Below, piece after piece: positions 1 to 64,000 of a stretch of 64,000 nucleotides of DNA. The first letter of the stretch is position 1, and every line of letters begins with the position of its first letter. The DNA lies in the NCBI GenBank assembly GCA_965219085.1, contig OZ244720.1, positions 1,472,001-1,536,000 of the forward strand, in the 5' to 3' direction. Source of the stretch: Dehalococcoidia bacterium (GTDB taxonomy: Bacteria; Chloroflexota; Dehalococcoidia; UBA2979). The notes beneath the pieces were generated by a model. It was not told the DNA's origin. It ran no database searches and was given only the letters and a program-made list of their open reading frames with translations. The position numbers and the translations under genes are program-made.

Positions 1-9
1 TCGGGGCGT

Positions 10-330
10 GTGGGGACCGAGTTGTACCCCGTGCGCTTTCGCGCCGCGGTCATCGACCGCTATCGAGCGCGGCCGGACGTGCAGGTGATCCGCACCCGCA
101 ACGTCGGCCGGGTCTCGCTGCCGCGCCAGTGGTCGCTCGACGTGGGCATCGACGACGATGCCGGTGAGGTGAGCGTGCCGCTGCGCGACCTCGCGGGGCG
201 GCTGCCGGAAGCCGAGCGCGACCACTGGCTCGACCACCTGGTGGACGAGCCGGGCAGCGCGGTGTTCCTGCGCATGCAGTTCGCCGGCGCCGCGTGCATC
301 GACGACGGCGAGCCGGAGGCCTGGGAGTAG
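10..330 (+). CDS. hypothetical protein (may extend beyond window start)
   Basis: GC3-biased ORF ending 5 nt before the JAMM gene; no family recognised. Confidence 0.6.
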   Translation: MGTELYPVRFRAAVIDRYRARPDVQVIRTRNVGRVSLPRQWSLDVGIDDDAGEVSVPLRDLAGRLPEAERDHWLDHLVDEPGSAVFLRMQFAGAACIDDGEPEAWE

Positions 331-335
331 ACCGG

Positions 336-788
336 ATGGCCGCAGACGAGTCAGCGACCGTGCGCATCCCTCGCTCGCTCGTCGACGAGATGATCGCGCA
401 CGCCCGCGAGGACCTGCCGAACGAGGCGTGTGGCATCGTCCACGCGAAGGACGGCACGCCCGTCTCCGCGCACCGCGTGACCAACGTTGCGGCCAGCCCG
501 TACCGCTTCGAGATGCACGGCGTGGAGCAGATGCGGCTGGAGCAGGCGCGCGACGATGCGGGCGAGACGCTGTTCGCGATCTACCACTCGCACGTCGCCT
601 CGCGCGCGTACCCCTCGCAGACCGACGTGCGCATGGCGTTCTTCCCGCCGGGCGAGGTGGAGCAGGAGCCAACGTATCCGGAGGCGCTCTACGTGCTGAT
701 CTCCCTCGCCGAAGACCCGCCGCCCGTGCACGCGTATCACATCCGCCGGGGCGGCGTGATCGAGGAGCAGCCGATCGAGATCGTGTAG
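336..788 (+). CDS. M67/JAMM (MPN+) metallopeptidase, Mec-like
   Basis: PNEACG and YHSHxxxxAYPSxxD JAMM motif; ATG at 336. Confidence 0.9.
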   Translation: MAADESATVRIPRSLVDEMIAHAREDLPNEACGIVHAKDGTPVSAHRVTNVAASPYRFEMHGVEQMRLEQARDDAGETLFAIYHSHVASRAYPSQTDVRMAFFPPGEVEQEPTYPEALYVLISLAEDPPPVHAYHIRRGGVIEEQPIEIV

Positions 789-852
789 CGCGCGACACGG
801 TCATGCGACGCTGGCGCGGGCCGCCCGCCCCGCCTCGCCCGAGGATGAAGCG

Positions 853-1719
853 ATGCTCGCAGCCGTGCCCCCCATCGAGATCGGCGGACGCAGCTTCGTG
901 TGGGGCCTCCGCACGTACGTGATGGGCATCGTCAACGTCACGCCTGACTCCTTCTCCGGCGACGGCGTCCTCGACCCCGCCCTCGCCGCCGAGCAGGCCG
1001 CCCGCATGGTCGCCGCGGGCGCCGACCTCATCGACGTCGGCGCGGAGTCGACGCGGCCCGGCCACGCACCGCTGAGCGTCGCCGACGAGTGGACCCGCCT
1101 CGGAGCGCCGCTGCGCGCGATCCGCGCGGTGATCGACGCGCCGATCACGGTCGACACCTCGAAGACCGGGGTCGCCGAGCGCGCGTTCGACGTCGGCGCC
1201 GACGCGCTCAACGACGTGCGCGGGCTGCTGGGCGATGCGGCGCTCGCGCCGCTGCTGGCGCGGCGCGGGCTGCCCGCCGTGGTCATGCACAACCAGCGCG
1301 ACCGCACCTTCGGCGGCGACGTGATCGACGACATCCGCGGCGGGCTGCGCGAGAGCATCGAGGCCGCCGAACGGGCGGGCGTCGAGCCGCGACGGCTCAT
1401 CCTCGATCCCGGCTTCGGGTTTGGGTGGGAGCCAGCGCAGAACCTCGAGATGGTGCGGCGGCTCGGCGAGCTGCGCGACATGGGCAGGGCGTTGCTCGTC
1501 GGCGTCTCACGCAAGTCGACGCTGGGGCTCGTGCTCGACAAGCACCCTGCGGGGTATCCCCGCGCTGAAGGGGGCCACGAGCGGGTGTGGGGCACGGCCG
1601 CAGCGGTCGCCCTGGCGGTGCAGGGCGGCGCCGACATCGTGCGCGTCCACGACGTGGCCGAGATGGCCGACGTGGTGCGCGTCGCCGACGCTGTCACGCG
1701 GCCCGGAGCCGGCCCGTGA
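853..1719 (+). CDS. folP: dihydropteroate synthase
   Basis: [38 protein letters not shown]. Confidence 0.96.
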
Positions 1720-2267
1720 CCAGCGAGGCGCCCCGATCCGCCGAGGCGATCGCGTACCTCGGGCTCGGCAGCAACCTCGGCGACCGCGTCGCGAACCTCG
1801 CGTCCGCCCTCGACGCGCTCGAACGCGCGGGGCTGGCCGTCGAGGCGGTGTCGTCGCTCTACGACACGCCACCGTGGGGCGAGCCGCCGCCGGGCCTCGC
1901 CGAGCCGCCGCGCTACGCCAACGCCGCCGCGTGCGTGCGCGGCGACCTCGCGCCGCTCGACCTCCTGCGGCTGTGCAAGCGCATCGAGGTGGACGCAGGG
2001 CGCGACCTGCACGCCGCGCGCAACGCCCCCCGCGTGCTCGACCTCGACGTGCTGCTCGTCGGCGACCTCGAGTTGGCGACGCACGAGCTCGAAGTGCCGC
2101 ACCCGCGCATGCACCTGCGCGCGTTCGTGCTGGCGCCGCTCGCCGAGATCGCGCCGGACGCGCGACACCCGCGGCTCGGCCGCACCGTGCGGGAGCTACT
2201 CGGAGACGTCGACGCCTCCGAGGTCGCTGAGGTCGAGCTGCTGCTGGGGCGCGGGTGGTGGCGGTGA
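1716..2267 (+). CDS. folK: 2-amino-4-hydroxy-6-hydroxymethyldihydropteridine diphosphokinase
   Basis: [32 protein letters not shown]; GTGA overlap with folP. Confidence 0.95.
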
Positions 2268-2291
2268 GGGCCCAGCGCTGAGGGTCGGCGC

Positions 2292-2534
2292 TCAGTCGCC
2301 AGCGGCGCGGCGGCGAGGGATCGTAGGCTCCTCGTCGTCTTCCCAGCGCGCGTACGCCATCGTGTAGCCGACCCAGAACGCGACCGCGGACAGCGCGGCG
2401 ACGGCGAAGCCGACCGGCAGCGCGATCGCTAGGTACGACCGGCGCACGAGGCCGGTCACGAACACCAGCAGCTGCACCGCCGCGCCCCCCATCAGCACGC
2501 GCCCGAGGAGCCGCGAGCGCTCTTCGTTGGTCAC
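2292..2534 (-). CDS. small two-TM membrane protein
   Basis: GTG start overlapping the Trm112 stop; two hydrophobic segments. Confidence 0.7.
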   Translation of the reverse strand: MTNEERSRLLGRVLMGGAAVQLLVFVTGLVRRSYLAIALPVGFAVAALSAVAFWVGYTMAYARWEDDEEPTIPRRRAAGD

Positions 2535-2770
2535 GGGTGCAACTCCTCGGCCTGGCCGCGCGTGGCGGTGAGCGTCTCGTTGAGGTCGGGCGGGAGCAGG
2601 TTGGGGATGCCGTCGTCGATGCGGTACGTGTGATCGCAGGCGGCGCAGCCGAGCGTGCCGACCAGGATCTCCTCGCGGCCGTCGTCGAGCGCCTCGGTCT
2701 GCTCGATGCCGAGCGTGAGCGTGCCCTTGCAGACGGGGCAGACGAGGATGTCCATCAGGTCGGCGCGCAT
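2531..2770 (-). CDS. Trm112/YcaR-family protein
   Basis: LMDILVCPVCKG...GTLGCAAC...YRIDDGIPNLLP. Confidence 0.88.
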   Translation of the reverse strand: MRADLMDILVCPVCKGTLTLGIEQTEALDDGREEILVGTLGCAACDHTYRIDDGIPNLLPPDLNETLTATRGQAEELHP

Positions 2771-2847
2771 CGGGCCTCCGCGGGTGTCCGGGAGACCAGC
2801 ATACGGACGCCGCGACGGAGGCGGCAAACCGGCGACCAGGTTGAGCG

Positions 2848-3135
2848 TCAGTCCACCACGAGAGCGTCGATGGTCGTTCCGAGCGCATCGGCGACACGGG
2901 TCATGGCTGCGACGGAACCGGGCTTGCGTCCGCGCTCGATCTCGGACAGGTAGCCGAGGGAGCTCGCGGCGCCCTTGGACAGATCGCGCAGGGTGAGCCC
3001 GCGGTGGTTGCGGAAGGCGCGGACGGGGCTTGTGCCGTTGATGATGGCGAGGGCTACCTCGTGCGGAACCCGTGCAGCGTCCGCGGCCTCCGCCGCAGCC
3101 AGCCTGTCTTCGAGATCATGGGTTCGCTCGGTCAA
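2848..3135 (-). CDS. XRE-family HTH regulator / antitoxin-like
   Basis: RGLTLRDLS...GYLSEIERGRK HTH. Confidence 0.8.
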   Translation of the reverse strand: MTERTHDLEDRLAAAEAADAARVPHEVALAIINGTSPVRAFRNHRGLTLRDLSKGAASSLGYLSEIERGRKPGSVAAMTRVADALGTTIDALVVD

Positions 3136-3220
3136 CTCTGTACGCCTCCCTCAGATCAGCGTAAACGCCGCCGCCGCTGGCCGGGGGACGCCCACGCGGT
3201 AGACTCGGGGCCGCGCGAGG

Positions 3221-3931
3221 ATGTGCCGGGGGGCGGGCGTGGCGGAAGTCGAACGGATCGCCCTGCGGCGCGCAGTAGCCGCCATCACCGACGACACGAT
3301 CGTGGTGCGGCCGTCGCGCGCGCAGCTGCTCGGACCGGTCATCCAGCTGGCGCTCACCGCGCTCGCGGTAGCGGTGATCGTGCTCTTCCTCGACAGCCTG
3401 CCGTTTGCGGTGGTGGTCGTGCTGACGGTGATTGCCGTGTTCCTCGGGCCGGTCGCGACGCTGGGGTTCGTGTTCGCCGTGATCGGCAGCAGCATGGTCG
3501 TCGACCGGCGCAAGCAGTCGGCGCACTGGCAGCAGGGCTTCCTCGGGCTCGGCATCGGCACCACCACATCGATCCCGTTCGACCGCATCGACCACATCGC
3601 CGTGACGGGCGACTACGACGAGGAAGACGTGGGTGGGCAGGGCCACGACTTCGTGACGTGGGAAGTCGAGATCGTGCGCGACGACGGCCGTCGCAGTGCG
3701 GTGGGCTCGGTGATCGCCGCGCGCTCGCTCGCGGACGTGAGCCTCGACCGCGCCAACCGGGTCGCCGAGGCCGTGGGCGCGATGGCCCAGGCCGAGGCGC
3801 GCCTCGGCCTGCTGCCCGACGAAGAGCCTCTCGAGGAGGCGGAGGGGGCGGAGGAGGGGGCGCCAACGCCGCGACGGCGTCGCCGCGTGGAGCGCGCGAC
3901 GCTGCCGCCACCGGAAGGGGGATCGCCATGA
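3221..3931 (+). CDS. hypothetical membrane protein
   Basis: Two TM segments then a soluble beta-rich domain; start may be GTG 3239. Confidence 0.7.
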   Translation: MCRGAGVAEVERIALRRAVAAITDDTIVVRPSRAQLLGPVIQLALTALAVAVIVLFLDSLPFAVVVVLTVIAVFLGPVATLGFVFAVIGSSMVVDRRKQSAHWQQGFLGLGIGTTTSIPFDRIDHIAVTGDYDEEDVGGQGHDFVTWEVEIVRDDGRRSAVGSVIAARSLADVSLDRANRVAEAVGAMAQAEARLGLLPDEEPLEEAEGAEEGAPTPRRRRRVERATLPPPEGGSP

Positions 3932-4344
3932 TCGTGGACGGTGAGCAGGCGTGGGAGGTGCTGCGCGACCACCGCAGCATCGCGATCGTGGCGCGCTCGA
4001 AGCGCACCAACCGGCCCTGGCACGACGTGGCCGGCTACCTCATCGAGCAGGGCTACGACGTGCAGATCGTGAACACGCTGCTCGATGAGGCGCACGGGCA
4101 GCCCTGCTACAACTCGCTCGCCGAGTTGCCGCGCCCGTTCGAGATCGTCGACGTGTTCCGCCGCGTCCCGGAGGTCCCGGCCGTCGTCGACGAGGCGATC
4201 GCCTCGGGCGCGCCGATCCTGTGGCTACAACTCAAGATCGTGCACGAGGAGGCGATCGCGAAGGCCTCGGAGGCCGGCATGCAGGTCGTCTTCGACCGCT
4301 GCACGGCGATCGAGCACCGCAAGCTGGCCGGGCTCACATCCTGA
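3928..4344 (+). CDS. CoA-binding protein (YccU-like)
   Basis: IVDVFR...LWLQ...VVFDRCTAIEH; ATGA overlap. Confidence 0.88.
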   Translation: MIVDGEQAWEVLRDHRSIAIVARSKRTNRPWHDVAGYLIEQGYDVQIVNTLLDEAHGQPCYNSLAELPRPFEIVDVFRRVPEVPAVVDEAIASGAPILWLQLKIVHEEAIAKASEAGMQVVFDRCTAIEHRKLAGLTS

Positions 4345-5504
4345 CCATCCCGGCGGGGCGCCGCCGCGCTGCCCTGCTGGCGGCCCTGCTCGCGGCGACG
4401 CTCGCCCTCGCCTGCACCTCGGAGGACGCACCACCGCGCGCCACGGGCTTCTACGCCGAAGTCACCGTCGAGGTCGACCCTTCGCCCGACGACCGGCTTG
4501 CTCGCCTCGGGTTGGCCGAGGAGCGCAGCTTCTTTCGCTGGTGGTACGCCCCCGACCCGGCAGGTTGGCGATGGGAACTCGAGACCGTCGGCACTATCAT
4601 CGACGACGGGGTGCTCCTGGGGGTCGCCAACGGCAACGACTCCTGGGCGTACGACGACCGCTCGAACACCTACCAGCGTGGCGTGTTCGACGGGATTCCG
4701 GCCGCGATGGCGTTTTCCCCGTCCTTCAGCGCACCGGTCGGCCCCGCCAACGTCGAGAGCATCGACGAGTTCATCGAGCAGTGGCGCGAGCGAGGCGGCG
4801 ACTTCGAAGTCGACATCGCCGGTGAGGCCACGGTGCTCGGCCGCCGCACGCAGATCGTCGAGCTCCGCCACCCTGCCGGGGGCCTCACCCGCGTCTTCAT
4901 CGACCCTGAGCGCATGTTTATCATGCGCTGGGCCGTCGACGGCGCAGGCGGCGGCCAGTCCTACCGCGTCGAGATCGCCGTGCTCGACTACGACACCGAC
5001 ATCGACGCCACCCGATTCACCTTCGAGCCGCCGCCCGGCACCCGCGAAATCGAGGCCCAGGGCGCCCAGTCGTGTAGTAGCTCCGTGGGCCCGGTCGGTC
5101 TCGGTGGCGAGGCGGCTTTCCCCGCCACTCCCGGCTACCTCAGGCCCTCGTACGCACCACCGGGCTACCAATCTGCCTCTGCCGGCGGCGAGGACAGCTC
5201 CACCGGGTGCGGCCGGGTCGCCGTCTGGGCCCTGCTCGAAGGCTCCGAGGGCGGCTACATCCTCCTCCGCCAGCGCTTCCGCCCGGGCGGCATCCCGCAG
5301 TCGGCCCGCGTGTGGCAAGCGGTCGATTCCGACCTCGCCGATGCCTACCGTCACACCGCGAACGGCGTCGTCAGCCTCCTCTGGCGCGAGGGCGATATCG
5401 TCGCCCTCCTCGACACGAACTCGGTCTCGTTCGAGGAACTCGTGCGCATCGCGGAATCGGCCGAGCTCGTGCCGTCGTCCGAGCAGCTGGCCGGTGGCGG
5501 GTGA
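4341..5504 (+). CDS. putative lipoprotein, LolA/RseB-like beta domain
   Basis: RRR-hydrophobic-LALAC lipobox; GEATVLGR, VFIDPE, FTFEPPPG pattern; start uncertain (CTG 4341 or GTG 4221). Confidence 0.65.
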   Translation: MTIPAGRRRAALLAALLAATLALACTSEDAPPRATGFYAEVTVEVDPSPDDRLARLGLAEERSFFRWWYAPDPAGWRWELETVGTIIDDGVLLGVANGNDSWAYDDRSNTYQRGVFDGIPAAMAFSPSFSAPVGPANVESIDEFIEQWRERGGDFEVDIAGEATVLGRRTQIVELRHPAGGLTRVFIDPERMFIMRWAVDGAGGGQSYRVEIAVLDYDTDIDATRFTFEPPPGTREIEAQGAQSCSSSVGPVGLGGEAAFPATPGYLRPSYAPPGYQSASAGGEDSSTGCGRVAVWALLEGSEGGYILLRQRFRPGGIPQSARVWQAVDSDLADAYRHTANGVVSLLWREGDIVALLDTNSVSFEELVRIAESAELVPSSEQLAGGG

Positions 5505-5561
5505 CCATGAGGGCGCCGTGATAGGATGACGGCCTAACGGGACCATTGGGGAGGGGCGCCC

Positions 5562-7049
5562 TTGATCCCGAGCCTGCACGAGAAGTGCGGCGTACTGGGT
5601 GTCTTCGCACCAGGCGAGGACGTGGCTCGCCTCACCTTCTTTGGGCTCCACTCCCTCCAGCATCGCGGGCAGGAATCGGCGGGCATCGCCACGGCCGACG
5701 CGAGGCTGCCCGAGTCCGACGTCCACCGCTTCGCCCGCATGGGCCTGGTCACGCAGATTTTCGACGAGCAGGCGCTGCACGACCTTGGCGGCGGCACCCA
5801 CGCCATCGGCCACACGCGCTACTCGACCACCGGCGGCAGCCACGAGATCAACATGCAGCCGCTGGTCGTGAGCGGCCCGCACGGCGAGCTGGCGCTGGCC
5901 CACAACGGCAACATCGTCAACGCGGACCTGCTGCGTACCAACCTCCAGGAGCAGGGCATCGCGTTCTCCACCGGGACCGACTCCGAGGTGCTCGCGGCGC
6001 TGATCGCCAACGCGCCCGGTGACTCCTGGCGCGACCGCTTCCACTACGCGATGCGCCGCGCCAATGGGGCCTACTCGCTCACGCTGCTCACGCACGACGC
6101 GATGTTCGGCATGCGCGACCCGCTTGGCATCCGCCCGCTCTGCCTTGGGCGCCTCGAGGGCGGCCGCGGCTGGGTGCTCGCCTCGGAGACGTGCGCGCTC
6201 GACACCCTCGGCGCGACGCTCGTGCGCGAGCTCGAACCGGGCGAGGTCGTCCGCATCGACGAGGCCGGACCGCAGTGGTGGTCGGTGGGCGAGGGGCTCA
6301 ACGGCGACCGTGAGTCGGCAATGTGCATGCTCGAGCACATCTACTTCGCCCGCCCCGACTCGAGGTTGCAGGGCGAGCTGCTGTACCCCGTGAGGATGCG
6401 CATGGGCGCGCAGCTCGCGCGCGAGTACCCGGTCGAGGCCGACATCGTGATCGGCATCCCGGACTCGGCGACCAGCGCCGCCGTCGGCTACGCGCGCGAG
6501 TCCGGCATCCCGTACACCGAGGGCCTCGTCAAGAACCGCTACGTCGGCCGCACGTTCATCCAGCCCGACCAGCGTCTGCGCGAGCGCGGCGTCGCGCTCA
6601 AGTTCAACCCGCTGCCCGAACTGCTCGAGGGCCGCCGCGTGATCGTCGTCGACGACACGATCGTGCGCGGCACGACGACGCCGCGGGTGGTGGCGATGCT
6701 GCGCAAGGGCGGCGCGAGCGAGGTGCACATGCGCATCACCTCGCCGCCGATCACGCACCCCTGCTTCTACGGCGTGGATATGGCGTCGCGCGGCGAGCTG
6801 ATCGCCGCGCACCTCGAGGTCGAGGAGATCCGCGAGCACATCGGCGCCGACTCGCTCGGCTACCTCTCGCTGGAGGGGACGGTGCTGGCGACCGGGCAGA
6901 CCGAGGACCGGCTGTGCACGGCGTGCTTCAGCGGCCAGTACCCGAGCGAGGTCCCGCTCCAGCTCGACAAGCTCGCCCTTGAGAGCGACGGCTCGCGCGA
7001 CCGCCACGCGATCCCACTGCAGAATGCGCCGCTGCGCGTCGCGCACTGA
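5562..7049 (+). CDS. purF: amidophosphoribosyltransferase
   Basis: EKCG, LQHRGQESAG, GHTRYSTT, HNGN, VDDTIVRGTT, PCFYG. Confidence 0.97.
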   Translation: MIPSLHEKCGVLGVFAPGEDVARLTFFGLHSLQHRGQESAGIATADARLPESDVHRFARMGLVTQIFDEQALHDLGGGTHAIGHTRYSTTGGSHEINMQPLVVSGPHGELALAHNGNIVNADLLRTNLQEQGIAFSTGTDSEVLAALIANAPGDSWRDRFHYAMRRANGAYSLTLLTHDAMFGMRDPLGIRPLCLGRLEGGRGWVLASETCALDTLGATLVRELEPGEVVRIDEAGPQWWSVGEGLNGDRESAMCMLEHIYFARPDSRLQGELLYPVRMRMGAQLAREYPVEADIVIGIPDSATSAAVGYARESGIPYTEGLVKNRYVGRTFIQPDQRLRERGVALKFNPLPELLEGRRVIVVDDTIVRGTTTPRVVAMLRKGGASEVHMRITSPPITHPCFYGVDMASRGELIAAHLEVEEIREHIGADSLGYLSLEGTVLATGQTEDRLCTACFSGQYPSEVPLQLDKLALESDGSRDRHAIPLQNAPLRVAH

Positions 7050-7093
7050 GCCCGTCCGCGCTGCCTCGGCGCACTGACGTACCCTGTAGGCCC

Positions 7094-7435
7094 ATGGTGA
7101 AGCGCCGCGAATACGTCACGCCCGACGAAACCGTCGTCGCCACGATGGTGGATCGCATCGTCGACCGCTTCGACCCGCAGCGCATCGTGCTGTTCGGCTC
7201 GCTCGCGAGGGGCGAGGTGACCGCGCACAGCGACGTGGACCTGTTGGTGGTGATGCCGGACGGCACGGACCGGCACGAGGCAGCGGTCGAGATGCATGTC
7301 GCCCTCGGCGGCATGGGGACGGCCAAGGACATCGTCGTCACGACGCCGGACGAGATCGCGCGTCGCGGCCACATCATCGGAACCGTGCTGCGCGCGGCGC
7401 TGCGCGAGGGCAAGGTCGTGCATGACTGCCCCTGA
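7094..7435 (+). CDS. minimal nucleotidyltransferase (MNT/MntA-like antitoxin)
   Basis: LFGSLARG...SDVDLLVV motif, 113 aa. Confidence 0.85.
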   Translation: MVKRREYVTPDETVVATMVDRIVDRFDPQRIVLFGSLARGEVTAHSDVDLLVVMPDGTDRHEAAVEMHVALGGMGTAKDIVVTTPDEIARRGHIIGTVLRAALREGKVVHDCP

Positions 7436-7475
7436 GTCACGGTGCAGACAGGCTGAATCGTGGGTCAATCGATAA
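7422..7475 (+). pseudogene. possible stub of a HEPN partner gene
   Basis: ATG overlapping the MNT 3' end gives MTAPESRCRQAESWVNR then a stop, where a HEPN gene normally lies. Confidence 0.3.
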
Positions 7476-7767
7476 CTGACGGTGCTGGTAAGGGTGACCT
7501 TCGGCTCGTCGCAACAGGCCCGAGCAAGTGTGGGCCACCCCGGCAGTCAAAACATATTTCGGATTGCTTCACCTCCGCTAGTCTCTGCGCTCGTCCTCAG
7601 TCTACGTGATCGGCCGCAATGGTTCGTTCCCGAGATGAACGGGCCTGTCCCGGCTGTCTGCAGCATGCATACCCAGCCTCGGGGCGAGCCCTTCCCACCC
7701 ACCGCTGGTACCATCGCGACTCTCCCCGTACGCGGGCCCTCGAGCCCGGTGAGGCAGTGACGGCGCG

Positions 7768-8835
7768 ATGACCGCGCGGGCACAGCGACCCTTGCGTTAC
7801 GCCGACGCCGGTGTCGACGTCGCGGCCGCCGACGCCACCGTCGAGCGCTTCCGCGAGGCCGCCGAGGTCGCCACGCGCCCCGAGGTACTCGGTGGCGTCG
7901 GGCCCTTCGCCGGGCTGTTCCAGCTCGATACGGCGCGCTACCGCGACCCGGTGCTCGTCTCCAGCGCCGACGGCGTCGGGACGAAGCTGCTCGTTGCAGC
8001 GGCGCTCGGGCGCTACGGCGACATCGGCCAGGACCTCGTCAACCACTGCGTCAACGACGTGCTCACGGCGGGCGCCGAGCCGCTGTTCTTCCTCGACTAC
8101 CTCGCCACCGCCGGCCTGTCGCAGGATCGGCGTGTCGAGGTCGTCACGGGCATCGCCGAGGCGTGCGCGGCGAACGGCGTCGCACTTGTCGGCGGCGAGA
8201 CCGCCGACATGCCCGACCTCTACCGCCCCGGCGACTACGACCTCGCCGGCTTCATGGTCGGTGTCGTTGAGCGCGACGCGATCGTCGACGGCTCGCGCAT
8301 CGAGGCGGGCGACGCGCTGATCGCGCTGCCCTCGACGGGCCTGCAGACCAACGGCTACTCGCTGGTGCGCGAGATCTTCGGCGTCGCGAAGGGCGACGAG
8401 GGTGGCGAGGACGACCGCGACCGCCTCGACGCGTACGTCGAGGAGCTGGACGCGACGTTGGGCGATGCGCTGCTCGCCGTGCACGGCTCGTTCCTCGACG
8501 CCGTACGGCCGCTGCTGCCGATGGTGCACGGCATGGCGCACATCACGGGCGGCGGACTGCCGGGCAACCTGCCGCGCGTGTTGCGCGAAGGCCTGGCGGC
8601 GCGCGTCGACGTCGAGAGCTGGGAGCCGCCGCCGCTGTTCGGCTACATCCAGCGCATGGGGGGCATCGAGGACGGCGAGATGTTCCGCACGTTCAATATG
8701 GGCGCCGGCATGGTGCTGGCGGTGGCGCCCGGCGACGCCGACGCGGTACTGGCCCGGACGCCGGGCAGCTGGCTGCTCGGCGAGGTGATGGCGTCCGGGG
8801 CCGGCGAGGCGGCCGTGGTCGGGCTGCCGGAGTAG
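7768..8835 (+). CDS. purM: AIR synthetase
   Basis: YADAGVD, DGVGTK, EPLFFLDY, GGETA, HITGGG, TFNMG. Confidence 0.97.
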   Translation: MTARAQRPLRYADAGVDVAAADATVERFREAAEVATRPEVLGGVGPFAGLFQLDTARYRDPVLVSSADGVGTKLLVAAALGRYGDIGQDLVNHCVNDVLTAGAEPLFFLDYLATAGLSQDRRVEVVTGIAEACAANGVALVGGETADMPDLYRPGDYDLAGFMVGVVERDAIVDGSRIEAGDALIALPSTGLQTNGYSLVREIFGVAKGDEGGEDDRDRLDAYVEELDATLGDALLAVHGSFLDAVRPLLPMVHGMAHITGGGLPGNLPRVLREGLAARVDVESWEPPPLFGYIQRMGGIEDGEMFRTFNMGAGMVLAVAPGDADAVLARTPGSWLLGEVMASGAGEAAVVGLPE

Positions 8836-8857
8836 CCAGCAGGATGGAGGGCGTCGC

Positions 8858-10417
8858 GTGCGCGCGATTCTGAGTGTCTACGACAAGACCGGCGTGGCCG
8901 AGTTCGCGCGCGGCCTGCACGATCTCGGCTGGGAGCTGTTCTCGACCGGCAACACCCAGCGTGTCATCGCCGAGGCCGGCGTACCCGTCGGCAGCGTCGC
9001 CGACATGACCGGCAGCCCCGAGATCCTCGACGGCCGCGTGAAGACGCTGCACCCGCGGGTCCACGGCGGGCTGCTCGCGCGCCGCGACCGCGACTCCGAC
9101 GCCGCCGAGCTGGCCGAGCACGGCATCGAGCCGATCGACCTCGTGGCGGGGAACCTCTACCCATTCGTGCAGACCGTGACCGGCGGCCCCGTCACGCTCG
9201 CCGAGGCGCTCGAGGAGATCGACATCGGCGGGCCGACGATGATCCGCGCCGCCGCCAAGAACCACCCATGGGTCGTGCCGATCGTCGATCCCGCGGACTA
9301 CGACGATGTTCTCGACGCGCTGCGCGCCGGCGGCGTCGATGCGGGGCGGCGGCGCGAGCTGGCCGCGAAGGCGTTCGCGCACGTCGCGCACTACGACACG
9401 GCGATCGCCGAGTACCTGCGTGGTGAGGACGACCTGCTGCCGGAGCAGCTCACCATCGGCATGACGCGGGTGGCCGAGCTGCGCTACGGCGAGAACCCGC
9501 ACCAGCGAGGCGCCTTCTACACGCTCGACTCGGTACGCGCGCCGGTCGAGGGCATCGGGGCCTTCGAGCAGCACCACGGCAAGGCGCTGTCCTACGTGAA
9601 CCTGCTCGACGCCGACGCGGCGTACAACCTCGTCGCGGAGAGCGAGCAGCCCGCCATCGCGATCATCAAGCACACCAACCCGTGCTGCTTCGCGGCCGGC
9701 GACGAGGGTGTCGCGGCTCTGTACGAGCGCGCGCTGCAAGTGGGCGACTCTATCTCGGCGTACGGGGGCATCGTCGCCACCAACCGGCCGATCGACTTCG
9801 CGTTCGCGACGGCGCTGCGCGACGTGCTGAGCCCGGTCACGGGCGGGCGCATGTTCTTCGAGATCGTCGTCGCGCCGGGGTTCGAGGAGGACGGGCTGGA
9901 TCACCTCAAGAAGAAGTCGCGTGACCTGCGCATCCTCACCGTCGACGCGGGGGACCCGCGGCGACCCCGCGTGGAGCTGCGCTCGACGCGCGGCGGCGTG
10001 CTGGTGCAGGAGTCCGACCTGTCCGAGGAGACCACGTTCGAGGTGGTCAGCGACCGAGAGCCGAGTGCGGCGGAGCTCGACGACCTGCGGACGGCGTGGC
10101 TGCTCTGCAAGCACGTGAAGTCCAACGCCATCACGCTCGTGCGCGACGGGGTGCTCGTCGGGGTGGGCGCGGGGCAGCCGAACCGCGTCGAGAGCGCCCG
10201 GCTGGCCGTGGGCAGCGCGGGCGAGGCGGCGAGCGGCGCAGCGCTGGCCTCGGACGCCTTCTTCCCGTTCCCCGACTCGCTCGAGGTGGCCGCGGCGGCC
10301 GGTGTGACGGCGGCCGTGCACCCCGGCGGCTCGATCCGCGACGAGGAGTCGGTGGAGACCGCGAACCGCCTGGGGATGGCGCTGCTCACCACTGGTGCGC
10401 GCCATTTCCGCCACTAG
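8858..10417 (+). CDS. purH: bifunctional AICAR transformylase/IMP cyclohydrolase
   Basis: SVYDKTG, GRVKTLHP, LRYGENPHQ, SDAFFPF, terminal RHFRH. Confidence 0.97.
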   Translation: MRAILSVYDKTGVAEFARGLHDLGWELFSTGNTQRVIAEAGVPVGSVADMTGSPEILDGRVKTLHPRVHGGLLARRDRDSDAAELAEHGIEPIDLVAGNLYPFVQTVTGGPVTLAEALEEIDIGGPTMIRAAAKNHPWVVPIVDPADYDDVLDALRAGGVDAGRRRELAAKAFAHVAHYDTAIAEYLRGEDDLLPEQLTIGMTRVAELRYGENPHQRGAFYTLDSVRAPVEGIGAFEQHHGKALSYVNLLDADAAYNLVAESEQPAIAIIKHTNPCCFAAGDEGVAALYERALQVGDSISAYGGIVATNRPIDFAFATALRDVLSPVTGGRMFFEIVVAPGFEEDGLDHLKKKSRDLRILTVDAGDPRRPRVELRSTRGGVLVQESDLSEETTFEVVSDREPSAAELDDLRTAWLLCKHVKSNAITLVRDGVLVGVGAGQPNRVESARLAVGSAGEAASGAALASDAFFPFPDSLEVAAAAGVTAAVHPGGSIRDEESVETANRLGMALLTTGARHFRH

Positions 10418-10437
10418 CGGCGGGCAGGGGCGCCTCG

Positions 10438-11181
10438 ATGGCCACGGTCGACCTCGTCCTCCCCGTCTACAACGAGGAGGCGATCCTCGAACGCAGCACG
10501 GCGACCGTGCTGGCGTGGACCGAGGCGCACCCCGAGCACGAGTGGCGCATCGTCATCGCCGACAACGCCTCGGTCGACGGCACGCGCGCGATCGCCGAGG
10601 AGCTGGAGGCGCGCCACCCCGGGCGCGTGGCGCTGCTGCACATTCCGGTGAAGGGCCGCGGGATCGCGCTGCGGATCGCCTTCCTGACCTCGCACGCCGA
10701 CGTGTCGGCGTACATGGACGTCGACCTCTCGACCGACATCAAGCACATCCCGGAGCTCGTCGACCCGATCGCGGCGGGCGAGGCGGACATCGCGTACGGG
10801 ACGCGGCTGCACCGCGACTCGGAGACGGCGCGCGGGTTCAAGCGCGAGGCGATCTCGCGGGTGTACGTGCAGATGCTGCGACGGCTGGCGGGACTACGCG
10901 TCACCGACGCGCAGTGCGGCTTCAAGGCGATCAGCCGGGAGGCCGCGCGCGAGCTTGTGCCGCTCGTGGAGGACACGCAGTGGTTCTTTGACTCGGAGCT
11001 GCTGCTGATCGCGCAGGAGAATGGTTACCGGCTACGAGAGGTGCCCGTCCGCTGGATCGAGGATCGGGATAGCCGGGTGGCGATCGTGCGCACCGCGATG
11101 GAGGACCTGCACGGCATCTGGCGGCTACGCCGCGGGGGCGTACCGCGGGTGATGCGCCATCCAGACGCGGACCCTCGCTGA
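10438..11181 (+). CDS. GT2 polyprenyl-phosphate glycosyltransferase (DPG synthase-like)
   Basis: PVYNEE, DNASVDGT, YMDVDLS, DAQCGFK, WFFDSE. Confidence 0.9.
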   Translation: MATVDLVLPVYNEEAILERSTATVLAWTEAHPEHEWRIVIADNASVDGTRAIAEELEARHPGRVALLHIPVKGRGIALRIAFLTSHADVSAYMDVDLSTDIKHIPELVDPIAAGEADIAYGTRLHRDSETARGFKREAISRVYVQMLRRLAGLRVTDAQCGFKAISREAARELVPLVEDTQWFFDSELLLIAQENGYRLREVPVRWIEDRDSRVAIVRTAMEDLHGIWRLRRGGVPRVMRHPDADPR

Positions 11182-11252
11182 TGCCGAACAGCGATTGTGA
11201 TGGCGGGGCGGCCCGGGAGGCCGGTGGGGGCTGGACAACGCCCGGAGTTTCC

Positions 11253-11282
11253 TTGACCTTAGCTCGGGGCCGTCGCTAGGAT
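11253..11282 (+). promoter_or_regulatory. sigma70-type promoter for the Rieske/cytochrome b operon
   Basis: TTGACC-18 nt-TAGGAT. Confidence 0.55.
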
Positions 11283-11384
11283 CGCCGCGGTCTGAACGCC
11301 GCCTGTGCGTCCCGGCCCATGGTCACGCTCGGACGGTCGTCATACCGGAGGCCGCCGGGCGCGAGGCGAACATTGAGGTGCCAG

Positions 11385-11492
11385 ATGATCTTCGGTGAAG
11401 TCGGCGAGGCGATGGAGCTGAGCATCATCTTTGTCCTCATGGCGGCGGCGTTGGCCGCTATCGTGGTTCTCGGGAAGTGGTGGGAGGCGTAG
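11385..11492 (+). CDS. 35-aa single-TM microprotein (not in ORF track)
   Basis: GAGGTG RBS then MIFGEVGEAMELSIIFVLMAAALAAIVVLGKWWEA*. Confidence 0.65.
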   Translation: MIFGEVGEAMELSIIFVLMAAALAAIVVLGKWWEA

Positions 11493-11574
11493 CGCGCCGA
11501 TCGCGCTCGCACGTTGGAGGCGTTTGCCGCGCGCCTGATCGCGGCAGCTAGAGGACCAAACCGAAAGGGGCGGG

Positions 11575-12330
11575 ATGGCAACCACCGAACGTCCCCAGGG
11601 ACAGGCGATCGTTGATCGCGCCTACGAGTTCCTCGTCAACAACCGGGTGTGGAAGTCCATCTTCCGCATCGGGTACCCGAACACGCCGCGCAACCAGATG
11701 CTCGCGGTGGCCACCAACGTCTTCCTGCACCTCCACCCTACCCGCGTGCACCGCACGCACGTCAAGATCACCCACACCTACTGCCTCGGCGGGCTGTCGT
11801 TCTTCCTGTTCCTGGGGCTGACCATCACAGGCGTGCTGCTGATGTTCTACTACGTGCCCTCCGTCGAACGCGCATACGCGGACATGCAGGCGCTGCAGAC
11901 GGACGTGCGCTTCGGGATGATGCTGCGCAACACGCATCGATGGATGGCGCACGGCATGGTCATCACCGTGATGCTGCACATGATGCGCGTCTTCTACACC
12001 GGCGCGTACAAGCCGCCGCGCGAGTTCAACTGGGTCGTCGGCGTGATCCTGCTCGTGCTGACGCTGCTGCTCTCGTTCACCGGCTACCTGCTGCCGTGGG
12101 ACGAACTCGCCTTCTGGGCCATCACCGTCGGCACCAACATGATCGGGTCCGACCCCATCCTCGGCGACCTCAACCAGTTCGTGATGATCGGCGGCTTCGA
12201 GGTGGGACAGAACGCCCTGATCCGCTTCTACACGCTGCACGTTATCGCGTTGCCGCTGGCAGCCGCGATCTTCATGGCCGTGCACTTCTGGCGAATCCGC
12301 CGTGACGGCGGCCTCGCGCGGCCGCTGTAG
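11575..12330 (+). CDS. cytochrome b6-type N-terminal cytochrome b subunit
   Basis: [41 protein letters not shown]; ends GGLARPL. Confidence 0.93.
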
Positions 12331-12342
12331 GGGAGGACGGCG

Positions 12343-13278
12343 ATGGTAGCCGAAGCACCTGCTCCCGCCTCTGCGCGCCAACGCGGCGCGATGCCGAGCG
12401 TGCGGCCTCGCCGCCAGCGCGAAGAAGAGCTGCTCGTCTGGCCGGACCTGGTCTTCGTCGAGTTCATCGCGTCGCTGATCTTCACGCTCACGTTCGTGGC
12501 GCTGGCGATCCTCATTAACGCGCCGCTGCAGGACCGCGCAAACCCGGCGAACACGCCGAACCCGTCGAAGGCGCCGTGGTACTTCCTGAACCTGCAGGAG
12601 CTGCTGATCCACATGCACCCGGCGCTCGCCGGCGTGATTGTGCCGACGGTCTTCCTGGTGCTGCTCGCCGCCGTGCCCTACTTCGACACCTCGCAAGAGG
12701 AGCAGGGCCGCTGGCTCGCGACGCCGCGCGCGTGGCCGAACATGCTCATCGGCTTGGCCGTGGGGTTCGTCGGGACGTGGTCGCTGATCGTCTACGACTC
12801 GGGCAAGCACATCGTGCTGTACGAGCGATTCTCCGTGCAGGGCAGCGCGTTCAGCGTATGGCCGCCGTTCATGGCGGAGGAGAACGTGCGGACGTGGCCG
12901 GAGGCGCTGGCCTGGCTGAGAAGCGTGCGCGCCCTCCAGACCGATATTAACTGGAACAACGACCTCACGGGTGTCCCGCTCGGTGAGACGTTCATCCGCA
13001 CCGACTTGCTGGGGCTGCCACGAGGCAGCATCCGATGGAACATCCCGGCGTGGATCGTCGAGCAGGCCATCCCGCTCGGCTTCATGATCGGGCTGCCGAT
13101 TCTGCTCTCACTGGTCGCGTGGCGGACCGGGCTGGCGAGGACGCGGCGCGATCACATGATCCTGATCTTCTCGGGATGGTTCGCGTCGTGGCTGGTGCTG
13201 ACCGTTGCCGGCACGTACTTCCGGGGCGCCGGGCTGGAGTTGCTCTGGCCGTGGGATGTGTTCCCGGCAGAATCGTAG
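12343..13278 (+). CDS. subunit IV-like cytochrome b C-terminal subunit, extended
   Basis: WPDL, ANPANTPNPSKAPWYFL; extra loop and helices; C-terminal GTYFRG..WPW. Confidence 0.85.
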   Translation: MVAEAPAPASARQRGAMPSVRPRRQREEELLVWPDLVFVEFIASLIFTLTFVALAILINAPLQDRANPANTPNPSKAPWYFLNLQELLIHMHPALAGVIVPTVFLVLLAAVPYFDTSQEEQGRWLATPRAWPNMLIGLAVGFVGTWSLIVYDSGKHIVLYERFSVQGSAFSVWPPFMAEENVRTWPEALAWLRSVRALQTDINWNNDLTGVPLGETFIRTDLLGLPRGSIRWNIPAWIVEQAIPLGFMIGLPILLSLVAWRTGLARTRRDHMILIFSGWFASWLVLTVAGTYFRGAGLELLWPWDVFPAES

Positions 13279-13334
13279 AGAGTCAAGCGATCGCCGTGCG
13301 GTGGGATGACTCACCGCGCGCGAGGAGCGTCTGA

Positions 13335-13997
13335 GTGACGAGCGAGACAGAGACCGCCGAGCAGGTAACCGATGCCTGGCGTGAGGCTATCGCCGCACGT
13401 CGCATCCAGGTGGCCGAAGGGCAGGCGCTCCCAGGCGCCCAGGTCAGCCGCCCGGCGCGAGACGAGATCACGCGCCGCAACTTCGTCCGCCTGGCCTTCT
13501 GGTCCGGCCTCGGGCTGACGCTGCTCGGCAGCGTCGCCGCGACGCTGGACTTCCTCTACCCGCGCGGCATCAAGGGCTTCGGTGGTCCCGTCCCGGCGGG
13601 CAAGGCGTCCGAGTTCCCCCGCGGCGGGAACCCGCAACACAACATCATCGGGCAGTTCTGGCTCGTCAATCTCGACCCCGCGGAGTCGCGGCCCGGCGGG
13701 AGTGGCGGCGGCGAAGGGCTGCTCGCGCTCTGGCACCGCTGCCCGCACCTCGGCTGCACGGTTCCCTGGCGGTCGGGCTTCTCGTACGGGGGTGACCAGG
13801 GCTGGTTCCGCTGCCCGTGCCACGGCTCCACGTACACCAAGTCGGGCATCCGCGTGTTCGGCCCCGCGCCGCGCTCGATGACCACGATGAAGGTGGACAT
13901 CGACGACAGTGGCAATATCACCGTGCAGACGGGCGACCGCCTGGCGGGCAGTCCGACCAACCCCGAACGCGCGGTCCCGCACCCGACGCTGACGTAG
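13335..13997 (+). CDS. Rieske 2Fe-2S subunit with Tat anchor
   Basis: ITRRNFV Tat motif; CPHLGC and CPCHGS boxes; GPAPR. Confidence 0.93.
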   Translation: MTSETETAEQVTDAWREAIAARRIQVAEGQALPGAQVSRPARDEITRRNFVRLAFWSGLGLTLLGSVAATLDFLYPRGIKGFGGPVPAGKASEFPRGGNPQHNIIGQFWLVNLDPAESRPGGSGGGEGLLALWHRCPHLGCTVPWRSGFSYGGDQGWFRCPCHGSTYTKSGIRVFGPAPRSMTTMKVDIDDSGNITVQTGDRLAGSPTNPERAVPHPTLT

Positions 13998-14035
13998 ACC
14001 GGCGCGACTCAGGGCATCGCTGAGCCGGAGGTGAG

Positions 14036-15226
14036 ATGAACACCAGCAAGCAGGTCAACGTGATGATCGGGCTGCTGTTCGTCACCTTCGTCGTGATCGT
14101 CGGCTACTTGTTCAACGAGTCCACCCGCCTGGTGGTGGAGACCGAAGAGATCACGCACCGCAACGCCGAGCGTGGCGCGCGGCTCTTCGTCGCGAACTGT
14201 CGCACCTGTCACGACCTCGAAGGCACCGGCGGCATCGGCGCGGCCATCAACAACAAGGCGTTCTGGATCTTCGAGGAAGACAACGCCCACGGCCTGCCCG
14301 CCACGCCCGAGGGCGAGGCGGCAGCCATCCGCAAGTACATCCGCGAGACCATCGAGTGCGGCCGGCCCGGCACGTACATGCAGACGTGGTCGCAGCGCTT
14401 CGGCGGTCCGCTCTCAGACACGCAGGTCAACCACCTCGTGACACTGCTGACCAACGACCCGACCGGCAAGTCGGACTTCTGGCACCTTGTCGTCGAGGAG
14501 GGCGAACACGCCGACGAGGAGCAGTTCGCGGCGGTGCTCGAGAAGGAACTCGCACTCGTGGCGGCCCTGACGGAGCAGCTCGGACGAGAGCCCACCGAAG
14601 AGGAGCTCGCCGCCTACACGGAAGAACTGACCGCCAGCGAGCAGATCGGGAGCGTCGTGGAGCGCTACGGCCGCCACCCGACGACGGAGGAGATCCGCGC
14701 GCGCAGCCAGGAGATAACGGTCGTCCTCGACCCGACCGCGCTGACGGTCAACACCGAGTCGTGCGGTAACTGGCATCCGGACACGAAGGCTGAGTTCCGC
14801 GCCCGCGACCCGTTCGCCACGGAGGCCACGGTCGCGACTACCGAAGACGATGACGATGCGCCCGAGCCGACGCCGACGGTTGAGATTGCCGACGTCGACG
14901 CGACCGTGGTCGTCGAGATGACGGAATGGGACATGATCGTCGACCAGCCGCTGCCGGCCGGCGTCGTCGGTTTCCAGGTCCAGAACGTCGGCGCCGTGGC
15001 GCACGAGTTCAAGGTCATCCGCAGCGACGTCGCTGCCGACGGCCTCACGCTCGAGGGCGGCAAGGCCAACGAAGGCGGCCTCGAGATCCTCGCGGCAATT
15101 ACCGAGTTCCAGGGCGGCGCGACGCAGACGACAGCACTTGAGCTGACGCCCGGCCAGTACTTGCTGTTCTGCAACATCCCCGCGCATTACCAGCTCGGTA
15201 TGGCCGTCTCGGTCACGGTGGAGTAG
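14036..15226 (+). CDS. membrane-anchored cytochrome c fused to a C-terminal cupredoxin domain
   Basis: N-terminal TM; CRTCH plus distal Met (GTYMQTW); C-terminal AHEF...YLLFCNIPAHYQLGM. Confidence 0.88.
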   Translation: MNTSKQVNVMIGLLFVTFVVIVGYLFNESTRLVVETEEITHRNAERGARLFVANCRTCHDLEGTGGIGAAINNKAFWIFEEDNAHGLPATPEGEAAAIRKYIRETIECGRPGTYMQTWSQRFGGPLSDTQVNHLVTLLTNDPTGKSDFWHLVVEEGEHADEEQFAAVLEKELALVAALTEQLGREPTEEELAAYTEELTASEQIGSVVERYGRHPTTEEIRARSQEITVVLDPTALTVNTESCGNWHPDTKAEFRARDPFATEATVATTEDDDDAPEPTPTVEIADVDATVVVEMTEWDMIVDQPLPAGVVGFQVQNVGAVAHEFKVIRSDVAADGLTLEGGKANEGGLEILAAITEFQGGATQTTALELTPGQYLLFCNIPAHYQLGMAVSVTVE

Positions 15227-15332
15227 CGACGAGGAAACACACACGACGGGGACGCGACCGGACACCGGGAGCCCTCGCAACGCAGGCAACATAGAGGCGA
15301 CCGCGGGAGCGGCGCCGGCGGAGGGGAATCAC

Positions 15333-15449
15333 ATGGCAGTTGAGACCGGCAAGCGCTACCGCTGCAACACCTGCGGCGCCGAGTTCATCGTGACCCGCGG
15401 TGGCGACGGCGCGCTCAAGTGCGGCGACGACGAGCTCGAGCAGATCTAG
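15333..15449 (+). CDS. 38-aa desulforedoxin-like microprotein (not in ORF track)
   Basis: GGAGGGG RBS; MAVETGKRYRCNTCGAEFIVTRGGDGALKCGDDELEQI*. Confidence 0.75.
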   Translation: MAVETGKRYRCNTCGAEFIVTRGGDGALKCGDDELEQI

Positions 15450-15460
15450 GGGGCGCGAAG

Positions 15461-15604
15461 ATGACCGTAGCACTGGGCAAGCGATACCGCGACGATTCGT
15501 CCGAGGTCGAGGTGCTCTGCATCAAGCCAGGCGAGTGCAGCCTGAACGTCGACGGCCGCGGCATGGAAGAGCTGCAGCCGAAGGTCCTGCCTTCCGCCGA
15601 CTAG
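15461..15604 (+). CDS. 47-aa paralogous microprotein
   Basis: MTVALGKRYRDDSSEVEVLCIKPGECSLNVDGRGMEELQPKVLPSAD*; shares GKRYR with the upstream gene. Confidence 0.72.
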   Translation: MTVALGKRYRDDSSEVEVLCIKPGECSLNVDGRGMEELQPKVLPSAD

Positions 15605-15698
15605 TCCTGCCTTCGGCAGACGCTCACGAGCGCGCGGCCTCATTGTCGCGCGCTTGTTTCGTGTCCGCGGCGCGAGCCCACTCGCTGCGGTTCGCTCG

Positions 15699-17237
15699 AT
15701 GACCCCCCGCGAATCGCCGCCGCCCGAGCCGCTGCTCATCGAGGCGCGCGTGCTCGTGCCCGACGGCCCCTCGCTGCGCCACGCCCACGCTGCGCTCGCG
15801 TGCGCCGCCGGCAGCATCGTCGCCCTCGGCACGCTCGACGCCTGCGCGCGGGCGCTGCCCGGGACGCCTCGCCGCATCGTCGCGCCCGAGGCGTACGTGC
15901 TGCCCGGCTTCATCGACGCGCACGTCCACGTACTGGCTGCCGCGGCGGCCGAGGCGGGGGTCGACTGCTCGCCGCGCGCCGTGTCCAGCATCCCCGAGCT
16001 CCTGGGTGTCATCGCGCGCGCGGCGGCGGAGCGCCCGCCCGGGGCGTGGGTGCGTGCCCACGGCTACGAGGAGACGATGCTCGCCGAGCGCCGCCACCCG
16101 ACGCGCGCCGAGCTCGACGCGGCCGCGCCGCACCAACCCGTGCGGCTCACGCACCGCTCCGGGCACGCCGAGGTGCTGAACTCGCGTGCGCTCGCCCTCG
16201 TCGGCATCGACGAGTCGGTGCCGGAGCCGCCGGGCGCGGCCTTCGGGCGCTCGCTCGAGGACGGACGGCTCGACGGGCTGCTGCTCGGCATGGCCGAGCG
16301 CCTCGAGGCGGCCATGCCGCCGCCAAACCGCGCGGCAGTCGCTGTTGCCGTGGGTGCGTGGGCGCACGCACAACTCGCCGAGGGCGTGACGACTCTTGTC
16401 GACGCTGGGCCGCGTAACGGCCCCGCGGAGTGGGAAACGCTCGCCGCCCTCGCGTCCGGCGGCACGCTCCCGCAGCGGCTCGTGGTGATGGAGGGCGCCG
16501 ACTACCTCGGCGAGTTGCCCGAGCAGGCCATCGGCGGTCGCGTGCTGCGCGGCGAGGTGAAGCTGCAGCCGCGCGTGCTCGAAGGCGACGCCGTCAGCGT
16601 CAAGGCGCTCACGGACGTCGTGCGGCGGGCCACCGCTGTCGGCCGTCGAATCGCCGTGCACGCGCCGACGGTGGAGTCGGTGCAGGCCGCGCTCGACGCG
16701 TTCCGCGCGGCGGGCGACCCGCGCGGCCACCGGATCGAGCACGCGCCGCTGCTGCCGCGTGGACTCGTCGAGGAGATCGCGGAGGCTGGAATCGCCGTCG
16801 TCGCGCAGCCCGGACTGCTCGCCGAAGTGACGCCACGCTACGAACAGCTGCTCACGCCTGGGGAGCGCGAACGCCTCCACCCGTGGCGCGACTTGCTGGA
16901 CGCGGGCGCGCCGCTCGCGTTCTCATCGGATGCACCGGTGAGCCGGTCCGGGCCGCTCGCGGCGAGCGCCGCGGCGTCTACGGCGCGCCCGGCGACACTC
17001 GCGCCGGAGCAGGCGCTGCGACCGCTGGAGGCGCTGGCGGCGTGGACCTCGGGCGCGGCGGCGGTGTGTGGCCTGGACCGTCTCGGGCGGCTGGAGCCGG
17101 GGCAGGCCGCCGATCTCGTGCTGGTCGAGGGGCCGGTGGAGTCGGACCCCGGGGCGTGCCGGGTGCTGGCCACCGTAGTCGGGGGCGAGGTGGTGTACGC
17201 CGCGCCGGACATCGAGATGGACGCCCCTCCTGTTTGA
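15699..17237 (+). CDS. YtcJ-like metal-dependent amidohydrolase
   Basis: PGFIDAHVH, HRSGH, AVHA, HRIEHA, SSDAP, GRLEPGQAADLV. Confidence 0.85.
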   Translation: MTPRESPPPEPLLIEARVLVPDGPSLRHAHAALACAAGSIVALGTLDACARALPGTPRRIVAPEAYVLPGFIDAHVHVLAAAAAEAGVDCSPRAVSSIPELLGVIARAAAERPPGAWVRAHGYEETMLAERRHPTRAELDAAAPHQPVRLTHRSGHAEVLNSRALALVGIDESVPEPPGAAFGRSLEDGRLDGLLLGMAERLEAAMPPPNRAAVAVAVGAWAHAQLAEGVTTLVDAGPRNGPAEWETLAALASGGTLPQRLVVMEGADYLGELPEQAIGGRVLRGEVKLQPRVLEGDAVSVKALTDVVRRATAVGRRIAVHAPTVESVQAALDAFRAAGDPRGHRIEHAPLLPRGLVEEIAEAGIAVVAQPGLLAEVTPRYEQLLTPGERERLHPWRDLLDAGAPLAFSSDAPVSRSGPLAASAAASTARPATLAPEQALRPLEALAAWTSGAAAVCGLDRLGRLEPGQAADLVLVEGPVESDPGACRVLATVVGGEVVYAAPDIEMDAPPV

Positions 17238-17263
17238 CGCCCCCGGCGTGGCGCACCTACGAT
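17234..17263 (+). promoter_or_regulatory. putative rpsU promoter
   Basis: TTGACG-18 nt-TACGAT. Confidence 0.5.
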
Positions 17264-17355
17264 TCAAGGCGTTCGTCCCGGTGGCCTGTGGGCAGGCGTG
17301 GGGCGGAGCCGCGGGACCATCCCGCGGGGACAGCTGTGAAGGGTCGGCACGACAC

Positions 17356-17562
17356 GTGACCGAGGTGTACGTCGGGGAGACGGAGTCGTTCGAGGCCGCG
17401 CTGAAGCGCTTCAACAAGCGCGTGCAGGCCGATGGGATCCTCTCCGAGGCGCGGCGGGCGGAGTATTACGAGAAGCCGTCCGTGCGCCGCAAGAAGAAAG
17501 AAGCCGCTCGTCTCCGCAAGCTGCGCAAGGCGATGCGGGCGCAGGCCAAGCAGCGACGCTAG
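17356..17562 (+). CDS. rpsU: 30S ribosomal protein S21
   Basis: ESFEAALKRF...YYEKPSVRRKKK; GTG start. Confidence 0.95.
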   Translation: MTEVYVGETESFEAALKRFNKRVQADGILSEARRAEYYEKPSVRRKKKEAARLRKLRKAMRAQAKQRR

Positions 17563-17668
17563 CGCGCCCGTCACGGGCGCGCCGGGGCCTCGCTCCCGGG
17601 TCGGCATACGCGGCTGCCGCGCGCGAGTCGTCGCGCGCGCGTGACCAGGGACGGCAGGCGCTACACAG

Positions 17669-18121
17669 ATGCCCTCGATCGCGGACACCATCCGCGCGGA
17701 CATGACGGCAGCCATGCGCGCCCGCGACGCCGGGCGTCGCGACACGCTGCGGCTGCTCATCGCCGCACTCGACAACGCGCGTATCGCCGCCGGCCGCGAC
17801 CTCGACGACCAGGAGGCCGTCGTGGCCCTCCAGCGCGAGGCGCGCCAGCGCCGCGACTCCATCGCGGAGTACCAGAAGGGCGGCCGCGACGACCTCGCCA
17901 CGCGCGAGCAGGACGAGCTCGACATCATCAGTGGGTACCTTCCCGAGGAGTTGAGCGAGGATGAAGTCCGCACCGCTATCGACGAGGTGATCGCCGAGGT
18001 CGGCGCCAGCGGGCCGGGCGACCTCGGCAAGGTGATGGGTCCGGTGATGGGGCGGGTGCGCGGCCGCGCGGACGGACGCCGCGTGAACGAGCTCGTCCGG
18101 GAGCGGCTGGCGAGCGGTTGA
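17669..18121 (+). CDS. yqeY: GatB/YqeY domain protein
   Basis: AMRARD..LRLL..RRDSI.EY..GGRDDL..GKVMG; follows rpsU. Confidence 0.9.
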   Translation: MPSIADTIRADMTAAMRARDAGRRDTLRLLIAALDNARIAAGRDLDDQEAVVALQREARQRRDSIAEYQKGGRDDLATREQDELDIISGYLPEELSEDEVRTAIDEVIAEVGASGPGDLGKVMGPVMGRVRGRADGRRVNELVRERLASG

Positions 18122-18146
18122 CGGATCGCCGCCGTCGTAGACGTCC

Positions 18147-20342
18147 GTGTCGCTGAATCGCAACGCCGAGACGACCGTCTGGTACTCGCGCGCCACCGCC
18201 GTCGTGCTCGCCCTGGTCATCGCGGCGGCGCTCACCGCGCTGTTGTTCCCGTGGTATCCGGGCGGCACGAGGCTGCGCGAGGGCGAGGGGTCGCCTTTCA
18301 CCCTCGCCGCGCCGCGCTCCATCTCATACGAATCCGACGTGCTGACCGAGGAGGCGCGCGAGGCCGCTGCGTCGGCGGTACCGGTAAAGCTCGTATTCGA
18401 TCTGTCGATCTTCCGCCGCCAGCTCGGCGAACTCGATCAGCAACTGCTCCAGATCCAGCAAGCGCGGCTGGCGACGCTTGGCGATGCCGAGCGCGAGTCG
18501 CGCATTCGCGCGGCCACCGCCGGCGCGCTCACGCAGCGGGCGATAGACTCGTTCGCCGCTGCCTCGGACGCTGAGTTCGGGGCCCTAGCCGACGAAGCGC
18601 GGATCGTGCTCGAAGCCGTCCTCGGCGGCCCGGACGTGACCGCCGAGGAGGTCGAGGAGGCGCAGCGCGGCGTCGCTTCGCGGTTCTCGGAGACGTTGAC
18701 CGCCGATGAGCTGGTCGCGCTGACCGAACTGCTCTCGCCCCTCATCGTCGCGAACGTCGTCGTCGACCCGGAGGAAACGACAGCCGCGCGCGACGTGGCG
18801 CGCAGCCGCGTCGCGGCGGTGCGCGTCACGCGCGAGCGCGGCCAGGTCCTGGTCGAGGAGGGCCGCGAGCTGACGGCCGCCGACCTGGAGATGCTCCGCC
18901 AGGCCGAATTGCACACCGCCGGTGTCGAGGTGCGCGCGGTCGCCGCGGCTGTGATCATGGCGCTGATCGCAGGCGCCGCGTGCGGGGCATACCTCTACGT
19001 GGTTCGGCCCGCCGCGCTGATCGGCGTGCGGCGGCTGACGCTGTTCACGCTGCTGCTGCTCCTCCCCGCGGTGTCCTTGAAGTTCGCGATGCCGCTGCTG
19101 CTGCCGGACATCGAGCGGCACTTCCTCGTCTACGCCATCCCGGTGGCCGCCGCGCCGATGGCGGCGGCGGTGCTGCTCGACCTCGGCGTCGCGATGCTGA
19201 TGACGCTGCTGCTCACCGCCGTGGCGTCGTTCGTGTCGATCTCACTGCCGTTCGCCGACGCGGCTGGTGGTGGGCAGCTCGAAACGGCGAGGATCTGGCT
19301 CGCTGTCACCTCCGGGTCGCTCGCCGGCGTCTTCGTCGCGTCGCGCGCGCTGCACGTGAACCGATACCTCGTGGCCGGGCTGGCGACGGGCGGTGCGGTG
19401 ATCGCCTCGCTGGTCTCGATCTGGCTGCTGGACGCCGATCGCCAGATTGCGGACCTCGCGTGGATCGTGGCCGGCGGCGCGGTCAGCGGGCTGGCGTCCG
19501 CGCTGATCGGCGTGGGCTTCTTCCTGTTGCTGAGCCGGCCGTTCGGCATCATCACGCGCGTCGAGCTGATGGAGCTCGCGCAGTTCGGGCACCCGCTGCT
19601 GCGGCGCCTGCAGGACGAGGCGCCCGGCACCTTCCAGCACTCGGTGCTCGTCAGCAACATGGCCGAGCGCGCCGCGGACCGCATCGGCGCGGACCCGCTG
19701 CTCGTGCGCGTGGGCGCCTACTACCACGACGTCGGCAAGCTCACCGCGCCGGAGTTCTTCATCGAGAACCAGTCCGCCGGCGAGGACCCGCACGCCACGC
19801 TGGACCCGCTGCAGAGCACGCGGATGATCCAGCAGCACGTGGCGGCCGGTGTCGACCTCGCGCGCCGCGGGGGCGTTCCCGCGGCCGTGGCGCAGTTCAT
19901 CCCGCAGCATCACGGCACGCGCCGCGTGCAGTTCTTCTACCGTCGCGCCGCCGCCGAGGACCCCTCGATCGACCCGGAGATCTTCCGCTACCCCGGACCT
20001 CGGCCGCAGTCACGCGAGGCGGCGATCATCATGCTTGCCGACTCCAGCGAGGCTGCCGTGCGCGCCAGCGACGATCGCACGGTCGGAGCCATCAGCACGA
20101 TCGTGAACGAGATCGTGCGCGAACGCATCGAGGAGGACCAGTTCGCGGAGTGCGACATCTCGTTGCGCGACCTGCGCATCGTCGCGGACTCGTTCGTGCA
20201 GACGCTCAACGCCGTCTACCACCCTCGCGTCGCCTACCCCGACCCGACGGAGCACGAGCTCGAGGAGCGCGAGACCGGCGGCATGGGCGAGCCCCTCACC
20301 CACGACGGCGCCGCGCAAGAGCCCTCGCAGCCGGAGGACTAG
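18147..20342 (+). CDS. 7TM-HD phosphohydrolase (PgpH-like c-di-AMP phosphodiesterase)
   Basis: Extracellular domain, TM bundle, APGTFQHS, GAYYHDVGK, QHHGT, FRYPGPRP, MLADS. Confidence 0.9.
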   Translation: MSLNRNAETTVWYSRATAVVLALVIAAALTALLFPWYPGGTRLREGEGSPFTLAAPRSISYESDVLTEEAREAAASAVPVKLVFDLSIFRRQLGELDQQLLQIQQARLATLGDAERESRIRAATAGALTQRAIDSFAAASDAEFGALADEARIVLEAVLGGPDVTAEEVEEAQRGVASRFSETLTADELVALTELLSPLIVANVVVDPEETTAARDVARSRVAAVRVTRERGQVLVEEGRELTAADLEMLRQAELHTAGVEVRAVAAAVIMALIAGAACGAYLYVVRPAALIGVRRLTLFTLLLLLPAVSLKFAMPLLLPDIERHFLVYAIPVAAAPMAAAVLLDLGVAMLMTLLLTAVASFVSISLPFADAAGGGQLETARIWLAVTSGSLAGVFVASRALHVNRYLVAGLATGGAVIASLVSIWLLDADRQIADLAWIVAGGAVSGLASALIGVGFFLLLSRPFGIITRVELMELAQFGHPLLRRLQDEAPGTFQHSVLVSNMAERAADRIGADPLLVRVGAYYHDVGKLTAPEFFIENQSAGEDPHATLDPLQSTRMIQQHVAAGVDLARRGGVPAAVAQFIPQHHGTRRVQFFYRRAAAEDPSIDPEIFRYPGPRPQSREAAIIMLADSSEAAVRASDDRTVGAISTIVNEIVRERIEEDQFAECDISLRDLRIVADSFVQTLNAVYHPRVAYPDPTEHELEERETGGMGEPLTHDGAAQEPSQPED

Positions 20343-20921
20343 TTGCCCACATTCGTGGCCCGCTGCGAGTGGGCCGGTGACGACCCCCTCATGCAGCAGT
20401 ACCACGACGACGAGTGGGGTGTCCCTCTGCACGAGGACCGCGCGCTGTTCGAGTTGCTCATCCTCGAGGGGGCCCAGGCTGGACTTTCCTGGCGCACCGT
20501 CCTGCACAGGCGCGAGGGCTACCGAGCGGCCTTCGACGGCTTCGATATCGCGACCGTCGCCGCCTACGGCGATGCCGACCGCGACCGGCTCCGCGCTGAC
20601 GCCCGCATCATCCGCAACCGCGCCAAGATCGACGCCGCCATCGCCAACGCACAGGCGACGCTCGTCGTGCAGGCCGAGCACGGCTCCCTCGACGCCTTCC
20701 TCTGGTCCTTCGTGGGCGGCAAACCCCACCGCAACGCTTTGCCCGCTCTCGCCGACCTTCCCGCGCAGACCGAGGAGTCGGACGCCATGAGCAAGGCGCT
20801 GAAGGGATACGGATTCTCCTTCGTGGGACCCACCATCTGCTACGCCTTCATGCAGTCCGCGGGCCTCGTGAACGATCACGTCACGAACTGCTTCCGCTAC
20901 GGGCAGGTGGAGAGCGCCTAG
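20343..20921 (+). CDS. tag: DNA-3-methyladenine glycosylase I
   Basis: RCEW, YHDDEWG, EGAQAGLSW, IIRNRAKI, FVGPTICY, NDH..C. Confidence 0.95.
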   Translation: MPTFVARCEWAGDDPLMQQYHDDEWGVPLHEDRALFELLILEGAQAGLSWRTVLHRREGYRAAFDGFDIATVAAYGDADRDRLRADARIIRNRAKIDAAIANAQATLVVQAEHGSLDAFLWSFVGGKPHRNALPALADLPAQTEESDAMSKALKGYGFSFVGPTICYAFMQSAGLVNDHVTNCFRYGQVESA

Positions 20922-21111
20922 GCTGTCCTATCACCGAGTCGAGGCGACAGGTGTCGGCCTTCTGAAATAGGGGCCAGGCGGCCTCGATCTCGTTCGGCCA
21001 CATCGAGGCGGGAACGTTCCGGGGGACCAGCGCGACCTCGCAGCCCGAGGACTAGCGCCACCGCTTCCCGGCCGACGTTCGGACAGCCCGGACGTGCCGT
21101 ATCATCGGTGC

Positions 21112-21816
21112 ATGCGAGCTGCGATCGTGGTTTTCCCGGGCACGTGGAGCGACGGCGACTGCGTGTTCGCCCTCGAACGCCTCGGCGTCGCGTCGCGGCG
21201 CGTGTGGCACCGCGAAACCGACCTCCGCGACGCCGACCTTGTGGTGCTGCCGGGCGGCTTTTCGTACGGCGACTACCTGCGCTGCGGCGCCATCGCCCGC
21301 TTCTCGCCCGTGATGCAGGCGGTGCGCGCGCACGCCGAGGCGGGCGGGCTCGTGATCGGCATCTGCAACGGCTTCCAGATCCTGTGCGAGGCCGGGCTGC
21401 TGCCCGGCATCCTCATGCGCAACGCCTCGCTGCAGTTCCGCTGCCAGCCCACCCACCTCGTGGCCGCCGAGCACCTCTCGCCGTTCACCGCGGGCATCGA
21501 GCCCGGCCGCGTGCTGCAGGTGCCGATCTCCCACGGCGAGGGCAACTACTTCGCCGATGCCGCGACCCTTGAGGCGATCGAGGCGGAGCAGCGCGTCGCG
21601 TTCCGCTACTGCACAGCCGACGGCGCGGTGACGGCCGAGGCGAACCCCAACGGCTCGGTCGCGAACATCGCGGGCGTGCTCAACGAGCGCCGCAACGTGC
21701 TCGGTATGATGCCGCACCCGGAGCGCGCCTCCGCCGCGCTGCTCGGCGGCGAGGACGGCAACGCGATCTGGCAGTCCGCGCTGGCAAGCCTCGAAGCGAA
21801 GGTCTCGGCGGCCTGA
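21112..21816 (+). CDS. purQ: FGAM synthase glutaminase subunit
   Basis: PGGFSYGDYLR, GICNGFQIL, HGEG, NPNGS, MMPHPER. Confidence 0.96.
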   Translation: MRAAIVVFPGTWSDGDCVFALERLGVASRRVWHRETDLRDADLVVLPGGFSYGDYLRCGAIARFSPVMQAVRAHAEAGGLVIGICNGFQILCEAGLLPGILMRNASLQFRCQPTHLVAAEHLSPFTAGIEPGRVLQVPISHGEGNYFADAATLEAIEAEQRVAFRYCTADGAVTAEANPNGSVANIAGVLNERRNVLGMMPHPERASAALLGGEDGNAIWQSALASLEAKVSAA

Positions 21817-21856
21817 CCAGCGCTCGCGAACGCTCCCACCGGGAAGGAGGCGCGTC

Positions 21857-22511
21857 GTGAGCGCCGATTACATAGACCAGTCTGGTGCGCGCTACCCCGC
21901 GCGGCTCGACATCGACTACCCGGAGGAGGGGCTGAACCGCGTCACGACGCTGTTTCGCATCATCATGCTGATCCCGGTCGGCATCGTGATTAACTTGCTG
22001 AGCAGTGGTTTACGGGAACATATACGAGGTCGGCGACGCCACCTGGATCGTGATCTCCTCAGGTGGCTTCCTCTTCGGCCCGACGCTGCTGATGTTGCTG
22101 TTCCGCCGCAAGTACCCGCGTTGGTGGTTCGACTGGAACCTCGAGCTCATGCGCTTCTCGACGCGTGTCTTCGCGTACTTCCTGCTGATGCGCGACGAGT
22201 ACCCCTCGACCGACGAGGAGCAGGCGGTCCACCTCGAGCTCGACTACCCCGAAGCCGAGCGCGACCTGAACCGCTGGCTGCCGCTGGTGAAGTGGCTGCT
22301 GGCGATCCCGCACTACATCGTGCTGACGCTCCTCGGGGTCATCGCGATGCTGCTGCTGGTGGTCGCGTGGTTCGCGATCGTGTTCACGGGGCGCTACCCG
22401 CGCGGGATATTCCGCTTCATGCTGGGCGTGAACCGCTGGTCGCTGCGCGTGGCGGCCTACATGTGGCTGCTCACCACCGACCGCTACCCGCCCTTCAGCT
22501 TCGAGGAGTAG
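21857..22511 (+). pseudogene. DUF4389-like membrane protein, frameshifted near 22005
   Basis: N-terminus in the frame of 21857, C-terminus in the frame of 22005; homologous to the adjacent intact copy. Confidence 0.7.
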
Positions 22512-22581
22512 GGTAGGGACGCAGGCGCCGCCAGCCGGTCACCACCCCTGCCGGCGCCGCGAGCCACGGCAGGAGTGCGCA

Positions 22582-23157
22582 ATGGCGGCCGACATGAGCG
22601 ACTACCCGGTCACGTTCGATGTCGCATACCCGGAGTCGCCGAGCCGCTGGCTCATCCTCGTGCGGTGGTTACTGGCGATCCCGCACCTGGTGGTGCTGTA
22701 CTTCCTCAGCCTCATCGCCGCGCTGGTGTGGGTCGTCTCGTTCTTCACGATTCTCGTTGCCGGGACGTACCCGGACAGCCTCTACCGCTTCATGGTGGGC
22801 GTGACTCGCTGGAGTCTGAACGTCAACGCCTACGTCCTGTTCCTCGACCGCTATCCGCCGTTCAGCATGGACGCCACCGACTACGAGGAGGTCACGTTCA
22901 CGGTCGAAAAGCCGGACTTCAACCGCTGGCTCGTGCTCGTGAAGTGGCTGCTCGTGATCCCGCACCTGATCGTGCTTACGGTGCTCGGCGTCATTGCCCT
23001 CGTCGCCGCCCTCCTGCTCGCGATCGGCGTGCTGGTGATGGGGCGGTACCCGCGCGGGCTGTTCGACTTCCTCGTCGGCGTCGGGCGCTGGGAGGCACGG
23101 GCGAACGCCTACATGACGTTCCTCGTCGACGCCTACCCGCCGTTCTCGCTGCGATAG
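22582..23157 (+). CDS. DUF4389-like membrane protein (two internal repeats)
   Basis: Repeated RWL.LV[KR]WLLxIPH...G.YP...YPPFS. Confidence 0.85.
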   Translation: MAADMSDYPVTFDVAYPESPSRWLILVRWLLAIPHLVVLYFLSLIAALVWVVSFFTILVAGTYPDSLYRFMVGVTRWSLNVNAYVLFLDRYPPFSMDATDYEEVTFTVEKPDFNRWLVLVKWLLVIPHLIVLTVLGVIALVAALLLAIGVLVMGRYPRGLFDFLVGVGRWEARANAYMTFLVDAYPPFSLR

Positions 23158-23197
23158 CGGTTCTGGCTCGAATGGCTGCGCGGCCGGGACACCGACG

Positions 23198-23431
23198 TTC
23201 GACACACTGAAGGCGTTCCGCCGGTTGCGTGAGGCCGGCTTCGATGAAGCTCAGGCCGAGGCGATTGTGCGAGTCGCTGCTGATCGCTCGGCGGCGCGGA
23301 ACCGTGCCGAGGGCTACGCATCGTCACGCGTCGACGAACGAGAGGGCCGCTGGGATCCGACGCCCTGGTTCGCGCTCTTCATCGCTGCGTGTACGAGCAT
23401 CATCATCTCTGCGATCGTCATCTTCGACTGA
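23198..23431 (+). CDS. DUF1640/CCDC90-like small protein, possibly degenerate
   Basis: In-frame FDTLKAFRRLREAGFDEAQAEAI and a C-terminal TM; first canonical start is TTG 23225. Confidence 0.5.
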   Translation, partial: FDTLKAFRRLREAGFDEAQAEAIVRVAADRSAARNRAEGYASSRVDEREGRWDPTPWFALFIAACTSIIISAIVIFD

Positions 23432-23482
23432 CGTCGCGCCGCGCTCTTCCCCCTCCGCCCCGTCTCCGCGAAGCTAGCGGCG

Positions 23483-25696
23483 ATGCCCGTCGACGACACC
23501 ACCCTCGAACGCATCGCGCTCTCCCGCGCCGAGTACGAGCGGCTCGTCGGCATGCTCGACCGCGAGCCCAACGAACTCGAACTCGGCATGGCGGCGGCGC
23601 TCTGGTCCGAGCACTGTGGCTACAAGCACACCCGCCCGCTGTTCCGCCACTTCCCCACCACCGGCCCGCGCGTCCTCACCGAAGCCGGCGCCGAGAACGC
23701 CGGCGCGATCGACCTCGGCGACGGCTGGTGCGCCGTCTTCAAGATGGAGTCCCACAACCACCCCTCGGCGATCGAGCCCTACGAGGGCGCCGCGACGGGC
23801 GTGGGCGGCATCCTGCGCGACATCTTCGCGATGGGCATGCGCCCCGTGGCCCTGCTCGACTCGCTGCGCTTCGGGCCGCTCGACGAGGCGCGCAACCGGC
23901 ACCTGTTCTCGGGCGTCGTCGCCGGCATCGGCGGCTACGGCAACTGCGTCGGCGTGCCCACCGTCGGCGGTGAGGTGCAGTTCGACCCCGCCTACGGCGG
24001 CAACCCGCTCGTCAACGCCATGTGCCTGGGCGTCGGGCGCATCGAGCACCTCCTCTCCGCCTCGGCCCGCGGTCCCGGTAACCCGCTCGTGCTCGTCGGC
24101 GCCGACACCGGCCGCGACGGCATCCACGGCGCGACCTTCGCCTCCGTCGAGCTCGACGACGCCTCCGAGGAGCGCCGCCCCGCCGTCCAGGTCGGCAACC
24201 CGTTCATGGAGAAGCTGCTGCTCGAGGCCTGCGTCGAGCTGGCCGAGCATCACGGCGACTGGGTCGAGGGCCTGCAAGACCTCGGCGCAGCCGGGCTCAC
24301 GTCGAGCGCCGTCGAGGCGGCCGCGCGCGCGGGCACCGGCATCGAGATCGACGTGGCGCGCGTGCCGCGCCGCGAGGCGCACATGACGCCCGACGAGGTC
24401 ATGCTCTCCGAGTCGCAGGAGCGGATGCTGGTCATCCCGAAGCGTGAGCACCTCGACGACGTGCTCGCGCTGTTCCGCCGCTGGGAGTTGCACGCCGACG
24501 TCGTCGGCGAGGTCACCGACGACGGCTACGCCACCATCCGCGACGGTGAGACCATCGCCGCGCGCATCCCCGTCGCCGTGCTCACCGACCCGCCGCAGTA
24601 CGAGCTCGACACCGAGCGCCCGCCGGACCTCGACCGCCGCCAGGCGGAGGACCTGAGCGCGCTGCCGGACTGCGAGGACCCCACTGGCGAGCTGCTCGCC
24701 CTGCTCGGCTCCCAGAACATCGCGAGCCGGCGCTGGATCTACCGCCAGTACGACCACGAGGTGCTGACCGGCACCGTCGTGCCGCCGGGCGGCGACGCCG
24801 CGCTGATCTGGCTCAAGGGCACCGACCGCGCCCTCGCCGTCGCCACCGACTGCAACGGCCGGCTCGTCGAGCTCGAGCCGCGCACAGGCGCCGCCTGCGC
24901 GGTCGCCGAGGCGGCGCGCAACGTCGTCGCCGTGGGCGCGACGCCGCTGGCGGTGACGGACTGCCTCAACTTCGGCAACCCGGAGCGCCCGGGCATCGCC
25001 TACCAGATCGAGCAGGCAATCCTCGGGCTATCGGACGCCTGCCGCGCCTTCGCGACGCCCGTGGTCTCGGGCAACGCCTCGCTCTACAACGAGACGCCGG
25101 CCGGCGCCGTGCTCCCGACGCCGACCGTCGGGATGCTCGGGGTCCTCGACGATGTCGAGCGCCGCCTCACGACCGCGATCGGCGCGGGCGACGAGGTGCT
25201 CCTGCTCGGCGCGCCGCTCGCGCAGCCCGCCGGGGCGCTCGCCGGCTCCGAGTACCTCGCGACGCACCACGGCCGCGTCGCCGGCGCCCCGGCGATCGAC
25301 CTCGACCTCGAAGCACGCGTGCAGCACCTCGTGCTCGACGCCAACGCGCGCGGACTGCTGACCGCAGCCCACGATCTGGCGGACGGCGGCCTTGCCGTTG
25401 CGCTCGCAGAGTGCTGCCTCGCCGGCGACGTGGGCCTCGACGCGCGGGACGCCGACCTCAGCACACGCCTCGACGCGGCGCTGTTCGGGGAGGCGCAATC
25501 GCGCTTCGTCGTCGCGGTCCCGGACACCGAGGCCCGTAGCGCCCTCGAGGCGCTCGCCGCCGAGGCTGGCGTCGAGGTGGTCGGGATCGGCATGGCGCAG
25601 GGTGATCGGCTGCAGCTCGGGCCCGTCGACGCGTCGGTGGGGGCGTTGCGGGAGGCGTACGAGGGTGGGTTGCCGCGGGCGCTGGAGGCGGGGTAG
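23483..25696 (+). CDS. purL: FGAM synthase subunit PurL
   Basis: WSEHCGYK, ESHNHPS, DGIHGA, QDLGAAG, SESQERM, DCLNFGNP. Confidence 0.97.
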   Translation: MPVDDTTLERIALSRAEYERLVGMLDREPNELELGMAAALWSEHCGYKHTRPLFRHFPTTGPRVLTEAGAENAGAIDLGDGWCAVFKMESHNHPSAIEPYEGAATGVGGILRDIFAMGMRPVALLDSLRFGPLDEARNRHLFSGVVAGIGGYGNCVGVPTVGGEVQFDPAYGGNPLVNAMCLGVGRIEHLLSASARGPGNPLVLVGADTGRDGIHGATFASVELDDASEERRPAVQVGNPFMEKLLLEACVELAEHHGDWVEGLQDLGAAGLTSSAVEAAARAGTGIEIDVARVPRREAHMTPDEVMLSESQERMLVIPKREHLDDVLALFRRWELHADVVGEVTDDGYATIRDGETIAARIPVAVLTDPPQYELDTERPPDLDRRQAEDLSALPDCEDPTGELLALLGSQNIASRRWIYRQYDHEVLTGTVVPPGGDAALIWLKGTDRALAVATDCNGRLVELEPRTGAACAVAEAARNVVAVGATPLAVTDCLNFGNPERPGIAYQIEQAILGLSDACRAFATPVVSGNASLYNETPAGAVLPTPTVGMLGVLDDVERRLTTAIGAGDEVLLLGAPLAQPAGALAGSEYLATHHGRVAGAPAIDLDLEARVQHLVLDANARGLLTAAHDLADGGLAVALAECCLAGDVGLDARDADLSTRLDAALFGEAQSRFVVAVPDTEARSALEALAAEAGVEVVGIGMAQGDRLQLGPVDASVGALREAYEGGLPRALEAG

Positions 25697-25749
25697 CCGA
25701 CACGCGTTCGGCCTGCCGCCGGGGTGGTACCCTTCTGAGGGGAGCACAC

Positions 25750-26301
25750 ATGTCCGAGTACCAACCTACGTTTGATGAACGGAAGTTCAGGAACCTTGTG
25801 CTGTACATTGGGCAGCGCGCATGGGATGACCCAACGCTGGGTAAGACGCGCCTCTACAAGACGCTGTGGCTGAGCGACTTCCTGGCATATGCGCGCTTGG
25901 GGCGCTCGATCACTGGTGCCGACTACGTGCACATGCCGCAAGGCCCCGGCCCCGACAACGCTGAGCATCTATTGCAGCAGATGCTCGAGAACGGTGAGTT
26001 GCTACTTCGTTCCGAACCCAGGTTCGCTTACTCGATCCAGCGACCTCTCGCGCTACGAGAGCCTGAACTCGACGAAGTATTTGCGCCCTCAGAGATAGCT
26101 ATCGTCGAGGAAGTGCTGCGTCAGTTCGACGGACAACGAGCGGTGGACACTAGTGACTGGTCGCACGAGAACAGCGTCGGGTGGCGGCTCACAGACGACG
26201 GCGAGCGCATCCCTTACGAGACAGTGTTCCTCTCCGCCGAGAGTCCGACCACGGACGACGAGCGATGGGCAAAGGATGTGCTGAGGACCAGGAGTGGCTG
26301 A
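25750..26301 (+). CDS. Panacea (SocA/DUF4065) domain antitoxin
   Basis: LGKTRLYKTLWLSDF..Y...GRSITG..Y..MPQGP...DWSH...W..IPY; lower GC. Confidence 0.85.
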   Translation: MSEYQPTFDERKFRNLVLYIGQRAWDDPTLGKTRLYKTLWLSDFLAYARLGRSITGADYVHMPQGPGPDNAEHLLQQMLENGELLLRSEPRFAYSIQRPLALREPELDEVFAPSEIAIVEEVLRQFDGQRAVDTSDWSHENSVGWRLTDDGERIPYETVFLSAESPTTDDERWAKDVLRTRSG

Positions 26302-26563
26302 CGGCCCGCCAGTCCAGATCCTGCGCTCGGACGACTTCTTGGCAGACTGCCGCTCTCTTGGTGTCCCGGAGCACGCGATCAGCGGGATCGTGCGGGCCGT
26401 GATGTTTACGTTTGAGAGGGATCCTTCGCTGCAGAGCAGGCAGTGGGGGTCGCTGCTCATTGCCACCCTCACGCGGGGAGACGGTTCGCGGATTCAGCGC
26501 CCGCGCGTGGCGTGGGTGCGCCTCGGCGACGATGTGCGACTCGACGGCATCAGCGAGAGCTGA
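26294..26563 (+). CDS. putative toxin, RelE/ParE-like size and pattern
   Basis: 89 aa, 8-nt overlap with the Panacea gene, GGAG RBS. Confidence 0.55.
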   Translation: MADGPPVQILRSDDFLADCRSLGVPEHAISGIVRAVMFTFERDPSLQSRQWGSLLIATLTRGDGSRIQRPRVAWVRLGDDVRLDGISES

Positions 26564-26578
26564 CTGCATCTACCGCTG

Positions 26579-26618
26579 GAACATCTGTTTGACAGGCGTG
26601 GTACGCATGTTCTACCAT
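26579..26618 (+). promoter_or_regulatory. sigma70 promoter overlapped by two LexA (GAAC-N4-GTTC)-like boxes
   Basis: GAACATCTGTTT 26579-26590; TTGACA 26589-26594; GTACGCATGTTC 26601-26612; TACCAT 26613-26618. Confidence 0.65.
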
Positions 26619-26840
26619 CGGCCCGATGCGCCGGTGATGGTGGAGGTGATGCGGCACGGCGATTGCGCTTGATCAACGGTCGTGACTAGCCTGTGTGGGC
26701 AACCGAGCGGGCTTGTCTACAGCGCTGCCGCTCCCTGTGGCGGTGTGTGTAAGGCCTCGTTGACAACGTATGAGCCGCCCAGCCGCGCGACCGCCAATAT
26801 CACTGGCGTCCCGGCTCCGGCACGGCGAGAGGGTTTCGGC

Positions 26841-27500
26841 GTGAAGGTCGTGTTCCTGGAGACCGTTGAGGGGTCCGGCACCCGTGGCGAGGTGAAAACC
26901 GTTGCCGCGGGCTATGCCCGGAACTTCCTGTTGCCGCGCGGCCTTGCCGCTCCGGCTACGCCCATCCTGCTCCAGCGGGCGGAATCGCTCGCACAGGAGG
27001 AGGAGGAGCGTCAGCGGCTCCTGGACGAGCAGGCTCAAGAGCTTGTCGGCAAGCTCGAAGGCCAACGGCTCGTGCTTCCTGTACGCGTCGGTGAGCAGGG
27101 ACGTCTGTACGGTTCCGTCACGAATGGTGACATCGCCGAGAAGGCTGGGGAGATTCTCGGCGAGGAACTGGACAGGCGTCGCATCCTGCTACCTGAGACG
27201 ATTCGCCAGGTCGGGGTCTACACCGTTCCGGTTCGGCTGTCACGTAATGTGACCGTCGAGCTGGAGGTGATCGTGGTCGACGTCGAGGCGCCGGAAGGCG
27301 TTGACGCCGCAGCCGAAGCTCTCGTGGCGCTTGCGCTCGCGGAAGACGAGGAACCGATCGCCGAGGCGGTGGACGACCCGGACGCGGCATTCGCTGAAGT
27401 CGCGCCGGAGCCGGGTAACGAATCCTCCGAGGAATCCTCCGGCTCCGTGGCTGTGGCAACTGACCCTGCGGGCGAGCCCGAGGAGTCCCCGGCCCCGTAG
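26841..27500 (+). CDS. rplI: 50S ribosomal protein L9 with acidic tail
   Basis: KVVFLETV..G..GEVKTVAAGYARNFLLP, GRLYGSVT; GTG start. Confidence 0.95.
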   Translation: MKVVFLETVEGSGTRGEVKTVAAGYARNFLLPRGLAAPATPILLQRAESLAQEEEERQRLLDEQAQELVGKLEGQRLVLPVRVGEQGRLYGSVTNGDIAEKAGEILGEELDRRRILLPETIRQVGVYTVPVRLSRNVTVELEVIVVDVEAPEGVDAAAEALVALALAEDEEPIAEAVDDPDAAFAEVAPEPGNESSEESSGSVAVATDPAGEPEESPAP

Positions 27501-27506
27501 CGTCTC

Positions 27507-28934
27507 GTGGTCAGCAGCCGGCCGGCGCAACTCCGGCCGGACACCCGGCCCCCGGTCGGCGGGCTGCCCCCGCATGACATCGCCGCCGAGGAGGCCGTGA
27601 TCGCGGCCCTCCTCCTCGACGAGGAAGCCTACCCTCGCGTCGTCCCGATCCTGCGGCCCGGGGACTTCTTCCGCGAGCAGAACCAGTGGTGCTTCGAGGC
27701 CTGCGTTGCCCTCGCCGACCGTGGCGAGACGATCACGCACCCCACCGTCACCCACGAGCTTGAGCGCGCCGCTCGCCTCGACGCGTCCGGTGGCGAACCC
27801 TACCTGTTCGAGCTCACCGGCAAGCACTTCACCGCCGAGGGCGTCGAGGCCCACGCGCGCATCGTCGCGCGCGACTCGCTGTACCGGCGGATGATCGCCG
27901 TCGCGGGACAGATCGCGCAGGTCGCGTACGCGGGTGGTCCGGACGCCAGCGCCGTGCTCGCCCAGGCCGAGGCGCTGCTGCTCACGATCCGCTCCTCTGA
28001 GTCCGCCGGCGACTTCCGCGCGCTGCGCGACCTGCTCGACGAGTTCCTCGAAGACCCCGGCGAGGCGGTCGAGGGCGTGCTCGTCAGCGCCGTGCGCACC
28101 GGCTTCATGGACCTCGACGCGCTGCTCGGCGGCTTCAAGCGCGGCGACCTCGTGATCGTGGCGGCGCGCACCGGCGTCGGGAAATCGTCGCTGCTGCTCA
28201 ACTTCGCGCGCAACGCGGCGGTCGGCCAGCACGGCACGGTCGCGTTCTTCGCCCTCGAGATGTCCGCCGACCAACTCGCGATGCGGCTGCTGTCCGCCGA
28301 GGCGGATGTCGACGCGACACGGCTGCGGCTCGGCACGCACAACGAGGACGAGGAGTCGCGCATCATGCACGCCATCGGCGCGCTCGGCGAGGCCGGCGTC
28401 TACATCGACGACTCGGCGGTGCTGAGCGTGCCGGAGATCCGCGCGAAGTGCCGGCGCTTGCAGGCCGAGCACGGCCTCGACCTCGTCGTTGTCGACTACC
28501 TGCAGTTGCTGCACTCGGCGTCACTCGGCGGTGAGAACCGCGCGTCCGAGCTGGGCAAGATCACGCGCGCGCTGAAGGAGACGGCGCGCGAGCTCGATGT
28601 GCCCGTGATCGCCGCCGCACAGCTCTCGCGCGCGGTCGAGGCGCGCACGCCGCACATCCCGATGCTGTCCGACCTGCGCGAGTCCGGCTCGATCGAGCAG
28701 GACGCCGACGTGGTGATGTTCATCTACCGCGAGGATGTCTACCGCACCCCCGAGGAGTGGCAGGACGAGCACCCCGACGACCCCGGCGGCCAGCACCCGA
28801 CGGGCCTCGCGCAACTGATGGTGGCCAAGCATCGCAACGGCCCGACGGGCACCGTGACCGTGCGCTTCCGCGACCGCACGGCGTCCTTCCAGGACCTCGT
28901 GCTGCGCGAGCCGCCGCCCGGGTTCGACGAGTGA
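27507..28934 (+). CDS. dnaB: replicative DNA helicase
   Basis: PPHDIAAE, AARTGVGKS, VVDYLQL, QLSR, DLRESGSIEQDAD, KHRNGPTG. Confidence 0.96.
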   Translation: MVSSRPAQLRPDTRPPVGGLPPHDIAAEEAVIAALLLDEEAYPRVVPILRPGDFFREQNQWCFEACVALADRGETITHPTVTHELERAARLDASGGEPYLFELTGKHFTAEGVEAHARIVARDSLYRRMIAVAGQIAQVAYAGGPDASAVLAQAEALLLTIRSSESAGDFRALRDLLDEFLEDPGEAVEGVLVSAVRTGFMDLDALLGGFKRGDLVIVAARTGVGKSSLLLNFARNAAVGQHGTVAFFALEMSADQLAMRLLSAEADVDATRLRLGTHNEDEESRIMHAIGALGEAGVYIDDSAVLSVPEIRAKCRRLQAEHGLDLVVVDYLQLLHSASLGGENRASELGKITRALKETARELDVPVIAAAQLSRAVEARTPHIPMLSDLRESGSIEQDADVVMFIYREDVYRTPEEWQDEHPDDPGGQHPTGLAQLMVAKHRNGPTGTVTVRFRDRTASFQDLVLREPPPGFDE

Positions 28935-29689
28935 CCTCCGAACGCCCACGCGAGGGGCGCCCGATCGAAGGCCCGCCGTTCGAGGGGTTCGTCGCGGGGG
29001 GCGCGGCGACCACGCTGCCCTCGCAGTTCTTCGTCGAGCTGCTGCCGCGCATCGACGACGAGGCGGAGCTGCGCGTCACGCTCTACGTGCTCTACGCGAT
29101 CGGGCGCAGCCGGGGCCCGCTGCGCGCCGTCCGCGCCTCGCAACTCGCGACTGAGGAGCCGCTGCGGCACACCCTCGCAGGCTGCGGGGGCGACTCTGCG
29201 CTCGCGCAGGCCATCGCGCGCGCCGCCGCACACGGGAGCCTGCTCACGCTCGCGCTCGAAGACGGCGACACGCTGTGCTTCGTGAACAACGAGGCCGGAC
29301 GCCGCAGCCTCGACCGCGTGCGGTCGGGCGCGACGCCGCTGCCCGGCGGCGCGCGGCTGGCCGCGCCGCACGGGGAGCCCGGCGGCGTTGGGCTCCGCGA
29401 GCCGGCACGGGTGTACGAGCAGGAGATCGGGTTACTCACGCCCTCGACCTCCGAGGCGCTGGCCGAGGCCTGCGAGCGCTACCCGGAGGACTGGGTGACG
29501 GACGCGCTGCGAGAAGCAGCGCGCAACAACGCCCGCTCGTGGGCATACGTGGAGGCGATCCTTCGCCGCTGGGATCGCGAGGGTAAGGACGATGGAACCA
29601 GGAGTACGCGGGATGCGTCCGCTCAAGGAGCTGCTGCTCGCGCAGCGCGCGATCACGGCCCGTACGAACGCGTCATCCGCCGCAGCTAG
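28931..29689 (+). CDS. DnaD domain protein
   Basis: FFVELLPRIDD.AELRV; C-terminal YEQEIG..WV.DAL.EA..NNARSW.YV..IL.RW; GTGA overlap. Confidence 0.85.
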   Translation: MTSERPREGRPIEGPPFEGFVAGGAATTLPSQFFVELLPRIDDEAELRVTLYVLYAIGRSRGPLRAVRASQLATEEPLRHTLAGCGGDSALAQAIARAAAHGSLLTLALEDGDTLCFVNNEAGRRSLDRVRSGATPLPGGARLAAPHGEPGGVGLREPARVYEQEIGLLTPSTSEALAEACERYPEDWVTDALREAARNNARSWAYVEAILRRWDREGKDDGTRSTRDASAQGAAARAARDHGPYERVIRRS

Positions 29690-30965
29690 CGTCCCGGCCG
29701 CCTCGCGCGAGCCGGTGTGCGCCGAGTGCGGGGGCGCGCGCTTCGTGCGTGTGACCGCGGCCATCGACGACCCCAACTTCGGTCGCGCCGTGCCGTGCAG
29801 TTGCGCGCGCGCGGAGGACGAGGCGGAGCGGCGCGCGCGCCTGCTTCGCTACTCACGGCTCGGCGCCCTCGAACGCTTCACGTTCGAGACCCTGCTGCCG
29901 CAGGGCCGGTCGAGCGACGCGCGGGCGCGCGAGCGCTACGCCGTCGCCGTCGAGGCGGCGCGACGCTTTGCCGAGCAGCCCGAGGGCTGGCTGGTGCTCA
30001 GTGGCGTGCCCGGCTGTGGCAAGACCCACCTCGCAGCCGCCATCGTCAACCGCGCGATCGAGCGCGGCAGCCCCGCGCTCTTCTTCACCGTCGCGGACCT
30101 GCTCGACCGCCTGCGCGCCTCCTACGACGACGACGCGGAGTTCGCCTACGACCGCCTCAGCGAGCACCTGCGAGCCGCGCCGCTGCTCGTGCTCGACGAC
30201 CTCGACGGCTACTCGGAGACGGCGTGGGCGCGTGAGAAGTTCGTACAGCTCGTCTCGCACCGCTTCCACGCCGCACTGCCGACGGTCTTTACCTCGATCA
30301 CCGCGCCGGAGGATGTCGACGGTCGCCTCGGCGCGAGGCTCAGCGACCCGTCACTCGTGCAGCAGTTCGTGCTGGAGGAGCCGCCGCGGCAGCACTTCAC
30401 CGCGGTAGGCGGGATGACACCGGATCGCCTCCCGGCATTCAGCTTCGAGGCGTTCCGCCCAGGCGGCCACGGCCTCCGGGGCGAAGCGAGGCGCAACCTC
30501 GAGGCGGCGTTCCGTCTCGCCCGCAGGTGGGCCGACCAGCCCGCAGGTTGGCTCGTGCTGCTCGGCGCGAACGGCACCGGCAAGACCCACCTCGCCGCGG
30601 CCATCGCCTCCCACCGCGTCGAGGCGGGTGACCGCGTCGCCTTCGCGACGGTGCCCGACCTCCTCGACGAGTTGCGCGCGACGTTCGACCCAGAGTCGGG
30701 CGAACGCTTCGACACCGTGTTCGGCCGCCTCCGCGACGTGGACCTGCTGATCCTCGACGACCTCGGCGCGCACCAGTCCAGCGGGTGGGCGCAGGAGAAG
30801 CTGTACCAGCTGCTCAACTACCGCCACCTCGGCCGGTGCCCGACCGTCGTCACGAGCGACCTCGAGCTCACGAAGCTGGAGCCGCGCATCGCCTCGCGGC
30901 TGGGCGACCTACAGGTGGCGACGGTCTACGAGTTGCGCGTGCCCGACTACCGCATGGGGTCATAA
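29592..30965 (+). CDS. DnaC/IstB-like helicase loader with two AAA+ domains
   Basis: CAEC..CSC Zn site; GVPGCGKT/LVLDDL and GANGTGKT/LILDDL. Confidence 0.88.
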   Translation: MEPGVRGMRPLKELLLAQRAITARTNASSAAASVPAASREPVCAECGGARFVRVTAAIDDPNFGRAVPCSCARAEDEAERRARLLRYSRLGALERFTFETLLPQGRSSDARARERYAVAVEAARRFAEQPEGWLVLSGVPGCGKTHLAAAIVNRAIERGSPALFFTVADLLDRLRASYDDDAEFAYDRLSEHLRAAPLLVLDDLDGYSETAWAREKFVQLVSHRFHAALPTVFTSITAPEDVDGRLGARLSDPSLVQQFVLEEPPRQHFTAVGGMTPDRLPAFSFEAFRPGGHGLRGEARRNLEAAFRLARRWADQPAGWLVLLGANGTGKTHLAAAIASHRVEAGDRVAFATVPDLLDELRATFDPESGERFDTVFGRLRDVDLLILDDLGAHQSSGWAQEKLYQLLNYRHLGRCPTVVTSDLELTKLEPRIASRLGDLQVATVYELRVPDYRMGS

Positions 30966-31040
30966 GTAACATAATCGCGCAACTGTGCTACAGTCGCGAA
31001 GCACCCGCTCCCGGGAAGGTGACGACGGAAACTCGTGGCG

Positions 31041-31349
31041 ATGGCATCAGACACCCTCAGTATCTCCAAGGAGCTGCGCGCGGCGGGCTTCAGCGAAGAG
31101 CAGGCAGACACGCTCGCGACGCAGATTGCTGCGCAGCCGGATGAGCTCGTGACCAGGCAAGACCTGGCGATCGCCGTCGCGGGTCTGGATCGGAAGATTG
31201 ACCAAGTCGATGCCAAGATCGATCAGGTCGATCAGAAGGTCGATGGCATCGCCCGCGAGCTGCTCTTGAAACTTGGGGCGATGATGGTCGCCGGCTTCAG
31301 CCTCACACTCACCGCAGTTGGCATCGCGGTTGTGGTGCTCGCCAGCTAG
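31041..31349 (+). CDS. DUF1640/CCDC90-like coiled-coil membrane protein
   Basis: DTL..SKELRAAGFSEEQA, KIDQVD heptads, C-terminal TM. Confidence 0.75.
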   Translation: MASDTLSISKELRAAGFSEEQADTLATQIAAQPDELVTRQDLAIAVAGLDRKIDQVDAKIDQVDQKVDGIARELLLKLGAMMVAGFSLTLTAVGIAVVVLAS

Positions 31350-31376
31350 CTCGGGTAGTCGCGCGGACCACGCCTC

Positions 31377-31559
31377 GTGCTGCCTGATCCGATGACGAAG
31401 CGAGACCTCTCGGCCGCCACTCAGCGGATCGACGAGTCGGTCGACCGGGTGGTTCGAAAGCTGCTCGTAGGCCTCGGGGCCATCATGGTCGTGGGCTTCA
31501 GCCTCACGTTGTTGGCCCTCGCCATCGGCACCTGGATCATCATCGCGCAGGTGAAGTAG
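31377..31559 (+). CDS. truncated paralog of the upstream DUF1640-like gene
   Basis: TKRDL and LGAIMVVGFSLTL match the upstream TRQDL and LGAMMVAGFSLTL. Confidence 0.55.
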   Translation: MLPDPMTKRDLSAATQRIDESVDRVVRKLLVGLGAIMVVGFSLTLLALAIGTWIIIAQVK

Positions 31560-31580
31560 TGCGCGATGAAGACCGACGCG

Positions 31581-32303
31581 TTACGCGCCGGCGAGGTGCT
31601 CCGCTCCCGCGGGCCGAGGACTCACGCCCTCCTGCCACATCGAGCCATCCGTACCGTGTTCGCGCTTCCACACCGGCACCGTCTCCTTGATGCGGTCGAC
31701 GGCGCGCAGGGCGGCCTCGAACGCGTCGCCGCGGTGCGCGGCGGCGACAGCGACGAGCAGCGACACGTCGCCGATCTCCAGCATCCCGATGCGGTGATGC
31801 GCGGCGATCTGGTGCACCTCGCGGTCCGCGAACTCGGCGAGCACCGCGTCGCCGACGTCGGCCATCTGCCGCTCCGCCATCGGCGCGTACGCCTCGTACT
31901 CGAGCCTCGCGACGCCGCGGCCCTCGTGGTGGTTGCGCACCACCCCCTCGAACAGCACGACCGCGCCGCTGGCGTCGGTGGCCACGAGGTCGCGCAACGC
32001 GTCACGGTCGAGGGGCTGCTCGGTGACGAGGTAGCGGGGTGTGGGTGCGGCGCCGGCGCCGCCGGAGATGGGCTGGATGAGCGCGACCTCGTCGCCGGGG
32101 CCGATCTCGGTGGCCGCGTCGAGGCAGTACTCCTGGTTGATCGCGACGGCGAGGGTTGGCAGGTACGGCTCGAGCGCGGGGTGCGAGCGCTCGAGGTGGC
32201 GATGCAGCTCGGCGACGGTGATGCACTCGCCCGCGACGTCCTCGCGGAGGTCGCCGCCCATGAGCTCGCGGAGCTGCGCGAAGAGCCGGATACGTACCTG
32301 CAC
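31581..32303 (-). CDS. MoaD-MoaE fusion (molybdopterin synthase)
   Basis: VRIRLFAQLRE..VAINQEY..GDEVALIQPISGG then GAVVLFEGVVR, LEYEAY, HRIG, VPVWKRE; GTG start. Confidence 0.92.
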   Translation of the reverse strand: MQVRIRLFAQLRELMGGDLREDVAGECITVAELHRHLERSHPALEPYLPTLAVAINQEYCLDAATEIGPGDEVALIQPISGGAGAAPTPRYLVTEQPLDRDALRDLVATDASGAVVLFEGVVRNHHEGRGVARLEYEAYAPMAERQMADVGDAVLAEFADREVHQIAAHHRIGMLEIGDVSLLVAVAAAHRGDAFEAALRAVDRIKETVPVWKREHGTDGSMWQEGVSPRPAGAEHLAGA

Positions 32304-32413
32304 GTCGGAAGTCCCTCGCTTCGAGCGCGTCCGCCGGGGCGGTTCCGCCAACGCCAGTATACGCTCGGCTTGTCGCAGGCTCGGCCCGGGCGACGCGGGA
32401 ATGGCGAGGCGCG

Positions 32414-33145
32414 ATGAGGCTGCGGAGCGCGGTACGCACGCTGGGTCCAGCGCTGCGGCAGGGACTCGGCGATGCGTTGCTTCCGCAGCGCTGCATCGCC
32501 TGCGGCCGCTTCGGCGCGGCGTTGCATGAGGAGTGCCTCGCCGCCCTCCCGCACGCCACGCCGCCACGCTGCCCGCGCTGCTGGCTCCCCACGGCCGCCG
32601 AGCCGCGCGCCTCGCGGCGTCGCGACGGCGCGTGCTCGCGATGCGCCGCCGACCCGCCGCCGTTCGAGGGGCTTCGCACCCCGTACCGGTTCGCCGGCCA
32701 CGCCCGGCGCGCCGTGATCGAGGCGAAGTTCCGCGGCGTGAGCGCGCTCCTCGACCCATTGGGGCGGGCCGCGGCGCGCGTCGTGCCCGCCTCGTGGAGC
32801 GTCGACGTGGTCACGGCCGTGCCGCTCCACGGTGCGCGCAGGCGCAAGCGCGGGTTCGACCAGGCGCTGCTGCTCGCTGGGGCCGTGGCCGACGAACTCG
32901 GCGTCCCGCTGCGAGGCGGCCTGCTGCGCCGCCGCCGCGCGACGAGTGCGCAGACCGCGCTCGGCGTCGACCGCCGCCGCAGCAACATGGCCGGCGCGTT
33001 CGAGGTCCTCGATGTCCCACCGCCGTCGGTGCTGCTCGTTGACGACGTGGCGACGACGGGCGCGACGCTCGGCGCGGGGGCTCGGGCGCTGCTCGATGGG
33101 GGCGCGGAGCGGGTGTACGCGCTGGCCGTGGCGCGTGAGGACTAA
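32414..33145 (+). CDS. ComF-family phosphoribosyltransferase-like protein
   Basis: Zn-ribbon Cys, VPLH..R.RKRGFDQ, LVDDVATTGAT. Confidence 0.9.
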   Translation: MRLRSAVRTLGPALRQGLGDALLPQRCIACGRFGAALHEECLAALPHATPPRCPRCWLPTAAEPRASRRRDGACSRCAADPPPFEGLRTPYRFAGHARRAVIEAKFRGVSALLDPLGRAAARVVPASWSVDVVTAVPLHGARRRKRGFDQALLLAGAVADELGVPLRGGLLRRRRATSAQTALGVDRRRSNMAGAFEVLDVPPPSVLLVDDVATTGATLGAGARALLDGGAERVYALAVARED

Positions 33146-33159
33146 CGTTCAGCAGCCCC

Positions 33160-33951
33160 CTACAGGCCGTTCGTGTCGCAGATGTCGGTGTCGACAAGGA
33201 TCGAGCCGGTGAGCTCCTCGACTGGTTGCTCGCTGATCCAGACCGCCGCCTTGCCCATGCTGTCGGCCGTCTCGAAGTCCAGGGTCGGATGCTGCGGGTC
33301 GTTCTCCGCGAAGATGTTCCCGGGCGTGCGCACCCGGCGCGTGAGCAGCAACAGGTTCACGGACACCCCGGTGTCCTGCAGCTGCCACGCCTGTGTCTGC
33401 GTGAAGTGCCAGACGAAGCCCTCGGCCGGGCCGAAGAAGCCGTCCGCCGATGTCTGCTTGGCGGTCTCGGGATACGGGCCGGGCCCCGGCATCGCGCCCC
33501 CGCCGCCCGACACGAAGATGATGTGTCCCCCGCCGCGCGCCACCATGTGCGGCAGGACCGCGCGAGCGGTGAGCACGGGGCCGCGGACGTTCACCTCGAG
33601 GCTGACGTTGATGTGCCGCAGTTGCGCCGTGCGCAGGTCGCCCGGCACGAAGATCGCGGCGTTGTGCACGAGGATGTCGACGCCGCCCCACTCCTCGGCG
33701 GTGCGCTGCACGGCGTGCTCGATGCTGTCGGGATCGCGGACGTTCATCACGACCGGCAGGGCGCTGCCGCCCTCGGCCGCGATCTCCCCGGCGACCGAGT
33801 AGATCGTGCCGGGCAGCCGCGGGTCCCGGACCACCTCGGTGCGCGCGCCGGCGGCGACCTTCGCGCCGGCGCGCGCGAGGTGCTTCGCGATGTCGGCGCC
33901 GATGCCGCGACTCGCGCCGGCGACGATCGCCACCTTGCCGTCGAGGGTCAT
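33160..33951 (-). CDS. atypical SDR oxidoreductase
   Basis: AGASRGIG, DILVHNA; YxxxK replaced by FGPAE. Confidence 0.85.
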   Translation of the reverse strand: MTLDGKVAIVAGASRGIGADIAKHLARAGAKVAAGARTEVVRDPRLPGTIYSVAGEIAAEGGSALPVVMNVRDPDSIEHAVQRTAEEWGGVDILVHNAAIFVPGDLRTAQLRHINVSLEVNVRGPVLTARAVLPHMVARGGGHIIFVSGGGGAMPGPGPYPETAKQTSADGFFGPAEGFVWHFTQTQAWQLQDTGVSVNLLLLTRRVRTPGNIFAENDPQHPTLDFETADSMGKAAVWISEQPVEELTGSILVDTDICDTNGL

Positions 33952-34271
33952 CGTGGTCCTCCAGCGTGTCGTCTCACGCGGCCGTCGTGCGTGCTCGTGG
34001 CGGCCGGTCGTCCCGTGCGCCGGTACCGGCAGGGTAGACCTCGATGGACACTGCGACAGTTGCCGGGCGCCTCGATCCGTGCATCGGGGGCGCGTACCGC
34101 CCGACGAAGACATCGCGAGACGGAGCGGGCGCCATCGCCGAGCCCGTGCTCCCGGCCGCGGTCATCGCCACGCTCGCGATCAGCCTGCGGCGTCTGCGGC
34201 GCCCCGGGGGCTGGTAAGTGCACCCGGCACGGACCTAGAATCGTTCGACTGGGCTACGGCGGGGGGCTCCA

Positions 34272-35231
34272 GTGATAGTGACCGTAACCCTCAATCCCGC
34301 GATCGATCAGACCATCGAAATCGACGCACTCATCGAGGGCGACACGAATCGTGTCGCCTCGAACCGCTGGGACGTGGGCGGCAAGGGCATCAACGTCGCC
34401 CGCGTGCTCAAGGAGCTCGGCTACGAACCGCTCGCCTGCGGGTTCGCGCCCGGCGACATGGGACGGATGATCGAGGACTCGCTGCTCGACGCCGGGATCG
34501 GCTGCGAGTTCATGTTCGTGCCGGGCGAGACCCGCACCAACATCACGATCCTCGACCGCACCAGCCACGTGCACACGGTCCTCGCCGCCGCCGGGCCGAG
34601 GGTGACCGACCACGCCATCACGCAGCTGCGGTCCCGCCTCGCGCGCAGGCTGCGGCCGCGCATCGAGAGCTGGCTCGTGCTCGCCGGCTCGATCCCGCCC
34701 GGCACCGACGCCGGGCTATACGTCGACCTGCTCGGCATCGCGGCCGACCGCCAGGCGAAGACGGCGCTGGACGCCGACGGCCAGATCGTCGCGCAGGTGC
34801 TCGCCGCCGGCGCCGCGCCGCACCTGCTCAAGCTCAACGACCACGAGGCCGGGCGACTGCTCGGCAGCACCATCGAGGGCGCCGACGCGGCGCTCGATGC
34901 GGCGCGCATGCTGCGTTCGTGGGGCGTCGAGCACGCGGTGATCACGCTCGGGAGCGAGGGCTGCGTGGCGTCGACCTCCGAGGGCGACTTCCGCGTCCCG
35001 GCGCCGTTCGTGGAGGTCAACTCGGCGGTCGGGGCGGGCGACGCGTTCCTCGCCGGCCTGCTGTTCTCGCTCGTGCGTGACCATGCGTGGTCCGAGGCAC
35101 TGGTGACCGCGACGGCGGCCGGAGCGGCGACGTGCCTGTCGCCGGGCACGGCGCTGTGCGGAGCCGCGGACACGCACCGCCTGGAGACACGCGTGCGCGT
35201 CGAGCGGGTGGGCCCTGTGGTCGCGGTCTGA
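34272..35231 (+). CDS. 1-phosphofructokinase-family hexose kinase (PfkB family)
   Basis: [34 protein letters not shown]. Confidence 0.92.
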
Positions 35232-35322
35232 CTCCGCTCGTCCAGGCCTCGGCTCCCACGGACGCCGCGCGTATGCGTGCTACGGTGGAAGAGCAGACAC
35301 ACGGGTGTTGCGAGGGGCAAAT

Positions 35323-36591
35323 ATGAGCATGGTGGCGAACTTGAGCGGGGCGCTCGCGGACACGGATCCGGCGGTAGCGGCGTCGATTTCGCGCGAGGAG
35401 GATCGACAGCGGACGACGCTGGAGATGATCGCCTCGGAGAACTTCACCTCCCGCGCGGTGCTCGAGGCCGTCGGCAGCGTGCTCACCAACAAGTACGCCG
35501 AGGGCCTGCCCGGCCGCCGCTACTACGGCGGCTGCGACTTCGTCGACGAGGTCGAGACGCTCGCGATCGAGCGCGCCCAGGCACTCTTCGGCGCCGACCA
35601 CGCCAACGTGCAGCCGCACTCCGGCGCGCAGGCGAACATGGCCGTCTACTTCTCCGTGCTGAAGCCAGGCGACACCGTGATGGGCATGCGCCTCGACCAG
35701 GGTGGCCACCTCACCCACGGCAGCCACGTCAACTTCAGCGGCAAGCTCTTCGAGTTCGTCTCCTACGGCGTCGACCGCGAGAGCGAGACCATCGACTACG
35801 AGGAGATGGCGCGACTCGCCGAGGAGCACCGCCCCAAGCTCATCGTCACCGGCGCCACGGCATACCCGCGGCGGATCGACTTCCAGCGTGCCCGCGAGAT
35901 CGCCGACGGCATCGGCGCGATGCACATGGCGGACATGGCGCACATCGCCGGGCTCGTCGCGGCCGGCGTGCACCCCACGCCCGTGGGCCACGCGCAGCTC
36001 ATTACCAGTTCGACGCACAAGACGCTGCGCGGTCCGCGCGGCGGCCTCGTGCTGTCCGACGCGGACTACGCCCGCCGGGTCGACCGCGGCGTGTTCCCGG
36101 TGGCGCAGGGCGGGCCGCTCATGCACGTCATCGCCGGCAAGGCGGTGGCGCTGGGCGAGGCCTCGACCGAGGCGTTCCGCGCCTACTCGCGGCAGACGGT
36201 CGAGAACGCGCGCCTGCTCGGCGAGACGCTCGTCGACGCCGGGCTGCGCGTCGTCAGCGGCGGTACCGACAACCACCTGCTGCTCGTCGACGTGACGCCG
36301 AAGGGCCTCACCGGCCAGAGCGCCGAGGACGCGCTGGCCCGCGCGGGCATCGTCGTCAACAAGAACGCGATCCCCTACGACGAGCTGCCCCCGGCGACCG
36401 CATCGGGCATCCGCATCGGCACGCCCGCGCTCACCTCGCGCGGCCTCGAGTCGGACGAGCTGCGCCGGGTGGGCGAGCTGATCGCGCGCGTCCTCGACGC
36501 GCCCGAGGACGACGATATGGCCGCGGCCGCGCGCGCCGAGGTGCTGGAGCTGTGCGACGCGTTCCCGGCGCCGGGAGTGCCCGCGGCGTAG
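35323..36591 (+). CDS. glyA: serine hydroxymethyltransferase
   Basis: [37 protein letters not shown]. Confidence 0.97.
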
Positions 36592-36632
36592 CTCACCCGG
36601 CGTTCGTTGTGCGATCCGAGTCGGAGGAACCT

Positions 36633-36905
36633 GTGACGGCTGCCCGCCGTCCCGCCGAAGAAGTGGCGCGCCTCGGCGATGCGATCTACGAGCGCGACAT
36701 CCGTTCGCGCGTCGAGGACACCCACGATGGAGCGTTCGTAGCCATCGATGTAGGAAGCGGCCGCTGGGCAATGGGCGACAGCGAACTGTCTGCCGCCGAC
36801 CGCCTTCGCGCGCAGCAGCCTGACGCGATCGATGTCTGGCTACTGCGGATTGGCTATCGGGTGGTTGCCAGTATTGGGGGCGGCGCCCCGCAGAGGAGCC
36901 GATGA
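36633..36905 (+). CDS. small DUF5678-like protein
   Basis: EEVARLGDAIYERDIR..HDGAFVAIDV.SG..WLLRIG; GGAGG RBS; ATGA overlap with the next gene. Confidence 0.75.
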   Translation: MTAARRPAEEVARLGDAIYERDIRSRVEDTHDGAFVAIDVGSGRWAMGDSELSAADRLRAQQPDAIDVWLLRIGYRVVASIGGGAPQRSR

Positions 36906-37273
36906 TCGGGGGCGCTGTGAACGCCGCCCGACAGGCGGTGGTTGGCCTTCCGCTTCGCGGCCCCTCGGGCCGCGCTCTGGAAGTGGAGGCCGTGGTGGAC
37001 ACCGGGTTCGACCGCTTCCTCACCTTGCCCCTGGGGGTCGTGAGCGAACTGGCCCTGGCCTTCGCTGGTGTCAGTCGTGTGCTGCTGGCAGATGGCAGCG
37101 GAGCGGCCTTGGACAGCTACGCTGTCACGGTGCTGTGGGACGGCTGGCCCAGGCGCGTCGTCGCATACGTGTCGGACGCCACGCCGCTCGTGGGGATGTC
37201 CCTGCTCGTCGGTCACAGCGTGTGCGTCGATGTCGAGCACGACGGGCGAGTTGTTGTCGAAGCCCTGCGGTAG
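36902..37273 (+). CDS. clan AA (retropepsin-like) aspartic protease
   Basis: AVVDTGF, LADG, PLVGMSLL. Confidence 0.85.
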   Translation: MIGGAVNAARQAVVGLPLRGPSGRALEVEAVVDTGFDRFLTLPLGVVSELALAFAGVSRVLLADGSGAALDSYAVTVLWDGWPRRVVAYVSDATPLVGMSLLVGHSVCVDVEHDGRVVVEALR

Positions 37274-37359
37274 CGATCGACTCGGGCGCACTCCGTGTCT
37301 CGCACGGTCGACAGGCCGGCGGGCCCACGCCTTCGGCCCGGCGCCACAACGGCGCGGGG

Positions 37360-37387
37360 TTGCCCGTCGATCGGGGCGACTTATACT
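37360..37387 (+). promoter_or_regulatory. putative rpsF promoter
   Basis: TTGCCC-16 nt-TATACT. Confidence 0.45.
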
Positions 37388-37539
37388 TGCCTGCGCGAGC
37401 GGGGTGCGCCCGTCACTTCGGGTGCGTCCGGCCGCTGCGTTGCCGGCGGCCCCGCCACCAGGGCCGGAACGCCTCGCAAACGTATCGGAATCGGTCGGGC
37501 TGATGGCCCGTGGGCTGGACAGCCCGGCGAAGGAGACGC

Positions 37540-38181
37540 TTGAACGAGTACGAACTGCTGTACGTGATCAGCCCTCGGCTGTCGGCCGACGACGTTGACG
37601 GCATGGTCGAGCGGGTGGGCGCGCTGATCGAAGGCGCCGGCGGCTCGGTCTCGATGGTCGACAACTGGGGCCGGCGTCGCCTGGCCTACCCCATCCGCCA
37701 CCACTTCGAAGGCACCTACGTCCTCACCTACCTCAACATCCCGGGCGAGCGCGCCGCCGAGTTCGAGCGCGCCCTGAACATCAACGAGGACATCCTCCGC
37801 CACCTGCTCATCGCCGGCGTGCTCCCGGGCTACGGGGGTCCACCGGAACAGGAAGTCGACATGCGTCGCGCCACCGGTGGTCGTCCGTCGTTCGAGGACC
37901 GGCCGCCGGCCGACCCGACGGCCGCTGAGGCCCCGGCGGACGCGCCCGCAGAGGAGACCGAGGCGGCTCCGGCGGAGGCCCCTGCCGCGGAGGCCGAAGC
38001 GCCGGTCGCGGAGGCAGCGGCTGCGGATGCGTCGCCAGCAGAGGCCGAAGCGCCGGTCGCGGAGGCAGCGCCCGCAGCGCCAGCGGCGGAGGCCGCGTCC
38101 GAGGAGACCGAAGCGCCAGCCGCGGAGGCAGCGCCCGCGGAGACCGGGGCGCCTCCGGCGGCCGTCGCCGGTACCGAGTGA
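37540..38181 (+). CDS. rpsF: 30S ribosomal protein S6 with Ala/Glu/Pro tail
   Basis: [24 protein letters not shown]; TTG start after AAGGAG. Confidence 0.95.
37987..38139 (+). repeat. imperfect coding repeats ([11 protein letters not shown]) in the S6 tail
   Basis: GAGGCCGAAGCGCCGGTCGCGGAGGCAGCG twice plus a degenerate third copy. Confidence 0.75.
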
Positions 38182-38275
38182 TTCGCCACTTGCCGGTCGC
38201 GCACGGCGGACGCGAGGGCGTTACAGTACGTCGAGAACGCAACCACTCCCCACTGCACCATGGGGGACGTGCGCC

Positions 38276-38695
38276 ATGCTGAACAAGGTGATGATCATCG
38301 GGAATCTGGGTGCGGACCCGGAGATGCGCTACACGGCCAACGGCAGCGCGGTGACCGAGTTCCGCGTCGCCTCCAACCGCCGCTACACCACGCGCGACGG
38401 CGAGGCCCGCGACGAGACGGAGTGGTTCCGCGTCGTGACCTGGAACCGCCTCGCCGAGATCTGCAGCCAGTACCTGTCCAAGGGACGCCAGGTCTACGTC
38501 GAGGGCCGCCTGCGCACCCGCTCCTGGGAGGGCCAGGACGGCGTCACGCGCTACACGACGGAAGTCATCGCCGAGGAGGTCAAGTTCCTCGGCGGCCGGG
38601 GCGACGCTGCGCCGTTCGGGCGCGAGGGCGCGCCGGCCATGGCGGTGGGCGCGGACGCCGAGGGCGACGTCGAACCCGACGACCTGCCGTTCTAG
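38276..38695 (+). CDS. ssb: single-stranded DNA-binding protein
   Basis: [27 protein letters not shown]. Confidence 0.97.
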
Positions 38696-38742
38696 GCTGA
38701 AGACAGAGCCGCCGGCGAGGGTCGGCGCGCAGGGAGGATTTC

Positions 38743-39150
38743 GTGACGAACGAACCGACGCCGGATACCGCGGCCGCGCCGCCCCGCGACGAGGGTGCGG
38801 CGCGCCCGTTCGACCGCGACGACCGTCCGCCGCGCGGCGACCGTGGTGATCGCCGCGACCGCGGCGACCGCGGACGCCGCTCGGGTGGTGGTGGCGGCGG
38901 CCGGCGCCGGCCGTGCGACTTCTGCCCGCCCGGCACGCGCGTGATCGACTACAAGGACGTTCCGCTGCTGCGCCGCTACCTGAACGACCGCGGCAAGATC
39001 GAGGGGCGTCGGCGCGTGGGCTGCACGGCGAAGTGCCAGCGGCTGCTGGCGCAGGCGGTGAAGCGCGCGCGCCACATGGGGCTGCTGCCGTACACCTCCG
39101 AGCACGTGCGTGTCTCGGGCGTGCCCGCCGGCCGGCCCTCGCGCCGCTAA
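38743..39150 (+). CDS. rpsR: 30S ribosomal protein S18 with RGD-rich N-extension
   Basis: CDFC..IDYKD..GKI..QRLLAQAVKRAR..LLPY. Confidence 0.95.
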   Translation: MTNEPTPDTAAAPPRDEGAARPFDRDDRPPRGDRGDRRDRGDRGRRSGGGGGGRRRPCDFCPPGTRVIDYKDVPLLRRYLNDRGKIEGRRRVGCTAKCQRLLAQAVKRARHMGLLPYTSEHVRVSGVPAGRPSRR

Positions 39151-39210
39151 CGATTCCACCCGGCTCGCAGTCGTCGAGCGCAGCGGCAATCGACGGAGAA
39201 GGAGCCGGGC

Positions 39211-40191
39211 TTGACCGCCTATCGACCGCCGGGCACCTCGCGCCGTGAGCGCGAGGAGCGTGACCGGCGCAGAGAACGGCTTGTCATCGTTGGTGCGGTC
39301 GGCGTCCTTGCCGTCGCGATCCTCGTCGTCCTCGTCGGCCTCTACACCACGCAGTACCAGCCCCCACGCGCGCACGTCCTCAGTGTCGGCGACAGCGACT
39401 ACAGCGCGTCCGCCGTCGCCCGGCGGGCGCTCTACGAGATGCGCTACGGTGACGAGGGCCTCGCCAGCTTCGACACGGCTGTCAGCGAGACCCTCGAGCT
39501 CATCGAGAACACCGAAATCGTGCTCGCGCGCGCACCGGCCCTCGTGGGCGAGGTGTCCGCCGACGAGGTGCGCGCGGACCTGTACGTGCGGCTCGCCCTC
39601 GCGGAAGAGGCCACCGAGAGCGAATTCGCCGAAGCGCTGGCGGAGATGCTGCGAGACTCGCGTCTCTCGCGTGGGGAGCTCGAAGCGATCGTCACCGCGA
39701 ACATCCTCGTCGGGCGGCTGCGCGATGCGTTCGTCGACGCGTACGGCGAAGCGATGCCGCAGGTGCTGCTGTCCCGCATCCGCGTTGCCGACGAGACCGC
39801 GGCCGAGGACATCTTCGCTCAGGTCTCCCGGGGCTCGGACTTCGCGGCACTCGCGGACGAGCGCAACTCGGGGGGCGCGGGCGGCGTGGGTGGCGACATT
39901 GGCTGGTACCCCGTGGCCGCACTCTCGCCCGAGGCGCAGGCGGCGCTCGATGGACTCGAGCCGGGCGCGGTCAGCGCGATCGTGCGCGATGGCCTGTTCT
40001 ACGATGTGTACCTGGTGCGCGAGGGTGACGAGGCGCGCGCGATCGATGAGGATCAGCGCGACTCGCTGGGAGCCGCGCGGTTCCTCGAGTGGCTCGAAGC
40101 CGAGCGCGAGACGGTCGAGGTGGAGCTGGATCTGTCGCCGGGCGAGGAGCGTTGGATCCTCGACCGCCTGATCAGCGACCTCAGGAGCTAG
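39211..40191 (+). CDS. membrane-anchored PpiC/PrsA-like foldase
   Basis: N-terminal TM; FAALA...GGDIGW...LEPGAVS parvulin pattern. Confidence 0.75.
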   Translation: MTAYRPPGTSRREREERDRRRERLVIVGAVGVLAVAILVVLVGLYTTQYQPPRAHVLSVGDSDYSASAVARRALYEMRYGDEGLASFDTAVSETLELIENTEIVLARAPALVGEVSADEVRADLYVRLALAEEATESEFAEALAEMLRDSRLSRGELEAIVTANILVGRLRDAFVDAYGEAMPQVLLSRIRVADETAAEDIFAQVSRGSDFAALADERNSGGAGGVGGDIGWYPVAALSPEAQAALDGLEPGAVSAIVRDGLFYDVYLVREGDEARAIDEDQRDSLGAARFLEWLEAERETVEVELDLSPGEERWILDRLISDLRS

Positions 40192-40217
40192 CGCGTGGCG
40201 GTGTCTGGAGGCAGTCC

Positions 40218-41504
40218 GTGACTGACGCGATAGGCGTTTCGCTGCTGGGCGCGGGCAACGTGGGCGCGGGCGTGATCCGCGCACTCACCGCCGGCGCCGA
40301 CCGCTACGCCGCCGCGGTGGGGCGTCACCTGGAGCTCCGGCACGTGCTCGTGCGCGACACATCGAGGCTGCGCGAGGGCGTGGAGCCGCACCAGCTCACG
40401 ACGGACCTGGACACCGTGCTCGGCGACGACCAGACCTCGATCGTGGTGGAGCTGATGGGCAGCGAGGAGCCTGCGCGCTCGTACATCGCCGAGGCGCTGG
40501 GCTCCGGCCGGCACGTGGTCACCGCCAACAAGGAGGTGATCGCAAAGCACGGCGCGGCGCTGCGCGACCTCGCGGCGGAGGGCGGCGTCCGGCTGCTCTA
40601 CGAGGCTTCGGTGGGCGGCGGCATCCCGATTATCAGCCCGCTCTTCCGCGACCTCCTCGCCAACGACATCACGGCGGTGACCGCCATCATCAACGGCACG
40701 ACGAACTACATGCTGACCGCCATGGCGCAGGACGGCGCCAACTACGCCGATGCCCTGGCTGACGCGCAGCGCCTCGGCTACGCCGAGCCGGACCCGACCG
40801 CCGACGTCGAGGGCCACGACGCGGCCTTCAAGCTCGCGATCCTGTGTGGGCTCGCCTTCCACGTGGAGGTGGGGCCGGAGGAGGTGGTGCAGCGCGGGAT
40901 CACAGAGGTGACCGCGCGCGACATCCGCTACGCCTCGACGCTGGGGTACGCGATCAAGCTCATCGCCGAGGGGCGGCTCGTCGACGGCGAGTTGCTCGCG
41001 TCGGTGCAGCCCACGCTGATCGCCCGCGACGAGCCGCTCTCGAAGGTCGACGGCGTGCTCAATGCCGTGCAGGTCGAGGGTGACCTGGTCGGCCGCGTCG
41101 TGCTCGAGGGGCCCGGCGCCGGATCCGCGCCGACATCGAGCGCGGTGCTGGCGGACGTGCTCGACATCGCGCGTGATATCGTCGCCGAGCGCCGGCCGCC
41201 GCCGCCACAGGCGTACCGCTCGATGCGCGTGCGGTCGCCAGGGGAGCACCACGCGCGGCGTTACGTGCGGATGACCGTGGCCGACCGCCCGGGTGTGCTC
41301 GGCGAGATCGGCAGCGCGCTGGGCGCGCGCGGCGTGAGCATCGCCTCGGTGGTGCAGTTCGAGGTGGACGACGACGAGCGGACGGCTGAGATCGTGCTGA
41401 CGACGCACGCCGGGCCGGGCGCGGCGCTGGAGGCGGCGCTGGATGACATCGCCGCGTCCGAAGTGGTGATCGAGGTCGGCAACGTGCTGGCCATGGCGGG
41501 CTGA
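40218..41504 (+). CDS. hom: homoserine dehydrogenase with ACT domain
   Basis: GAGNVG, VVTANK, EASVGGGIP, NGTTN, GYAEPDP, DRPGVL. Confidence 0.95.
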   Translation: MTDAIGVSLLGAGNVGAGVIRALTAGADRYAAAVGRHLELRHVLVRDTSRLREGVEPHQLTTDLDTVLGDDQTSIVVELMGSEEPARSYIAEALGSGRHVVTANKEVIAKHGAALRDLAAEGGVRLLYEASVGGGIPIISPLFRDLLANDITAVTAIINGTTNYMLTAMAQDGANYADALADAQRLGYAEPDPTADVEGHDAAFKLAILCGLAFHVEVGPEEVVQRGITEVTARDIRYASTLGYAIKLIAEGRLVDGELLASVQPTLIARDEPLSKVDGVLNAVQVEGDLVGRVVLEGPGAGSAPTSSAVLADVLDIARDIVAERRPPPPQAYRSMRVRSPGEHHARRYVRMTVADRPGVLGEIGSALGARGVSIASVVQFEVDDDERTAEIVLTTHAGPGAALEAALDDIAASEVVIEVGNVLAMAG

Positions 41505-41517
41505 GCGGAACGGCGCG

Positions 41518-42501
41518 ATGACCGGTGAACGCGTGACCATCGAGCCGACGGCGGACGCCCCCGACGCCTCGCCGCCGCCTGAAGGCGTGTCGGGCTGGGT
41601 GGAGCGCCAGGTCGCCGGGCTGCGCGCGGACGCCGACCGGCTGCGCCACGAGCTGGACGTGTCGCGTTCCTCGCTGCACGAGGAGCAGCGCACCGTCGCC
41701 GGCCTGCAGAACACGCTCACGTCCATCGAGGAGGGCGTCCGCCGTCACGAGACGGAGCAGCAGATGATGCGCTCCATGCAGCAGCGCATGCAGGCATCCC
41801 TCGAAGGCGTGGAGGCGGTCATCAGCAGACTGAGCGAGCGTATGCAGGCGCTGGAGCAGCGGAGTTGGTCGGCGGACTCGATGCACGGCGGCCGCGGATC
41901 GGGCGCGGGTGCGGACGATGAACCGGTGGTTTCGGGGCGGGTGGAGGAGATCGACAACCGCCTCCGATCCGTCGCGGAACTTGCGATGCAGGGCCGGCAG
42001 GCGAAAGAGCGCCTGGAGCTCGCGCTCCCCGAGATCGGCAACTCGATCAACCAGCTCGACGCAAAGGCGGAGACCCTGCGCACCGAGTTGCGGCGCACCG
42101 GCGACGAGCTCGCGCAGGAACGCGCGCGCCGCGACCGCGAGAACGAACTCCTGGAACTGATCGACCAGCAGCGCTCGACGCGCATCCGCTTGGAGGAGCG
42201 GCTCGCGCTCTACGGCGAGTACCTGGAGGAGGCGCGCGAGCGCCTGGGCGCCGCCGCCGAGGAGCGCGGCGCGCTTGCACGCCAGCTTGCACGCACAGAC
42301 GAGCGGCTGCTCATACTGAGCGAAGCGCTCGACATGCAGCGCGAGGCGGTGGTCGACCATTTCCAGCGGCTGCTCGAGGCCGAACGCGCCGCCAGCGACA
42401 AGCAGGTCGAAGGCATCGAGACACGCCTCCGCGAGGGCCAGCAGTTGCTGACCAGGCTGCGAGAGGCGGGCGACCAGAGGGCCCCGGAGGAACCGTTGTG
42501 A
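41518..42501 (+). CDS. long coiled-coil hypothetical protein
   Basis: Glu/Arg/Leu heptad-rich; GTGA overlap with thrC. Confidence 0.75.
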   Translation: MTGERVTIEPTADAPDASPPPEGVSGWVERQVAGLRADADRLRHELDVSRSSLHEEQRTVAGLQNTLTSIEEGVRRHETEQQMMRSMQQRMQASLEGVEAVISRLSERMQALEQRSWSADSMHGGRGSGAGADDEPVVSGRVEEIDNRLRSVAELAMQGRQAKERLELALPEIGNSINQLDAKAETLRTELRRTGDELAQERARRDRENELLELIDQQRSTRIRLEERLALYGEYLEEARERLGAAAEERGALARQLARTDERLLILSEALDMQREAVVDHFQRLLEAERAASDKQVEGIETRLREGQQLLTRLREAGDQRAPEEPL

Positions 42502-43568
42502 GTGGGACGGGGACCCGCTTCATCCTCGAACGCTACGCCGACTTGCTGCCGGTCACCGATCGCACACCGCGCATCACCCTCGGCGAGGGCGGGACGCCGC
42601 TGGTGCGCTCGCGCAAGCTGGAGCGCGAACTCGGTCTCGAGGCGCTCTACTTCAAGCTCGAGCTCGCCAATCCCACGGGCTCCTTCAAGGACCGCGGGAT
42701 GGTGCTCGCCGCCGCGAAGGCCGCCGAGGACGGCGCCGAGGCGGTGATCTGCGCCTCCACCGGCAACACGTCGGCTTCGATGGCGGCGTACGCGGCGCGC
42801 TACGGGATGCGCGCCTATGTGATCGTCCCGGCGAACCGCGTCGCCATGGGCAAGCTCGCGCAAGCCGTCGCCCACGGCGCCGAGATAGTCACGGTCGATG
42901 GCTCGTTCGACGACGCGCTGCGCGTTGCACGCGCCCTCGCCGACGCCTATCCGGTGGTGCTCCTGAACTCCGTGAACCCGAACCGCATCCAGGGCCAGAA
43001 GACGGCCGCGTTCGAGATCGTCGACGAGCTCGGGGCAGCGCCCGACGTGCTCGCGATCCCCGTCGGCAACGCGGGCAACATCACGGCGTACTGGATGGGC
43101 TTCGTCGAGTACCACCGCCGCGAGCGCGCGGCGACGCGGCCGCGTATGTGGGGCTTCCAGGCGGCAGGCGCCGCGCCGCTGGTCCTCGGCGGACCGGTGG
43201 CGGAGCCCGAGACGGTGGCGACCGCGATCCGCATCGGCAACCCCGCGTCCTGGCAGGGCGCGATCACCGCGCGCGACGAGTCCGGCGGTTCGATCAGCGC
43301 GGTCAGCGACGCTGAAATCCTCGAGGCGTACGAGCGCCTCGCTGCCGACGAGGGTGTGTTCTGCGAGCCCGCGTCGGCGGCTTCGGTCGCCGGGCTGTTC
43401 GCCATGGCGCGGGCGGGAGAGTCGCTTGAGGGGCTGACGGCGGTGTGCGTGATCACGGGGTCGGGGCTGAAGGATCCGGAGACCGCGCTCGGCATCGACG
43501 CGGTGACGCACGAGACACCGGCCGAGGCCGAGGCGGTGGCGTCCGCGCTGGGCTGGCGTGCGCCATAG
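42498..43568 (+). CDS. thrC: threonine synthase
   Basis: NPTGSFKDRG, CASTGNTS, PVGNAGN, EPASAA, TGSGLKD. Confidence 0.95.
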   Translation: MSGTGTRFILERYADLLPVTDRTPRITLGEGGTPLVRSRKLERELGLEALYFKLELANPTGSFKDRGMVLAAAKAAEDGAEAVICASTGNTSASMAAYAARYGMRAYVIVPANRVAMGKLAQAVAHGAEIVTVDGSFDDALRVARALADAYPVVLLNSVNPNRIQGQKTAAFEIVDELGAAPDVLAIPVGNAGNITAYWMGFVEYHRRERAATRPRMWGFQAAGAAPLVLGGPVAEPETVATAIRIGNPASWQGAITARDESGGSISAVSDAEILEAYERLAADEGVFCEPASAASVAGLFAMARAGESLEGLTAVCVITGSGLKDPETALGIDAVTHETPAEAEAVASALGWRAP

Positions 43569-43700
43569 GCGACGGCGCCGTGTACCCCCACGGGGTACGG
43601 GGTCGTGCTACGATCGCTTGTGGCGCCCGATGTGGGCGCATTCCTGCGCGAGTCGGCTGTCGCGTCCGCAGATGGCGCGCGTCGCTGGAAGGGACTTCGT

Positions 43701-44300
43701 GTGACGGCGATCCACCCGTCCCCGTTGACCAGCGGGCGGTTTGATGTCGACGCGGCCGAGGATGCGGTCCGCAGGCTGATCAAGGCGATCGGCGAGGACC
43801 CCGACCGCGAGGGCCTGCGCGAGTCGCCACGGCGCATCGCGGCGATGTACCGCGAGGTCTTCGATGGCCTCGAGCAGGATCCCGCCGCGACTCTGTCGGT
43901 CGGGTTCGAGGAGGGTCACGATGAACTCGTGATCCTGCGCGAGATTCCGTTCCACTCCATGTGCGAGCATCACTTCATGCCGTTCCACGGGCAGGCACAC
44001 GTCGGCTACCTGCCGGACGGGCGGATCGTGGGACTCTCCAAGATCGCGCGCGCCGTCGAGATCTTCGCACGGCGCCCGCAAGTGCAGGAGCGGCTCACGA
44101 ACCAGATCGCGGAATGCATCGAGGAGGTGCTGGACGCGCGCGGCGTGGGCGTGGTCATCGAGGCCGAGCACCTGTGCATGACGGCACGCGGCGTCCGCAA
44201 GCCAGGCGCGAAGATGGTCACATCGTCGATGCGCGGCGCGTTCCGCACCGACGCCAACACCAGGCACGAGTTCCTGGAACTGATCCGTCCGCCGCGCTAG
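43701..44300 (+). CDS. folE: GTP cyclohydrolase I
   Basis: SMCEHH, GLSKIAR, QVQERLT, EHLCM. Confidence 0.95.
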
Positions 44301-44348
44301 ACGCGGCAACCCAGGGTGGGGGACCACGTTGCGGATGATGCTGTCCCG

Positions 44349-45638
44349 ATGACACTCGCGAACGGCATGCACGCGGCAGTCGCGGCGACGGCCCCCGTTC
44401 GCCGCGTCGCGATGATCTCGATGCACACCTCGCCGCTCGCGCCGCTCGGCGGCCGCGAGACCGGCGGGATGAACGTCTACGTGCGCGCCGTCTCGGCCGC
44501 ACTCGCCCGCGCCGGGCTCCGCGTCGACGTGTTCACACGCCGCACCGATCCCTTCTCACCCGAGGTGGAGACCGTCACAGGCGGCGTCCGCCTCATCCAC
44601 GTGCCGGCGGGCCCCGCCGAGCGCGTCGAGAAGGAAGAGATGGACGGCTTCGCCGACGAGTTCGCCTCGGGCGTCCTCGCCTTCGCCGCGAGCGAGGGCG
44701 CGCGATACGACGTCGTGCACTCGCACTACTGGCTGTCCGCCGCCGCGGGCCGGCGGCTCGCCCGAGCCTGGGACGCGCCGCACGTCGCCATGTTCCACAC
44801 GCTCGCCGACGTCAAGCTCGACGTCGGCTACTCCGAGTACGAGCCCGCCGCGCGCGTCGAGGCCGAGCGCACGCTCGTCCACGACGTGGACCGCGTGGTC
44901 GTGGCCACCGAGCACGAGATGCACTTGCTCGGCGAGCTCTACGGCGTCCCCGGCCGCAGGGTCGCCGTCATCCCGCCGGGCGTGGACCGCGAGCGCTTCC
45001 GCCCGCGCGACCGCGCCGCCGCCCGCTCCGAACTCGGCCTCACCGCCGGAGCGCGCATCCTGCTCGCCGCCGGGCGCATCGAGCGCCCGAAGGGCCTCGA
45101 CATGCTGATCGAGGCGTTGGGCGAGATGACGGCGCGTGACGGCGTGCAGTTGCTCATCATCGGCGGCGACGAGCGCTCGCGCGCCGAGGTGGCCCGCCTG
45201 ACCCGCGTTGCCGAGGGCGCCGGCGTGAGCGACCTCGTGCGCTTCGTCGGGTCGGTCACGCACGAGCAGATCGGCACGTACTACAACGCCGCCGACGTGG
45301 TCGTGATGCCGTCGCGCTACGAGTCATTCGGGCTTGTCGCCGCGGAAGCGATGGCGTCCGGCGTGCCGGTCGTCGCCTCGCGCGTGGGCGGGCTCGCCTC
45401 GACGGTCGCGGACGGACGCACGGGGTACCTGATCCCGTGGCGCGACCCGGACCTGTTCGCCGAGAAGCTCGACCTGCTGCTCGACGACGAGGCGCTCCGC
45501 GAGCGACTCGGCGCGAGCGCGGCCGAGGCGATGCGCGTCTACGACTGGCGCTCCGTCGCCGCGCAGCTCGTCGACCTCTACACGCACCTGGTGCGCGACG
45601 CCGTTGCCGTCGCCGCACCGGCCGGCAGCGCCCCGTGA
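44349..45638 (+). CDS. MshA-like GT4 glycosyltransferase
   Basis: SMHTSPL..GGMNVYV, HSHYWLS, FHTLA.VK, ESFGLVA.EA. Confidence 0.88.
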   Translation: MTLANGMHAAVAATAPVRRVAMISMHTSPLAPLGGRETGGMNVYVRAVSAALARAGLRVDVFTRRTDPFSPEVETVTGGVRLIHVPAGPAERVEKEEMDGFADEFASGVLAFAASEGARYDVVHSHYWLSAAAGRRLARAWDAPHVAMFHTLADVKLDVGYSEYEPAARVEAERTLVHDVDRVVVATEHEMHLLGELYGVPGRRVAVIPPGVDRERFRPRDRAAARSELGLTAGARILLAAGRIERPKGLDMLIEALGEMTARDGVQLLIIGGDERSRAEVARLTRVAEGAGVSDLVRFVGSVTHEQIGTYYNAADVVVMPSRYESFGLVAAEAMASGVPVVASRVGGLASTVADGRTGYLIPWRDPDLFAEKLDLLLDDEALRERLGASAAEAMRVYDWRSVAAQLVDLYTHLVRDAVAVAAPAGSAP

Positions 45639-45657
45639 ACCGGGCGAGGCTGTCCGC

Positions 45658-46458
45658 ATGACCCCGGCCGCCGACATCGTGGCCGTTGAGGCGCTCACCG
45701 CGAACATAGAGGAGCGGCGGGCGATGGTGCTGACCGCGCACCCCGACGACAGCGAGTTCATGTGTGGCGGCGCCGTCGCGCTGCTCATCGCCGCGGGCTG
45801 GGCCGTCGACATGCTCATCGCGACCAACGGCAACAAGGGCACGAAGGACCCGCGCCGCACCGCGCAGATGCTCGCCGCCGAGCGCGAGGAGGAGCAGCGC
45901 GAGGCCGCGCGCATCCTGGGCGCGAACGAGCCGATCTTCCTGGGCTTCGGCGACGGCGAGCTGCAGGCCGACGACGAGCTGCGCGGGCTGGTGGTGCGCC
46001 AGCTGCGGCGGCTGCGGCCGATGCTCGTGATCACGTGGGACGGCTTCCGTCCGGGGTTCAATCACCGCGACCACCGCCGCATCGGCCGCGTGACCTACGA
46101 CGCGATCTGGCCCGACACCGATGACCGGCTCTTCTTCCCCGAGCAGATCGAGGACGAGGGGCTGGAGCCGCACCGCCCGCAGATGATGCTGCTGGGCGGC
46201 GCGACCGAGCCCGACGTGTACCTCGACATCGAGCCGGTGCTGGAAACGAAGGTGCGGGCGGTCTCGGCGCACGTCTCGCAGGTGGGCCGCTCGGCTGAGC
46301 AGCTCCTGCAGTTCTGGCGGGAGCGCGCGGAGACCGAGGCGCGGCAGCGTGGCGAGGACGACTCGGGGTTGCCGCGCTACCGCGAGGCGTTCCGGCGTAT
46401 CGAGTGGCCGCGGCAGCCGCGTCGGCGGCCCCGGCTGCGGACACGCGGCGCGCGTTGA
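45658..46458 (+). CDS. PIG-L/LmbE family deacetylase
   Basis: AHPDDSE, R.EE..AA.ILG, HRDH, HVSQ. Confidence 0.9.
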
Positions 46459-46483
46459 CACTGCCCTAGCTGAAACGTAGCAT
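46455..46483 (+). promoter_or_regulatory. str operon sigma70 promoter
   Basis: TTGACA-17 nt-TAGCAT. Confidence 0.7.
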
Positions 46484-46637
46484 TCCTTGTTGCGCGTTCG
46501 GCGGCGCATACCCTGCGTACGGTCGGTTGGCCGATGCGGGTGAGGACCAGCGGCGGAGCACCGATGGTGCGGGCGCCGCAAGGCTCACACCGCTGCCTGC
46601 TGGCCGTTTCTTGTGCCTCGGAACAGCAGCCGGGACG

Positions 46638-46646
46638 TGTGGATAA
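46638..46646 (-). promoter_or_regulatory. consensus DnaA box in the rpsL leader
   Basis: TGTGGATAA (= TTATCCACA on the minus strand). Confidence 0.45.
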
Positions 46647-46694
46647 ACAGGGCTCGTTCACGAGCCCCATCGAACATCGGATGAGGAAGCCACG

Positions 46695-47108
46695 TTGCCG
46701 ACCATCAATCAGCTGGTTCGCAAGGGCCGTAAGCAGGTCTCCAGGAAGACCAAGGCGCCCGCGCTGCGCTTCAGCTACAACTCGCTCACCAACCGCATGA
46801 CGCGCGGCAAGAAGGGCTCGCCCCAGAAGCGCGGCGTCTGCACCCAGGTGCGCACCGTCACCCCGAAGAAGCCGAACTCCGCACTGCGCAAGGTCTGCCG
46901 CGTACGGCTCACCAACGGTATCGAGGTCACCGCCTACATCCCGGGCGAAGGCCACACGCTGCAGGAGCACTCGGTGGTGCTTGTGCGCGGCGGCCGCGTC
47001 AAGGACCTGCCCGGCGTGCGCTACCACGTGGTGCGCGGCGCGCTCGACGCTACCGGTGTCGAGGGCCGGCGCCGCGGGCGCAGCAAGTACGGGACCCGCA
47101 AGGAGTAG
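46695..47108 (+). CDS. rpsL: 30S ribosomal protein S12
   Basis: [28 protein letters not shown]; TTG start. Confidence 0.98.
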
Positions 47109-47111
47109 CCG

Positions 47112-47579
47112 GTGCGTCGTAACCGAGCCGAACGCCGCCCCGTCGATCCCGACCCGCGATTCCAGTCGCGGCTCGTCACCGCGTTCACCAACAAGGTGCT
47201 GATGAACGGCAAGAAGAGCGTGGCCGAGCGCATCGTCTACAGCGCCCTCGACCGCGTCGAGGGAACGTCGGGCCGGCCCGGCATCGATGTGTTCGAGCAG
47301 GCCGTGCGCAACGTCACCCCGGTGATCGAGGTCAAGCCGCGCCGCGTAGGTGGCGCGACGTACCAGGTACCGGTGGACATCCGTGCCGAGCGCCGTCAGG
47401 CGCTCGCTCTGCGCTGGCTGCTCAGCGCGGCGCGCGGCCGCAACGGCCGCTCCATGGAGGAGCGGCTGGCAGCGGAAGTGCTCGACGCCGCGAACAACAC
47501 GGGCGTCGCCGTACGACGCAAGGAGGAGACGCACCGGATGGCGGAGGCCAACCGTGCGTTCGTCCACTATCGCTGGTAA
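47112..47579 (+). CDS. rpsG: 30S ribosomal protein S7
   Basis: [26 protein letters not shown]. Confidence 0.98.
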
Positions 47580-47690
47580 GCGCCGGACTTCCGGCAAGCA
47601 CGCCCCCGGCCTGTGCCGGGGGCGAAATCATGCAGGAGAGCTGCGGACGGTCAGGCGGGACCGCCGCGTGTCGAGGGAGCAATCAGCGGC

Positions 47691-49784
<2,094 letters not shown>

Positions 49785-49825
49785 TCCGAAGACCCACGGG
49801 GTTCGAGGGCAGACGGGAGCGGGAC

Positions 49826-51025
49826 ATGGCGCGAGGGAAGTTCGAGCGGACGAAGCCGCACGCCAACGTCGGGACGATTGGTCACGTCGACCACGGCAAG
49901 ACGACGCTCACGGCGGCGATGACGAAGGTGCTGGCGCTGCGCGGCGAAGCCGAGTTCCGGGAGTTCGACTCGATCGACAACGCCCCGGAAGAGAAGGCGC
50001 GCGGGATCACGATCGCGATCGCCCACGTCGAGTACGAGACCGACGCCCGTCACTACGCACACGTCGACTGCCCCGGGCACGCCGACTACATCAAGAACAT
50101 GATCACCGGCGCCGCGCAGATGGACGGCGCGATCCTCGTCGTCGCGGCGCCCGACGGCCCGATGCCGCAGACGCGCGAGCACCTGCTGCTGGCGCGCCAG
50201 GTCGAGGTCCCGGCGGTCGTGGTCTTCCTCAACAAGGTCGACATGATGGACGACGAGGAGCTCTTGGAGCTCGTCGAGCTGGAGATGCAGGACCTGCTCA
50301 CCACCTACGAGTTCCCCGGCGACGACGTGCCGATCATCCGCGGCTCGGCGCTACAGGCGCTCGAGTCGACCTCGGAGGACCCCGGCGCGCCCGAGTACGA
50401 GTGCATCTGGCAGCTCATGGAGGCGGTCGACAACTACATCCCGCAGCCGGCGCGCCCGAAGGACGAGCCGTTCCTGATGCCGATCGAAGATGTGTTCGGC
50501 ATCAAGGGCCGCGGCACGGTCGTGACGGGGCGCATCGAGCGCGGCGTGGTGGCCGTGGGCGACTCGGTCGAGATCGTGGGCATCAAGGAGACCGAGACGA
50601 CGGTCGTGACCGGCGTCGAGATGTTCAAGAAGCTGCTCGACACCGGTGAGGCCGGCGACAACGTCGGGTGCCTGCTGCGCGGCGTGGACCGCGAGGACGT
50701 CGAGCGCGGTCAGGTGCTGGCGCAGCCGGGCTCGATTACCCCGCACCGCAAGTTCAGTGGCGAGGTGTACGTGCTCTCCAAGGAGGAGGGTGGGCGGCAC
50801 ACGCCGTTCTTCACCGGGTACCGGCCGCAGTTCTACGTGCGCACGACCGACGTGACGGGCGTGGTGACGTTGCCGAGCGGCACCGAGATGGTGATGCCCG
50901 GCGACAACGTGACGGTGGACATCGAGCTGATCACGCCGATTGCGATCGAGGATGGGCTGCGCTTCGCGATTCGCGAGGGCGGCCGCACCGTCGGCGCAGG
51001 CGTCGTGACCGGTATCAACGAGTAG
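49826..51025 (+). CDS. tuf: elongation factor Tu
   Basis: [29 protein letters not shown]. Confidence 0.99.
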
Positions 51026-51060
51026 GCAACCGGCGGACGGAACCGCCCGAGGAGTCCTGA

Positions 51061-51375
51061 GTGGTAGCTGCGCGTCAACGGATACGGATTCGGCTCAAGG
51101 CCTACGATCACCGCGTGCTGGACCGCTCGGCGGCCCAGATCGTGGAGACGGCCGAGCGGACGGGCGCGCAGGTGGCGGGCCCGGTGCCGCTGCCCACGCG
51201 GATCCGCAAGTACACCGTGATCCGCTCGCCATTCATCGACAAGGACTCCCGCGACCAGTTCGAGATCCGCACGCACAAGCGGCTGATCGACATCTTCGAT
51301 CCGACCTCGCGGACGGTGGACACGCTGATGCGGCTGCAACTGCCGTCCGGCGTCGACATCGAGATCAAGCTGTAG
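51061..51375 (+). CDS. rpsJ: 30S ribosomal protein S10
   Basis: [22 protein letters not shown]. Confidence 0.98.
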
Positions 51376-51388
51376 GGCGGCGGTCGAG

Positions 51389-52225
51389 ATGATTCACGGG
51401 ATGCTGGGCCGCAAGGTGGGCATGATGCGCCTCTACGACGGCGCCGGCCGCGCGCGCGGCGTGACCGCCATCCAGCTCGGCCCGAACCGTGTCACGCAGC
51501 TCCGCACCGAGGAGCGCGACGGCTACACCGCCGTGCAGGTCGGCTTCCGGGGCAACCGCAAGCGGGTCAACCGCCCCTCGCGTGGCCACCTCCGCACCGC
51601 CGACCTCGAGGGCGAGACCCTCACGCTGCTGCGCGAGTTCCCCGCCGACAACCTCGACGACCACGCCCTCGGCGAGGTCATCACCGTCGGGCAGTTCGAG
51701 GCGGGCAGCTACGTCAACGTGAGCGCCACGTCCAAGGGCCGCGGATTCGCCGGCAGCGTGAAGCGCTGGGGATTCCACGGCGGCCCGAAGACGCACGGCC
51801 AGTCCGACCGCCACCGCGCGCCGGGCTCCGTCGGCGCGGGCACCACGCCGGGCAAGGTCTTCAAGGGCCAGAAGATGGCCGGCCACATGGGCGCCCGCAC
51901 GGTCTCCGTGCTGAACCTGCTCGTGGTCGCCACCGACCCCTCGCGCGACCTGCTGTTCGTCGAGGGCTCCGTGCCGGGGCCACCGAACGGCCTGGTGCAG
52001 GTCACGCCCGGCCGCAAGGCCGCACTCCCCGACTACGAGCCGCCCGAGATCGTAGCGGCGGACGAGGCGACCGAGATCGCAGCGGCGGACGAGGCGGTCG
52101 AGATCGCACCGGCGGACGAGGCGGTCGAGGTCCCGGCCGACGAACCGGCCCCCGAGGCCGCCGAACCTGCAGCCGTCGAGGCCGAGGACGGCGACACCGA
52201 GACAGCGGAAGAGCAGGACGAGTAG
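51389..52225 (+). CDS. rplC: 50S ribosomal protein L3 with acidic tail
   Basis: DGYTAVQ, SKGRGF, RAPGS, KMAGHMG. Confidence 0.97.
52046..52144 (+). repeat. 27-nt coding repeats (EIAAADEAV) in the L3 tail
   Basis: GAGATCG..GCGGACGAGGCG about 3.5 copies. Confidence 0.75.
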
Positions 52226-52227
52226 CG

Positions 52228-52899
52228 ATGCAACTCGCGGTGCGCGACGCACAGGGCGCGGGCCTCGACCCGATCGAGGTCGATGACGCCGTCTTCGGCA
52301 TCGAGCCGAACGCGGCCGTGGTGCACCAGACGCTGGTGGCGCAGCTCGCCGCGCGCCGCGGCGGCAACGCCAGCACGAAGTCGCGCGGCGAGGTGCGGGG
52401 CTCGACGGTCAAGGTGCGACGCCAGAAGGGCCTCGGCATGGCGCGAGTCGGTTCGAATCGCTCGCCCATCCGCCGCGGCGGCGGCGTCGCCTTCGGCCCG
52501 AAGCCGCGCTCGTACGCGCAGCGCCTGCCGAAGCGCATGCGCCGGCTCGCGATCCGTTCCGTGCTCTCCAGCCGTGTCGCCGAGGGTCGTCTGCACGTGG
52601 TCGACAGCCTGGCGATCGAGGAGCCCTCGACGAAGGCGGCGACGGCGCTGCTGGCGCAGCTCGGTATCGAGCGTTCGGCGCTTGTGGTGACCGGCGAGCC
52701 GGACCGCGCGGCGGTGCTGTCGACGCGCAACATCCCCGGCGTGCGCGCGGTGCCCGCCGACGTGCTGAACGTGGCGGACATGCTCGCGCACCGTACCCTC
52801 GTGCTGACGGTCGACGCGGTGCGTCGCGCCGAGGCGCTGTGGGGCGGGGAGCGCGCGAGCGGCCGGGCGATCGGCGACTCGATGGCGGCGGAGGTCTAG
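52228..52899 (+). CDS. rplD: 50S ribosomal protein L4
   Basis: TKSRGEVRG, RQKG, GGGVAFGPKPR. Confidence 0.97.
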   Translation: MQLAVRDAQGAGLDPIEVDDAVFGIEPNAAVVHQTLVAQLAARRGGNASTKSRGEVRGSTVKVRRQKGLGMARVGSNRSPIRRGGGVAFGPKPRSYAQRLPKRMRRLAIRSVLSSRVAEGRLHVVDSLAIEEPSTKAATALLAQLGIERSALVVTGEPDRAAVLSTRNIPGVRAVPADVLNVADMLAHRTLVLTVDAVRRAEALWGGERASGRAIGDSMAAEV

Positions 52900-52903
52900 C
52901 GCG

Positions 52904-53200
52904 ATGCCGAAGGCGATGCACCCGCTACAGGTGCTCAAGCGCCCCGTCGTCACCGAGAAGACGACGATGCTCGGCGGGCTCGGCCAGTACGTGTTCGAGG
53001 TCGACACCCGCGCGAACAAGCCACAGATCGCCGAGGCGGTCGAGACGGCGTTCGACGTCAACGTGGTCAAGGTGCGTACGATGATGGTGCGCGGCAAGAC
53101 GAAGCGGTTCGGGACGCGTATTTCGACGTCACCGGCATGGAAGAAGGCCGTCGTGACGCTGGCGCCCGGCGAACAGATCCAGTACTTCGAGGGGGTGTAG
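52904..53200 (+). CDS. rplW: 50S ribosomal protein L23
   Basis: PVVTEK, ANKPQI, WKKAVVTL. Confidence 0.97.
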   Translation: MPKAMHPLQVLKRPVVTEKTTMLGGLGQYVFEVDTRANKPQIAEAVETAFDVNVVKVRTMMVRGKTKRFGTRISTSPAWKKAVVTLAPGEQIQYFEGV

Positions 53201-53203
53201 GCG

Positions 53204-54046
53204 ATGCCACTGCGGACCTACAAGCCAACCTCGCCCGGCCGTCGCAACGCGATGGGCCACACGTTCGATGAGATCACGAAGAAGCGCCCGGAGAAGCGCC
53301 TGCTGGCGACCAAGAAGCAGAACGCGGGCCGCAACCGTGACGGCCGCATCTCCGTGCGCCACCGCGGCGGTGGCCACAAGCGGCGCATCCGCATCATCGA
53401 CTTCAAGCGCGACAAGGACGGCGTGCCGGGCCGCGTCGCGGCGATCGAGTATGACCCCGGGCGCAGCGCCCGGATCGCGCTGATCTTCTACGCCGACGGC
53501 GACAAGCGGTACATCATCGCGCCGGACCGGCTGCGTGTGGACGACACGGTGGTCGCCGGCCCCGGCGCCCCGATCGCGCCGGGGAACTCGCTGCTGCTCC
53601 GCGACATGCCGCCGGGCACGATGGTGCACAACGTGGAGTTGCAGCCCGGACGTGGCGGGCAACTCGCGCGCTCGGCCGGGGCGGGCATCCAGGTGATGGC
53701 GCGCGACAGCGGCTATGTGCTGTTGCGCATGCCGTCGGGCGAGATGCGCCAGGTGCTGGAGAGCTGCCGGGCGACGGTCGGGACCGTCGGCAACCCGGAG
53801 CACGCGCTGATCAAGCTTGGCAAGGCGGGCCGCAACCGCCACCGCGGGCGACGTCCGCAGGTGCGCGGCTCGGCGATGAACCCGGTCGACCACCCGCACG
53901 GGGGCGGCGAAGGCAAGGCCCCGGTGGGCCTGCCCGGGCCGAAGACGCCGTGGGGCAAGCCCGCGCTGGGTTATCGGACGCGCCGCAACAAGCGCACGGA
54001 CCGGTACATCGTGCGCCGGCGCACGCGCGGCGGGCGGAGGCGCTAG
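53204..54046 (+). CDS. rplB: 50S ribosomal protein L2
   Basis: [25 protein letters not shown]. Confidence 0.98.
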
Positions 54047-54048
54047 CG

Positions 54049-54333
54049 ATGTCTCGATCGACGAAGAAGGGGCCGTACGTCCACCCGAGCCTGATGAAGC
54101 AGGTAGAGGCGGCGCAGCGCTCCCAGAACAAGCAGGTGATCCGCACCTGGTCGCGGGCCTCCATGGTGATGCCGGAGATGGTCGGCATGACCATCGCGGT
54201 ACACGACGGGCGTCGCCACGTGCCGGTGTTCTGCACCGAGAACATGGTGGGGCACAAGCTGGGCGAGTTCGCCTTCACGCGCACGTTCCGCGGCCACCGC
54301 GGCCGCAGCGAGTCGAGTTCGAGGGTTCGGTGA
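54049..54333 (+). CDS. rpsS: 30S ribosomal protein S19
   Basis: [21 protein letters not shown]. Confidence 0.97.
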
Positions 54334-54674
54334 TGGAAGTGCGCGCCGTCGCTCGTCATCAGCGCGTGTCGGCCCGCAAGGTGCGGCTGGTGCTGGACGT
54401 CATCAAGGGCATGCCGGCGGACCAGGCGTTGACGACGCTGCAGTTCATGCCGCAGCCCTCGGCGCGCATCGTGTGGAAGACGCTCCGTTCGGCCATGGCC
54501 AACGCGGAGAACAACTTCAACCTCAATCCGGACGGGCTGGTGGTGAAGAGTGCGATAGCGGGCGACGCGCGCACGTTGCGGCGCTTCAAGGCGCGCTCGC
54601 GCGGCCGCGCGGCGCCACGGCTCAAGCGTTACAGCCACATCGAGATTGTCGTCGACGGCGAGGGGGCGTTCTGA
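54333..54674 (+). CDS. rplV: 50S ribosomal protein L22
   Basis: SARKVRLV, SAMANAENN, RSRGR. Confidence 0.97.
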   Translation: MEVRAVARHQRVSARKVRLVLDVIKGMPADQALTTLQFMPQPSARIVWKTLRSAMANAENNFNLNPDGLVVKSAIAGDARTLRRFKARSRGRAAPRLKRYSHIEIVVDGEGAF

Positions 54675-55342
54675 TGGGTCGCAAGGTTCACCCCTACGGC
54701 TTCCGCATGGGGATCACCAAGGACTGGCAGGCGAAGTGGTTCAGTGAACGCGGCTACGCGGACCTGGTCCACGAGGACTTGCGCATGCGCAAGGTGGTGC
54801 TGGACCGCCTGCCGGACGCGGGCATCTCCGAGATCATCATCGACCGCAACGCGAACCAGCTCACGCTGACGGTGAAGACCGCGAAGCCCGGCATCGTGAT
54901 CGGCCGCGGCGGCGCGAACGTCGAGCAGCTCCGCAACGCGCTCGAGATGGCGACCGACCGGCGCGTGCGGCTCAACATCGAGGAGATCCGCGTGCCGGAG
55001 ACAGACGCGTACCTCGTCGCGCGGTCCGTGGCGGACCAGCTGGAGCGGCGTGTGGCGTTCCGGCGCGCGATGAAGCAGTCGGTGCAGCGCACGATGCAGC
55101 GCGGCGCCGAGGGCTGCAAGATCAAGATCGGCGGTCGGCTCGGCGGCGCGGAGATGTCGCGCTCCGAGTACGAGCTGCAGGGGCGCGTGCCGCTGCACAC
55201 GCTGCGCGCGGACATCGACTACGGTCAGGCGGAGGCGCGCACCACGTTCGGCATCGTGGGCGTGAAGTGCTGGATCTACAAGGGCGACATCGCCCCCGAG
55301 CAGTCGCCGTTCGCCATCGCCGGCACCGAGGAAGCGGAGTAG
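54674..55342 (+). CDS. rpsC: 30S ribosomal protein S3
   Basis: [27 protein letters not shown]. Confidence 0.98.
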
Positions 55343-55346
55343 CGCG

Positions 55347-55760
55347 ATGTTGATGCCGCGTCGCGTCCGCTACCGCAAGCAGCACCGTGGCAAGCGCCGC
55401 GGGATGGCGCACTCGGGCAACTACGTCGCCTTCGGCGAGTGGGGCCTGCAGGCGCAGACCACGGGCTGGGTGGACGCGCGCCAGATCGAGGCAGCGCGAC
55501 GCGCCATCACCGGGTCGCTGCGGCGCGGCGGCAAGGTGTGGATCCGCGTGTTCCCGGACAAGCCCGTTACCAAGAAGCCCGTCGAGACGCGCATGGGCAA
55601 GGGCAAGGGCAACCCGGACCACTGGGTCGCCGTGGTGAAGCGTGGCCGTGTGATCTTCGAGGTCGCGGGAGTGCCCGAGGATGCGGTGCGGGAAGCGTTC
55701 CGGCGCGCGCACCACAAGCTCTCCGTCGACACCAAGATCATCGCGCGCGAGGAGGCGTAA
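55347..55760 (+). CDS. rplP: 50S ribosomal protein L16
   Basis: QIEAAR, RVFPDKP, RMGKGKG. Confidence 0.98.
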
Positions 55761-56023
55761 TGCCAGCGGCAGACGTCCAGGACCTCCGCGCCATGTCAGA
55801 CGCCGACCTCCGCAACGAGCTGGAGGAGACGCAACGCGCGCTGTTCAACCTGCGGTTCCAGGCGTCGACGCGCCAGCTCGCGGACGTCTCGCAGATCCGC
55901 GGCGCCCGTCGCCGCGTGGCCCGCATCAAGACGTTGCTGCACCAGCGTGAGCTCCTGGCCGAGTACGGCGAGCTGGTCGAAGCAGCCGCCGCGTCCGGCG
56001 ACGACGCGGACCAGGAGGAGTAA
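55760..56023 (+). CDS. rpmC: 50S ribosomal protein L29
   Basis: LFNLRFQ, RRRVARIKT; short acidic tail. Confidence 0.95.
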   Translation: MPAADVQDLRAMSDADLRNELEETQRALFNLRFQASTRQLADVSQIRGARRRVARIKTLLHQRELLAEYGELVEAAAASGDDADQEE

Positions 56024-56026
56024 GCC

Positions 56027-56812
56027 GTGGTCCAGGCCGAACGACTGGTCAACCGCAAGCGGCGCACCGGCACCGTGGTGTCGTCGACGAACGACAAGAC
56101 GGTGATCGTTGCCGTCTCGCGCGCGACGCGCCACCGCCTCTACCGCAAGGTGATCCGCCAGACGAAGCGCTACGCCGTGCATGACCCCGACAACCTCGCG
56201 ACCGTTGGCGACCTCGTGACGATCGAGGAGTCGCGGCCGATCAGCAAGACCAAGCACTGGCGGCTCGTCGATGTGATGACCGAGCGTGACGTGGCCGAGG
56301 TGGCCCCGACGAGCCTCGACGAAGCGCTGGTCGACGAGATGCAGCGCACCGCCGCCCGCGCGGCCGCCGAGGCCGGTGAGGCCGGCGGCGCCGGCGCCGA
56401 CGCCGCCGCGCGCGCAGCCGCCGACATGGGGCCGGCCGCGACGGAGCCCGCCACCGCTGATGTGGAGCCCGCCGCGACCGAGCCCGCCACCACTGAGGTG
56501 GAGCCGGCCGAGACGGAGCCCGCGACCGCTGAGGTGGAGCCCGCCGCGACCGAGCCCGCCACCACTGAGGTGGAGCCGGCCGAGACGGAGCCCGCCACCG
56601 CTGAGGTGGAGCCCGCTGAGGTGGAGCCCGCCACCACTGAGGTGGAGCCGGCCGCGACCGAGCCCCCGACCGCTGAGGTGGAGCCCGCCGAAACGGAGCC
56701 CGCCACCGCTGAGGTGGAGCCCGCCGAAACGGAGCCCGCCCCCACTGCGGTGGAGCCCGCCGAAACAGAGCCCGCCGAGGACGGCGACAACGAACGTGGA
56801 GCCGGGTCGTGA
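56027..56812 (+). CDS. rpsQ: 30S ribosomal protein S17 with long repeat tail
   Basis: [31 protein letters not shown]. Confidence 0.95.
56429..56779 (+). repeat. 36-nt in-frame tandem repeat (EPA[A/E]TEPAT[A/T]EV), about 9 copies
   Basis: GAGCCCGCCACC(G/A)CTGAGGTGGAGCC units visible in the sequence. Confidence 0.92.
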
Positions 56813-57180
56813 TCCAGCAAGAGAGCCGTCTCAAGGTCGCGGACAACTCCGGCGCACGCGAGTTGCTGTGCATCCGCGTGCTGGGTGGGAGCGGGCGCCG
56901 CTATGCCGGCGTCGGTGACCTGATCGTCGCGACCGTCAAGGACGCGCAGCCCAACAGTCCCGTGCGCAAGGGCGAGGTCGTGCACGCGGTCGTCGTGCGT
57001 ACCGCGCACCCCGTGCAGCGCCCGGACGGCTCAACCATCAAGTTCGACGACAACGCCGCGGTCGTCCTCGAGAGCCGCGACGGCAACCCGCGCGGCACGC
57101 GCATCACGGGTCCCGTGGCGCGGGAGCTGCGCGACCGCCAGTTCATGCGCATCGTCTCGCTCGCTCCGGAGGTGCTGTGA
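56809..57180 (+). CDS. rplN: 50S ribosomal protein L14
   Basis: VADNSGA, FDDNAAV, GTRI, SLAPEVL. Confidence 0.98.
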
Positions 57181-57497
57181 TGGCGGCCCGGGTGAAGCGC
57201 AACGACACGGTCCAGGTGATCGCGGGCAAGGACCGCGGGCGCCGCGGTTCGGTGCGGCAGGTGTTGCCGAAGAACGACCGCGTGATCGTGACCGGGATCA
57301 ACATGGTGAAGAAGCATCGCCGGTCGCAGAATCCGACGACCCCGTCGGACATCATCGACCTCGAGGCGCCGCTGCACCTCTCCAACGTGATGCTGGTCTG
57401 TCCGTCCTGCGACGCGACCACGCGAGTAGGGTTCCAGGCGCTGGATGGCGGCGGCAAGACGCGCGTCTGCAAGCGCTGCGGCGACGCAATCGACTAG
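57180..57497 (+). CDS. rplX: 50S ribosomal protein L24
   Basis: [17 protein letters not shown], CxxC pairs. Confidence 0.97.
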
Positions 57498-57511
57498 GGG
57501 TACGAGTACTG

Positions 57512-58072
57512 ATGGTCACGGCGACAAAGCCCCGGCTGCGACAGCGCTACGAGGACGAGATCCACGGCGCGCTCATGCGCGAGTTCGGCTACTCGAACCC
57601 GATGGAGGCGCCGACCCTGCGCAAGATCGGGGTCAACATCGGCCTCGGGGAGGCGCTCGACAACGGCCGCGCGATCGACAGCGCGACCCAGGATCTGCGG
57701 TTGATCACCGGGCAGAAGCCGGTGGTGACACGGGCCAAGCGGGCCATCTCCAACTTCCGGCTGCGCGAGGGCAACGCGATTGGCCTCAAGCTGACGCTGC
57801 GCCGCGACCGCATGTGGGAGTTCTACGAGCGGCTGGTGCACATCGCGCTGCCGCGCGTACGCGACTTCCGCGGCGTCTCGCCGAACTCATTCGACGGACG
57901 CGGGAACTACTCGCTCGGGGTGACCGAGCAGGTGATCTTCCCGGAGGTGAGCTTCGACAGCATCGAGCGCGTGCGGGGGCTGCAGATCAACGTGATCACC
58001 TCGGCGCGGACAGACGAAGAGGGCAAGCGGCTCCTGGAGCTGCTGGGCATGCCGTTCGCGCGGGCGCAGTAG
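57512..58072 (+). CDS. rplE: 50S ribosomal protein L5
   Basis: [22 protein letters not shown]. Confidence 0.98.
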
Positions 58073-58113
58073 CGCACGCGCTTCGGGATGCATGAGTACG
58101 GAGGAAGAGACGG

Positions 58114-58317
58114 ATGGCGCGCAAGTCGCTGATTGCGGCCGCGAACCGCGAGCCGAAGTACTCGAGCCGCAAGGTGAACCGCTGCCCTGTGGTGTGGCGC
58201 AACCGGCCGTGCGGTCGTGCCCGGGCGTTCATGAGACGCTTCCAGATGTGCCGGATCTGTTTCCGGACGCTGGCCAACCAGGGCAAACTGCCCGGCGTTC
58301 GCAAGTCGTCGTGGTAA
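58114..58317 (+). CDS. rpsN: 30S ribosomal protein S14 (Zn type)
   Basis: NRC-x8-CGR...CRICFR...PGVRKSSW. Confidence 0.95.
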
Positions 58318-58357
58318 GCACGGCGAAGCACGGCGGAGAGGGGACGAGCACGAACCG

Positions 58358-58756
58358 ATGAGCATGTCTGACCCCCTGGCCGACATGTGCACGCGCATCC
58401 GCAATGGGCTGGGCGCGCGCCATGACTCGGTCCGCGTACCCGCCTCCAAGCTGAAGCAGGCGATCGCCGACGTCCTGCAGTCCGAGGGCTTCATCGCCGG
58501 CTACTCGGAGGAGCAGGAGGGCAGCCGCAGCTATCTGCGGCTGCGCCTCAACTACCTCTCCGACCAGCAGGCCGCAATCGGCGGTATCCGGCGCGTCTCG
58601 CGCCCCGGCCTGCGCGTATACGTGAACCGCCGCGAGATCCCGAGGGTCTACGGCGGCCTCGGCGTGGCCGTGATGAGCACCTCCCAGGGCGTGATGACGG
58701 GACAGGAAGCCTGGCGCCGCAAGGTCGGCGGCGAGGTCCTGTGCTACGTCTGGTAG
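58358..58756 (+). CDS. rpsH: 30S ribosomal protein S8
   Basis: [28 protein letters not shown]. Confidence 0.98.
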
Positions 58757-58779
58757 CCGGATAGGCAGGCAGAACAACG

Positions 58780-59313
58780 ATGTCTCGCGTGGGCAAGCAG
58801 CCGGTTCCCGTCCCCGACGGCGTGCAGGTGCAACTCGACGACGGCGTGTGCCGCGTGCAAGGGCCGCGCGGCGAGCTGTCGCAGGCACTGCACCGCGAGA
58901 TGGACGTGCAGCTCGACGACGGCGCCGTCGTCGTCACGCGGCCGTCCGACGCGCCGAACCACCGCGCGCTGCACGGGCTGACACGCTCGCTCATCGCCAA
59001 CATGGTGGAGGGCGTGACGCAGGGCTTCACGAAGTCCCTCGAGATTGTCGGTACCGGGTACCGCGCCGAGCTGCGCGGGGACAGCCTGGTGCTGAACGTC
59101 GGCTTCTCGCACCAGGTCGAACTGCAGCCGCTCGACGGCGTTACGTTCGAGGTGGAGACGGCGACACGCGTGCACGTGCACGGCATCGACAAGCAGGTGG
59201 TGGGGCAGCAGGCGGCGCTGGTGCGTCGCGTGCGGCCGCCCGAGCCGTACCAGGGCAAGGGCATCCGCTACCGTGGCGAGCAGGTCCGGCGCAAGGCCGG
59301 GAAGCGCGGCTAG
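58780..59313 (+). CDS. rplF: 50S ribosomal protein L6
   Basis: [22 protein letters not shown]. Confidence 0.98.
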
Positions 59314-59324
59314 GAGCGCTCGCG

Positions 59325-59693
59325 ATGAGCAGCAGCCAGAACACACGCCGCGCGGGGCGGCTGCGCCGTCACCGGCGCCTCCGCAACCGCGTCGCCGGCA
59401 CCGCCGAGCGTCCGCGCCTTGCCGTGTACCGCTCGGCGCAACACATCTACGCGCAGGTCATCGACGACCGCGCCGGGCACACGCTCGCGTCAGCCTCGGA
59501 CCTCGATCCGGCGCTGCGCGAGAACGGCAGCGGGACGAAGACGGATCGCGCACGCGCCGTGGGCACGCTGCTCGCGCAGCGCACGCGCGAAGCGGGGCAC
59601 GAGGCCGTGGTGTTCGACCGCGGCGGCTTCGCCTTCAAGGGCCGTGTGCGCGCGCTGGCCGAGGCCGCGCGCGAGGAAGGGCTGGTCTTCTGA
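59325..59693 (+). CDS. rplR: 50S ribosomal protein L18
   Basis: [21 protein letters not shown]. Confidence 0.97.
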
Positions 59694-60265
59694 TGGTGCA
59701 GCAGCGCGGCGGGCGCGACCGAGGCGACCGCGACCGTGATCGCGGCGGCCGGGGCCGGCGCGGCGACCGTCGCCGCGACGCCGAGCCCGAGGGCCCCGAA
59801 TACATCGAGAAGGTCGTGGACATCAACCGCGTCGCGAAGGTCGTCAAGGGCGGGCGGCGCTTCTCCTTCACCGCCGTCGTCGTCGTCGGCGACGGGGCGG
59901 GGCGCGCCGGCTTCGGCATGGGCCGCGCCAACGAGGTGCCCGAGGCGATCCGCAAGGGCGGCGTCATCGCACGGCGCTCGATGATCCAGGTGCCGATGCG
60001 CGAGGGCACGATCGTCCACGAGCTGGTGGCGCGCTTCAAGGCGTCGAAGATCGTGATGCGGCCGGCCGCGCCGGGCGCGGGCATCATCGCCGGTGGTGCC
60101 GTGCGCGCGATCATGGAGGCGGCGGGCGTGACCGATGTGCTCACGAAGTCGCTCGGCTCCAACAACCCCGTGAACGTGGTGCGCGCGACCATCGACGGCC
60201 TCAACTCGCTGCGCGACCCGGAGCAGGCGGTGGCCGCCCGGCGCGCACTGGTGGGTGCGGAGTAG
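59693..60265 (+). CDS. rpsE: 30S ribosomal protein S5
   Basis: [25 protein letters not shown]. Confidence 0.97.
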
Positions 60266-60269
60266 CAAG

Positions 60270-60452
60270 ATGGCGAAGCTGCGCATCACCTGGGTCAAGT
60301 CCGGCATCGGCTACGCCGAACGCCAGAAGCGCACGATCCGTGCGCTGGGGCTCAAGCGTCTCCACCACAGCGTGGAGCACGACGACAACCCCACCATCCG
60401 GGGTATGGCGCACAAGGTGCGGCACCTGGTGACCCTCGAGGAGGTCGAGTAG
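60270..60452 (+). CDS. rpmD: 50S ribosomal protein L30
   Basis: KSGIG, ALGLKR, IRGM..KV.HLV. Confidence 0.96.
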
Positions 60453-60949
60453 TGGACCAGCACACGCTCCGGCCGCCGGCCGGCGCGAAGCGGCCGCGGC
60501 TGCGGCGCGGCCGCGGTAACGCCTCCGGCAAGGGCACGTACTCAGGCCGCGGGCTGAAGGGCCAGAAGGCGCGCAGCGGCGGCAAGGTGCGGCCGGGCTT
60601 CGAGGGCGGGCAGATCCCGCTGATCCGCCGCATCGCGCACAAGCCCGGGTTCCGCAACCCGTTCCGCACCGAGTTCCAGGCCGTGAACCTGCGCGACCTC
60701 GAGGCGCGCTTCGAGCCGGGCGCCGTCGTCGACGGCGAGTCGCTCGCCGCCCTACGGCTCATCGACGACCCCGACGAGCTCTTCAAGGTGCTGGCCAAGG
60801 GCGAGCTGACGCACGCGCTCACGGTGCGCGCGCCGCGCCTCTCCGCCTCCGCGAAGGAGGCGATCACGGCTGCCGGTGGCAGCTTCCAGGAACTGGCCCC
60901 GGCCGTGCGCAGGGTGCGCAACCGCATCCACCGGCGCGGGGAGAACTAG
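60452..60949 (+). CDS. rplO: 50S ribosomal protein L15
   Basis: GRG.KGQKARSG, FEGGQ.PL. Confidence 0.97.
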   Translation: MDQHTLRPPAGAKRPRLRRGRGNASGKGTYSGRGLKGQKARSGGKVRPGFEGGQIPLIRRIAHKPGFRNPFRTEFQAVNLRDLEARFEPGAVVDGESLAALRLIDDPDELFKVLAKGELTHALTVRAPRLSASAKEAITAAGGSFQELAPAVRRVRNRIHRRGEN

Positions 60950-60952
60950 ACC

Positions 60953-62293
60953 GTGGCGCAGCAGCAGACCGCTCCTCCCCAGCGGCCGCGGCTGCTGCAG
61001 GCGGCCGTCGACGCGTTCCAGCAGCCCGATATCCGCCAGAAGATCCTGTTCACGCTCGCGATGCTGCTCATCTTCCGCTTCGTCGCGCACGTGCCCGTGC
61101 CGGGCATCAACTCCGACGTGCTGCAGGACGTCTTCGACAACAACGCGATCCTTGGCTTCCTCAACATCTTCTCGGGCGGCGCGCTGGAGAACCTCTCCGT
61201 GGCCGCGCTCGGGGTCTACCCCTACATCACCGCCTCGATCGTGATGCAGCTCGCCGTGCCGCTCATCCCGCGGCTGCAGGCGCTGTCGCGCGAGGGCGAG
61301 TCCGGCCGGCAGCGGATCCAGCAGTACACGCACTACCTGTGCGTGCCGCTGGCCGCGTTCCAGGGCTACGCACAGCTGCTGCTGATCCAGCAGTTCGGCG
61401 GCGTGAGCGGCATCTCGCTGAGCGGCGCCGAGGCGCTCCCGACCGTCGCGACCATCGCCTCTATGGTGGCGGGCACGATGTTCCTCGTGTGGCTCGGCGA
61501 GCTGATCTCGGAGGAGGGCATCGGCAACGGCATCTCGCTCATCATCTTCAGCGGCATCGTCGCCGGGCTGCCGGGCATCGTCGGCCGGGCCGGGCTGTCC
61601 GGGACGGGCGCGACGCTGAGCGCGATCCTGCTGCTGGCGCTCATCACCCTCGCCGTCGTGGCGCTGATCGTGCTGTTCCAGGAGGCGCAGCGCCGCCTCC
61701 CCGTGCAGTACGCGAGGTCGACCATCCGTGGGGGGCGGATGTACCGGCAGCAGGGGCAGACGCACATACCGCTGCGGGTGAACACGGCGGGGATGATCCC
61801 GCTGATCTTCGCGTTCTCGATCATGATCTTCCCGCCTGCGTTCGCGCAGTTCGTGGCGGAGACCTCGGACGTGGGGTGGATCGCGGACGTGGCGCGGTTC
61901 GTCCAGAACACGCTCACGCCGGCGAACTTCATCTACTGGCTGCTGGTCTTCGTCATGGTCGTGCTGTTCGCGTTCTTCTACACGATGGTGGTGTTCCAGC
62001 AGCAGAACCTGGCCGAGAACCTCCAGCGGCAGGGTGGGTTCATCCCCGGCATCCGGCCGGGACGCCCGACGCAGGAGTACATCTCGCGGGTGCTGATCCG
62101 CATCACATGGGGCGGCGCCATCTTCCTCGGATTCGTCGCGATCCTGCCGTTCTTCGCCACGATGCTGACGAACGTGCAGGCGCTGCAGATCAGCGCCGCC
62201 GGGCTGCTGATCGTGGTGGGCGTCGTGATCGATACGATGCGGCAACTGGAAGCGCAGATGATGATGCGCAACTACGAAGGGTTCATAGCCTGA
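60953..62293 (+). CDS. secY: preprotein translocase SecY
   Basis: LGVYPYITASI, GIGNGISL, GGFIPGIRPG. Confidence 0.98.
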   Translation: MAQQQTAPPQRPRLLQAAVDAFQQPDIRQKILFTLAMLLIFRFVAHVPVPGINSDVLQDVFDNNAILGFLNIFSGGALENLSVAALGVYPYITASIVMQLAVPLIPRLQALSREGESGRQRIQQYTHYLCVPLAAFQGYAQLLLIQQFGGVSGISLSGAEALPTVATIASMVAGTMFLVWLGELISEEGIGNGISLIIFSGIVAGLPGIVGRAGLSGTGATLSAILLLALITLAVVALIVLFQEAQRRLPVQYARSTIRGGRMYRQQGQTHIPLRVNTAGMIPLIFAFSIMIFPPAFAQFVAETSDVGWIADVARFVQNTLTPANFIYWLLVFVMVVLFAFFYTMVVFQQQNLAENLQRQGGFIPGIRPGRPTQEYISRVLIRITWGGAIFLGFVAILPFFATMLTNVQALQISAAGLLIVVGVVIDTMRQLEAQMMMRNYEGFIA

Positions 62294-62856
62294 TGCGGCT
62301 GGTGATTCTGGGACTGATCGGCGCGGGCAAGGGCACGCAGGCCAAGATCTGCGCCGAACAGCACAACCTCCTCCACCTCTCGACCGGCGACATGCTGCGC
62401 GAGGCCGTCGCGGCCGGCACCGAGCTGGGCAACCAGGCCAACGAGTACATGACCTCCGGCCAGCTCGTCCCCGACGAGCTCGTGATCGACATGCTGCTCG
62501 AGCGCATCGGCCAGCCGGACGCCGAGGGCGGGTTCATCCTCGACGGCTTCCCGCGCACGGTCGGGCAGGCGGAGGCGCTGGAGACGGCGCTGACCGGGCG
62601 CTCGCTGGACATCGACACGGCGCCGTTCATCCGCGTGCCGGAGGAGATGCTGCTGGAGCGCGTCGCGCGCCGCGCGGAGATCGAGGGCCGCGCCGACGAC
62701 TCGCCGGAGGTGGCGCAGCGCCGCCTGCGCGAGCAGTCTGAGGGCATCGAAGGCGTCGCGAGCTTCTACGCGAGCCGCGGCAAGCTGCAGGACGTGGACG
62801 GCGTCGGCAGCGTCGAGGAAGTGAACGCGCGGCTGGAAGCCGCGCTGGCAGGCTAG
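62293..62856 (+). CDS. adk: adenylate kinase (short LID)
   Basis: GAGKGTQ, STGDMLR, LDGFPR, RADD. Confidence 0.96.
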   Translation: MRLVILGLIGAGKGTQAKICAEQHNLLHLSTGDMLREAVAAGTELGNQANEYMTSGQLVPDELVIDMLLERIGQPDAEGGFILDGFPRTVGQAEALETALTGRSLDIDTAPFIRVPEEMLLERVARRAEIEGRADDSPEVAQRRLREQSEGIEGVASFYASRGKLQDVDGVGSVEEVNARLEAALAG

Positions 62857-62908
62857 GTCCCGGTCACGCCCAGTGCGTGCCGGGTACATCGTGAAGGCGT
62901 AACATAGA

Positions 62909-63709
62909 TTGACGTCCGTCGAACTGAAGTCGTCAGACGAGATCGCGGTCATGCGCGAGGCCGGGCTTCGCAACGCCGAGGTGCGCAAGGTGCTCCTCGA
63001 CGCGATCGAGCCGGGCGTGACGGGCCGGGAGCTGGACGAGCTGGCGAAGGCGGAGATCGCGAAGCGCGACGCCGAGCCGACGTTCATGGGGTACGCGCCG
63101 GGCGGCAGACCGCCCTACCCGGGCGCGATTTGCTACTGCGTGAACGCGCAGCTCGTGCACGGGATTCCCGGCGACCTCGCGCTTGTGGAGGGGGACATCG
63201 TCAGTATCGACCTCGGCGTGACGTACCACGGCTACGTGTCGGACGCGGCGTTCACCGTTGCGGTGGGCGACGTGTCCCCGGAGGTCGCGGAGTTGCTGCG
63301 AGTGACGCAGGCCGCACTGCTCGCGGGAATCGAGCAGGCGCGTGCCGGGAAGTACCTGGGGGACGTCTCGCACGCGATCGGCGCGCAGGGGCAGCAGGCC
63401 GGGTACGGCATCATCCGCGAGTACGGCGGACACGGCGTGGGCCGGGAGATGCATGAAGCCCCGCACATCGCCAACTTCGGCCGGCCCGGCGTTGGGTACC
63501 GGCTGAAGGCCGGGATGGTCCTGGCGCTCGAGCCCATGTTCGCGATGGGCGGCGAGCGTACGTTCGAGGAGGAAGACCACTGGACGGTGAGCATGCTTGA
63601 CGGCAGCCTGTGCGCCCACTTCGAGGAGACGGTGGCGATCACCGGAGATGCGCCGGAGGTGCTGACCAGCCTCGCCCGGCTGCCCTCGCGAGCGGAGGCG
63701 ACGGCCTGA
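62909..63709 (+). CDS. map: type I methionine aminopeptidase
   Basis: VHGIP, GDIVSID, GHGVG, LEPM, AHFE. Confidence 0.96.
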
Positions 63710-63960
63710 TGCCGCAACGCAAGGAGAAGCAGCGCCAGCAGCAGAAGAAGAAAGAGGTCATCGAGGTGGAGGGCGTCGTGCGCGACGCGCTCCCGAACGC
63801 GCAGTTCGACGTGGAGTTGCCAAACGGCCACCACGTCCTCGCGCACGTGTCGGGGAAGATGAAGGTGCACTACATCCGCATCCTTCTGGGCGACCGTGTG
63901 CTGGTGGAACTGAGCCCGTACGACCTCACGCGCGGACGGATCACGTACCGCTTCCGCTAG
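63709..63960 (+). CDS. infA: translation initiation factor IF-1
   Basis: [22 protein letters not shown]. Confidence 0.97.
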
Positions 63961-63982
63961 ACGCGGACGGACGGAGCAGGCG

Positions 63983-64000
63983 ATGAAGGTACGAGCCTCT
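63983..64000 (+). CDS. rpmJ: 50S ribosomal protein L36 (5' fragment)
   Basis: MKVRAS after infA; truncated by the window end. Confidence 0.85.

What the first reader, a model, noticed from the sequence alone, without database searches (positions are those of the whole stretch)
11253..15604. Self-contained b6f-like respiratory complex operon in an apparently non-phototrophic, Chloroflexota-like genome
Seen: promoter, then a 35-aa TM peptide, split cytochrome b, subunit IV, Tat Rieske, cytochrome c-cupredoxin fusion and two metal-binding microproteins. The cytochrome b has YCLGG, and its second His pair is separated by 14 residues ([18 protein letters not shown]). Known: the split b/IV arrangement, the heme ci Cys and the 14-residue spacing are b6f/b6c signatures. 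Inference: this is a b6f analogue carrying its own small subunit and a tethered copper carrier. The non-phototrophic lifestyle is assumed, not shown here.
Basis: partly seen in the sequence, partly recalled or inferred. Interest (0 to 1): 0.78.

Follow-up and report, generated by a model that had tools for sequence, protein, structure and literature searches.

The report
Respiratory b6-type complex with tethered copper carrier
This is a conserved operon of non-model Chloroflexota bacteria for a cytochrome b6f-like quinol-oxidising respiratory complex whose electron-output subunit carries its own tethered blue-copper domain, a module that close relatives have swapped for a second haem domain.

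Summary
Window 11253-15604 (+ strand) holds a promoter-like site and seven same-strand genes. They are a 35-aa transmembrane peptide, a split cytochrome b6 (YCLGG, 13/14-residue His spacings), a 311-aa subunit IV, a Tat-type Rieske protein, a membrane-anchored cytochrome c with a C-terminal cupredoxin, and two paralogous desulforedoxin-like miniproteins.

The window comes from a Dehalococcoidia genome. The gene order recurs in the 80 related loci fetched wherever the contigs reach far enough.

The cytochrome b is b6-type, but the Qo motif is APWY, not PEWY or PDWY. It just passes NCBIfam's ExtP cut-off. The Rieske protein is closest to the anammox Rieske proteins. Subunit IV has five helices, as modelled for anammox complexes. 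The complex therefore belongs to the published, biochemically uncharacterised "APWY clade" rather than to b6f or b6c proper.

New here:
- The micro-subunit is almost universal among the relatives.
- The cupredoxin is auracyanin-like.
- The C-terminal carrier module varies: cupredoxin in 39, a second haem in 9 and none in 18 of 66 complete genes. The window's lineage sits inside a dihaem clade.
- The second miniprotein ends in an invariant QPKVLPSAD tail but has lost its metal ligands.

Verdict: a new variant of a known kind. Function is inferred, not shown.

The parts
11253..11282 (+). Sigma-70-like promoter candidate (TTGACC, 18 nt, TAGGAT)
   Evidence: It is the only consensus match in 10900-16000, with 0.3 expected. 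It sits in an invariant block of about 50 nt shared with L001-L003. Transcription start was not tested.
11385..11492 (+). pep35: a 35-aa single-helix micropeptide with an acidic N-terminus (EVGE-x-xEL), about 18 hydrophobic residues and a GKWWEA C-terminus. It is the candidate small subunit.
   Evidence: GAGGTG lies just before the ATG. Third-position bias of substitutions is 76/38/159. A micro-ORF ending 7-111 nt before cytochrome b is present in 79 of 80 loci: 74 by strict motif and 5 variants read by eye, with L065 lacking it. No Pfam match at E<=10, including PetG/L/M/N.
11575..12330 (+). Cytochrome b6-type subunit (251 aa, four helices). Haem ligands are H121/H135 and H222/H237. Cys70 in YCLGG is the haem ci site. 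A conserved N-terminal extension of about 45 aa carries H52.
   Evidence: PF00033 E 1.3e-45. NCBIfam ExtP 294.8 vs cut-off 290; b6 PRK03735 208 vs 325. Best solved relatives are b6 of b6f at 174 bits, against about 110 bits for bc1 cytochrome b. C70, L71, G72, G73 and the four His are invariant in 28 sequences.
12343..13278 (+). Long subunit IV (311 aa) with Qo motif APWY (residues 77-80). It has helices E, F and G, a variable outer insert, and two extra helices, giving five TM helices.
   Evidence: PF00032 covers residues 66-131 only. ExtQ 53.5 vs 150; b6f subunit IV 18 vs 127. A77, P78, W79 and Y80 are invariant in 28 sequences. The AF2 model (pLDDT 65.7) has helices 26-58, 93-114, 130-153, 234-262 and 268-292.
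13335..13997 (+). Rieske [2Fe-2S] subunit with a Tat signal/anchor (TRRNFVRL), CPHLGC and CPCHGSTY
   Evidence: PF00355 E 1.3e-8. Best solved relatives are 9rk3_A and 9rk4_A (anammox Rieske proteins), then b6f PetC. CPHLGC occurs in 69 of 71 and CPCHGSTY in 70 of 71 related genes.
14036..14902 (+). Cytochrome c subunit, N-terminal part. It contains a TM anchor, a class I cytochrome c domain (C55-R-T-C-H59), an acidic helical insert, a conserved SCGN motif (C243) and an acidic/Pro-Thr-rich tether.
   Evidence: PF13442 28.4 vs 27; PF00034 23.3 vs 21.3. C55, C58, H59, C108 and M115 are invariant, and C243 nearly so, in 14 sequences. Residues 1-275 match the dihaem sister-group protein at 60% identity.
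14903..15226 (+). Auracyanin-like type 1 copper (cupredoxin) domain fused to the cytochrome c subunit. Ligand candidates are H323, C379, H384 and M389.
   Evidence: PF00127 21.6 vs 21.2 for the domain alone. The four ligand positions are invariant in 6 sequences. The best sequence matches in PDB are auracyanins 6kol and 1ov8, though weak (E 0.008 and 0.044). The AF2 model (pLDDT 80.3) gives auracyanins as the top Foldseek matches: 6kol (E 5.7e-6, TM 0.62) and 1qhq.
15333..15449 (+). zr1: a 38-aa desulforedoxin-like miniprotein with Cys11, Cys14 and Cys30 (3 of the 4 ligand positions)
   Evidence: PF06397 26.9 vs 23. It is conserved next to the cytochrome c gene, and is fused to zr2 in 9 loci (L037, L041-L044, L059, L060, L067, L074).
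15461..15604 (+). zr2: a 47-aa paralogue of zr1 without the metal ligands, ending in the invariant tail QPKVLPSAD
   Evidence: No Pfam or NCBIfam match. P40-D47 are invariant in 23 sequences, while the Cys4 set is kept only in L056, L058, L062, L063 and L068. The profile finds 1124 proteins, and every name shown in the top 120 is 'hypothetical protein'. zr1 and zr2 are both present in 59 of 64 loci with enough downstream sequence.

Best explanation
The operon encodes the complex III of an aerobic-type respiratory chain in a Dehalococcoidia bacterium. It is a dimeric Rieske/cytochrome b6-type quinol oxidase running a Q cycle.

Proposed mechanism, all inferred from homology:
- Quinol is oxidised at a Qo site formed by cytochrome b6 and the APWY loop of subunit IV.
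- One electron passes through the two b haems, and probably a covalently bound haem ci on Cys70, to a quinone at the inner site.
- The other electron goes to a high-potential-type Rieske cluster (CPCHGSTY), then to the membrane-anchored monohaem cytochrome c.
- From there it goes to an auracyanin-like copper domain hanging on an acidic, Pro/Thr-rich tether of about 45 residues on the same polypeptide.
- The tethered domain acts as a built-in mobile carrier that delivers electrons to a terminal oxidase encoded elsewhere.

Shown here: the genes, their motifs, their family relations, their conservation as a block, and the modular exchange of the carrier domain among relatives.

Inferred: cofactor content, direction of electron flow and the acceptor. 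Also inferred is that the 35-aa peptide is a peripheral transmembrane subunit, analogous but not homologous to PetG/L/M/N. The zr1/zr2 pair is taken to be a cytoplasmic accessory, either a peripheral subunit or an assembly factor, that docks through the invariant zr2 tail.
For: Family assignments:
- Cytochrome b: PF00033 E 1.3e-45, ExtP 294.8 bits, and best solved relatives b6 of b6f.
- Subunit IV: PF00032.
- Rieske: PF00355, with anammox and b6f Rieske proteins as best solved relatives.
- Cytochrome c: PF13442 and PF00034.
- Cupredoxin: the four ligands are invariant and the auracyanins are top by both sequence and fold.

Motif conservation:
- C70-L-G-G and the four haem His are invariant in 28 of 28 sequences.
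- APWY is invariant in 28 of 28.
- CPCHGSTY occurs in 70 of 71.

Operon evidence:
- All genes are on one strand with gaps of 11-106 nt.
- The order pep35-b-IV-Rieske-c is present in all 71 of 80 loci whose contigs extend past subunit IV.
- pep35 is in 79 of 80 loci and zr1+zr2 in 59 of 64.

Carrier modularity:
- Of 66 complete cytochrome c genes, 39 end in a cupredoxin, 9 in a second CxxCH domain and 18 in neither.
- Pfam supports the cupredoxin in 9 of 12 motif-positive full-length proteins, and in 9 of 9 C-terminal domains of the LysM type tested alone, 3 of them above cut-off.
- On a tree of b+IV+Rieske (67 rows), the window, L002 and L003 form a cupredoxin clade nested in a 12-row clade whose other 9 rows are dihaem (supports 99, 99, 95, 100). 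The dihaem sister-group protein matches the window protein over residues 1-275 only.
- Swapping haem for copper at the same position argues that the module is an electron carrier.

Context: the operon sits among purine-synthesis and ribosomal genes, as expected for a housekeeping respiratory complex.
Against: - There is no biochemical or expression evidence of any kind.
- The Qo motif lacks the acidic residue. Kao and Hunte (PMC4122944, sections 13 and 21) state that no APWY complex had been characterised and suggest that such complexes run in reverse.
- No terminal oxidase lies in the window or was looked for in the genome, so the acceptor is unknown.
- The cupredoxin call rests on borderline Pfam scores (18.8 and 21.6 vs 21.2), weak PDB sequence E-values (0.008) and a model built from 6 sequences.
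- Among 57 distant cytochrome b relatives plus the window, only 6 of 58 have Cys at the haem ci position. Haem ci is therefore not a general trait of the nearest family, and its attachment here is untested.
- The subunit IV model is of modest confidence (pLDDT 65.7).
- Nothing shows that pep35, zr1 or zr2 are physically part of the complex. Five of 64 loci lack zr1/zr2.
Confidence: 0.7

Rival explanations
1. The complex works in reverse or in a specialised branch, as proposed for other APWY-clade complexes. The tethered cupredoxin would collect electrons from a high-potential periplasmic donor and feed them through the Rieske centre, pushing electrons uphill into the quinone pool or to a cytoplasmic acceptor at the expense of proton-motive force.
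For: - The APWY motif and the published suggestion that APWY complexes run in reverse (PMC4122944, sections 13 and 21).
- The closest solved Rieske proteins belong to anammox complexes proposed to make NAD(P)H (PMC12954380, abstract and sections 3.3 and 4).
- The cytochrome b passes the ExtP model, whose namesake sits in a selenite/tellurite-reduction operon.
- Desulforedoxin-like proteins next to the operon could be a cytoplasmic acceptor in relatives that keep Cys4.
Against: - The operon holds no substrate-oxidising enzyme, multihaem cytochrome or NAD(P) reductase, unlike the Geobacter and anammox clusters.
- It sits in a housekeeping neighbourhood.
- It is conserved across many Dehalococcoidia lineages.
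- zr2 has lost its metal ligands in most lineages, including this one.
Confidence: 0.12
2. The core complex is as described, but zr1/zr2, and perhaps pep35, are not parts of it. They would be merely conserved neighbours, for example small zinc-ribbon regulators or chaperones unrelated to respiration.
For: - zr1/zr2 have no TM segment or signal peptide.
- They are absent next to the operon in 5 of 64 loci.
- In L010 they lie 2.6 kb from the cytochrome c gene.
- No library gives zr2 a function.
Against: - zr1 and zr2 follow the cytochrome c gene in 59 of 64 loci across deep divergence, while the further downstream gene changes. An amidohydrolase is present in 11 of 80 loci at that position (L002-L005, L007, L008, L056, L057, L061, L063 and, by a short reverse-strand hit elsewhere, L031).
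- pep35 ends 7-111 nt before cytochrome b in 79 of 80 loci and shows purifying selection.
Confidence: 0.3
3. The cupredoxin domain is not an electron carrier. It would be a copper-handling or structural domain, for example copper delivery to an oxidase, or a docking domain.
For: Pfam scores are borderline. One third of relatives do without any second domain (18 of 66).
Against: - All four type 1 ligand positions (His, Cys, His, Met) are invariant.
- The nearest folds are the electron carriers auracyanin and azurin.
- The same position holds a cytochrome c domain in the sister lineages. That fits a redox carrier and not a chaperone.
Confidence: 0.05

Closest known systems
APWY-clade Rieske/cytochrome b complexes (Kao and Hunte 2014; Geobacter ExtO/P/Q type; Kuenenia anammox R/b complexes)
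   Same: - Split cytochrome b with a CxGG Cys and an APWY Qo motif (PMC4122944, sections 13 and 15).
- Cytochrome b scores above the ExtP cut-off.
- The Rieske protein is nearest to Kuenenia Rieske proteins with Ser/Tyr-type high-potential boxes (PMC12954380 abstract).
- Subunit IV has five helices, as in the anammox models (PMC12954380, section 3.3).
   Different: - The motif is YCLGG rather than the WCMGG reported as usual for that clade.
- ExtQ scores 53.5 against a cut-off of 150.
- The operon has no multihaem cytochrome, rhodanese or NAD(P) reductase genes.
- Instead it has a monohaem cytochrome c with a tethered cupredoxin, a 35-aa peptide and the zr1/zr2 pair.
Cytochrome b6f complex of cyanobacteria and chloroplasts (PetB, PetD, PetC, PetA, PetG/L/M/N)
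   Same: Four-helix b6 with the Cys of haem ci in the identical YCLGG context, and 13- and 14-residue His spacings. Separate subunit IV, a Tat-type Rieske protein and a small single-helix subunit.
   Different: - No cytochrome f; a class I cytochrome c takes its place.
- APWY rather than PEWY.
- Subunit IV has five rather than three helices.
- pep35 matches none of the Pet small-subunit families.
- The b6 model score is below cut-off (208 vs 325).
- The copper carrier is fused, not a soluble plastocyanin.
Firmicute and heliobacterial b6c / bc complexes (QcrABC; Pet of Heliobacterium)
   Same: Non-oxygenic b6-type complex with haem ci and a class I cytochrome c as acceptor. The haem ci motifs are as cited in PMC4122944, section 15.
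   Different: In Bacillus the cytochrome c is fused to subunit IV, and the Qo motif is PDWY (PMC4122944, section 9). Here the cytochrome c is a separate gene with its own anchor, and the motif is APWY.
Alternative complex III with auracyanin (Chloroflexus, Roseiflexus)
   Same: Same phylum. The output carrier is an auracyanin-type, membrane-held blue copper protein. PMC5826079 names auracyanin as the typical acceptor of ACIII.
   Different: The quinol oxidase here is a Rieske/cytochrome b complex, not ACIII. The copper domain is covalently fused to the complex rather than a separate lipid- or helix-anchored protein.
Actinobacterial bcc complex (dihaem QcrC) and caa3 oxidases: built-in carriers
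   Same: The idea of replacing a soluble carrier with a domain fused to the complex. The dihaem relatives (9 of 66) resemble QcrC in having two class I domains. PMC4505504 and PMC8523172 were seen as search listings only.
   Different: No homology is claimed. Here the second domain hangs on a long tether and is a cupredoxin in most lineages. Cytochrome b is split and b6-type rather than the long actinobacterial QcrB (110 vs 500 bits).

Membership tests
Cytochrome b6f complex | Split cytochrome b: four-helix b6 plus separate subunit IV | tested here: met
   Two adjacent genes match PF00033 and PF00032.
Cytochrome b6f complex | Cys of the CxGG motif for covalent haem ci, and 14 residues between the helix D His ligands | tested here: met
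   YCLGG aligns with FYCLGG of spinach b6, and H222/H237 are in register. The motif is invariant in 28 sequences. Haem attachment itself was not tested.
Cytochrome b6f complex | PEWY Qo motif in subunit IV | tested here: not met
   APWY, invariant in 28 sequences.
Cytochrome b6f complex | Cytochrome f (PetA) as the c-type subunit | tested here: not met
   The c-type subunit matches class I families PF13442 and PF00034 only.
Cytochrome b6f complex | Small subunits PetG, PetL, PetM and PetN | tested here: not met
   pep35 gives no Pfam match at E<=10. The resemblance is in size and topology only.
Cytochrome b6f complex | Curated b6 and subunit IV models reach their cut-offs | tested here: not met
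   PRK03735 208 vs 325; TIGR01156 18.1 vs 127; PetC NF045928 59.3 vs 250.
Firmicute b6c complex (QcrABC) | Subunit IV fused to a cytochrome c domain; PDWY motif | tested here: not met
   Subunit IV (311 aa) has no CxxCH, cytochrome c is a separate gene, and the motif is APWY. The defining features are taken from PMC4122944, section 9.
APWY clade / ExtP-ExtQ type complexes | APWY Qo motif with split cytochrome b carrying CxGG | tested here: met
   The clade definition is from PMC4122944, sections 13 and 15.
APWY clade / ExtP-ExtQ type complexes | ExtP and ExtQ equivalog models reach their cut-offs | tested here: inconclusive
   ExtP 294.8 vs 290 (met, narrowly). ExtQ 53.5 vs 150 (not met).
APWY clade / ExtP-ExtQ type complexes | Ext or anammox operon context (multihaem cytochromes, rhodanese, or NAD(P) reductase module) | tested here: not met
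   None of these are among the operon's seven genes or the flanking genes.
APWY clade / ExtP-ExtQ type complexes | Placement inside the clade on a labelled cytochrome b tree with b6f, b6c, ExtP and anammox references | not tested
   No labelled reference sequences could be obtained. The nearest named clusters are Anaerolineae, Planctomycetes and Acidimicrobiales.
Auracyanin / type 1 blue copper proteins | His, Cys, His and Met ligands in a cupredoxin beta-sandwich | tested here: met
   H323, C379, H384 and M389 are invariant in 6 sequences. The model is all-beta at pLDDT 80.3. The top folds are auracyanins 6kol and 1qhq.
Auracyanin / type 1 blue copper proteins | Copper bound, blue spectrum, redox activity | not testable with these tools
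   Needs protein.
Desulforedoxin-like domain (PF06397) | Fe(Cys)4 site: CxxC plus adjacent CC | tested here: not met
   zr1 passes the Pfam cut-off (26.9 vs 23) but has only C11, C14 and C30. zr2 has none of the four positions. Full Cys4 is kept only in L056, L058, L062, L063 and L068.

The most novel reading that the evidence does not exclude
The complex may be a b6-type enzyme with a second, cytoplasmic electron port.

The cytochrome b carries an N-terminal extension on the inner side with a histidine, H52 in N-x-F-L-H-L-H-P. This His is conserved in 56 of 58 distant relatives, almost as well as the four haem ligands. It could be the counterpart of the histidine that AlphaFold3 models of anammox complexes use to bind an extra haem at the dimer interface next to haem ci (PMC12954380, section 3.3).

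The zr1/zr2 pair forms rubredoxin-like Fe(Cys)4 proteins in deep-branching relatives. It is fused into one protein in 9 loci and always ends in QPKVLPSAD. This pair would dock there and pass electrons to or from haem ci.

Together with the exchangeable copper/haem output module, this would make the Dehalococcoidia enzyme a natural, genetically simple model for the long-debated inner-side electron entry into b6f-type complexes.
Probability: 0.1. Interest if true: 0.85.

Novelty: new variant of a known kind. Interest (0 to 1): 0.52.

Why it matters
Rieske/cytochrome b6-type complexes with haem ci outside phototrophs are known mainly from sequences, and none of the APWY type had been characterised as of the 2014 survey (PMC4122944).

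This operon gives a compact, widely conserved example in an abundant but little-cultured bacterial class. More than 540 related genomic stretches were found.

Its output subunit shows evolution swapping a haem carrier for a copper carrier at the end of the same tether. This is a hard-wired version of the plastocyanin/cytochrome c6 choice.

It also points to three unannotated microprotein families as candidate subunits or assembly factors: pep35, zr1 and zr2. zr2 alone has at least 1124 sequence clusters, all 'hypothetical' where named.

If a cultured relative such as a member of Tepidiformaceae carries the same operon, as the fetched loci suggest, the predictions are directly testable.

Tried and rejected
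- **Complex prediction:** cytochrome b + subunit IV + zr2 as partner gave 'no answer' (score 0.00, mark 0.32, controls not run). It says nothing either way about binding.
- **Subunit IV fold:** a Foldseek search of the subunit IV model against PDB gave no match at E<=0.001. The top hits were unrelated receptors, because the model is of modest confidence (pLDDT 65.7). A subunit IV profile (A3) against PDB sequences gave 0 hits at E<=0.01.
- **Stand-alone relatives of the cupredoxin domain:** only 2 proteins turned up among 8 candidates. One is a 146-aa protein at 41% identity, so the donor of the module was not identified.
- **zr2:** the ESM Atlas search gave only unnamed clusters. Pfam at E<=10 gave nothing for pep35 or zr2.
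- **Labelled phylogeny:** a cytochrome b tree against b6f, b6c, ExtP and anammox references could not be built, because no labelled reference sequences were obtainable. HMM scores, PDB ranks and cluster names were used instead.
- **The 57-aa reading of the first ORF (from 11319):** rejected. Only the last 35 codons are conserved and preceded by a ribosome-binding-like GAGGTG.
- **Literature:** searches for a published description of this architecture found none. The library lacks most subscription journals.
- **Sources not reached:** supplementary file 1 of PMC4122944 could not be searched.

Full report
**What is there**

ORF listing and family scans show, on the + strand between 11253 and 15604:
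- a promoter-like site;
- a 35-aa hydrophobic peptide (11385-11492);
- a 251-aa cytochrome b (11575-12330);
- a 311-aa subunit IV homologue (12343-13278);
- a 220-aa Rieske protein (13335-13997);
- a 396-aa cytochrome c with a C-terminal cupredoxin (14036-15226);
- two miniproteins, zr1 (15333-15449, 38 aa) and zr2 (15461-15604, 47 aa).

Intergenic gaps are 11-106 nt. The promoter-like match is the only one in 10900-16000, with 0.3 expected. It lies in an invariant block of about 50 nt shared with the three nearest relatives. That is modest evidence, because those genomes are very close.

The window is about 70% G+C. The 43 other window ORFs scanned include purine-synthesis, ribosomal, DnaB and SecY genes, with no oxidase or phototrophy gene.

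**Whose genome**

Of these, 540 were confirmed as relatives and the best 80 were kept, at 73-98% identity. Nearly all are titled Dehalococcoidia, Tepidiformaceae or Chloroflexota MAGs. Non-phototrophy is not shown by 64 kb.

**Conservation of the block**

tblastn of each window protein against the 80 loci finds cytochrome b and subunit IV in 80 of 80. Rieske and cytochrome c are found in 71 of 80; the other 9 contigs end within or just after subunit IV. The order is always the same. A family-2 glycosyltransferase lies upstream in 52 of 80 loci by my count of that table.

The micropeptide is found by tblastn in 55 of 80 loci. A motif scan finds a micro-ORF ending in G-[KRQHN]-[WYF]-W just before cytochrome b in 74 of 80. 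Five more loci have obvious variants (FGAWW, FGRIW) when read by eye, and L065 has none.

Against the 11 relatives with an ungapped full-length match, substitutions fall 76/38/159 on codon positions 1/2/3. The sequence upstream of the ATG is unconserved. pep35 is therefore a real gene under purifying selection, starting at 11385 and not 11319.

zr1 and zr2 are both present in 59 of the 64 loci that have a complete cytochrome c gene and at least 700 nt beyond it. They are lacking in L036, L039, L045, L054 and L040.

**The core is b6-type, of the APWY kind**

- The cytochrome b aligns to spinach b6 from residue 62 to 249. Its YCLGG sits on the FYCLGG that carries the haem ci cysteine, and all four His ligands are in register.
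- Solved b6 chains score about 174 bits, against about 110 for bc1 cytochromes b.
- C70, L71, G72, G73, H121, H135, H222 and H237 are invariant in 28 relatives.
- The NCBIfam ExtP equivalog scores highest and just passes (294.8 vs 290). The b6 model does not pass (208 vs 325).
- Subunit IV has APWY where b6f has PEWY, invariant in 28 sequences.

Kao and Hunte (PMC4122944; sections 9, 13, 15 and 21 read) defined exactly such an 'APWY clade'. It has split cytochrome b with CxGG and is drawn from Deltaproteobacteria, Chloroflexi, Nitrospirales, Planctomycetes, deep Actinobacteria and Symbiobacterium. They noted that none had been characterised and suggested reverse operation. They report WCMGG as the usual motif there. 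The Dehalococcoidia clade instead has the cyanobacterial/heliobacterial YCLGG.

A HMMER search of 1.84 billion cluster representatives gave 8290 hits at E<=1e-3. The nearest named clusters are Anaerolineae, Planctomycetes and Acidimicrobiales. Among 57 representatives spanning residues 40-240 plus the window, only 6 of 58 have Cys at the haem ci position. The haem ci signature is thus a trait of this clade rather than of all near relatives.

**Rieske and subunit IV**

The Rieske protein has a twin-arginine motif and the boxes CPHLGC (69 of 71 relatives) and CPCHGSTY (70 of 71). The Ser and Tyr are the hydrogen-bond donors that established work on bc1 and b6f links to high midpoint potentials.

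Its best solved relatives are 9rk3_A and 9rk4_A, ahead of b6f PetC. By their molecule names, these appear to be the two Kuenenia Rieske proteins measured at +303 and +335 mV (PMC12954380, abstract and discussion passages read).

Subunit IV has three canonical helices, a variable outer insert of roughly 80-180 residues and two further conserved helices (alignment). The AF2 model has pLDDT 65.7, with helices 26-58, 93-114, 130-153, 234-262 and 268-292. A five-helix subunit IV is also what the AlphaFold3 models of both anammox complexes show (PMC12954380, section 3.3). That feature is therefore not new.

**The output subunit is modular**

The alignment of 14 cytochrome c subunits shows the following layout:
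- a conserved N-terminal anchor (MNTxKQ plus a helix);
- a class I domain (NCRxCHG ... TIxCGRxGTxMPxW);
- a variable insert;
- a conserved [ST]-C-G-[QN] motif;
- a low-complexity tether;
- a variable C-terminal module.

Two non-haem cysteines, C108 (invariant) and C243 (nearly so), may form a disulfide that pins the insert. This is inference only.

The insert is an acidic helical stretch in the window. In all 4 of the 4 proteins of 520-630 aa that were scanned, it is 3-5 LysM repeats.

Of 71 loci with the gene, 5 are truncated. Of the 66 complete genes:
- 3 end in a C-x4-H-x4-M cupredoxin like the window's;
- 36 end in a C-x2-H-x2/3-M cupredoxin;
- 9 end in a second CxxCH domain;
- 18 end in neither (motif-based).

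Pfam supports the cupredoxin in 9 of 12 motif-positive full-length proteins. It also supports it in 9 of 9 C-terminal domains of the LysM type scanned alone, 3 of them above the PF00127 cut-off.

The window's domain has all four type 1 ligand positions invariant in 6 sequences. Its best PDB sequence hits are auracyanins, though weak (E 0.008 and 0.044). Its AF2 model (pLDDT 80.3) has auracyanins 6kol (E 5.7e-6, TM 0.62) and 1qhq as the top Foldseek matches, followed by laccase domains and azurins.

**A haem-to-copper swap**

A maximum-likelihood tree was built from concatenated cytochrome b, subunit IV and Rieske (67 rows; quick search, SH-aLRT support only). It puts the window with L002 and L003, all cupredoxin, inside a 12-row clade whose other 9 rows are dihaem. 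Supports for the nested branches are 99, 99, 95 and 100.

The four module states need only 4 changes on the tree, against a shuffled mean of 27.6. The dihaem protein of the sister group matches the window protein at 60% identity over residues 1-275 and not beyond. With the root anywhere outside the three-row clade, the simplest reading is that a second cytochrome c domain was replaced by an auracyanin-like domain on the window's branch.

Caveats: the tree has no outgroup, two long branches (L062, L068) lie elsewhere in it, and the states are motif-based.

**The miniproteins**

zr1 and zr2 are paralogues. In L056, L058, L062, L063 and L068 both keep CxxC...CC. Elsewhere zr1 keeps three Cys or fewer, and zr2 keeps none at the ligand positions. 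In 9 loci (L037, L041-L044, L059, L060, L067, L074) the two are one fused ORF.

The last eight residues of zr2 (PKVLPSAD) are invariant in 23 of 23 aligned sequences, and the preceding Q is nearly so. The family has at least 1124 clusters at 90% identity. Every name shown is 'hypothetical protein', from Chloroflexota or Dehalococcoidia records.

Invariance of the tail, loss of the metal site and the fusion all suggest a heterodimeric structural accessory that docks by its tail. Whether it docks on this complex is open.

**How it most likely works**

See Best explanation. Shown: gene content, motifs, family relations, conserved linkage and module exchange. Inferred: cofactors, forward Q-cycle operation, delivery by the tethered copper domain to a terminal oxidase, and the roles of pep35 and zr1/zr2.

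The main rival is reverse or specialised operation, as proposed for other APWY complexes. The lack of any substrate-oxidising partner in the operon and the housekeeping context speak against it here, but only physiology can decide.

**Novelty**

The kind is known: non-phototrophic b6-type Rieske/cytochrome b complexes, the APWY clade, and five-helix subunit IV. I found four things described nowhere in eight full-text searches (the library lacks most subscription journals):
- the conserved micro-subunit;
- the cytochrome c with tethered cupredoxin and its exchange with a haem domain;
- the LysM-bearing forms;
- the linked desulforedoxin-like pair with an invariant tail.

Ward et al. (PMC5826079, Table 1 and passages read) listed 'neither' bc nor ACIII for Dehalococcoidetes as known in 2018. 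Hence: a new variant of a known kind, of moderate interest.

Noticed in passing
window 11725-11734 (cytochrome b residues 51-54, H52): A fifth histidine, in N-x-F-L-H-L-H-P on the inner-side N-terminal extension, is conserved in 56 of 58 distant cytochrome b relatives. That is almost as well as the four haem ligands (58, 58, 58 and 57 of 58), whereas the haem ci Cys is in only 6 of 58. It may correspond to the His that binds a predicted extra interfacial haem in anammox complex models (PMC12954380, section 3.3). The equivalence was not checked.
   Followed up: partly
L029, L032, L047, L070 (cytochrome c subunit genes, e.g. L029:9305-11131): In Tepidiformaceae-type relatives the insert between the cytochrome c domain and the cupredoxin holds 3-5 LysM (peptidoglycan-binding) repeats, in proteins of 520-630 aa. 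A respiratory subunit with cell-wall-binding repeats is unusual and unexplained.
   Followed up: partly
window 14357-14359 and 14762-14764 (C108 and C243 of the cytochrome c subunit): Two cysteines outside the CxxCH motif are invariant (C108) and nearly invariant (C243, in [ST]CG[QN]) across all carrier types. They may form a disulfide closing the variable insert. In the 'monohaem-only' relatives the protein ends shortly after this motif.
   Followed up: no
L037, L041-L044, L059, L060, L067, L074 (e.g. L037:11024-11317): zr1 and zr2 are fused into a single ORF of about 95-100 aa in these 9 loci. This is a gene-fusion hint that the two miniproteins act together.
   Followed up: partly
L010:3668-6282: In this locus about 2.6 kb are inserted between the cytochrome c gene and zr1, against 39-529 nt in the other loci. 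The content of the insert was not examined.
   Followed up: no
window 10438-11181: A family-2 glycosyltransferase (PF00535 E 6e-26) lies directly upstream of the operon. By my count of the table, it is found at that position in 52 of 80 related loci. The reason for the linkage is unknown.
   Followed up: no
one search hit list (P0155, P0158, P0159, P0161, P0173, P0174 and others): Many of the nearest cytochrome b cluster representatives are 390-650 aa long, although the match covers only about 230 residues. Related lineages therefore seem to have unsplit or otherwise fused forms. Some may be mis-called or fragmentary metagenome ORFs.
   Followed up: no
window 29592-30965: A 457-aa ORF next to DnaB (27507-28934) shows two DnaC/IstB-like AAA+ helicase-loader matches, at residues 117-252 and 296-437. 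It may be a tandem-domain loader.
   Followed up: no
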